Assembly: GCA_025454775.1 (NCBI GenBank)
Contig: JALONU010000006.1
Span: 1 to 37,757 of the forward strand
Direction of reading: 5' to 3'
Source of the DNA: Bacteroidales bacterium
GTDB lineage: Bacteria; Bacteroidota; Bacteroidia; Bacteroidales; VadinHA17
DNA: 37,757 nucleotides
Shown: piece by piece, positions 1 to 37,757 of the stretch
Layout of the letters: each line of letters begins with the position of its first letter
Position numbering within the stretch: position 1 is the first letter of the stretch
Translations under genes and position numbers: made by a program
The notes under the pieces: generated by a model
What the model saw: only the letters and a program-made list of their open reading frames with translations
Told to the model about the DNA's origin: nothing
Databases searched by the model: none

Positions 1-2094
1 TTCCTGGGACGATGGAGAGCGACTATTATAATAATAGTGACTATACCGATATCCCTTGTAGTCGCGTTCATTTACCTGTTCATCACGGGAGAGTCCATCA
101 ACATCATCTCGCTAACTTCCCTTTCAATCGCGATCGGTATGGTTGTGGATGATGCGATTGTTGTTCTCGAAAATATTACAAAACATGTCGAGAGGGGAAG
201 TCGTCCAAGGGAAGCAGCCATTTATGCCACAAATGAGGTATGGCTGGCAGTTATTGTTACAACATTAACAGTAGTCGCTGTATTCTTCCCCCTGACATTT
301 GTGTCGGGACTTACAGGTGTTCTCTTCAGACAGCTTGGAATGCTGGTGTCCATAACTATAGTGACATCGGTTATAGCCGCTATTACCCTGACACCGACGA
401 TGAGTGCCCTCCTGCTTAAATGGTACCCCATCAGAACAAATGCACCATGGTACACATACGACGGTTCAATACGCAAAGGGCTTGACAGGTTTGACGGATT
501 CTACGAGAAAACACTTCGCTGGGCGCTTCATCATAAGCGGGTTACAATACTTCTGGCGGTACTTGTATTTGCAGGATCAATGGCACTGTTTATGATCATC
601 GACACCGAATTCTTCCCCCAGGCCGACCAGTCACAGCTGACAGCCACAATAGAGCTCCAGACAGGAACACGTGTTGACGAATCGGTTAAAACCACGGATA
701 AGATAGACAGGCTCATCGCGGAAAAATACCCCGAAGTGAACCTTCTCGAATCATCTACCGGCGTTGATGATGAAAATAATTTCGCTGCCCTGTTCGGAAC
801 CAACGGCACACACATAATCTCATACTCCATGAGGCTGGTTCCGATTGAAGAAAGGGAGAAGGATGCTAACACCCTTGCAGAGGAGCTTAGAACCGATCTT
901 GCCAGGATACCTGAGATTATCGACTTTTCGGTGAGCACTTCCGAAGGCATGAGCGCATTCGGATCAAATACCGTCGATGTGGAGGTATATGGCTACAATA
1001 TTGCTGAAACCAACATCGTGGCAGAACAGCTTGCCTCAAAAATCAGGAAGATCCAGGGCGCCAAAGATGTAACGATCAGCCGCGACAAATCAAAACCTGA
1101 GCTTCAGATAATCCTTGACCAGGACAAGATGAGCTCCACCGGGCTTAATACAGCGCTGGTGTCAACGGCGATCAAGAACAGGGTGGCCGGCCTCACTGCA
1201 ACAAGACTGCGCCAGTCGGGCGATGAATACGATGTGATCGTAAGATTCAGGGAATCAGACCGCAGCACGCTTTCAGATATACAAAATATAGGGATACCTA
1301 ATCAGAGAGGCCAGTTAATACGTCTTGGTGAGATTGCACAGATCAAGGAATACTGGGCTCCCCCGACGATAGAGAGAAAAAGACGGGAAAGGATAGTTAC
1401 AGTCTCCTTCACTCCATACAAGAGGTCGCTCACCGAGCTGCAGACCGAGGTTCAGAAAGCTATAAATGAAACCCAGGCTCCCACAGGTGTCATGGTTCAG
1501 ATCTCAGGTGCCATAGAAGATCAGATGGAGTCCTTCATGGATCTCTCCTTTCTTCTGATGGTGAGCCTTATCCTGGTTTACCTTGTGATGGCATCCCAGT
1601 TTGAGTCGCTGAAAATGCCTCTGATAATAATGTTCTCAATACCCTTTGCATTTTCAGGGGTTGCCATTGCACTGTTCCTGACAAACACAACACTCAGTGT
1701 GATATCCGGGATCGGGGCTGTTATGCTTATAGGTATAGTGGTTAAGAATGCTATCGTGCTTGTCGACTTCATCAACCTCATGAGGGAAAGAGGTAATGAA
1801 CTGTACGAGGCCATTGCACTTTCCGGGAGGTCTAGGCTCAGGCCTGTAATAATGACTTCGGCAACAACCATTCTGGGCATGCTGCCGCTGGCGATGAGCA
1901 AGGGATCAGGTTCCGAATTATGGAGCCCCATGGGTATTGCCGTCATCGGAGGACTTATTTTCTCAACACTTGTTACGCTTGTGCTGGTACCCGTCATCTA
2001 CGCTGTTTTTGCAAGACGAGGTGAACGGAACAAGCATATCGTTGATTACAAGGAGCTGTCTTTTCTGAACGGTGCTGACAGTGTATCGAAATAA
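1..2094 (+). CDS. RND efflux transporter permease (AcrB/AcrD/AcrF family), 5'-truncated by window edge
   Basis: Frame is open from base 1 (FLGRWRATIIIIVTIPISL). Contains GMVVDDAIVVLEN, GIVVKNAIVLVD and RLRPVIMTS motifs plus many TM helices. Confidence 0.95.
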   Translation, partial: FLGRWRATIIIIVTIPISLVVAFIYLFITGESINIISLTSLSIAIGMVVDDAIVVLENITKHVERGSRPREAAIYATNEVWLAVIVTTLTVVAVFFPLTFVSGLTGVLFRQLGMLVSITIVTSVIAAITLTPTMSALLLKWYPIRTNAPWYTYDGSIRKGLDRFDGFYEKTLRWALHHKRVTILLAVLVFAGSMALFMIIDTEFFPQADQSQLTATIELQTGTRVDESVKTTDKIDRLIAEKYPEVNLLESSTGVDDENNFAALFGTNGTHIISYSMRLVPIEEREKDANTLAEELRTDLARIPEIIDFSVSTSEGMSAFGSNTVDVEVYGYNIAETNIVAEQLASKIRKIQGAKDVTISRDKSKPELQIILDQDKMSSTGLNTALVSTAIKNRVAGLTATRLRQSGDEYDVIVRFRESDRSTLSDIQNIGIPNQRGQLIRLGEIAQIKEYWAPPTIERKRRERIVTVSFTPYKRSLTELQTEVQKAINETQAPTGVMVQISGAIEDQMESFMDLSFLLMVSLILVYLVMASQFESLKMPLIIMFSIPFAFSGVAIALFLTNTTLSVISGIGAVMLIGIVVKNAIVLVDFINLMRERGNELYEAIALSGRSRLRPVIMTSATTILGMLPLAMSKGSGSELWSPMGIAVIGGLIFSTLVTLVLVPVIYAVFARRGERNKHIVDYKELSFLNGADSVSK

Positions 2095-2106
2095 TGACTT
2101 AATCAG

Positions 2107-2406
2107 ATGAAGATGAAAGCAATAATGATAATATACAACCAGGCAAACACCGAGAAGGTGGAGTATATGCTCGACAAGCTTGGAATAAGAGGTTATTCGT
2201 TGTGGGAAAATGTTCAGGGACGGGGAACGAACACAGGTGTACCCCACCTTGGCACACATGCATGGCCGGAGATCAATAAAAGCGTCCTTGCCGTTGTAGA
2301 GGACGAATTGGTGGATAAAGTTCTTGAAACGGTAAAGAAGATCGATGCCATTAACGAAGAAGTCGGCATCAGGGCATTCGTGTGGGATATACTGAAGACA
2401 GTATGA
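2107..2406 (+). CDS. Small P-II-like transporter-associated protein (PG0541-like)
   Basis: 99 aa, 12 nt after the RND stop. LDKLGIRGYSLWENVQGRG...HLGTHAWP resembles the GlnB-like beta/T-loop region. Confidence 0.75.
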   Translation: MKMKAIMIIYNQANTEKVEYMLDKLGIRGYSLWENVQGRGTNTGVPHLGTHAWPEINKSVLAVVEDELVDKVLETVKKIDAINEEVGIRAFVWDILKTV

Positions 2407-2411
2407 ATTAA

Positions 2412-2498
2412 GTAGGAAGGGCGTTGCACGCAACGCCCCCTTCCACCCAAACGGTATTGTATTAATTGTTGTGGGGGCGTTGCATGCAACGCCCCTGC
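2412..2498. repeat. Pair of GTAG-type REP-like palindromes between convergent genes
   Basis: GGGCGTTGCACGCAACGCCC (2419-2438) and perfect 22-bp palindrome GGGGCGTTGCATGCAACGCCCC (2474-2495), separated by an AT-rich spacer. Confidence 0.75.
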
Positions 2499-2503
2499 AG
2501 TTT

Positions 2504-4660
2504 CTATTCTTCCTCTTCTTCTTCGGTGTATGCCTTGATGACGGCTTCCTGGACGTCGCCGGGAACCTGGGCATACTCCAGGAATTTCATCGTGTACATC
2601 GCACGGCCTCCGGTAATGGAGCTGAGAGCAGTCGAATACTTGTTCATCTCGGCAAGCGGAACCCTGGCCTTGATAACCTCGAACCTCTTTTCACTCGACA
2701 TCCCGAGAACCATTCCCCTGCGTCCCTGAAGGTCGCTTATCACATCACCCATCCTGTCGGAGGGGACCATAATCTCAACTTCATAGACCGGCTCCAGGAT
2801 CTTCGGATTTGCTGTTTTAAATGCCTGGCTGAAGGCATTTCTGCCTGCCAGCCTGAACGATATTTCGTTGGAATCAACAGGGTGCATCTTGCCGTCGTAC
2901 ACATATACCCTGATGTCACGTGCATATGATCCGGTAAGAGGGCCAACCTCCATCTTCTCCATTATCCCCTTGAGAATCGCAGGCATGAACCTTGCATCAA
3001 TGGACCCGCCAACAATGCAATTGCAATAGATGAGCTTGCCTCCCCAGTCGAGTTCAATCTCATCTTTACCCCTTACAGAGATCTTCATCTCTTTGCCACC
3101 GATCTTAAAAGTAGCCATTTCAGCAGATCCTTCTTCGTAAGGTTCTATAATCATGTGTACCTCCCCAAACTGACCGGCACCTCCCGACTGTTTCTTGTGG
3201 CGGTAATCAGCCTGTGCTGACTTGGTGATGGTCTCGCGGTATGGGATCTTTGGAGCATTGAAATTCGTGGGTATCCTGTAGATATTGTCAAGATGCCATT
3301 TCATTATATTAAGGTGATATTCACCCTGGCCATGTACGATTATCTGTTTCAGCTCCTTTGAATACTCTATTATTATCGTGGGATCCTCCAGGTGTATCTT
3401 GTTAAGGGCTTCACCAAGCTTCTCATCATCGCTTTCACTCTGAGCCTTTATGGCTGTCCTGTACTTGGGATCCGGGAATTTCACTCCTTCATACCTCCAG
3501 TCGTTGCCCGGGGCATTCAGGGTATGATCCATCTTGGTGTTCTTCAGTTTTACAAATGCACCAATGTCGCCGGGATACAGCTCCGGAACCCTGGTCCTGT
3601 TCTTCCCGGCACATACGTAAAGCTGGGAAAGCCTTTCCTTGGTGCTGTTGTTGCTGTTGATCACGTCCAGGTTCTCGGTGATCCTGCCGGAGTAAACCCT
3701 GAAATAGTTTATTTCGCCGATGTGTTCCTCAATGGATGACTTGAAAACATACACCGAAGCTGGTCCGCTCGATTCGGGTTTGACCACGTTGCCCTTGCTG
3801 TTCCTGGGGGCAGGCATATCGGTAATTGAAGGAGCTTCGCTGAGGATGAACTCCATCAGGTCGTCGACACCTATGTTCTGTTTTGCCGATATGCAGAAAA
3901 CGGGGTGCATGCCGCGGCTCAGGAGACCTTTGGCAATCCCTTTCCTGATCTCGCTCTCAGTGAGCGTGTTGTTTGCAAAAAACAGCTCCATCAGCGCTTC
4001 ATCGCTCTCTGCGGCCTTCTCCACAAGGGCATTGTGCAGTTCCTCAGCCTTGTCTTTCTGATCAGCAGGGATATCGAGGATCTCTGCTTTTCCTCCGTCC
4101 TTTCCGTAGCGAAGCATCTTCATCTTCAGTACATCGACAACTGCATTGAACCCAACTCCTTCGTTAACAGGATACTGAATGAGGATCATGTCTGTGCTGA
4201 GCCTCTCTTTCATCATTTCCACCGATTTCTCGAAATTGGCTTTTTCATGATCAAGGCCATTCACAGCTATGATTACAGGCTTATTCACCTTCTCTGCATG
4301 CCTGAAGTGAATTTCTGTTCCGACCTCAACTCCGTTCTGGACATTGATGAGCAGCAGGGCGCAGTCTGAAGCATAAAGCGACGAAATAACTCCTCCGCTG
4401 AAGTCATCCAGACCAGGGGTATCAAGAATGTTGATCTTTTTGTTCTGGAACTCGGTGTACATCACCGTGGAGAAGATCGAGTTGCCGTTCTCATGTTCTA
4501 TGGGGCGGTAGTCGGAAACAGTATTTTTCCCTTCGATTGTTCCTCTCCGCTCAATAACACCTCCGTTAAAGAGCATCGCTTCCGCCAGGATCGTTTTCCC
4601 GGAACCTGAATTGCCAAGGAGCACGATGCTCTTTATCTGGTCTGTCTGGTATGTCTTCAT
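2504..4660 (-). CDS. fusA2: Elongation factor G paralogue (EF-G2 / FusA2)
   Basis: 718 aa with EF-G domain order (RVYSG, KKQSGGAGQFG, YDGKMHPVDS, ILEPVYEVEI). G-motifs are altered (GNSGSGKT, DTPGL, NGLD) and domain IV has an insertion. Confidence 0.9.
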   Translation of the reverse strand: MKTYQTDQIKSIVLLGNSGSGKTILAEAMLFNGGVIERRGTIEGKNTVSDYRPIEHENGNSIFSTVMYTEFQNKKINILDTPGLDDFSGGVISSLYASDCALLLINVQNGVEVGTEIHFRHAEKVNKPVIIAVNGLDHEKANFEKSVEMMKERLSTDMILIQYPVNEGVGFNAVVDVLKMKMLRYGKDGGKAEILDIPADQKDKAEELHNALVEKAAESDEALMELFFANNTLTESEIRKGIAKGLLSRGMHPVFCISAKQNIGVDDLMEFILSEAPSITDMPAPRNSKGNVVKPESSGPASVYVFKSSIEEHIGEINYFRVYSGRITENLDVINSNNSTKERLSQLYVCAGKNRTRVPELYPGDIGAFVKLKNTKMDHTLNAPGNDWRYEGVKFPDPKYRTAIKAQSESDDEKLGEALNKIHLEDPTIIIEYSKELKQIIVHGQGEYHLNIMKWHLDNIYRIPTNFNAPKIPYRETITKSAQADYRHKKQSGGAGQFGEVHMIIEPYEEGSAEMATFKIGGKEMKISVRGKDEIELDWGGKLIYCNCIVGGSIDARFMPAILKGIMEKMEVGPLTGSYARDIRVYVYDGKMHPVDSNEISFRLAGRNAFSQAFKTANPKILEPVYEVEIMVPSDRMGDVISDLQGRRGMVLGMSSEKRFEVIKARVPLAEMNKYSTALSSITGGRAMYTMKFLEYAQVPGDVQEAVIKAYTEEEEEE

Positions 4661-4714
4661 AATTGTATGTTATTATATGATATACTTATTTCTTAATTCC
4701 ATCCCACCATCTCT

Positions 4715-4820
4715 GACCTTCCCAAGTACCTCGCGGCATGCCGGCCCTTCGGTAAAATAGCCCACCGGGCTATTTTTTAACACTCGGGCCTCCCCCAGGG
4801 GGGAACCGGGAAGGGGGGTC
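4715..4820. repeat. Composite REP-like hairpin element in the fusA2 5' region
   Basis: Outer arms GACCTTCCC (4715-4723) / GGGAAGGGGGGTC (4808-4820), GGCCC/GGGCC, inner AAAATAGCCC-ACC-GGGCTATTTT (4754-4776), and TCCCCCAGGGGGGA. Confidence 0.6.
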
Positions 4821-4863
4821 TGTATTACTTTAAATCATATTAAACTCCCCTGTCAGGAGGTGG

Positions 4864-4871
4864 CAAAAATA
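4864..4871 (-). promoter_or_regulatory. Putative Bacteroidota -7 promoter element for fusA2
   Basis: Minus strand reads TATTTTTG (TAnnTTTG). No clear TTTG -33 element. Confidence 0.4.
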
Positions 4872-5145
4872 GCAAATTTTTAAAAACTGTTTAAGAAAGA
4901 GTATGTAATTGGGAAATTTTTATTTCCTTTGCACCAGTTTTTTGAAACGCAGGAGTACCGGTTTTTCCTTCCAGGGTAAGTTTATAAAACGTTTTTCTTC
5001 GGGAAGAGTCGGGAAGTCACCTGTTCATAACTTACAAAAAGTTAGATCAGACATAGTTTCAAAAATTGCTCAAAGCCTGAATCATATTATTTCAGGATAA
5101 GGTTTTACGCGCATTTACCAGTGTTTGAGAAAAATATTGAAACAG

Positions 5146-5178
5146 TTTGCAGATAATGAAATAAAATCAATACCTTTG
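5146..5178 (+). promoter_or_regulatory. Bacteroidota primary-sigma promoter of the ribosomal cluster
   Basis: TTTG (5146-5149), 21-nt spacer, TACCTTTG (5171-5178), about 45 nt upstream of the rpsL ATG. Confidence 0.8.
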
Positions 5179-5222
5179 CAGACCTTTTTTTAAGTGATTT
5201 TTAATACTAAACAATAGCAAAT

Positions 5223-5597
5223 ATGCCGACAATTCAGCAGTTAGTAAGAAAAGGCAGGAAGAAACTGGTTGACAAAAGCAAAGCTCCCGCCCTCGATTCA
5301 TGTCCTCAGAGAAGGGGTGTCTGTGTCAGGGTTTACACGACAACACCCAAAAAGCCAAACTCGGCAATGAGGAAGGTTGCCAGGGTAAGGCTTACAAACC
5401 AGAAGGAAGTGAACGCATACATCCCGGGCGAAGGCCATAACCTCCAGGAACACTCCATAGTTCTCATCAGGGGCGGCAGGGTAAAAGACCTCCCTGGAGT
5501 CCGCTATCACCTCGTCCGTGGTGCTCTTGATACCTCCGGCGTTGACGGCCGGACACAGAGAAGGTCAAAGTACGGCGCAAAAAGGCCGAAAAAGTAA
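5223..5597 (+). CDS. rpsL: 30S ribosomal protein S12
   Basis: [33 protein letters not shown]. Confidence 0.99.
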
Positions 5598-5615
5598 CAC
5601 TAAAGGAATAAGATA

Positions 5616-6092
5616 ATGAGAAAATCAAAACCAAAGAAGAGGATTCTGTTACCGGATCCCAAGTATAAGGATCCCTATGTAACAAGGTTTGTCAATAATC
5701 TTATGTTCAACGGCAAGAAATCAATCGCCTACCAGATATTCTACGACTCGCTTGATATAGTTGGTGACAAGTTCAAGAGCGAAGGAAAATCCGCGCTCGA
5801 GATTTTCAAGCAGGCCCTCGAGAATGTTACGCCCCAGGTCGAAGTTAAGGCCCGGCGCGTAGGAGGTGCAACATTCCAGGTCCCGATGGAAATCAGGCCC
5901 GACCGTAAGGTCAGCATCAGCATGAAAAACATGATCTCCTTTGCACGCAAGAGAACCGGCCATTCAATGGCAGAGAGGCTGGCCGCTGAGCTGATGGCTG
6001 CATACAAACTCGAGGGAGGTGCCTATAAGAAAAAGGAAGATACCCACAGGATGGCAGAAGCCAACAAGGCTTTCGCACATTTCCGCTTCTGA
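5616..6092 (+). CDS. rpsG: 30S ribosomal protein S7
   Basis: [26 protein letters not shown]. Confidence 0.99.
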
Positions 6093-6114
6093 TAACGGCA
6101 TTTGGCGGCAGTAA

Positions 6115-8217
6115 ATGGATAAGAATCTGAAATATACCAGGAACATCGGGATCATGGCCCACATCGATGCCGGTAAGACCACCACTACAGAACGCATTCT
6201 GTTCTATACCGGTCGTACCCATCGCATGGGTGAGGTCCATGACGGAAATGCCCAGATGGACTGGATGGTTCAGGAACAGGAGAGAGGAATTACAATTACT
6301 TCAGCCGCCACAACTGCCTTCTGGAAATACAATGGTGAGGAATTCAAGATAAACATCATCGATACTCCCGGGCACGTAGACTTTACGGTTGAGGTGGAAA
6401 GATCGCTCAGGATACTCGACGGAGCTGTGGCTGTCTTCTGTGCCGTCGGCGGTGTTGAACCACAGTCGGAAACAGTATGGCGCCAGGCAAACAAATACGG
6501 CGTTCCAAGATTAGCCTTTGTCAATAAAATGGACCGCGCTGGTGCTGACTTTTACAGTGTCGTGCACCAGATAAGGGAGAAGCTCGGCTCAAACCCGGTT
6601 CCCGTACAGATACCGATCGGCGCAGAGGAGAACTTCCTTGGAATGGTCGACCTTATACAGATGAAAGCCATCGTCTACAATGACGATGAGACTCTCGGAA
6701 CAAAATTCGATATACTGGAAGTGCCGGAGGATATGCGTGAGGAAGCAGAGGAATGGAGAGGCAAACTCGTTGAGGCAGTTGCCGAAGTTGATGACACCCT
6801 GCTCGCACGCTATGTCGAAGACCATGAGTCGATAACTCCCGAAGAGATTAAGACAGCCCTCAGAAAAGTTTCAATCGCAGGTCATGCAGTACCGGTGATT
6901 TGCGGAGCTGCCTTCAAGAACAAGGGTATTCAGAACCTTCTCGATGCGGTTATTGAATTCCTTCCATCACCCGTCGACATAGGCGCAGTGACAGGCAGGG
7001 ATCCCAGGACTGATGAGGAAATCACACGCGAACCCGACGATGAAGCTCCCATGGCAGCCCTTGCCTTCAAGATAGCCACCGATCCGTTTGTCGGCAGACT
7101 TGTATATCTCCGTATCTATTCAGGTATTCTTCATGCAGGAGATACTGTCCTGAACGTCAGGACAGGAAAGAGGGAAAGGATAAACCGCCTTTACCAGATG
7201 CATGCCAACAAGCAGAATCCGAGGGAAAGCATCTCTGCCGGCGATATATGCGGAGGGGTCGGCTTCAAGGACCTCAAGACTGGAGATACACTTTGTGCAA
7301 TACACAAGCCCATTGTTCTTGAATCGATGGACTTCCCGGAACCTGTGATCGGAGTGGCAATAGAACCAAGAACACAGGCCGATATAGATAAACTGGGGCT
7401 CGCACTGAACAAGCTTGCCGAGGAGGATCCGACTTTCCAGGTAAAAACTGATCCCGACAGCGGGCAGACTGTGATAAGCGGGATGGGTGAACTTCACCTC
7501 GAGATACTTATCGACAGGCTCAGGAGGGAATTCAATGTGGAATGCAACCAGGGCCCGCCGCAGGTTGCGTACAAGGAGGCCATTACAACTTCTGCCGAAT
7601 TCCGCGAGGTCTTTAAGAAACAGACCGGGGGAAGAGGCAAGTTTGCTGATATTACCGTGGAGCTTTCTCCCGCGGACGAAGGTGTCAGGGGTCTCCAGTT
7701 TGTTAATGAAGTTAAGGGAGGCAATGTACCGAGGGAGTATATCCCTTCAGTAGAGAAGGGTTTCCGCGAATCGATGTCGAACGGACCCCTTGCAGGATTC
7801 CCTGTAGAGAGCTTAAAAGTAATATTAAAAGACGGTTCGTACCATCCGGTTGACTCCGATGCCCTCGCGTTTGAGATTGCTGCCAAGCAGGCATTCAGGC
7901 GTTTTGCAGGTAAATGCAATCCGGTATTGCTGGAGCCCATCATGCTCACGGAAGTAGTTACTCCCGAGGAATATGTGGGTGATGTGATCAGCGATTTCAA
8001 CAGGCGGAGAGGCAAAGTGGAGGGTATGGAATCGAAAGCAGGTGCAAGGGTAATCAGGGCAAAAGTACCGCTGGCAGAAAAATTCGGCTATGTTACCGTA
8101 CTCCGTACCCTTACCTCCGGAAGAGCAACTTCAACCATGGAGTTCTCTCACTACGAGGAGGTGCCTGAAGAAATAGCTAACAGAATTGTCGAAATCACAA
8201 AAGGAAAAATTCTTTAA
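6115..8217 (+). CDS. fusA: Elongation factor G (canonical)
   Basis: [27 protein letters not shown]; position in the str operon. Confidence 0.99.
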
Positions 8218-8219
8218 CA

Positions 8220-8525
8220 ATGAGTCAGAAAATTCGTATCAAACTGAAATCCTACGATCACAACCTGGTGGATAAGTCTGCCGAGAAGATCGTTAAGACG
8301 GTTAAATCAACCGGCGCAGTTGTGAGCGGGCCTATCCCTCTTCCGACGCACAAAAAGATCTACACTGTCCTCAGGTCGCCGTTCGTGAACAAGAAGGCCA
8401 GGGAACAGTTCCAGCTTTCATCGTACAAAAGGCTGCTCGATATCTACAGTTCGACACCAAAGACGATAGATGCCCTTATGAAGCTCGAACTTCCCAGCGG
8501 AGTCGAAGTTGAAATTAAAGTGTGA
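8220..8525 (+). CDS. rpsJ: 30S ribosomal protein S10
   Basis: [32 protein letters not shown]. Confidence 0.99.
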
Positions 8526-8546
8526 AACCGGTAAAGATATACAGAG

Positions 8547-9167
8547 ATGCAGGGACTAATAGGTAAAAAGGTGGGCATGACTTCTCTCTTCGACGAGGAA
8601 GGGAAGAATGTTGCTTGCACTGTTCTGCAGGCCGGCCCGTGTGTAGTCACACAGATCAAGACAGTTGATAAGGACGGCTATTATGCAGTACAGCTCGGTT
8701 TTGAGGACAAGAAGGAAAAACACTCCACAAAAGCTGAAACCGGACATTTCAAAAAATCCGGAACGGCTCCCAAGAAGAAAGTCGTCGAGTTCACAGGCTT
8801 TGCAGAAGGCCAGGTAAAGGAAGGCGAAGTGCTTACGGCCGAATTCTTCAGACCCGACAACTGGGTCGATGTCAGGGGATGGTCAAAGGGAAAAGGTTTC
8901 CAGGGCGTCGTGAGAAGGCATGGTTTCAGCGGTGTGGGCGGACAGACCCACGGCCAGCATAACAGGGGAAGAGCTCCCGGTTCAATGGGCGCTTCATCAT
9001 TCCCTTCAAGGGTGCTTCCCGGTATGAGAATGGCAGGCCGGATGGGAAATAACAAGGTGATGTCTATCAGCATGAAGGTGATGAAGCTTATGCCTGAAAA
9101 TAATATACTTATAGTGAGAGGATCAGTTCCCGGTCCGAAAGGTGGTTACGTAATAATTACAAAATAA
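8547..9167 (+). CDS. rplC: 50S ribosomal protein L3
   Basis: [26 protein letters not shown]. Confidence 0.99.
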
Positions 9168-9796
9168 TGGAACTAGCTGTTGTTAATATTAATGGTAAGG
9201 AAACCGGAAGGAAAGTTAAGCTTAACGATTCCATTTTCGGTATAGAGCCCAACGACCACGCTATCTACCTTGACACAAGGCAGTACATGGCAAACCAGCG
9301 CCAGGGCACACACAAGGCCAAGGAGCGCGGCGAAGTTGAAGCCAGTACCAGGAAGATAAAGAGGCAGAAGGGGACAGGTACAGCACGTGCCGGCAGCCTT
9401 AAGAACCCTGTCTTCAGGGGAGGCGGCAGGATCTTCGGACCGAGACCAAGGTACTACGGATTCAAACTTAACAGGAAAGTGAAGGAACTGGCAAGGAAAT
9501 CAGCACTTTCGTACAAGGCTTCGTCAAATAATATTATTATCGTCGAGGACTTCTCTCTCGAAGCTCCGAAAACGAAGGAAATGGTCAAAATGGAAGCGAA
9601 TCTGAATATTGCAGATAAAAAATCGCTGTTTGTTTTACCAGAACAAAATAAAAATATATATTTGTCAGCCCGAAATACGCAAGGGGTTGAAGTTGTAACA
9701 GCCAGTGAGTTAAACACTTATGAGATTATGAAGGCTTCGACTCTGGTGCTTGTGGAGAGCGCAATTGACGTTTTGCAGGCAACTTTTGAAAACTAG
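9167..9796 (+). CDS. rplD: 50S ribosomal protein L4
   Basis: [31 protein letters not shown]. Confidence 0.99.
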
Positions 9797-9809
9797 AAAA
9801 AACTGAGTG

Positions 9810-10100
9810 ATGAATATTCTGCTTAAACCGATTGTAACGGAAAAAATGACAAAACAGGGCGATACTCATAATCGCTATGGCTTTGTCGTTGCCAGAAACG
9901 CAAACAAACTGCAGATAAAAAAGGCCGTAGAGGAACTTTATGGTGTTACTGTCGCTGAAGTCAATACCATGCGCTATGGCGGAAAAGTGAAGACCCGGAA
10001 TACCAAATCTGGCCTACTCGTGGGCAAAACAGTCTCCGTTAAAAAAGCTGTTATCACTCTCGCGGAAGGCAGTAAGATAGATTTCTATAGCAATATTTAA
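9810..10100 (+). CDS. rplW: 50S ribosomal protein L23
   Basis: [28 protein letters not shown] at 9810 preferred; GTG at 9807 is an alternative. Confidence 0.98.
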
Positions 10101-10108
10101 CGAACAAT

Positions 10109-10933
10109 ATGGCAGTCAGAAAGATCAAACCTGTAACACCAGGTCAGAGAAACAAGATCGTAAGTGCTTTTGACAACATCACCAGCACGACGCCGGAGAA
10201 ATCCCTCCTCCGACCGCACCGCAAATCAGGAGGAAGGAATGTTAACGGCCACAGGACTATGAGGTACATCGGAGGCGGTCATAAAAAGATGTACAGGGTC
10301 ATCGATTTTCAGAGGAACAAAGATGACATCCATGCAACGGTAAAATCAATAGAGTACGATCCCAACAGGTCATCAAGGATCGCACTCGTTGTTTATGAGG
10401 ATGGCGAAAAGAGATATATCGTCGCCCCGCAGGGCTTGCAGGTAGGACATAAGATCCTTTCCGGGAAGACTGCCACGCCGGAAATCGGTAACACAATGTA
10501 CCTGAGCGATATTCCGCTTGGTACCATAGTTCATAATATAGAGCTCAAGCCGGGTAAGGGCGCCGCCATGGCAAGGAGCGCAGGAACCTATGCCCAGCTG
10601 TCGGCACGCGAAGGTAAATACGCCATTATCAAGCTTCCTTCGGGAGAAACGAGGATGGTCCTTACCGAATGCCGGGCAACGATAGGCACTGTTTCAAATG
10701 CCGACCACAACCTTGAGAAATCGGGAAAGGCCGGACGCTCACGCTGGCAGGGACGCCGTCCCCGCACAAGAGGTGTTGTGATGAATCCCGTTGACCACCC
10801 TATGGGAGGCGGCGAAGGACGTGCATCAGGAGGCCACCCGCGCTCACGAAAGGGCATACCTGCAAAAGGCTTCAAGACAAGAGACAGGAAAAAGTATTCC
10901 GCAAAACACATATTGGAGAGAAGGAAAAAATAA
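10109..10933 (+). CDS. rplB: 50S ribosomal protein L2
   Basis: [24 protein letters not shown]. Confidence 0.99.
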
Positions 10934-10943
10934 CTGATTTACT

Positions 10944-11207
10944 ATGAGCAGATCGATTAAAAAAGGACCTTTTATTGAATTTAAGCTTGAGAAGAGAGTT
11001 CTTGAGATGAATGACAGCGGGAAAAAATCAGTCATCAAGACATGGTCAAGAAGATCGGTTATTTCACCCGACTTTGTCGGACATACCATAGCAGTTCATA
11101 ACGGAAACAAATTCATCCCTGTTTACATCACCGAGAACATGGTTGGCCATAAGCTCGGGGAATTTGCTCCCACACGTACCTTCAGGGGTCACTCGGGAAA
11201 TAAATAA
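10944..11207 (+). CDS. rpsS: 30S ribosomal protein S19
   Basis: [30 protein letters not shown]. Confidence 0.99.
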
Positions 11208-11238
11208 CAGGTGTAAACACTGAAAAATCATTACAGCA

Positions 11239-11661
11239 ATGGGTGCAAGAAAAAGAAATTCAGCTGAAGCGAGAAAAGAAGCAGCAAAAGCAAAATACCA
11301 GGCAGTTCTGAGAAACTGCCCGACCTCCCCGAGAAAAATGAGGCTTATGACCGGTCTTATCAGCGGAAAAGAAGTCAACAAAGCCCTCGACATACTCAGG
11401 TACAGCTCCCAGGAGGCATCACGCAGGCTTGAGAAGCTGCTCCTCTCTGCCATTGCAAACTGGCAGTCGAAAAATGAGGGTGTAAGGGTGGAAGACAGCA
11501 ATCTTTACGTGAAAACAGTCCATGTCGATGGCGGACGTACAATGAAAAGACTGCAGACAGCTCCCCAGGGAAGAGCCTACAGGTTGAGAAAAAGATCCAA
11601 CCATGTTACTCTTGTGCTCGACAGCATTGTTAAGGAAGAAGTTGAAAATACAACAAAATAA
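11239..11661 (+). CDS. rplV: 50S ribosomal protein L22
   Basis: [26 protein letters not shown]; N-terminal extension typical of Bacteroidota. Confidence 0.98.
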
Positions 11662-11666
11662 TACAG

Positions 11667-12374
11667 ATGGGACAAAAAGTAAATCCGATAGGCAACAGAC
11701 TAGGTATAATTAAGGGCTGGGATTCAAACTGGTACGGCGGAAAAGACTTCTCCGGCAAGCTCGTCGAGGATACAAGGATAAGGGAATACCTTAGCGCAAG
11801 GCTCGCCAAGGCAAGCATATCAAAGATCATCATCGAAAGAACACTTAAGCTCATTACCGTTACCGTCAACACAGCCCGCCCGGGAATCATAATAGGCAAG
11901 GGAGGACAGGAAGTGGATAAGCTTAAGGAGGAACTGAAGAAGATCACAAAGAAAGAGGTCCAGATAAATATTTTCGAGGTTAAACGCCCCGAGCTCGATG
12001 CCAATATCGTAGGGAACAACATTGCAAGACAGGTAGAAGGAAAGATCTCCTACCGGCGGGCAATAAAAATGTCTATTGCTTCCACGATGAGAATGGGTGC
12101 CGAAGGGATCAAGGTTGTCATCTCCGGACGTCTGGGTGGTGCAGAAATGGCAAGGACTGAAACATACAAGGAGGGACGTATCCCGCTCCATACCTTCAGG
12201 GCCGACATAGACTATGCACTTGCTGAGGCACACACAAAGGTTGGGCTTATCGGAATAAAGGTCTGGATTTGCAACGGTGAGGTGTACGGAAAGAGGGATC
12301 TCAGCCCCAATATCGGTGCCAGGAATGCCAAGAACAAGAGCATGAAGAGAAAGGGGAAGGAAAGATCCAAATAA
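11667..12374 (+). CDS. rpsC: 30S ribosomal protein S3
   Basis: [36 protein letters not shown]. Confidence 0.99.
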
Positions 12375-12404
12375 CTGATTCAATAATTTTTAAGATATAC
12401 TGCA

Positions 12405-12824
12405 ATGTTACAACCAAAGAGGTCCAAATTCAGGAGAGCCCAGAAGGGGAAGATGAAAGGCAATGCGCAGAGGGGCAACCGGCTTGCTTTCGGTTCGTTC
12501 GGTATAAAGGCTCTTGAGCAGAGCTGGATCACCGGAAGGCAGATCGAAGCAGCCCGTCAGGCAGTGACCCGTCATATGAAGCGTGAAGGACAGCTGTGGA
12601 TCAGGGTTTTCCCCGACAAGCCCATAACCAAGAAGCCTGCTGAGGTACGTATGGGTAAGGGTAAAGGCGCTCCCGAAGGATTTGTTGTGCCCGTAACACC
12701 GGGAAGGATACTTATGGAAGCAGAAGGCGTCTCCTACGAGGTTGCACGTGAAGCCCTGCGCCTGGGAGCCCAGAAGCTGCCGATAACAACAAAGTTTGTG
12801 GTACGCCCCGATTACGTTGAGTAA
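12405..12824 (+). CDS. rplP: 50S ribosomal protein L16
   Basis: MLQPKR, RQIEAAR, RMGKGKG. Confidence 0.99.
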
Positions 12825-12838
12825 AAAACAATACAGCG

Positions 12839-13042
12839 ATGAAGATATCAGAAATAAGGGAACTAAGCACACCCGACCTTCTTGAAAGGATCGATACCGA
12901 GAGGACTATGCTTGTTCGCATGAAAATGAACCATGCTATCACTCCGCTCGACAACCCTCAGAAGCTTAAGCAGGCCAAGCTTACCATCGCCCGCCTGCTT
13001 ACCGAACTGCGGACCAGGGAATCAAAACAGAAATCAAAATAA
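12839..13042 (+). CDS. rpmC: 50S ribosomal protein L29
   Basis: 67 aa between rplP and rpsQ; EIRELS...LDNP...IARLLT. Confidence 0.97.
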   Translation: MKISEIRELSTPDLLERIDTERTMLVRMKMNHAITPLDNPQKLKQAKLTIARLLTELRTRESKQKSK

Positions 13043-13054
13043 GCCGTATCAGCA

Positions 13055-13309
13055 ATGGAAAGGAATCTCAGAAAAGAACGAATCGGAGTTGTTGTCAGCA
13101 ATAAAATGGACAAGTCGATCGTCGTTGCCGTAAAAAGAAAGGTAAAACACCCGATTTACGGCAAGTTCATCAACACAACAAAAAAGCTGATGGCCCATGA
13201 TGAGGAAAACTCATGCAATATAGGCGATACTGTACGTATTTCGGAGACCAGGCCTCTGAGCAAGAACAAAGCCTGGAGATTGGTGGAAATAATTGAAAGA
13301 GCTAAGTAA
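13055..13309 (+). CDS. rpsQ: 30S ribosomal protein S17
   Basis: [26 protein letters not shown]. Confidence 0.99.
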
Positions 13310-13311
13310 TC

Positions 13312-13677
13312 ATGATACAGCAGGAAACAAGGCTGACAGTAGCCGATAATTCAGGCGCCAAGGAGGTGTTGTGCATCAGGGTGCTCGGCGGCAGCAAGAA
13401 AAGGTATGCCACTGTAGGCGACAAGATAGTGGTAAGCGTGAAATCAGCCCTTCCCTCAGGTGAAGCAAAAAAGGGAACCGTAAGCAGGGCAGTCGTTGTA
13501 AGAACAAAGAAGGAAATACGCCGCTCCGACGGATCCTATATAAGGTTCGACGACAATGCAGTGGTTCTGCTCACGAACCAGGACGAGGTAAGGGGAACAC
13601 GTATCTTCGGCCCTGTGGCCAGGGAACTTCGCGACAAGTACATGAAGATCGTTTCACTTGCACCTGAAGTATTGTAA
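13312..13677 (+). CDS. rplN: 50S ribosomal protein L14
   Basis: [27 protein letters not shown]. Confidence 0.99.
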
Positions 13678-13694
13678 CATTTAACTACGAAGCG

Positions 13695-14018
13695 ATGCAG
13701 AAGAAAATACATATCAAGAAGGGTGACACGGTTATGGTGATAACCGGTGAGTCAAAAGGCCAGAAAGGCAGGGTCCTGGAAGTTATCAGGGACAAGAACA
13801 AGGCTATCGTTGAGGGGATCAACATGGTTTCGAAGCATACGAAGCCTCATTCCAAGGCACCCCAGGGAGGGATAGTGAAAAAGGAAGCCCCGGTACACCT
13901 GTCAAACCTGATGCTGCTGGATCCTTCTTCAGGAAAGCCGACACGCATCGGAAAGAGGCTGAACGATAAAAGTAAACTGGTACGTTATTCTAAAAAATCA
14001 GGAGAGGAGATCAAGTGA
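13695..14018 (+). CDS. rplX: 50S ribosomal protein L24
   Basis: KOW motif [24 protein letters not shown]. Confidence 0.99.
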
Positions 14019-14569
14019 TGTATACACCTGCACTTAAGAAAAAGTATAGCGACGAGATAGTTCCTGCGTTGATGAAGGAATTTGGTTACAAAACCGTAAT
14101 GCAGGTCCCGAAACTCGAGAAAATAGTAATTAACCAGGGCGTGGGCCAGGCTATTGCAGACAAAAAACTGCTTGAGTCAGGGGTTAAGGAATTGTCTGAT
14201 ATTGCAGGGCAGAAAGCCATTCTCACATATTCCTCAAAGGACATCTCCAACTTCAAGCTGAGAAGGAACATGCCTATCGGGATTATGGTTACTCTCAGGA
14301 AGGAAAGGATGTATGAGTTCCTTGAGAGACTTGTTGCGGTAGCTCTTCCCCGTATCCGCGATTTCAAGGGCATAAGTGCCAAACTCGACGGTCGTGGAAA
14401 CTATACCCTTGGTATTACTGAGCAGATAATATTCCCGGAGATCGACCTCGACAAGGTCACAAAGATCATGGGACTCCAGGTTACCTTCGTTACGTCTGCA
14501 AAAACAGATGAGGAAGCCCTGTCTCTGCTGAAGAACTTCGGTTTACCGTTTAAAACTTCTAAAAACTGA
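14018..14569 (+). CDS. rplE: 50S ribosomal protein L5
   Basis: [28 protein letters not shown] at 14018 overlaps the rplX stop (TGATG); GTG at 14015 is an alternative. Confidence 0.98.
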
Positions 14570-14573
14570 TTAT

Positions 14574-14843
14574 ATGGCTAAGGAATCAATGAAAGCCCGC
14601 GAGGTCAAGCGCGCTAAACTGGCACAGAAATATGCTGCCAAGAGGTCGCAGCTCAAATCCGAAGGCAATTATGTGGCGCTGAGCCGGCTTCCGAGGAACT
14701 CAAATCCCAACAGGCAGCGGAACAGGTGCAAGCTTACCGGCCGTACAAGAGGCTACATGAGGCAGTTTGGCATCAGCAGGATAACCTTCAGGGAAATGGC
14801 ATCTCAGGGCCTTATACCCGGAGTAAAGAAAGCCAGCTGGTAA
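14574..14843 (+). CDS. rpsN: 30S ribosomal protein S14 (89-aa zinc-independent type)
   Basis: [24 protein letters not shown]; no CxxC ribbon. Confidence 0.98.
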
Positions 14844-14879
14844 TTAACTAATAACTAATAATATAATAAGAATCATAAT

Positions 14880-15278
14880 ATGACTGATCCAATTGCTGAT
14901 TTACTGACCAGGATAAGAAATGCCATCATGGCCGGACATAAAATTGTGGAGGTGCCGGCTTCCGGTCTGAAGAAGGAAATTGCCAGGATACTGTTTGAAA
15001 AAGGCTATATCCTCAGCTATAAGGTTATTGAAGGCAAAACACCGCAGGGTGTCCTGAAGATAGCTCTCAAGTACAACCAGAAGAGCAAGAAGCCCGCTAT
15101 TAAGGAACTTCAGCGCATCAGCCGTCCCGGGCTCAGACATTATGCCGCTGCCGACGAGATGCCGAGAGTGCTTAACGGACTGGGGATAGCAATAATCTCA
15201 ACTTCCAGGGGTCTTATGACCGACAAGGAGGCAAAGAAGGAAAACATAGGTGGTGAAGTGTTGTGTTACGTTTATTAA
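14880..15278 (+). CDS. rpsH: 30S ribosomal protein S8
   Basis: [30 protein letters not shown]. Confidence 0.99.
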
Positions 15279-15292
15279 AAGGAGGAGAACCA

Positions 15293-15847
15293 ATGTCACG
15301 TATAGGAAAATTACCTGTTTACCTGCCCAAGGGAGTCACTGTAAGCATCAGCGGCGACAATGTGGTCAGCGTAAAAGGACCCCTGGGCGAACTGACCAGG
15401 AGTGTTGACAAGGACCTGACAATCAAGGTTGAAGACAACCAGCTGATAATCGACAGGCCATCGGATTCCAAGAGCCACAAGTCCCTTCACGGACTCTACC
15501 GCGCACTTATTGCCAATATGGTTACAGGCGTTTCGCAGGGATACAGGAAGGACCTCGAACTCGTAGGAGTAGGTTATCGCGCCGAAGCCAAAGGCCAGCT
15601 TCTTGAAATGAGCCTTGGATACTCCCACGACATCATCCTGCAGCTTCCCAGCGAAGTAAAGATAGAAACCAAAACCGAGAGAAGGAGCAATCCGATTATT
15701 ACGCTTAAGAGCATCGACAAGCAGCTCATTGGTCATGTGGCCGCAAAGATCAGGTCACTGCGCCCGCCGGAACCATACAAGGGCAAGGGTATCAAGTTTG
15801 TCGGTGAACAGCTGAGAAGGAAAGCAGGTAAATCGGCAAGTGTTTAA
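15293..15847 (+). CDS. rplF: 50S ribosomal protein L6
   Basis: True start MSRIGKLP at 15293; RPPEPYKGKGI. Confidence 0.99.
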   Translation: MSRIGKLPVYLPKGVTVSISGDNVVSVKGPLGELTRSVDKDLTIKVEDNQLIIDRPSDSKSHKSLHGLYRALIANMVTGVSQGYRKDLELVGVGYRAEAKGQLLEMSLGYSHDIILQLPSEVKIETKTERRSNPIITLKSIDKQLIGHVAAKIRSLRPPEPYKGKGIKFVGEQLRRKAGKSASV

Positions 15848-15878
15848 CTTGTATATAACCAGGTAAAAGTTTAAAGAA

Positions 15879-16241
15879 ATGGCCCTGACAAAATTTGAAA
15901 AAAGAACCAGGATCAAAATGAGGATCCGGAAAAAGATAAGCGGTACCCCCGAAATACCCAGGCTGGCTGTATTCCGCAGCAACAAGCAGATATATGTGCA
16001 GGTGGTTGACGACACGAGCAAGACCACTCTCCTGGCAGTTTCCTCGAGGGAGAAGGAAGTTGCCGGCAAGTCTGCAGGCATAAAGAAAACAGAACAGGCT
16101 AAGCTTGTTGGAAAACTCCTGGCAGAGAAATGCAGGGAAAAAGGGATCGGTTCCGTAGTTTTCGACAGAAGCGGTTATAAATATCATGGCAGAGTAAAAT
16201 CATTGGCTGAAGCAGCCCGCGAAGGCGGATTAAAATTCTAG
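15879..16241 (+). CDS. rplR: 50S ribosomal protein L18
   Basis: [22 protein letters not shown]. Confidence 0.99.
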
Positions 16242-16247
16242 TGAATC

Positions 16248-16763
16248 ATGGCAGAAGGTATAAGAAAAGTAAAAACCAGCGACCTTGAGCTCAAGGACAG
16301 GCTCGTAAGCATTCAGAGAGTTACAAAGGTTACAAAGGGAGGCCGTACATTCAGCTTCTCGGCTATTGTCGTTGTGGGAAATGAAAACGGAATAGTGGGG
16401 CACGGCCTCGGAAAGGCAAGTGAAGTCACGACAGCCATAGCTAAAGGCATTGAGGACGCCAAAAAGAACCTTATTAAAGTGCCTGTGATCAACGGAACCA
16501 TACCTCATGAGCAGACAGCCAAGTTCGGAGGCGCCAGGGTATTTGTCAAGCCTGCATCTGAAGGTACCGGTGTGAAGGCAGGAGGTGCAATGCGTGCCGT
16601 ACTCGAGAGCGTGGGAGTCAAGAACGTGCTTGCAAAATCAAAGGGCTCTTCGAACCCCCACAACCTGGTGAAGGCAACTTTTGCAGCTCTTCTTGAAATG
16701 CGCGATCCCTACGCAATAGCAGAACACAGAGGTGTGAAAATGGAAAAAGTTTTTAACGGCTAG
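16248..16763 (+). CDS. rpsE: 30S ribosomal protein S5
   Basis: [25 protein letters not shown]. Confidence 0.99.
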
Positions 16764-16777
16764 CAACATTTATTGAA

Positions 16778-16957
16778 ATGGCAAAGATTCGTATAACCCA
16801 GGTTAAAAGCAGGAACGGCAAGCCCGAAAGACAGAAAAGGACACTTGATGCCCTCGGCATTCATAAGCTGAATCACAGCGTTGAACTCGAAGCAACACCC
16901 CAGATCCTTGGGATGGTGAAGAAGATCGGGCACCTGGTAAAAGTTGAAAATATTTAA
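16778..16957 (+). CDS. rpmD: 50S ribosomal protein L30 (missing from ORF track)
   Basis: Hand translation, 59 aa: MAKIRITQVKSRNGKPERQKRTLDALGIHKLNHSVELEATPQILGMVKKIGHLVKVENI; lies between rpsE and rplO. Confidence 0.97.
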   Translation: MAKIRITQVKSRNGKPERQKRTLDALGIHKLNHSVELEATPQILGMVKKIGHLVKVENI

Positions 16958-16986
16958 GGTATTTTACATATTTAAGATATAAGATA

Positions 16987-17433
16987 ATGGATCTGAGTAA
17001 TTTAAAACCTGCAAGAGGCTCGGTGAAAAAGAACAAGCGTTTGGGCCGCGGACAGGGTTCCGGAAAAGGCGGAACCTCCACAAGGGGACATAAAGGCGCC
17101 AAATCGCGTTCAGGTTACAGCAAGAAAATCGGTTTCGAAGGCGGCCAGATGCCCCTTCAGAGGAGAGTGCCGAAATACGGTTTCCAGAACATATCCCGGA
17201 AGGAATACAAGGGCATTAACATTGGTGTCCTTCAGACCCTTGCAGAAAAGAACAAAATCGACAGGATCGATATTGAAGTACTTGTTAAGGCAGGTCTGGT
17301 TTCGAAAAACGCCCAGGTTAAGATCCTCGGGAAAGGCACACTCGATAAAAAGCTTGAAGTGCATGCTCATGCATTCAGCAAATCGGCTGTGGCAGCGATC
17401 GAAGCAAAAAACGGAACCGTCGTAAAACTGTAA
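16987..17433 (+). CDS. rplO: 50S ribosomal protein L15
   Basis: GRGQGSGKG, GFEGGQMPL. Confidence 0.99.
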   Translation: MDLSNLKPARGSVKKNKRLGRGQGSGKGGTSTRGHKGAKSRSGYSKKIGFEGGQMPLQRRVPKYGFQNISRKEYKGINIGVLQTLAEKNKIDRIDIEVLVKAGLVSKNAQVKILGKGTLDKKLEVHAHAFSKSAVAAIEAKNGTVVKL

Positions 17434-17437
17434 TTTC

Positions 17438-18775
17438 ATGAGATTCTTTCAGACCATAAAGAACATCTTCAAGATCGAAGACCTCAGGGCAAGACTCCTT
17501 TACACCCTTGCTATAATAATGCTTTACAGGCTGGGGAAATATGTTTCCCTGCCGGGCATAAACCCTGAGTATCTTACGAACCTTCAGGCAAATACCTCCT
17601 CCGGTATAATGGGGCTCTTTGACATGTTCTCGGGCGGTGCGTTCTCACAGGCATCAATATTTGCCCTGGGCATTATGCCCTATATATCCGCCTCAATCGT
17701 GGTCCAGCTGCTCGGTATCGTCTTCCCGTATTTCCAGAAGCTTCAGAAAGAAGGTGAAAGCGGAAGAAGGAAGATGAACCAGTATACGAGGTATCTGACA
17801 GTTATTATTCTCATCCTGCAGGCTCCCACATACCTTATAAGCCTTACCCGCACACTCGACGCCAACGCTTTTGTACTTACTGGCGCCTACCAGAGGTTCT
17901 TCATGATATCGTCAACGGTAATCCTCACAGCAGGAACCATCTTCGTGATGTGGCTCGGGGAAAAGATCACCGACAAGGGTATAGGTAACGGTATCTCGCT
18001 TATCATTATGATCGGTATCGTAGCCAGGCTCCCGCAGAACTTCCTTTTTGAAGCCGGTACAAGGATGGATGGCGCAGGAGGACCAATTGCCCTAATAGCT
18101 GAACTTGTACTGTGGTTTGTGGTTATTCTCGGAACAATACTTCTGGTTCAGGGCACTCGAAGGGTGCCGGTACAGTATGCCCGGCGAATAATCGGGAACA
18201 AGCAATACGGAGGTGTCCGCCAGTATATCCCACTGAAGGTGAATGCTGCCGGAGTCATGCCCATAATCTTCGCCCAGGCGATAATGATGGTGCCCATGCT
18301 GATAGCAGGCTTCCGCGACCAGAGCTCAGGCTTCGTGGTGACATTCTCGAATATCTACGGGTTCTGGTATAACTTTGTAACCGCACTGCTCATAATTGCT
18401 TTTACCTATTTCTACACGGCTATCACTATTAACCCTGTCCAGATGGCGGAGGATATGAAAAAGAACGGGGGCTTCATACCGGGGATCAAACCGGGAAGGA
18501 AGACAGTTGAATTCTTCGACATGATAATGTCGAGGATCACATTCCCGGGATCAATATTCCTGGCAATAATTGCGATACTTCCGGCAATAGCCGTAATAGC
18601 CGGTGTAACACCGCAGTTTGCTCAGTTTTATGGCGGAACGTCTCTTCTGATTCTTGTCGGAGTAGTGCTCGACACACTTCAGCAGATCGAGAGCCACCTG
18701 CTTATGCGTCACTATGACGGACTTATGAAATCGGGCCGCGTGAAGGGAAGATCGGGTGCGGTTACCTCGATATAA
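17438..18775 (+). CDS. secY: Preprotein translocase subunit SecY
   Basis: SIFALGIMPYISASI, GIGNGISL, IPGIKPG, GGTSLLI. Confidence 0.99.
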   Translation: MRFFQTIKNIFKIEDLRARLLYTLAIIMLYRLGKYVSLPGINPEYLTNLQANTSSGIMGLFDMFSGGAFSQASIFALGIMPYISASIVVQLLGIVFPYFQKLQKEGESGRRKMNQYTRYLTVIILILQAPTYLISLTRTLDANAFVLTGAYQRFFMISSTVILTAGTIFVMWLGEKITDKGIGNGISLIIMIGIVARLPQNFLFEAGTRMDGAGGPIALIAELVLWFVVILGTILLVQGTRRVPVQYARRIIGNKQYGGVRQYIPLKVNAAGVMPIIFAQAIMMVPMLIAGFRDQSSGFVVTFSNIYGFWYNFVTALLIIAFTYFYTAITINPVQMAEDMKKNGGFIPGIKPGRKTVEFFDMIMSRITFPGSIFLAIIAILPAIAVIAGVTPQFAQFYGGTSLLILVGVVLDTLQQIESHLLMRHYDGLMKSGRVKGRSGAVTSI

Positions 18776-18795
18776 ACAGGCATTTACGTTCTTTG

Positions 18796-19572
18796 ATGTT
18801 GTATTTGAAGACTGATGAAGAGGTCGGGTTGTTAAGGGAAAGCAACATGCTGGTGTCGAAAACGCTGGCTGAAGTTGCAAAACATATTAAGCCCGGAATT
18901 TCAACTCTTTATCTCGACGGTTTAGCGGAGGAATTCATCCGTGACCATAATGCAGTTCCTGCATTCAAAGGATACGGAGGCTTCCCGAATACTCTCTGCA
19001 CATCAGTCAATGAAGAGGTTGTCCACGGGATACCGTCATCCTATGAACTGAAGGATGGCGATATAATCTCGATAGACTGCGGGGTTATCCTTAACGGATG
19101 GTATGGCGACAGCGCCTATACTTTTTCTGTTGGAGAGATAACGGATGCTGTTGCAAGGCTGCTCGAATATACGAAAGCCAGCCTTGAGGAAGGTGTAAAG
19201 GCAGCTGTTGCAGGGAACAGGATCGGGGATATCTCGCATGCCGTACAGGTAAAAGCCGAAAGCGGAGGATTCTCGGTTGTGAGGGAACTGGTCGGACACG
19301 GTATCGGCAGGAAGCTGCACGAACCCCCTGAGGTGCCGAACTTCGGGAAACAGGGTACGGGGCCGAAAATGGATAAAGGCCTGGTGATATGCATCGAACC
19401 GATGATCAACCTTGGGAAAAAGGAAACCCTTCAGATGAGCGATGGATGGACAATCAGAACCGCTGACGGCATGCCTTCAGCGCATTATGAGTATGCCGTG
19501 GCCGTAAACAGGGGCAGGGCAGACGTGCTGACAACATTTGATTTCATAGAGGAAGTTTTAAGTAAAATGTAA
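18796..19572 (+). CDS. map: Type I methionine aminopeptidase
   Basis: [14 protein letters not shown]...GDSA, GHGIG...HEPP, IEPMIN, SAHYE. Confidence 0.98.
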
Positions 19573-19577
19573 ATCGT

Positions 19578-19796
19578 ATGGCCAAACAACCATCAATTGA
19601 GCAGGACGGGACTATCATCGAAGCCCTCTCAAATGCCATGTTCAGGGTTGAACTTGAGAACGGGCATGTGATAACAGCGCATATCTCGGGCAAAATGAGG
19701 ATGCACTATATTAAGATCCTGCCAGGTGACAAGGTTAAGGTTGAAATGTCGCCCTACGATCTGACTAAAGGAAGAATTACATTCAGGTATAAATAG
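19578..19796 (+). CDS. infA: Translation initiation factor IF-1
   Basis: [28 protein letters not shown]. Confidence 0.99.
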
Positions 19797-19812
19797 AAAC
19801 ACATAGGTCGCA

Positions 19813-19929
19813 ATGAAAGTAAGAGCATCTGTAAAGAAGCGCAGCGCTGACTGCAAGATTGTCAGGAGAAAAGGGCGCATTTACATTATAAACAAGAAAA
19901 ATCCCAAGTTCAAACAGAGACAGGGATAA
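19813..19929 (+). CDS. rpmJ: 50S ribosomal protein L36 (zinc-independent type; missing from ORF track)
   Basis: Hand translation, 38 aa: [38 protein letters not shown]. Confidence 0.97.
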
Positions 19930-19936
19930 TTTTAAC

Positions 19937-19944
19937 TATTTTTG
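19937..19944 (+). promoter_or_regulatory. Possible internal -7 promoter element for the alpha operon
   Basis: TATTTTTG 25 nt upstream of the rpsM ATG; no obvious -33 TTTG. Confidence 0.4.
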
Positions 19945-19969
19945 CAACTCAATTTTAAGAAAGTAAAAT

Positions 19970-20347
19970 ATGGCACGAATTGTTGGTGTTGATTTACCAA
20001 GACATAAAAGGGGTGTGGTTGGCCTTACCTACATCTACGGTGTCGGAAGAAGTATCGCACAGAAGGTACTCGACGAAGCAGGTGTAGACAGGAACGTCAA
20101 GGTTGAGGAGTGGACTGACGAACAGATAAACAGCATCCGCCGCATCCTGAACGAGAATTTTAAACTCGAGGGAGAGCTCCGTTCTGAAACACAGATGAAC
20201 ATAAAGCGCCTTATGGATATTGGTTGTTACCGCGGGGTACGCCACAGGCTTGGATTGCCGGTCAGGGGACAGAGTACGAAAAACAATGCCAGAACCCGCA
20301 AAGGCAGGAAAAAAACCGTTGCAAACAAGAAGAAAGCTACTAAATAA
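19970..20347 (+). CDS. rpsM: 30S ribosomal protein S13
   Basis: [27 protein letters not shown]. Confidence 0.99.
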
Positions 20348-20354
20348 ATAAACT

Positions 20355-20744
20355 ATGGCAAAGAAGACTGGTGCATTAAAGAAGAGGATTGTCAAGGTAG
20401 AACCTACCGGCCAGGCACATATTCATTCATCATTCAATAATCTGATAGTTACCCTTACAAACAATTCCGGACAGGTGATCTCATGGGCTTCATCAGGGAA
20501 GATGGGTTTCAAGGGTTCAAAGAAGAATACTCCCTACGCCGCCCAGATGGCTTCAGAAGAATGCGGAAAAGTAGCTTACGATCTGGGACTGAGAAAAGTA
20601 AAGGTTTTTGTGAAGGGACCGGGATCGGGACGTGAATCCGCTATCCGGGCAATCTCAAACACCGGGATCGAGGTGACCGAAATCATCGACGTTACACCGA
20701 TGCCTCACAACGGATGCCGTGCACCAGGGAGGAGAAGAGTTTAA
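20355..20744 (+). CDS. rpsK: 30S ribosomal protein S11
   Basis: [23 protein letters not shown]. Confidence 0.99.
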
Positions 20745-20748
20745 TATG

Positions 20749-20812
20749 ATTGCGGATTGCGGATTTGAGATTGCGGATTTAAATCCGAAATCAACAATCC
20801 GAAATCCGAAAT
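20749..20812. repeat. Inverted heptamer tandem-repeat hairpin between rpsK and rpsD
   Basis: ATTGCGG ATTGCGG ATTTGAG ATTGCGG ATTT followed by AAATCCG AAATCAA CAATCCG AAATCCG AAAT. Confidence 0.85.
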
Positions 20813-20850
20813 AAAGAAAAATAGGTAAGTTCAAAAATTCATAAAAGACA

Positions 20851-21459
20851 ATGGCAAGATATATCGGCCCAAAATCAAGAGTCGCCAGAAAATTCGGTGA
20901 GCCAATCTACGGACCCGACAAACATCTCGAAAGAAAGAATTTCCCTCCCGGACAGCACGGGGTAAACAAAAAGAGGAAGAAAACTTCCGAATACGGTGTT
21001 CAGCTAAGAGAGAAGCAGAAAGCAAAATATACCTACGGGGTGCTGGAGCGCCAGTTCAGGAACACATTCGAGAAAGCATCAAGGTCAAAAGGCGTAACCG
21101 GAGAGGTTCTCCTTCAGCTCCTTGAATCACGCCTCGACAATGTGGTATACAGGCTTGGCGTAGCCCCTTCCAGGTCGTCAGCCCGTCAGCTCGTGTCGCA
21201 CCGTCATATTACCGTTAACGGACAGGTTGTCAATATACCTTCTTTCCAGCTCAGGCCCGGCGATATCATCGGTGTACGCGAAAAGTCCAAATCCCTCGAA
21301 ACGATAGTCGATTCGCTCACCACAAGGAAAGCTTCAAGGCTCACATGGCTCGAATGGGATGAAACACAAATGGCAGGCAAGTTCATGAATGTGCCTGAAC
21401 GCACTGACATCCCTGAAGATATAAGGGAACAGCTTATCGTTGAATTGTATTCGAAGTAA
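20851..21459 (+). CDS. rpsD: 30S ribosomal protein S4
   Basis: [31 protein letters not shown]. Confidence 0.99.
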
Positions 21460-21477
21460 TATTATATAATAAATCCT

Positions 21478-22470
21478 ATGGCCATATTATCATTCCAGAA
21501 GCCCGACAAAGTAATAATGCTGGAAGCGGACCACAAGCTCGGCAAATTCGAGTTTCGTCCACTTGAACCTGGCTATGGTATTACCGTTGGTAATGCCCTG
21601 AGAAGAATACTTCTCTCATCTCTCGAGGGTTTTGCCATTACCACTGTCAAGATAGACGGTATCGACCACGAGTTTTCCACCATTACCGGCGTAATGGAAG
21701 ATGTGACCGAGATCATCCTTAACCTCAAGCAGGTAAGATTTAAAAGAACCGTGGATGATGTTGATCATGAGAAAGTTACAGTAAAGATCCATAACAAGGA
21801 GACCTTCAGGGCCGGCGATCTGAACAATTCTCTAAGCGGATTCGAAGTACTTAATCCCGAGCTGGTATTGTTCAGGATGGAACCCGACGTCAAGCTTCAC
21901 CTGGAGCTTACGGTGAACAAGGGTCGCGGATATGTTCCTGCCGAGGAAAATGAACCTGCCGATGCTGAGTTCGGACTGATAGCTATTGACTCCATTTTCA
22001 CACCTGTTAGAAATGTGAAATATTCGGTCGAGAACTACCGTGTTGAAGAAAAAACAGACTACGAAAAGCTTCTTTTCGAGATCGAGACCGACGGATCCAT
22101 ACATCCCAAGGATGCCCTTAAGGAAGCTGCAAAGATCCTCATATATCATTTCATGCTTTTCTCAGATGAAAAGATAACTCTCGATTCTGACGATAAGATG
22201 GCCAATGAGGAATTCGACGAGGAAGTTCTTCACATGAGGCAGCTGCTAAAGACCAAGCTTATAGACCTCGACCTTTCAGTAAGAGCTTTGAACTGCCTCA
22301 AGGCTGCCGAAGTGGAAACCCTTGGCGACCTGGTAAAATTCAACAAGAACGACCTGCTCAAATTCAGGAACTTCGGGAAGAAATCACTTACTGAACTCGA
22401 TGAACTGCTTGAATCAATGAGCCTTTCATTCGGTATGGATGTAAGCAAGTACAAGTTAGACAAAGATTAA
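21478..22470 (+). CDS. rpoA: RNA polymerase alpha subunit
   Basis: [39 protein letters not shown]. Confidence 0.99.
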
Positions 22471-22497
22471 ACTGATAATTGGGAAGAGAATACAGCA

Positions 22498-23028
22498 ATG
22501 CGACATTCAAGAGTAATAAATCATCTGGGGAGAACGAGCGCACACAGGAATGCAATGCTCGCAAACATGGCCGTATCGCTTATCATGCATAAGAGGATCA
22601 CCACTACCACAGCCAAGGCCAAAGCCCTCAAGACATACGTGGAACCCGTGATAACAAAGTCAAAGGAAGATTCAACCTCCTCCAGGAGAGAGGTTTTCAG
22701 CTTCCTCAAGGACAAGAAGGCGGTTGTCGAACTCTTCAGGGAAATATCCCCGAAGATAGCCGGCAGACCCGGGGGCTATACACGTATCCTTAAGACGGGA
22801 AACAGGATCGGCGACAATGCCGAAATGTGTATCCTTGAGCTGGTTGACTACAACGAAGCCATGCTCGGAACCGGTGAAGCTGCAAAAGCTAAAACCACAA
22901 GGAGAAGGAGAGCTTCGGGCAAGAAGAAAGCTGAGGCCGGCGATGCTGAAAAGACAGCTGTAACCGCCAAAGCTGCAGCCGAAAGCGAAGCACCGGCTGC
23001 GGAAAATGCCCCTGAAGAGGAAAAATAG
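22498..23028 (+). CDS. rplQ: 50S ribosomal protein L17 with Ala/Glu/Lys-rich tail
   Basis: MRH...[22 protein letters not shown]. Confidence 0.99.
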
Positions 23029-23048
23029 GCTTAATAATATTTACGCTG

Positions 23049-23085
23049 AAAGGGATAGGCCATTATGGTCGTTATCCCTTTTTTT
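23049..23085 (+). terminator. Intrinsic terminator of the ribosomal cluster
   Basis: AAAGGGATA...TATCCCTTT stem followed by a T run, 20 nt after the rplQ stop. Confidence 0.8.
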
Positions 23086-23117
23086 GTATATTGCATGGAT
23101 GTTTAATATAAAATTAA

Positions 23118-24401
<1,284 letters not shown>

Positions 24402-24420
24402 CATCTATTCACACCATTGT

Positions 24421-24459
24421 ATTCCCCCTTCCTGGTAATCCAGGTTGGGGGAATTTCTT
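24421..24459 (+). terminator. Probable eno terminator
   Basis: ATTCCCCC-TT-CCTGG-TAAT-CCAGG-TT-GGGGGAAT stem, then TTCTT. Confidence 0.65.
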
Positions 24460-24504
24460 AATAATCTTTTAGTTAATAATTCGGTATTGGTTCGTTGTGG
24501 TTCG

Positions 24505-24627
24505 TACCTCTCCCCAACCTCCCGTTGAGGCGGGACAAGCTCTCCCCCAGGAGGGAGGGGCTAAGAACTTATTCGAAATTTAAAGTCCCCCTCTCTCTTG
24601 GGAGAGGGGGATTTAGGGGGAGAGGTA
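24505..24627. repeat. Composite REP/MITE-like element
   Basis: 11-bp terminal inverted repeat TACCTCTCCCC/GGGGAGAGGTA enclosing three hairpins (24520-24535, 24539-24561, 24584-24613). Confidence 0.75.
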
Positions 24628-24774
24628 AGACAACCAGGAGATAAAGATTCCTCCCGGCAAGTTATTCCTGATGAATTGTAGCCCGGATTCAGTGCAAGGG
24701 TCGATAGCTCTCAAATGGACAAGGTTTTAGCATATCCTGATAAAGCATAGAATCATATATCCAAACATTCCGAC

Positions 24775-24796
24775 GTTATCAACAATTGTTGATAAC
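24775..24796. promoter_or_regulatory. Perfect 22-bp palindrome, candidate protein-binding site
   Basis: GTTATCAACAATTGTTGATAAC. Each half contains TTATCAACA, one mismatch from the DnaA box TTATCCACA. Confidence 0.55.
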
Positions 24797-24835
24797 TCCT
24801 GTTCATATCGGGTTTACAACAAGGAACACCTTAAA

Positions 24836-24866
24836 TTGCTTTTTAAGGATTCCTGGATTATATTTG
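24836..24866 (+). promoter_or_regulatory. Bacteroidota primary-sigma promoter of the structured RNA
   Basis: TTG (24836-24838), 20-nt spacer, TATATTTG (24859-24866). Predicted start around 24871-24875. Confidence 0.75.
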
Positions 24867-24871
24867 ACTTA

Positions 24872-25380
24872 TCGGGTGAGCGATAAAGGGCTGCTCGAAC
24901 GATGTGGAACCGGAAAAGATTACTTAACTGAAATACGATCCGGTTCATTCAGACCTTCGGGTCTGCGCATCAAGAGAGCCGAAGCCTGGACAAAAGGAAC
25001 CTGGTCCCCGACCAGCCCCGGATGTTCAGCAGGTCGCAGAAAACCGGAAACGTTCTTTCAGCGACTGGGTCACAGGGCCTCAGGGAAACAAAGGGCTTCG
25101 GCCCTGAGTGAACTGAAACTGGTGCCGGATCCTCCGGGAAACGGCCACCGGAGCCTGAAGGACACTTCGTCCCGGAAAGTCCCGCCGAAAGACGGGAACA
25201 AAAGGACAGCCGGAAAGACCTGCCATAAAAAGCAGGACTGGAACGCCAGGGGTTGCAAAACCAGATCGTAAGACCTGTAATGCAACCGGCCGGAATAACA
25301 GTAACCCGACGCCGTTAACGGCTTCGGCCGGAAACGGTGAATGGGAACTACTCCTCGCGAATAGTTCCCATTATTGTTTT
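24872..25380 (+). ncRNA. Large (~510 nt) highly structured non-coding RNA candidate, family not recognised
   Basis: Own promoter and terminator. C(UUCG)G hairpins at 24950-24965, 25092-25105 and 25319-25330. GNRA loops at 25047, 25187 and 25268. Nested long-range helices; 5'/3' closing helix TCGGGT/ACCCGA. Confidence 0.8.
25340..25380 (+). terminator. Intrinsic terminator ending the structured RNA
   Basis: 11-bp stem AATGGGAACTA (25340-25350) / TAGTTCCCATT (25362-25372), followed by ATTGTTTT. Confidence 0.75.
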
Positions 25381-25415
25381 ATACCCCCCACAGGTAAGAA
25401 CTTAATATTTAAACC

Positions 25416-25481
25416 GTCATTGCGAGTCCCGCCACCACCTTCGCTAAAGCTACGGTGGTCAATGGCGGGACGAAGCAATCT
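25416..25481. repeat. Nested REP-like element
   Basis: GTCATTGCGAG...CGAAGCAATCT shell enclosing GTCCCGCCA/TGGCGGGAC, which encloses ACCACC-TTCGCTAAAGCTAC-GGTGGT. Confidence 0.75.
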
Positions 25482-25506
25482 GTCTCTTCATTACCTTATC
25501 TTTCTT

Positions 25507-25590
25507 TCTTGAATCTTTTATCTCTTATCTTTGGTCCTGAGTCCTGGGTGCTGGGTCCTGGGTCTTTTATCTTTTATCTTTTGTCTTTTT
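25507..25590. repeat. Degenerate period-7 tandem tract (12 units)
   Basis: TCTTGAA TCTTTTA TCTCTTA TCTTTGG TCCTGAG TCCTGGG TGCTGGG TCCTGGG TCTTTTA TCTTTTA TCTTTTG TCTTTTT, abutting the ATG at 25591. Confidence 0.8.
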
Positions 25591-27411
25591 ATGTCTTATT
25601 CAGGTTTAAACAGTTTTATCGCAGCCCTCGAAAGGCAGAATGAACTACTCAGGATAAGGTCTTTTGTTGATCCTGTACTGGAAATAACAGAAGTCACCGA
25701 CCGTATTTCAAAATCAGGAGGTAAAGCACTCCTCTTCGAAAATACGGGTACTTCATTCCCTGTCCTTATCAATGCCTTCGGCTCCGAAAAAAGGATGGCA
25801 GCTGCAACAGGCAGGAAAGACCTGGACGATGCAGCCCGTGAGGTCACAGAAACATTCTCACTGATCAGCGGTCCTGCGAAAGGGCTACGGGGAAAAATAT
25901 CCTCGATACCTTCACTATTGAGGATCAGGCACCTCCTTCCGTCGCGGAGAAGGGGACGGGGAAGGTGCCAGCAAATCATTCACAACGATCCCGACCTGTC
26001 TTTACTACCTGTGTTAAAATGCTGGCCCTTTGATGGCGGACGTTTCATTACTCTTCCTTTGGTCCATACAGTGCACCCTGTAACTGGAAGGACAAATGTC
26101 GGAATGTACAGGATGCAGATCCTGGACAGCCGGACAACAGCCATGCACTGGCAGCGTCATAAAACAGGTGCAGCCCATTTTGCAGAATGGAAAAAGACAG
26201 GGATGAAGATGCCAGTCACCGTTACACTGGGGGGAGACCCGGTTTATACCTACGCAGCTACGGCTCCCTTGCCAGAGAATATCGACGAATATATACTTGC
26301 GGGATTTCTGAGAAAGAGAAAGGTTAAACTGGTAAAATGCCTTACGAACGACCTTTATGTTCCTGCCGACGCCGACATAGTTATTGAAGGATATGTCGAT
26401 CCGGCAGAGGATCCGGTAACCGAAGGACCCTTTGGCGACCATACAGGCTACTACTCCCTTGAGGATCTCTACCCAGGATTCCATGTTACCTGTTTAACAC
26501 ATTCGGAGGAAGCCGTCTACCCTGCTACAATCGTCGGTATTCCTCCCATGGAGGATAAATGGCTTGCACTTGCAACGGAAAAGATGTTTCTCTCTCCTCT
26601 CAGGCTGGTGATAGTGCCGGAAGTGCTGGATTTCCATATGCCGGCCGCAGGCGTTGCCCACAACCTGCTCATAGTTAAAATCACGAAAACCTGGCCTGGA
26701 CAGGGAAAGAAAGTGATAAGCTCTCTTTTCGGGGCAGGCCAGATGATGTTCACCAAATACCTTGTGGTTGTAAGCGGCGATGTGGATATCAGGAATTACA
26801 GGCAGGTGCTGGAACATGTTCTGGGAAACACCTCTTTCACCAGGGATCTGATATCAATTACGGGGCCGCTTGATGATCTCGATCATGCTACCGCAATCCC
26901 CGCCCTGGGGGGCAAGCTCGGCATAGATGCCACTGAGAAGATTGAAGGTGAATTGTCACCGGGTGAAAAAGTCGTCAGCAGTACAGGTTCAGGGATTGAA
27001 ATAATGACAGCTGATCTGGCAGAAGGTCCGGAGGGTGTTGAAAAAGCAGTAAAGGAAGCTGAGGCTCGCTATGGAGGAGAAGGAAGGAAAATCGTTGTGC
27101 TTGTCGACAAGGCTGTGGATGCCGGCAATATGAACCAGGTTGCCTGGCAGGTGCTGGGGAACTCTGACCCCCGGAGGGATGCATTTGTCCTTTCAACCGG
27201 CCTGCTTTTCATCGACGGCACCCCGAAGGTATTTCGTTCACCTGGCTACCCGTGCAGATGGCCGAATGTTGTTGTTTCTGCTCCGGAAACGATCGCCGCG
27301 GTCGATACAATGTGGGAATCACTCGGCGCCGGTCCTTTCATTAAGTCACCCTCGGTATCTAATTCAGCCCTTCTGCTTTCCGGCGATGCGAAGGTCAATA
27401 TGAATTTCTGA
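25591..27411 (+). CDS. UbiD-family prFMN decarboxylase, probably the menaquinone (futalosine pathway) MqnL type
   Basis: NVGMYRMQ, MHWQRHK, EGPFGDHTGYY, PATIVGIPPMED, GAGQMMFTK, LDH...GGKLGIDAT. ATG at 25591 preferred over the TTG at 25531, which lies inside the repeat. Confidence 0.88.
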   Translation: MSYSGLNSFIAALERQNELLRIRSFVDPVLEITEVTDRISKSGGKALLFENTGTSFPVLINAFGSEKRMAAATGRKDLDDAAREVTETFSLISGPAKGLRGKISSIPSLLRIRHLLPSRRRGRGRCQQIIHNDPDLSLLPVLKCWPFDGGRFITLPLVHTVHPVTGRTNVGMYRMQILDSRTTAMHWQRHKTGAAHFAEWKKTGMKMPVTVTLGGDPVYTYAATAPLPENIDEYILAGFLRKRKVKLVKCLTNDLYVPADADIVIEGYVDPAEDPVTEGPFGDHTGYYSLEDLYPGFHVTCLTHSEEAVYPATIVGIPPMEDKWLALATEKMFLSPLRLVIVPEVLDFHMPAAGVAHNLLIVKITKTWPGQGKKVISSLFGAGQMMFTKYLVVVSGDVDIRNYRQVLEHVLGNTSFTRDLISITGPLDDLDHATAIPALGGKLGIDATEKIEGELSPGEKVVSSTGSGIEIMTADLAEGPEGVEKAVKEAEARYGGEGRKIVVLVDKAVDAGNMNQVAWQVLGNSDPRRDAFVLSTGLLFIDGTPKVFRSPGYPCRWPNVVVSAPETIAAVDTMWESLGAGPFIKSPSVSNSALLLSGDAKVNMNF

Positions 27412-27471
27412 TCCACATTTTGACCTGGGTTATATCCGGTATCTTCAATTTCGACTATTTTTGCTTACGGC

Positions 27472-28509
27472 ATGAGGCAATTTCTCAGATATGGCTGTCT
27501 GATATGTTCATTACCTGCAGTTCTTCCAGCAGGGATCATCAATGCAGAAAGGTATGCTCTTCCCGCATACTCTCTGAAGATAATATTGTATATCGCCCTT
27601 GCAGGCCTGCTTGCCTCTATAATCACGCAGACAAGGATTCTCTACAGGACGCGTCAGCTTCTCAGGGAAAAGGAGGCAGCCCTGACGCAGATTGAGAAAC
27701 AGAAGATGGAGCTTGAACTGCGCGACAGGAATATTACCGACAGCCTTGTTTATGCCCAGAGGATACAGGAAGCATTGCTCCCCTCGGAGAACTATTTCAG
27801 GAACCACTTTTCTGAATCTTTTATCTTCTTCAGCCCCAAGGACATAGTAAGCGGCGATTTTTACTGGATAGGGGAAAGGGGAAACAAGATCTATGTTGTC
27901 GCTGCCGATTGCACAGGCCATGGCGTTCCGGGGGCATTGATGTCGATGGTAGGTCTTGAGATAATCGACAAGGCTATAAACGAGGATAACCTCGAGAAGC
28001 CTTCCACAATTCTTGCTATCCTCAACCATGCACTGGAGAAGACCTTCAGCAGGGAAAAGAACATAGGCACTATCATCCGCGACGGAATGGATATAGGAAT
28101 CTGCATGATTGACAGGAAGAGAAGGAAAATGGAATATTCAGGAGCTTTCTTTCCTCTTTACCTTTTCCGTGACAGTTCGCTCACGGAAATAAAGGGCGAC
28201 AAGATAATAATAGGCATGAACCCTGAAGGCCTTGAATATACTCATCATGAGATTGACCTGATGGAGGAAGATATAGTTTACATATTCTCCGATGGTTATG
28301 TTGACCAGTTCGGGGGTACGGAAAACAAGAAGTTCATGTACAGGAGGTTCCGGCATCTTCTCACAACGATTCACACCTTCCCGTTCAGTGATCAGAAATC
28401 GGTTCTCGATGAGAATATAAAGACGTGGATGGCCGGGAATCCGCAGCTTGACGATATTATGGTGCTGGGATTCAAGCCGTTGTCAGGTGATTCTAAATTA
28501 ATTTCTTGA
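27472..28509 (+). CDS. Membrane-anchored SpoIIE/RsbU-like PP2C phosphatase
   Basis: TM segment and coiled coil, then YAQRIQEALLP, VSGDFYW, ADCTGHGVPGA, DGMD, SDGYVDQFGG, DDI. Confidence 0.92.
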   Translation: MRQFLRYGCLICSLPAVLPAGIINAERYALPAYSLKIILYIALAGLLASIITQTRILYRTRQLLREKEAALTQIEKQKMELELRDRNITDSLVYAQRIQEALLPSENYFRNHFSESFIFFSPKDIVSGDFYWIGERGNKIYVVAADCTGHGVPGALMSMVGLEIIDKAINEDNLEKPSTILAILNHALEKTFSREKNIGTIIRDGMDIGICMIDRKRRKMEYSGAFFPLYLFRDSSLTEIKGDKIIIGMNPEGLEYTHHEIDLMEEDIVYIFSDGYVDQFGGTENKKFMYRRFRHLLTTIHTFPFSDQKSVLDENIKTWMAGNPQLDDIMVLGFKPLSGDSKLIS

Positions 28510-29872
28510 TCTTCTCTATCAGTGCGGATGGCTGGAATGGCTTACTGATATAGTCATCTATACCGGCCGACAGGCATTTCTCCTTGTCTCCCAGCATTGC
28601 ATTTGCCGTGATTGCCACGATAGGAACATGGGTGTTGGTGCTCGACTCCAGTGCCCTTATCTTTTCAGCAGCGGTAAGGCCGCTCATTACCGGCATCTGT
28701 ATGTCCATCAGTATCAGGTCGTATTTGGCAGATCCGAACTTGTCGAGTGCCTCCTTCCCGTTCGATGCTGTGTCGATGCTTGCCACCAGCGGTTTCAGGG
28801 TGAGGTGCGTGATCTTCTGGTTTATCAGATTATCCTCAACAAGAAGGATCCTGATGTCTTTCAGCTCTTTATGCACTTTTTCCTTCTGGATGAGTTCCTC
28901 TATCCTGTTCGATGCGAGCTTGTGTTTTGGTTCACTGACGACTTTGGTGAAAGGCAGTGTTATATTGAGAACTGTGTAATCAGCTCCCGATTCCTGTGAC
29001 CAGGTTCCCTTGCTGTTGTGGATCAGCCTTGCCGACAGGCTCGGTGACTGTTCATTGTCATCTATCAGAATCATGTTGCGGTCGGTCTGGATCCTGAGCC
29101 CCACAAAATTCTCATTATCAGCTTCTCTTTCCTTCCTGAGGCTTATGTTAACTTTAGTGGCTTTTTCCGAATGGTTATTTTCTATTGTATTGAAGATGTC
29201 GAGAAATATCTGCTTCAGGATGATAGGATCGCCAAAGCATTCAAAATCAGTGAATTCCTTCTTGTTGAATATAAAATCTATGTTGGCTTTGTCCTTAAGG
29301 CTGTAAAGTTCAATTGTGTTCTGGATTGTCGGCAGAAGGCTGAACCTGATGTGCTTTCGGGCTTCGAAGCTGATATCGCCGGCTGACTGCATTGTTAATT
29401 CATTAACAGTGGTCACCATGTTCTTTGTTGAGGCAACGAAGGTTTCAAGTAATTCCTTCTGCTTCTTCTGAAGACCCGATTCCATCAGCAGGTCGGTGAT
29501 AATAACAATGTTGTTCAGGGGTTCTCTTATCCTGTGTGAGAAGCTGGAGATGACATCAACCTTCCTGTCGTTTGACGACGACACATCCCTGAGCGATTTA
29601 TTCGCATCATCCATTGATCTCAGGATGGCCCTGACAAGGTTCAGCTCAAGGATCGCTGTGAGGATCACCAGTATCCCTGCCGGCAGGTAGAGCTTAAGAA
29701 TAATAAGAATAACACTTATAAGCAATGCGAGAATTCCTGCATATGCTGCAGTCTGGATCCTGTTCCGTATCATCTCGTATTTCTTCCCCGATTCTTCCTG
29801 TAGGGTTTTCCCGGGATCGTCTTTTGCATCCCTGCTCATGCCGGTTTCTTTGAATTCCGTAAAAGTAAGCAA
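28493..29872 (-). CDS. Membrane hybrid protein: HisKA-like, degenerate ATPase and receiver domains
   Basis: Two TM helices, H-box FSHRIREPLN, and C-terminal REC (LLVEDN, LMDIQMP, ITAN, KP). Start uncertain (TTG 29872 or ATG 29839). Confidence 0.85.
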   Translation of the reverse strand: MLTFTEFKETGMSRDAKDDPGKTLQEESGKKYEMIRNRIQTAAYAGILALLISVILIILKLYLPAGILVILTAILELNLVRAILRSMDDANKSLRDVSSSNDRKVDVISSFSHRIREPLNNIVIITDLLMESGLQKKQKELLETFVASTKNMVTTVNELTMQSAGDISFEARKHIRFSLLPTIQNTIELYSLKDKANIDFIFNKKEFTDFECFGDPIILKQIFLDIFNTIENNHSEKATKVNISLRKEREADNENFVGLRIQTDRNMILIDDNEQSPSLSARLIHNSKGTWSQESGADYTVLNITLPFTKVVSEPKHKLASNRIEELIQKEKVHKELKDIRILLVEDNLINQKITHLTLKPLVASIDTASNGKEALDKFGSAKYDLILMDIQMPVMSGLTAAEKIRALESSTNTHVPIVAITANAMLGDKEKCLSAGIDDYISKPFQPSALIEKIKKLI

Positions 29873-29925
29873 AATATATAATAAATATATGTCAGCCGGG
29901 GTTATTACCCAATCGGGGGAATGGT

Positions 29926-29954
29926 TAAATTTGTCGTCACGGTACGATATTTGA
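29926..29954 (+). promoter_or_regulatory. Possible promoter(s): -7 element and sigma54-like -24/-12 site
   Basis: TAAATTTG (29926-29933), and CGGTACG-ATAT-TTGA (29940-29954) versus consensus TGGCACG-N4-TTGC. Confidence 0.35.
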
Positions 29955-29979
29955 ACGTAAAAGGTAAATTGTTATTGCT

Positions 29980-30732
29980 ATGAGGAAATACGTCAGGATG
30001 ATTCTTTCGGGTGCCGTCATCTTCCAGGCGCTGAATGTTTTCAGCACCCAGGGCCAGGAGAGTGAAGGAATGGTGAAATACACTCCTGATTTCAGGTTCA
30101 GGGAGGGTATTTATGTGAATTTCGACCAGGTGAAACAGAACAGCCCTATCCCAAAGGCTAAGATACTCACCTCAAATGACTATAACGACAAGGAATTCTT
30201 CAAGAAGCTGTTTGAGTCCGACAAGATTTACTATTACGACGGTATGGGCATCAGGCAGGAGATAAGCGTCAGCAGCATCTGGGGATATTCAAGGAATGGC
30301 GTTCTGTACATCCAGGTTCAGAATAACTTCAACCGTATAACCTTTGTGGGAAGCATTTGTCACTTCGTTGCTGATGTGACCACTTACGACAACCGTTATT
30401 ATTCTCCCTACGGATATGGAAGCTATTACGATCCCTACTATTATTCTCCGTACGGTTACGGAAGTTACTACTCCCCTTACGGTTCATACTACTCGCCATA
30501 TGGCAGGAGCATGTCGAGAAGCGAGGTGAAGCAGTACCTTATCGATTTTGAAAACGGCAAGATCCTGGAATTTGACCAGAAGAATACTGAGATGCTTCTG
30601 ATGAGGGATTCAGAGATATATGAGGAATATGTAAGGCTTCCCCGAAAGGAAAGGAAGGACCTGATGTTCGTGTATATCAGGAAATTCAACGAAAAAAATC
30701 CACTTCTCCTGCCCGTAAATCAGCTACAATGA
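29980..30732 (+). CDS. Hypothetical exported protein with Tyr-rich YYSPYG repeats
   Basis: Signal-peptide-like N-terminus; 250-aa ORF overlapping the next gene (ATGA). Confidence 0.8.
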   Translation: MRKYVRMILSGAVIFQALNVFSTQGQESEGMVKYTPDFRFREGIYVNFDQVKQNSPIPKAKILTSNDYNDKEFFKKLFESDKIYYYDGMGIRQEISVSSIWGYSRNGVLYIQVQNNFNRITFVGSICHFVADVTTYDNRYYSPYGYGSYYDPYYYSPYGYGSYYSPYGSYYSPYGRSMSRSEVKQYLIDFENGKILEFDQKNTEMLLMRDSEIYEEYVRLPRKERKDLMFVYIRKFNEKNPLLLPVNQLQ

Positions 30733-31583
30733 AAAGATACCTGTTACTGTTTCAGTCACTCACTTTATCTTTATTGCTCTCAGCGCAGGCAACGATGCCG
30801 ACGAAGGAGGAGATAAAGCAGTTTATGGCATCAAGAACATGTGTTGTACTTGAAGACGACACTTTTTCAGCTTATAATCAGTATGTAAAGGATGCTGTCG
30901 GTAAGTTCTGGAAGCTTACGCCCTATGAGATCATCGACGGAAGGGAATTCAATGTCAGGCGTCTCAATCCTGCATATTCCTTTATTGTACTCACCGAAAC
31001 GAACTTTGAAAGCGATAAAACGAATTCTGTCTTCAACTTCATCAATCTTCTCCAGGGCAAGGATGTTGAGACCCTTGCACAGATGCCTGAGATATGCGCT
31101 GTTCCACTTTCATATGCCGGCGAAGATGACTTTGTGTACAGCTATAAGCTCGGAGCCCTGCTTGAATTCATGCAAAAGCACGCTCTCCTGCTTCAGGAAG
31201 ATCCGTTACGCACTGGCAGGGATTACCTGAAATACTACAATGAGAATATCCCCGATATAACAAACAAGACTATCCTTGTAAGGCAGGAAGACCTTGTGCC
31301 TTCCATCGGAACAATTGAGAGGATAAAGGCACTATGCCCCTACAGGTTCGTCATAGCGTCGGAGGATGAAATTATGAACGCCATCTTTTCGAAGGCTGCA
31401 GATACGGTATTCCTTCATAAGGTAGGTCCTGTGGGAGAAAGGAGAGGTGAGGGCTATTGCTTTAAAATGTTCCTTGGTACCGATGATGCCAAAATATATT
31501 ATTACGACCTTCATTCAATCAGTAAATCAAATCCTAACGGACTGCTGCCCTCCGATCTTAAGCGCCTCGCGAGGAAATGGTGA
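30729..31583 (+). CDS. Hypothetical exported protein
   Basis: MKRYLLLF...LSAQ signal peptide with Gln at +1, typical of Bacteroidota; 284 aa. Confidence 0.8.
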   Translation: MKRYLLLFQSLTLSLLLSAQATMPTKEEIKQFMASRTCVVLEDDTFSAYNQYVKDAVGKFWKLTPYEIIDGREFNVRRLNPAYSFIVLTETNFESDKTNSVFNFINLLQGKDVETLAQMPEICAVPLSYAGEDDFVYSYKLGALLEFMQKHALLLQEDPLRTGRDYLKYYNENIPDITNKTILVRQEDLVPSIGTIERIKALCPYRFVIASEDEIMNAIFSKAADTVFLHKVGPVGERRGEGYCFKMFLGTDDAKIYYYDLHSISKSNPNGLLPSDLKRLARKW

Positions 31584-31630
31584 TGCATCACTGGCAAAAG
31601 AATAACGTCTTTTGAATAAACAGGATAATT

Positions 31631-32011
31631 ATGGAAGAAAAGAGAGAAGGATTCAGCGGTGAGCCAAGGCTGCTCCCGGAATCTGAAAGGAACTGGGCTA
31701 TGTTCTGTCACCTCTCGGCTTTTGCCGGATTTTTCTTTCCCTTCGGGGCCATTATAGGACCTTTGGTCTGCTGGCTATCCAAAAAGGACGAATCGCAATG
31801 GGTCGATAAAAACGGGAAAGCCGCAATGAACTTCAACTTATCCATATTGCTTTATTCCGTGCTGGTCATCCCCCTGTGCTTCATCCTGGTGGGTTTCATG
31901 ATTATTGGATTACTATGGGTGTTAAAGGTGATCTGCATAATTATTGCCAGCGTAAAGGCTGCAAAGGGAGAAATGTTCAAATATCCCCTTTCCATACCTT
32001 TCATACAATAG
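31631..32011 (+). CDS. DUF4870-like membrane protein
   Basis: WAMFCHLS, GPLVCWL.KKD, GKAAMNF, A..GE.FKYP pattern. Confidence 0.85.
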   Translation: MEEKREGFSGEPRLLPESERNWAMFCHLSAFAGFFFPFGAIIGPLVCWLSKKDESQWVDKNGKAAMNFNLSILLYSVLVIPLCFILVGFMIIGLLWVLKVICIIIASVKAAKGEMFKYPLSIPFIQ

Positions 32012-32032
32012 CTGTTAATCCAGAAATTTTAC

Positions 32033-32063
32033 GTCCCGGATATCATAATATCCGGGATTTTTT
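32033..32063 (+). terminator. Intrinsic terminator
   Basis: GTCCCGGATAT-CATA-ATATCCGGGAT followed by a T run. Confidence 0.75.
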
Positions 32064-32096
32064 ATTATCTTTCTTCTTCACCCTTATTTTTCTCCC

Positions 32097-32966
32097 ATGG
32101 GCTCTCACAACAAGAAAAAGAAAAAGAAAGAAACCGTTACCAGGTTCAGCAAGGAAGAACTTTATCACGATGTAAAACAGGAAAAGAAGGACACTCTCGA
32201 CCGCAAGGAGTATGAAAAACAGCTCCTGAAGCTTGAAATTGAGCTGGTCAAGCTCCAGGAATGGGTTAAAGCTCAGAAAATGAAGGTAGTGGTTATCTTC
32301 GAAGGACGCGATGCTGCGGGCAAGGGAGGTGCAATTAAAACTATCGCCGGCTGCCTGAACCCAAGGATCTGCAGGATCGTTGCCCTGGGGATCCCGACGG
32401 AAAGGGAAAAGACACAGTGGTATTTCCAGAGATACGTTACGCATCTCCCGGCTGCCGGGGAGATTGTTCTCTTCGACAGGAGCTGGTACAACAGGGCAGG
32501 GGTCGAGAAAGTGATGGGATACTGCACCAACGAGGAGTACGAAGAGTTCCTGAGGTCGTGCCCGGAGTTTGAGAAGATGCTGATTCGGTCAGGGATAACC
32601 CTCATTAAATACTGGTTCTCGGTAAGCGATCATGAACAGGAAAAGAGGTTCCAGGACCGGATAGAAGACCCTACAAAGAGATGGAAGATAAGCCCGATGG
32701 ACGTAGAATCACGCGATAAGTGGGTAGAATATTCAATGGCTAAGGATAAAATGTTCTCCTACACCGACACAAAGCAGTCGCCGTGGTATGTAGTGCGCGC
32801 CGACGACAAGCGAAGAGCCCGTCTTAACGCAATATCCCACTTCCTGTCGCTGATACCCTACAAAGACCTGACACCCAAACCCTTCAAACTCCCGCCCCTG
32901 AAGCACGACGTTGCATACGTCAGGCCTCCGGTCACGGACCAGACCTTCGTACCGGAAAAATACTGA
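32097..32966 (+). CDS. ppk2: Polyphosphate kinase 2
   Basis: FEGRDAAGKGG, WYFQRY, FDRSWYNRAGVEKVMG, DDKRRARLN. Confidence 0.97.
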   Translation: MGSHNKKKKKKETVTRFSKEELYHDVKQEKKDTLDRKEYEKQLLKLEIELVKLQEWVKAQKMKVVVIFEGRDAAGKGGAIKTIAGCLNPRICRIVALGIPTEREKTQWYFQRYVTHLPAAGEIVLFDRSWYNRAGVEKVMGYCTNEEYEEFLRSCPEFEKMLIRSGITLIKYWFSVSDHEQEKRFQDRIEDPTKRWKISPMDVESRDKWVEYSMAKDKMFSYTDTKQSPWYVVRADDKRRARLNAISHFLSLIPYKDLTPKPFKLPPLKHDVAYVRPPVTDQTFVPEKY

Positions 32967-32968
32967 AT

Positions 32969-33045
32969 AGTCGTGCACGATCCCGCAGAGCGGGACTTCG
33001 TTGCTGCGCACCTCAGCCTGCACGACCTGCATGACCTGCACGACT
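32969..33045. repeat. 9-mer tandem/inverted repeat element with an inserted REP-like hairpin
   Basis: AGTCGTGCA (32969-32977) is complementary to CCTGCACGA CCTGCATGA CCTGCACGA (33017-33043); inner TCCCGC-AGA-GCGGGA. Confidence 0.65.
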
Positions 33046-33086
33046 TAATAAAATCTTTCTTACTTTTACCGCTTATCATTTAAGAG

Positions 33087-34401
33087 ATGGCCTCAAAACC
33101 TGCCATACCAAAAGGAACCCGAGATTTCTCTCCTTCAGAGATGCAGAAGCGCGAATATATTTTCGACACCATACGGAAATTCTTCCGCCTTTATGGTTAT
33201 CAGCCGATAGAAACCCCTGCAATGGAAAACCTTTCCACATTGCTTGGGAAGTATGGGGAAGAAGGAGACAAGCTTATTTTCCGGATACTGAACTCCGGTG
33301 ATTACCTGTCTGGCATTGATGAAGCACTGCTTAATGCCGGGGATTCTCAGAAACTATCTTCCAGGATAAGCGAAAAAGGATTAAGGTACGACCTTACAGT
33401 CCCCTTTGCCAGGTACGTCGTGCAGCATCGTGATGAAATAAACTTTCCGTTCAAAAGATACCAGATCCAGCCTGTCTGGCGTGCCGACAGGCCGCAGAAA
33501 GGAAGGTACAGGGAATTCTTCCAGTGCGATGCAGACGTCATCGGCAGCAATTCACTGGATCAGCATCAGGATAAATAACAGGAAGGTCCTGGCTGGTATC
33601 GCTGAATACCTTGGAGAAGGCTCCAGGATAACAGATATTACCGTGGCCGTTGATAAGCTCGAAAAAATTGGAATTGAAGGAGTAAATGAAGAACTCAGGA
33701 CGAAGGGTGTTTCTGATGAAGCTGTAAGAAAGCTCCTTCCCGTCCTTGAACTGAAAGGCACTGCCTCCGCGAAACTAAGCCGCCTGGAAGAGCTCTTTTC
33801 AGGATCAGAAGCCGGAAAGAAAGGTGTTGAAGAGCTGAAGACTCTTATTTCCTATATTGAAACTGGACCCCTTTCGTGTGTTGCTGAACTGGACCTTACG
33901 CTTGCCAGAGGGCTTAACTACTACACAGGGGCCATCATAGAGGTAAAGGCAGCCGACGTGGCCATTGGGAGCATCTGCGGCGGTGGACGCTACGATGACC
34001 TGACAGGAATATTCGGATTGCCCGGGGTATCAGGTGTCGGGGTTTCATTCGGAGCCGACAGGATTTACGATGTCATGGAACAGCTCGGTCTTTTCGGTGA
34101 GATATCAGTATGCCCCGCTGAGATTATGATAGTTAATTTTGGCGATCCGGGGCTGGGATTTGCTATCGGTATCCTCGACCTGCTGAGGAAAAAGGGTGTC
34201 AGGGCTGAGCTTTATCCTGATCCTGTAAAGCTGAAAAAGCAGATGTCATATGCCGATACCATGAAGATACCTTATATTATAATTGCAGGAGAGGAGGAGA
34301 TGGGCAAAGGTGAGCTCACTCTTAAATCGATGTCCACCGGTGAACAGAGGAGGATCAGGGCTGAGGAACTGGAGTCACTTCTCCCTTTGGCCGGGATTTA
34401 G
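33087..34401 (+). pseudogene. hisS: Histidyl-tRNA synthetase split by an apparent frameshifting deletion (possibly an assembly error)
   Basis: N-half: [36 protein letters not shown]-half in another frame: INNRK, LARGLNYYTG, GGGRYD, FGADRI. Junction at about 33557. Confidence 0.9.
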
Positions 34402-34842
34402 CCTTTCCTCCCGTCTTTCCTGAAGCTGGTTAAGCAGCACTATTTTATACTGGTTCTCAGCCTGGTAAAACCTCAGGACCTTTCTTGGCGGAAGAACATG
34501 CTTGATCTGCTGGTGAAATTTAACTGATAATTCGGTTTCCAGCACGTTAAGCTCGATGAACTTGTCGCCCATTACAGTAAGTTCCTGGTCGCTCAGTGTT
34601 TCAACTTCCTGATTCAGCCTGCGGGTTATCTGGATTCTTTCAGCCTGGATCTTTGCTTTCTTCTCCTGTAGATCATTGTACAAAGGCCAGAATTTCTCAG
34701 CTTCAGAAGGCGTGAGCTTCAGCCTCTGTGTAAAAAAGGCTATCCTGTACGATTCCATCCTCTCCCTGGCCTGCCCCTGGGCTAAAATTGACGGTGCTGC
34801 AAGTGTTAACAGCAGCGCCATAGTAATAAATCCTCTTTTCAT
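34375..34842 (-). CDS. Exported Spy/CpxP-like helical protein associated with the ECF sigma locus
   Basis: Signal peptide MKRGFITMALLLTLAA; IAFFTQRLKLTPSEAEKFWPLYN. ATG at 34842 preferred over 34893. Confidence 0.75.
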   Translation of the reverse strand: MKRGFITMALLLTLAAPSILAQGQARERMESYRIAFFTQRLKLTPSEAEKFWPLYNDLQEKKAKIQAERIQITRRLNQEVETLSDQELTVMGDKFIELNVLETELSVKFHQQIKHVLPPRKVLRFYQAENQYKIVLLNQLQERREERLNPGQREK

Positions 34843-34852
34843 GATAATGTAT

Positions 34853-35281
34853 TTAGAGTATTTCATAAATATCGCTGAGATCAATATTTTCAAGAATAAG
34901 GTAATCTATGATTTCGTCGCTGGTCAGATCCGGAACCTTCTCAAAGGAGGCAACAGGAGCTACTCCTTCTTCAAGTGTCAAAATATCAATGTCATCAAGA
35001 TAATTTTCGGTGAATTCCTGGAGGCTTATTTCAGGGAACCCGGGAAGTTTTTTGTCAGGGATAAAAATCTTTAAAGCTCCGAAACCGATCATTGCCAGGA
35101 TGGCAACTGATGCAGCTATGGCAAGTAAAGGCCTGATTTTCCGGTATTTACCCTTATTTGCCGGCGGCCTTTCTTCTTTCATTGCTGCAGAGATGATCCT
35201 GTCATTCAGCTTCCCGAAGTAGTCGTCGGGTACTTTGAACGCATCTTTACCTGATATTTCCTTTAAATCCTTCATCTTCAC
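34853..35281 (-). CDS. Putative single-TM anti-sigma factor
   Basis: FKVPDDYF motif and AIAASVAILAM TM helix; directly downstream of the ECF sigma gene. Confidence 0.7.
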   Translation of the reverse strand: MKMKDLKEISGKDAFKVPDDYFGKLNDRIISAAMKEERPPANKGKYRKIRPLLAIAASVAILAMIGFGALKIFIPDKKLPGFPEISLQEFTENYLDDIDILTLEEGVAPVASFEKVPDLTSDEIIDYLILENIDLSDIYEIL

Positions 35282-35307
35282 TATAGATGTAACAAGTTAA
35301 TGAAAGT

Positions 35308-35847
35308 TTAACCTTCTCCGAGCATTTCTTCTATTTTCCTTACAGCATGGTGGTACGATGCCTTGAGGGCACCCTCAGAGGTCTTCAGCACCCTGCTCAT
35401 CTCTTCGTAGGGCATCTCCTCGTAGTACCTCAGGTTGAAGACGATCCGCTGCTTTTCAGGCAGCTTCAGTATGGCGTTCTGAAGCTTCACCTGGGCTTCA
35501 TCACCGTCGAACCATGTGCTGCCCTCGGCAGAATTAGCCAGGATGCTCCCTATATCCTCAAATGATACCGCCCTGTCCCTTTTTCTTTTATTTATGATTG
35601 TAAGGGCTTCGTTTGTTGCTATTGAATAAAGCCAGGTGTAAAGTGAGCTCTCGCTCCTGAATTCACTCAGCTTTCTCCATGCGTTTATGAAAGTGTTCTG
35701 CAGGGCATCGTCGGCATCCTCATGGAGTATTACCAGCCTCCTGATGTGCCAGTAAAGCTTTTTGCTGTATGCTTCTACCAGCATCCTGAAGCCCCTTTCC
35801 ACGTCGCTCCTGAAGAGCCCGATAATATCCTTTTCCTGATCAGTCAA
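35308..35847 (-). CDS. ECF RNA polymerase sigma factor
   Basis: Region 2 DADDALQNTF...FR.ES..YTWLYSIATN and region 4 LPEKQRIVF.LRYY...YEEMS...LKASYH. TTG at 35847 is the likely start; the ORF extends to 35916. Confidence 0.93.
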   Translation of the reverse strand: MTDQEKDIIGLFRSDVERGFRMLVEAYSKKLYWHIRRLVILHEDADDALQNTFINAWRKLSEFRSESSLYTWLYSIATNEALTIINKRKRDRAVSFEDIGSILANSAEGSTWFDGDEAQVKLQNAILKLPEKQRIVFNLRYYEEMPYEEMSRVLKTSEGALKASYHHAVRKIEEMLGEG

Positions 35848-35925
35848 ACCGGTTTCAATAACCTCCCATTCTTGGATGTAAGATAAGGGAAAAGGTTTAA
35901 TCCGCGTATATGACAAACTAATACT

Positions 35926-35933
35926 TAAATTTG
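35926..35933 (+). promoter_or_regulatory. Putative -7 promoter element for ychF
   Basis: TAAATTTG 25 nt upstream of the ATG. Confidence 0.45.
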
Positions 35934-35958
35934 CAGCTGTTACCTAATCTGATGTCTG

Positions 35959-37056
35959 ATGGCTCTTCAATGCGGCATAATAGGAATTACGAATGTGGGT
36001 AAAACCACGATTTTCAATTGCATCTCCAGCACAAAGGCTGAGACCAACGCTTTTGCCTTCAGTGCGACAAAATCCAATATGGGTTTGGTGAAGGTTCCTG
36101 ATAACAGATTGTATGAACTTGAAAAACATCAGGTTACAGAAAAAATTGTTCATACCACCGTGGAGATTGTGGATATCCCGGGCATGGCCAGGGGGGCAGG
36201 CAAGGGTGAAGGTGCCGGAAACAGGTTCCTCGGCGATATCCGGAACACCGATGCGCTTATTCATGTTCTCCGCTGTTTCGACAACGATGCCCTTCCCCAT
36301 ATCGACGGTTCGGTTGATCCCGTCAGGGATATTCAGAATATCGACCTGGAGCTCCAGGTTAAGGACCTTGAATCGGTGGAGAAAAAGATTGAAAGACTGC
36401 AGAAAGCTTCAAAGGCAGGCGATAAGGATGCCGTGCATGGCCTGGCCGTCCTGAAGCGTTTCCATGAACATATAGAAGGATTCAGCAATGCCCGTACCCT
36501 GGAGGTTAAAGAGGAGGAAAGGAAATACATCGACGATCTTTTCCTTCTTACCATGAAGCCTGTTCTGTATGTCTGCAATGTCGACGGAAAGTCAGCGATC
36601 ACCGGAAATGCTTATGTCGAAAAGGTGAAGGAATTCCTGAAGGATGGAAATGCCGAGATACTTGTGATTGCCGGGGCAGTTGAAGCTGAAATAGCCGAGC
36701 TGGAAAATCCCGACGACAGGCTGGCGTTCCTGAAAGATGCAGGGCTTGATGAGCCGGGTGTCGATAAGCTTGTGAGAGCTGCTTACAGGCTGCTGAACCT
36801 TCAGACCTTCTTCACAGTGGGTCCGAAGGAGATCAGGGCCTGGACGATAAAAATGGGAATGACAGCACCCCAGGCTGCAGGAGTTATTCACAGCGATCTT
36901 GAAAGGGGATTTATCAGGGCGGAAGTAATGAAATACGACGATTTTATCACCCTTGGCTCGGAACATGCCTGCAGGGAAGCTGGCAGGCTTTTAATAGAGG
37001 GCAAAAACTATGTGGTTTGCGACGGTGATATACTGCATATCCGATTCAATGTATAA
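35959..37056 (+). CDS. ychF: Redox-regulated ATPase YchF (Obg family)
   Basis: GITNVGKT, DIPG, GNRFLGDIR, VLRCF, FFTVG, APQAAGVIHSD, GFIRAE. Confidence 0.96.
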   Translation: MALQCGIIGITNVGKTTIFNCISSTKAETNAFAFSATKSNMGLVKVPDNRLYELEKHQVTEKIVHTTVEIVDIPGMARGAGKGEGAGNRFLGDIRNTDALIHVLRCFDNDALPHIDGSVDPVRDIQNIDLELQVKDLESVEKKIERLQKASKAGDKDAVHGLAVLKRFHEHIEGFSNARTLEVKEEERKYIDDLFLLTMKPVLYVCNVDGKSAITGNAYVEKVKEFLKDGNAEILVIAGAVEAEIAELENPDDRLAFLKDAGLDEPGVDKLVRAAYRLLNLQTFFTVGPKEIRAWTIKMGMTAPQAAGVIHSDLERGFIRAEVMKYDDFITLGSEHACREAGRLLIEGKNYVVCDGDILHIRFNV

Positions 37057-37757
37057 TGTTCAGGCAACGGGCAGCTATATTGTTTCTTGCAGTCCTCCTG
37101 CCGTGTTGGTCCTCGGCCCAGGATCCCGCCAGGGATGATCTCCTCAGGCATATCACCGGAACGAGGGGTCAGGCTACCGTAACTATTCCCTTACCTGCTT
37201 ACGGGGAATTGAACCTGTTATCCAGGACTGTCTCGGTTGCATCCGTAAAGGGAAAGAAAGCTGAGATAGTTATATCACCTCGTACCATTGAATGGTTCAT
37301 TTCGGGGAAATATGACTATTCCATCAGCGAAAATGATGAAGAGCTTAAAGGGCTTGTCAGTTCAAAGAACCTGAACGAAGCCATGGAGTGGAATACATAT
37401 CCGTCATACCAGCAGTATGACTCTGTATTGAAGAGCTTTGCATCCCTCTATCCGTCACTTTGCATCCTCGATACCATCGGTACGACAAACTACTCGAAAC
37501 AGGTGCTTGTTCTCAAAATCTCTGACAACCCTCTTGCCGATGAACCCGAGCCGGAAGTCTTTTATACCTCATCTATGCACGGCGACGAGACAGGAGGATT
37601 CATCCTCATGCTCAGGCTGGCAGATACCCTGCTGAAGAGTTACGGAACCTCATCCAGGATCAGGAACCTGGTCGATAACCTTGAAATATGGATCAATCCG
37701 CTGGCAAATCCAGACGGAACATACAGGACAGGTAACCTTATATCGTCACCGACACGT
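37056..37757 (+). CDS. Exported M14 zinc carboxypeptidase, 3'-truncated by window edge (missing from ORF track)
   Basis: Open frame from ATG 37056 (TAATG overlap with ychF): MFRQRAAILFLAVLLPCWSSAQ...LKISDNP...EPEPEVFYTSSMHGDE (HxxE)...WINPLANPDG. Confidence 0.9.
   Translation, partial: MFRQRAAILFLAVLLPCWSSAQDPARDDLLRHITGTRGQATVTIPLPAYGELNLLSRTVSVASVKGKKAEIVISPRTIEWFISGKYDYSISENDEELKGLVSSKNLNEAMEWNTYPSYQQYDSVLKSFASLYPSLCILDTIGTTNYSKQVLVLKISDNPLADEPEPEVFYTSSMHGDETGGFILMLRLADTLLKSYGTSSRIRNLVDNLEIWINPLANPDGTYRTGNLISSPTR

Follow-up and report, generated by a model that had tools for sequence, protein, structure and literature searches.

A large, structured non-coding RNA gene between eno and a ubiD-like gene belongs to an order-wide Bacteroidales RNA family outside Rfam 15

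Few classes of large, complex bacterial non-coding RNAs are known to us, and RNase P RNA, tmRNA, OLE, GOLLD, ROOL, and raiA each brought new biology or a new RNA architecture when they were described. ROOL and GOLLD are often phage-borne. To our knowledge, the Bacteroidota have so far been without orphan giant RNAs, as they are without Hfq- and CsrA-type regulators, and the stand-alone Bacteroidales-1 RNA (RF01693) of the order Bacteroidales is bounded by a Bacteroidota promoter and terminator. In its entry in Weinberg 2010, Bacteroidales-1 is marked as an RNA, with a question mark for both cis-regulatory and switch function and with Bacteroidales as its taxon, while GOLLD, ROOL, and OLE are described as forming homo-oligomers (Kretsch et al. 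2025, PMC12286853).

The window, by which we mean the whole 37,757-nucleotide stretch of Bacteroidales DNA that was analysed, encodes a large, highly structured non-coding RNA at about 24870-25373 on the + strand, as an independent, single-copy gene that lies between eno and a ubiD-like gene and has a promoter and a terminator of its own. The Bacteroidota-type promoter (24836-24866, + strand) consists of TTG at 24836-38, a 20-nt spacer, and a TAnnTTTG box at 24859-66 that reads TATATTTG; it had been recognised in an earlier, sequence-only reading of the window, and its two elements are retained across 19 aligned homologues, in which homology begins at the TAnnTTTG box. Distant members of the family carry an identical TAnnTTTG box immediately 5' of the conserved 5' motif described below. 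The intrinsic terminator (25340-25380, + strand) has a conserved GGGAA/UUCCC core in a stem of 25340-25349 with 25363-25372, followed by a T-run, and its flanking pairs co-vary between families; it also figured in the sequence-only reading and appears as helix 25 of our consensus (12 pairs), although the output of a simple terminator scan held no + strand terminator here. The positions of promoter and terminator predict a primary transcript of about 504 nt (24870-25373, + strand). Promoter, terminator, and G-U pairs together assign the RNA to the + strand; G-U pairs are frequent and compatible with that strand only, for example at columns 46/479, which are GU in 19/19 sequences; the sequence-only reading had noted the same fit. 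The minus strand also folds well (z = -5.5), and energy alone therefore gives no strand. Downstream of the RNA, at a distance of 40 nt, there is a true REP-like repeat.

Several hundred nucleotides long, multi-branched, with 25 helices and backed by covariation, the product answers, in size and fold, to the operational class of large structured non-coding RNAs that contains OLE, GOLLD, and ROOL. Its minimum free energy is -207.3 kcal/mol (z = -5.8), a value that none of 100 shuffled sequences equalled. In a consensus built with 19 same-genus homologues, 96.6% of 2218 cells were paired, versus 25-45% with partners slid, and double-sided changes were seen at 45 of 117 consensus pairs, versus 7-18 in the slid controls; none of 500 shuffles matched any covariation measure. 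Single-sequence folds of the short members were uninformative. The sequence-only reading had described promoter, terminator, absence of a gene, and + strand structure, all of which hold and are joined by homologues with compensatory changes, but about a third of its hand-drawn helices were wrong, with 11 matching the consensus and 6 conflicting with it. Recovered were the terminator, the stem that closes the molecule (24872-77/25304-09), all three helices of the three-way junction, and the hairpins GGTCGC/GCGACT, AGGGC/GCCCT, TCCCG/CGGGA, CCTGC/GCAGG, GGTTGCA/TGCAACC, and GCCGTT..AACGGT. The GAGCG/TGCTC 5' hairpin and the pairings GCC/GGC, CCTGG/CCAGG, ACCAG/CTGGT, GTTCA/TGAAC, and CTCCGG/CCGGAG do not hold up: compensatory changes give their segments other partners (helices 2, 3, 8, 9, 15, and 17), or the stretch is one that most homologues do not have.

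The two ends of the molecule meet in a terminal module. Its outermost element, P1 (helix 1), pairs 24872-24877 with 25304-25309 (+ strand) and co-varies both across homologues and across the family: all 6 of its pairs are standard in 97 of 111 distinct members, which show 39 versions of the helix, and the mean number of pairs observed is 5.81, compared with 5.31 for shuffled partners and a maximum of 5.41 in 1000 shuffles. P1 runs on into an irregular helix formed by two near-invariant strands, after which come P2 and P3. The 5' strand, xAGVGAUAAARG (24878-24889, + strand; here GAGCGAUAAAGG), is invariant at 9 of 12 positions in a logo of 109 members, and the 3' strand, AAUAACNGUA (25294-25303, + strand), comes from a logo of the same number; the N of AAUAACNGUA co-varies in part with the V of xAGVGAUAAARG. 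These logos were built from sequences gathered by those very motifs, with a search pattern that required letters of the 5' strand, so the invariance they display is partly circular. The AGUA/GA part of the helix may be sarcin-ricin-like.

The near-invariant strands flank a multi-branched body, 189-527 nt long, that is rich in GNRA and UNCG hairpins. Its 5' domain (24889-24979, + strand; helices 2-7), defined with an alignment of 51 members (A2) and model R1, contains the P2 5' strand at 24889-92, P3 at 24893-96/24976-79, and a three-way junction that carries a C(UUCG)G hairpin as well as the conserved loop CUUAAnUG. The central variable domain (24981-25168, + strand; helices 8-18), closed by a helix of 24981-84 with 25165-68, has many double changes; it is missing in one genome (G006) and is shorter or replaced in other genera. 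The 3' domain (25169-25291, + strand; helices 19-23 and 2) comprises three hairpins and the P2 3' strand at 25288-91, and measures 170-187 nt through to the terminator in 79 members. Outside P1, a conserved 3' hairpin with a C(UNCG)G cap (25310-25339, + strand; helix 24) has 11 pairs, 6 of them with double changes, and carries UUCG or UACG loops in distant members.

This RNA belongs to an order-wide Bacteroidales family, with one terminal module and a variable body, that lies outside Rfam 15. BLAST recovered homologues in 22 of 24 genomes of the same genus and 74 of 150 genomes of the same family, and was mostly blind outside the genus (0/16 in other families, 1/39 in the sister genus). In the sister genus the 5' motif was present in 58 of 61 genomes, compared with control matches in 9, and the 3' motif accompanied it at 10 of 12 loci. 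Model R1 found members in 16 of 151 genomes of the order, sampled at roughly one genome per family. When 401 genomes of the order were scanned, 71 had the promoter followed by the 5' motif, and 10 matched the reversed control. Among 80 listed metagenome loci, 53 had both motifs and a complementary P1. A looser contig pattern search was less productive, with only 15 genuine-looking loci among the 80 listed; of these, 14 had both motifs and the terminator, and the remaining one (L149), cut by the contig end, had the 3' part only. More than 160 distinct members were gathered in total, including natural deletion and insertion variants, and complete genomes are among the carriers; members occur in metagenome assemblies from wetland, sludge, sediment, and marine settings, and environmental RNA libraries contain them too. 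"One family" rests on about 60 nt and a shared architecture, because only the terminal module and P2/P3 align between families.

Outside the order, a scan of the phylum stayed near background, with 12 genomes matched versus 5 with control matches, and none of the 12 had the 3' motif at <=1 mismatch; one locus outside the order (L281) is by eye a member with a variant 3' motif. One 18-letter variant of the 5' motif had no match in 2.9 million viral contigs, and on that scan phage cargo was set aside.

Contigs of 4 RNA libraries from 4 studies fall on 24881-25309, although strand, ends, and level are not deducible from contigs. In two of the libraries, X3 and X4, some contigs are letter-identical to the window, and the window-identical assembled contigs cover 24881/2-24988, 24959-25095, 25066/75-25279, and 25250-25301. 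Loose contig ends occur at 24882 (X3) and 25301 (X4), where the loose letters are presumably sequencing adapter, and such ends cannot prove RNA ends. The two positions lie opposite each other in the terminal helix; ends there would make G48:C476 the last pair, with a 3' overhang of 2 nt. One contig of library X10 joins 25373 back to 24870 at a likeness threshold of 90, which is only a weak hint of transcript ends at 24870/25373. No contig of X3, X4, or X9 falls on 24300-24758 or 25320-25800, from which neither absence, nor RNA ends, nor the lack of a terminator follows; traces appear in X9 at 24759-24860 and in X10 within 25320-25421. Summed word depths reached 2.2 million in X10 and are no measure of expression.

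Two single contigs with loose ends and the one joint at likeness 90 give a weak hint, and only that, of a trimmed stable form of about 420 nt (about 24881/2-25301) made from the roughly 504-nt precursor. In such a scheme both strands of the terminal helix would be cut, leaving a form without P1, the 3' hairpin, and the terminator. The strong covariation of P1 would be odd if the mature form were without it, unless P1 serves processing.

How the product of this independent, order-wide non-coding RNA gene works we infer from the features above: it probably functions in trans, as a stably folded particle that is most likely a ribonucleoprotein. The invariant terminal helix would then be what a partner protein, the precursor-trimming nuclease, or both of them recognise, and the variable body may be a structural scaffold. 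With somewhat less assurance, we lean towards seeing the window RNA as the first example to be recognised of an order-wide, undescribed class of large, processed Bacteroidales RNAs, with a 20-nt invariant irregular end helix and a freely evolving ornate body, representing a new ribonucleoprotein or ribozyme that would rank with OLE, ROOL, GOLLD, and raiA and that is possibly excised by a double-strand cut.

The particle could alternatively be an RNA-only machine, either a ribozyme, which might excise itself at the invariant helix, or an ornate particle that assembles by itself in the manner of ROOL, GOLLD, and OLE, and we regard this as unlikely but worth serious attention. GNRA and UNCG hairpins and A-rich linkers on a multi-branched fold are typical of RNAs that fold by tertiary contacts, and the family has all of these: a set of 112 non-redundant bodies contains more tetraloop hairpins than expected, namely 209 UNCG hairpins versus 23 and 284 GNRA hairpins versus 103. 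Its 20 invariant nucleotides are located where the contigs end. A linked protein gene was set aside, as no neighbouring protein cluster recurred in more than 5 of 48 loci, and the homo-oligomers of GOLLD, ROOL, and OLE offer a precedent (PMC12286853). Against catalysis, no Rfam ribozyme family matched, and families do not share a conserved body, which is where one would look for a catalytic core.

A further possibility, and a rather improbable one, is a protein sponge, in which the variable body would present a varying number of short repeated sites (CCGGAA, tetraloop hairpins) that titrate a global RNA-binding protein in the way that CsrB and RsmZ titrate CsrA. The 189-527 nt range of body lengths, the G- and A-rich composition of the bodies, and the 172 occurrences of CCGGAA in 112 bodies (18 expected) are all features that a sponge might have. 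The CCGGAA copies in the window occupy differing settings, at a helix end, in a GAAA loop, and in an internal loop, rather than forming a single repeated module, and the long-range helices with compensatory changes point to one defined fold. A sponge for CsrA in particular was set aside, as a search of 5 carriers found CsrA (PF02599) in none of them.

The genomic neighbourhood bears on whether the RNA works in trans, as we prefer, or in cis, as a riboswitch-like leader or attenuator of the ubiD-family gene that follows it. In the window, ubiD starts 150 nt downstream on the same strand and the RNA ends in a terminator, as a leader might, and eno, the RNA, and ubiD follow one another in that order at 43 of 46 complete same-genus loci, as they do at 18 of the 20 further loci that were retrieved first from the family's other genera. 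However, one same-genus locus (L042) has the RNA without ubiD after it, and at L076, in the sister genus, where the RNA adjoins neither eno nor ubiD, and in other families it sits at unrelated loci. The downstream gene is often convergent, as with ArgRS at L110, LpxA at L163, and a transposase at L148. Because neighbours differ between families and are often convergent, the RNA appears to act in trans rather than as a leader; it also far exceeds the size of known aptamers, and no alternative terminator pairing was seen. The cis-leader reading is thus largely refuted, leaving it very improbable, and a riboswitch or ubiD leader was rejected on the same varying and convergent genes. The siting beside the ribosomal cluster and eno that had been pointed out earlier holds for part of one family only and is not a property of the RNA.

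Equally improbable is a disguised housekeeping RNA, that is, a very divergent 6S RNA, RNase P RNA, tmRNA, or SRP RNA. A search of the window with cmscan against 4227 Rfam 15 families gave no match at gathering score, and at E<=10 on 24600-25600 there were 3 chance matches, the best at 19.9 bits (62 needed) and 16.1 (59 needed); in 18 distant loci, nothing fell on the RNA at E<=0.1. The earlier call of novelty therefore stands as far as Rfam 15 is concerned. RNase P RNA (RF00010) is a separate gene in the window's own genome (G000:C196:5195-5581, 239.8 bits), as is SRP RNA (RF00169; G000:C26:18695-18794). ARAGORN found no tmRNA in the window, and no tmRNA scored above cut-off in that genome, which is 94.8% complete; tmRNA (RF00023) is encoded elsewhere in the complete carriers G156, G163, and G094.

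Three observations speak for a housekeeping RNA: the window RNA appears stable and expressed, RF00013 (6S) finds nothing in 4 carriers, and strong Bacteroidales-1 matches and the RNA family hardly co-occur in 151 genomes of the order. Bacteroidales-1 is itself probably 6S-like, because a weak match to it overlaps a 6S-Flavo match in G275. It is a different, 179-nt RNA, with no match in G000, and G246 and G275 carry both it and the window-RNA family at different loci; a Bacteroidales-1 example (L224) is without both motifs of the family, and model R1 found nothing above chance on 20 Bacteroidales-1 loci. The 6S models RF00013 and RF01685 had no match on the window RNA, but little can be read into the silence of RF00013, which fails to detect the B. 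thetaiotaomicron control too. Weak 6S-Flavo or Bacteroidales-1 matches occur at other loci in G094, G156, and G275, and the consensus fold is branched, unlike 6S RNA, which is a rod with a central bubble. Replacement of 6S RNA by this family is therefore unlikely.

That there is no RNA gene here, and that the region is instead a dispersed repeat (MITE/REP) or a small protein gene, can practically be dismissed: despite the overlapping 161-aa ORF and the nearby REP-like repeat, the RNA has a single copy in G000, synteny within the family, and <=3 copies of promoter plus 5' motif in any of 401 genomes, while the ORF has no Pfam match and is unconserved, homologue indels ignore the reading frame, and the longest open frame varies in strand, frame, and place among 79 homologues. 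The sequence-only reading had seen no credible gene in this segment and had proposed a large, stand-alone, trans-acting, uncatalogued RNA, a proposal that the Rfam, homologue, copy-number, ORF, and RNA-library checks that were run all support.

We found no description of this RNA in the literature, including the portions consulted of PMC2864571, PMC7366714, PMC13750123, and 10.64898/2026.10.21.760802; supplementary tables (Weinberg 2010, 2017; Fremin and Bhatt 2021, PMC8040213) could list a relative. Main-text searches for Bacteroidales-related names, with terms that differed by paper, returned nothing in PMC11109978, PMC8632094, and PMC5737381. Absence from Rfam and from the searched literature does not prove the RNA unpublished.

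With many members, strong covariation, natural variants, and carriers that include complete genomes, the class is well placed for study. It could reveal a new ribonucleoprotein or ribozyme in a phylum without Hfq- and CsrA-type regulators, and with a covariance model, a transcript that recurs unexplained in environmental RNA libraries could be annotated.

Among described systems, Bacteroidales-1 resembles the window RNA in being a stand-alone RNA of the Bacteroidales, but it has 179 positions compared with about 500. RNase P RNA, 6S RNA, and rRNA processing stems share with the window RNA the pairing of 5' and 3' ends and, perhaps, the removal of a terminator-bearing 3' trailer; there is no homology, and these precursor-trimmed stable RNAs are encoded elsewhere in the genome or in relatives. 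RNase III cuts both strands of a helix and leaves a 3' overhang of 2 nt, a pattern that the possible double cut would fit, the ends here being weak hints. Y RNAs and other ribonucleoprotein scaffold RNAs resemble the family in design, combining an end-paired conserved stem and an invariant irregular segment with a variable body, but the window-RNA family is much larger, lies beside neither a Ro (rsr) gene nor any other protein gene that recurs, and matches no Rfam Y RNA. The closest likeness in size and build is to OLE, GOLLD, ROOL, and raiA motif RNA: they too are several hundred nucleotides long, multi-branched, backed by covariation, non-coding, transcribed from their own units, and seen in RNA libraries. 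The window RNA differs from them in its phylum, the Bacteroidota, and in having no Rfam 15 sequence or structure match, and from ROOL and GOLLD in the absence of viral-contig matches to the one 5'-motif variant scanned. What sets the family apart from all four is that only the terminal module is invariant, while the length of the body varies almost threefold.

The RNA gene lies within a 1.1-kb gap of the window between enolase (eno, 23124-24401, + strand) and a UbiD-family gene (25531-27411, +), with ribosomal protein L17 further upstream and a SpoIIE-type phosphatase further downstream. A + strand promoter was read from the sequence as TTG at 24836-24838, a 20-nt spacer and the box TATATTTG at 24859-24866, and from there a G/A-rich stretch runs to a + strand terminator hairpin (25340-25349 pairing with 25363-25372) whose stem is followed by a T-run. 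The overlapping 161-aa ORF had no Pfam match, and a coding gene was rejected, in agreement with the sequence-only reading, because across 79 homologues the longest open frame changes its strand, reading frame and position. The RNA stretch occurs once in its own genome and is therefore not a MITE. Two palindromic elements were also seen in the gap. One, a perfect G/C-rich palindrome at 24586-24611, falls in a segment rich in G/C and purines that separates eno from the RNA promoter and was flagged as terminator-like on the minus strand by a terminator scan; it may mark the end of eno transcription, and the 430-nt spacer that holds it is not conserved in relatives. The other, just 3' of the RNA's terminator at 25412-25482, is a dispersed repeat of ~70 nt with six near-full copies in the genome (84-100% identity), one of which (G000:C196:5035-5105) precedes the RNase P RNA gene (5195-5581) by ~90 nt.

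Folding and comparison within the genus indicated more structure than chance, as had been proposed. The + strand has a minimum free energy of -207.3 kcal/mol (z = -5.8, equalled by 0 of 100 shuffles), but folding energy does not settle the strand, because the minus strand is almost as unusual (z = -5.5). Full-length BLAST homologues with 68-90% identity were present in 22 of 24 genomes of the genus, and the homologous region extends from a TAnnTTTG box to the T-run. Homologues with compensatory changes were sought and found: in the RNAalifold consensus of 19 homologues (25 helices, 117 pairs), 45 pairs had changed on both sides, versus 7-18 after partners were slid by 1-3 columns, and 96.6% of cells were paired, versus 25-45% after sliding, although deriving the structure from the alignment on which it was scored favours the second measure and affects the double-change counts less. 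On each of five measures the observed value was reached by none of 500 shuffles. Many conserved G-U pairs on the + strand would become A-C if read on the opposite strand and, together with the promoter and terminator, they place the RNA on the + strand. Eleven of the helices that the earlier reading drew by hand fit this consensus, namely the closing helix P1 (24872-24877/25304-25309), the terminator, six hairpins and the three helices that meet in the 5' three-way junction. Six others do not fit: the 5' hairpin plus five stems, of which four are long-range. Their segments form other pairs backed by compensatory changes, or fall in a part of the RNA absent from most homologues. Two natural variants, one lacking the whole central domain (G006, locus L022; query 149-331 missing) and one with a ~275-nt insertion between body and terminator (G016, locus L018), are useful for delimiting the dispensable parts of the RNA.

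BLAST with a divergent copy matched 74 of 150 genomes of the family, and outside the genus only the two ends of the RNA matched; at these more distant loci the RNAs span 325-602 nt and keep both ends. Six of six P1 pairs are standard in 97 of 111 distinct members and five of six in another 12, across 39 versions of the helix, and mean pairing is 5.81 versus 5.31 with shuffled partners (maximum 5.41 in 1000 shuffles). Adjoining P1 are the strands xAGVGAUAAARG (5' motif) and AAUAACNGUA (3' motif), which are invariant but for V and N in 109 members, a collection that itself required much of both motifs. V and N partly co-vary (C:A 82, A:U 8, C:C 7, G:A 6, G:C 2), which sets them across from one another in an uninterrupted, irregular helix from P1 to the inner helix P2. 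P1 is followed on its 3' side by a hairpin capped C(UNCG)G and then by the terminator, with a GGGAA/UUCCC core and co-varying flanking pairs. The motifs are spaced 189-527 nt apart (median 398), and the 112 non-redundant bodies are rich in UNCG (209 vs 23 expected) and GNRA (284 vs 103 expected) hairpins.

R1, a covariance model built for the 5' domain (116 nt) from an alignment of 51 members (A2), matched in 16 of 151 genomes representing about one genome per family of the order. All 18 of its loci start with the 5' motif directly after a TAnnTTTG-like box, and 16 carry the 3' motif 200-540 nt downstream. The promoter end plus 5' motif was found in 71 of 401 genomes and 49 of 236 genera of the order, versus 10 of the 401 genomes for a reversed-control pattern. 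In some genomes the 5' motif occurs two or three times (three in all in G405 and G509), and same-strand pairs ~1.5 kb apart were seen in G405 (C60:5-31 and 1499-1525) and G482 (C28:14992 and 16508). In a large sister genus BLAST matched 1 of 39 genomes, yet 58 of 61 carry the 5' motif with their own version of P1, and 10 of 12 loci checked have the 3' motif. Outside the order the pattern was close to background, with the exception of one family of the same class (L281), where a variant 3' motif, complementary P1 and terminator were recognized by eye. Among 80 metagenome loci listed, 53 had both motifs and a complementary P1 and 8 were cut by contig ends. Close relatives listed in a separate scan of genome contigs were named as Bacteroidales, Rikenellaceae and Prolixibacteraceae MAGs. 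A scan of viral contigs with one 18-letter version of the 5' motif gave 0 matches.

Part of the stretch was present in 20 public runs, 7 of them RNA libraries, and contigs from four RNA runs of four studies were placed on 24881-25309, evidence for the predicted transcript in the form of assembled contigs, which carry no information on strand, ends or level. Several contigs from runs X3 and X4 were letter-identical to the window over 24881/2-24988, 24959-25095, 25066/75-25279 and 25250-25301, and 2750 contigs from run X10 were placed at a likeness of at least 90%, indicating many RNA variants in that library. The ends of the RNA are weakly hinted at by three observations. Loose letters, presumably sequencing adapter, stand directly before 24882 in one X3 contig and directly after 25301 in one X4 contig. 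These positions lie opposite one another in the terminal helix, and cuts there would end the duplex in a G:C pair and a 2-nt 3' overhang, as RNase III does. One X10 contig (depth 25.8) links 25373 back to 24870 ("goes back 504"), matching the predicted ends of the primary transcript; this joint could arise by template switching or ligation, or could reflect a circle or a relative's tandem copy.

The proposed setting beside eno and ribosomal genes holds for the window and part of the family, where the order rplQ-eno-RNA-ubiD-spoIIE is retained, and fails in the sister genus and other families, where neighbours are unrelated, as they are in another genus of the same family (L076); examples include biotin carboxylase, ArgRS, LpxA, ClpS and a transposase. 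Within the genus, locus L042 has no ubiD downstream. No neighbouring protein cluster recurred in more than 5 of 48 loci. Neighbours that differ between families, and a convergent downstream gene at L110, L163 and L148, support the suggestion of a large trans-acting ncRNA. The gene is independent, conserved, structured and, to judge by the RNA-library contigs, expressed, and joins an invariant terminal module to a variable body. We infer a stable particle that works in trans, in which the terminal helix would be a recognition site and the variable body a scaffold. A helix with 20 invariant nucleotides, largely non-Watson-Crick, has the usual character of a protein site, so the particle is most likely a ribonucleoprotein. 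An RNA-only ribozyme or assembly is a less likely alternative; the body is unconserved between families, which speaks against a catalytic core in that part. A protein sponge is disfavoured: the word CCGGAA is enriched in bodies (172 vs 18 expected), but it occurs in differing structural settings, and CsrA was found in none of the 5 carriers searched.

The putative ribonucleoprotein RNA matches no Rfam family. None of the 4227 models of Rfam 15 reached its gathering score anywhere in the window, as the sequence-only reading anticipated; a search of 24600-25600 at E<=10 returned chance matches only, and no Rfam match fell on the RNA in 18 distant members. No published description was found, and RNA-discovery papers of the Breaker lab and of Weinberg mention no Bacteroidales RNA of this kind in those main texts that were searched; a prior listing in supplementary tables or subscription papers is possible. 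The RNA is a new class of large ncRNA, real and unusually well supported, with a mechanism that we infer. RNase P RNA (239.8 bits) and SRP RNA are encoded on other contigs. ARAGORN found nothing in the window, and three complete genomes with the RNA have their tmRNA at another locus. The window's own genome (94.8% complete, 288 contigs) gave only tRNA-like partial matches, none above the Rfam cut-off for tmRNA, which is probably unassembled. Bacteroidales-1 (RF01693) is a separate 179-nt RNA with no match in this genome; both genomes having the two RNAs encode them at different loci, an example Bacteroidales-1 locus is without the 5' and 3' motifs, and R1 found nothing beyond chance on 20 Bacteroidales-1 loci. 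Weak Bacteroidales-1 and 6S-Flavo matches overlap at G275:C1:2132999-2133191, so Bacteroidales-1 is probably the 6S-like RNA of the order. Weak matches to one or other model in G094 and G156, at loci other than that of the RNA studied here, suggest that its carriers have a 6S-like RNA of their own.
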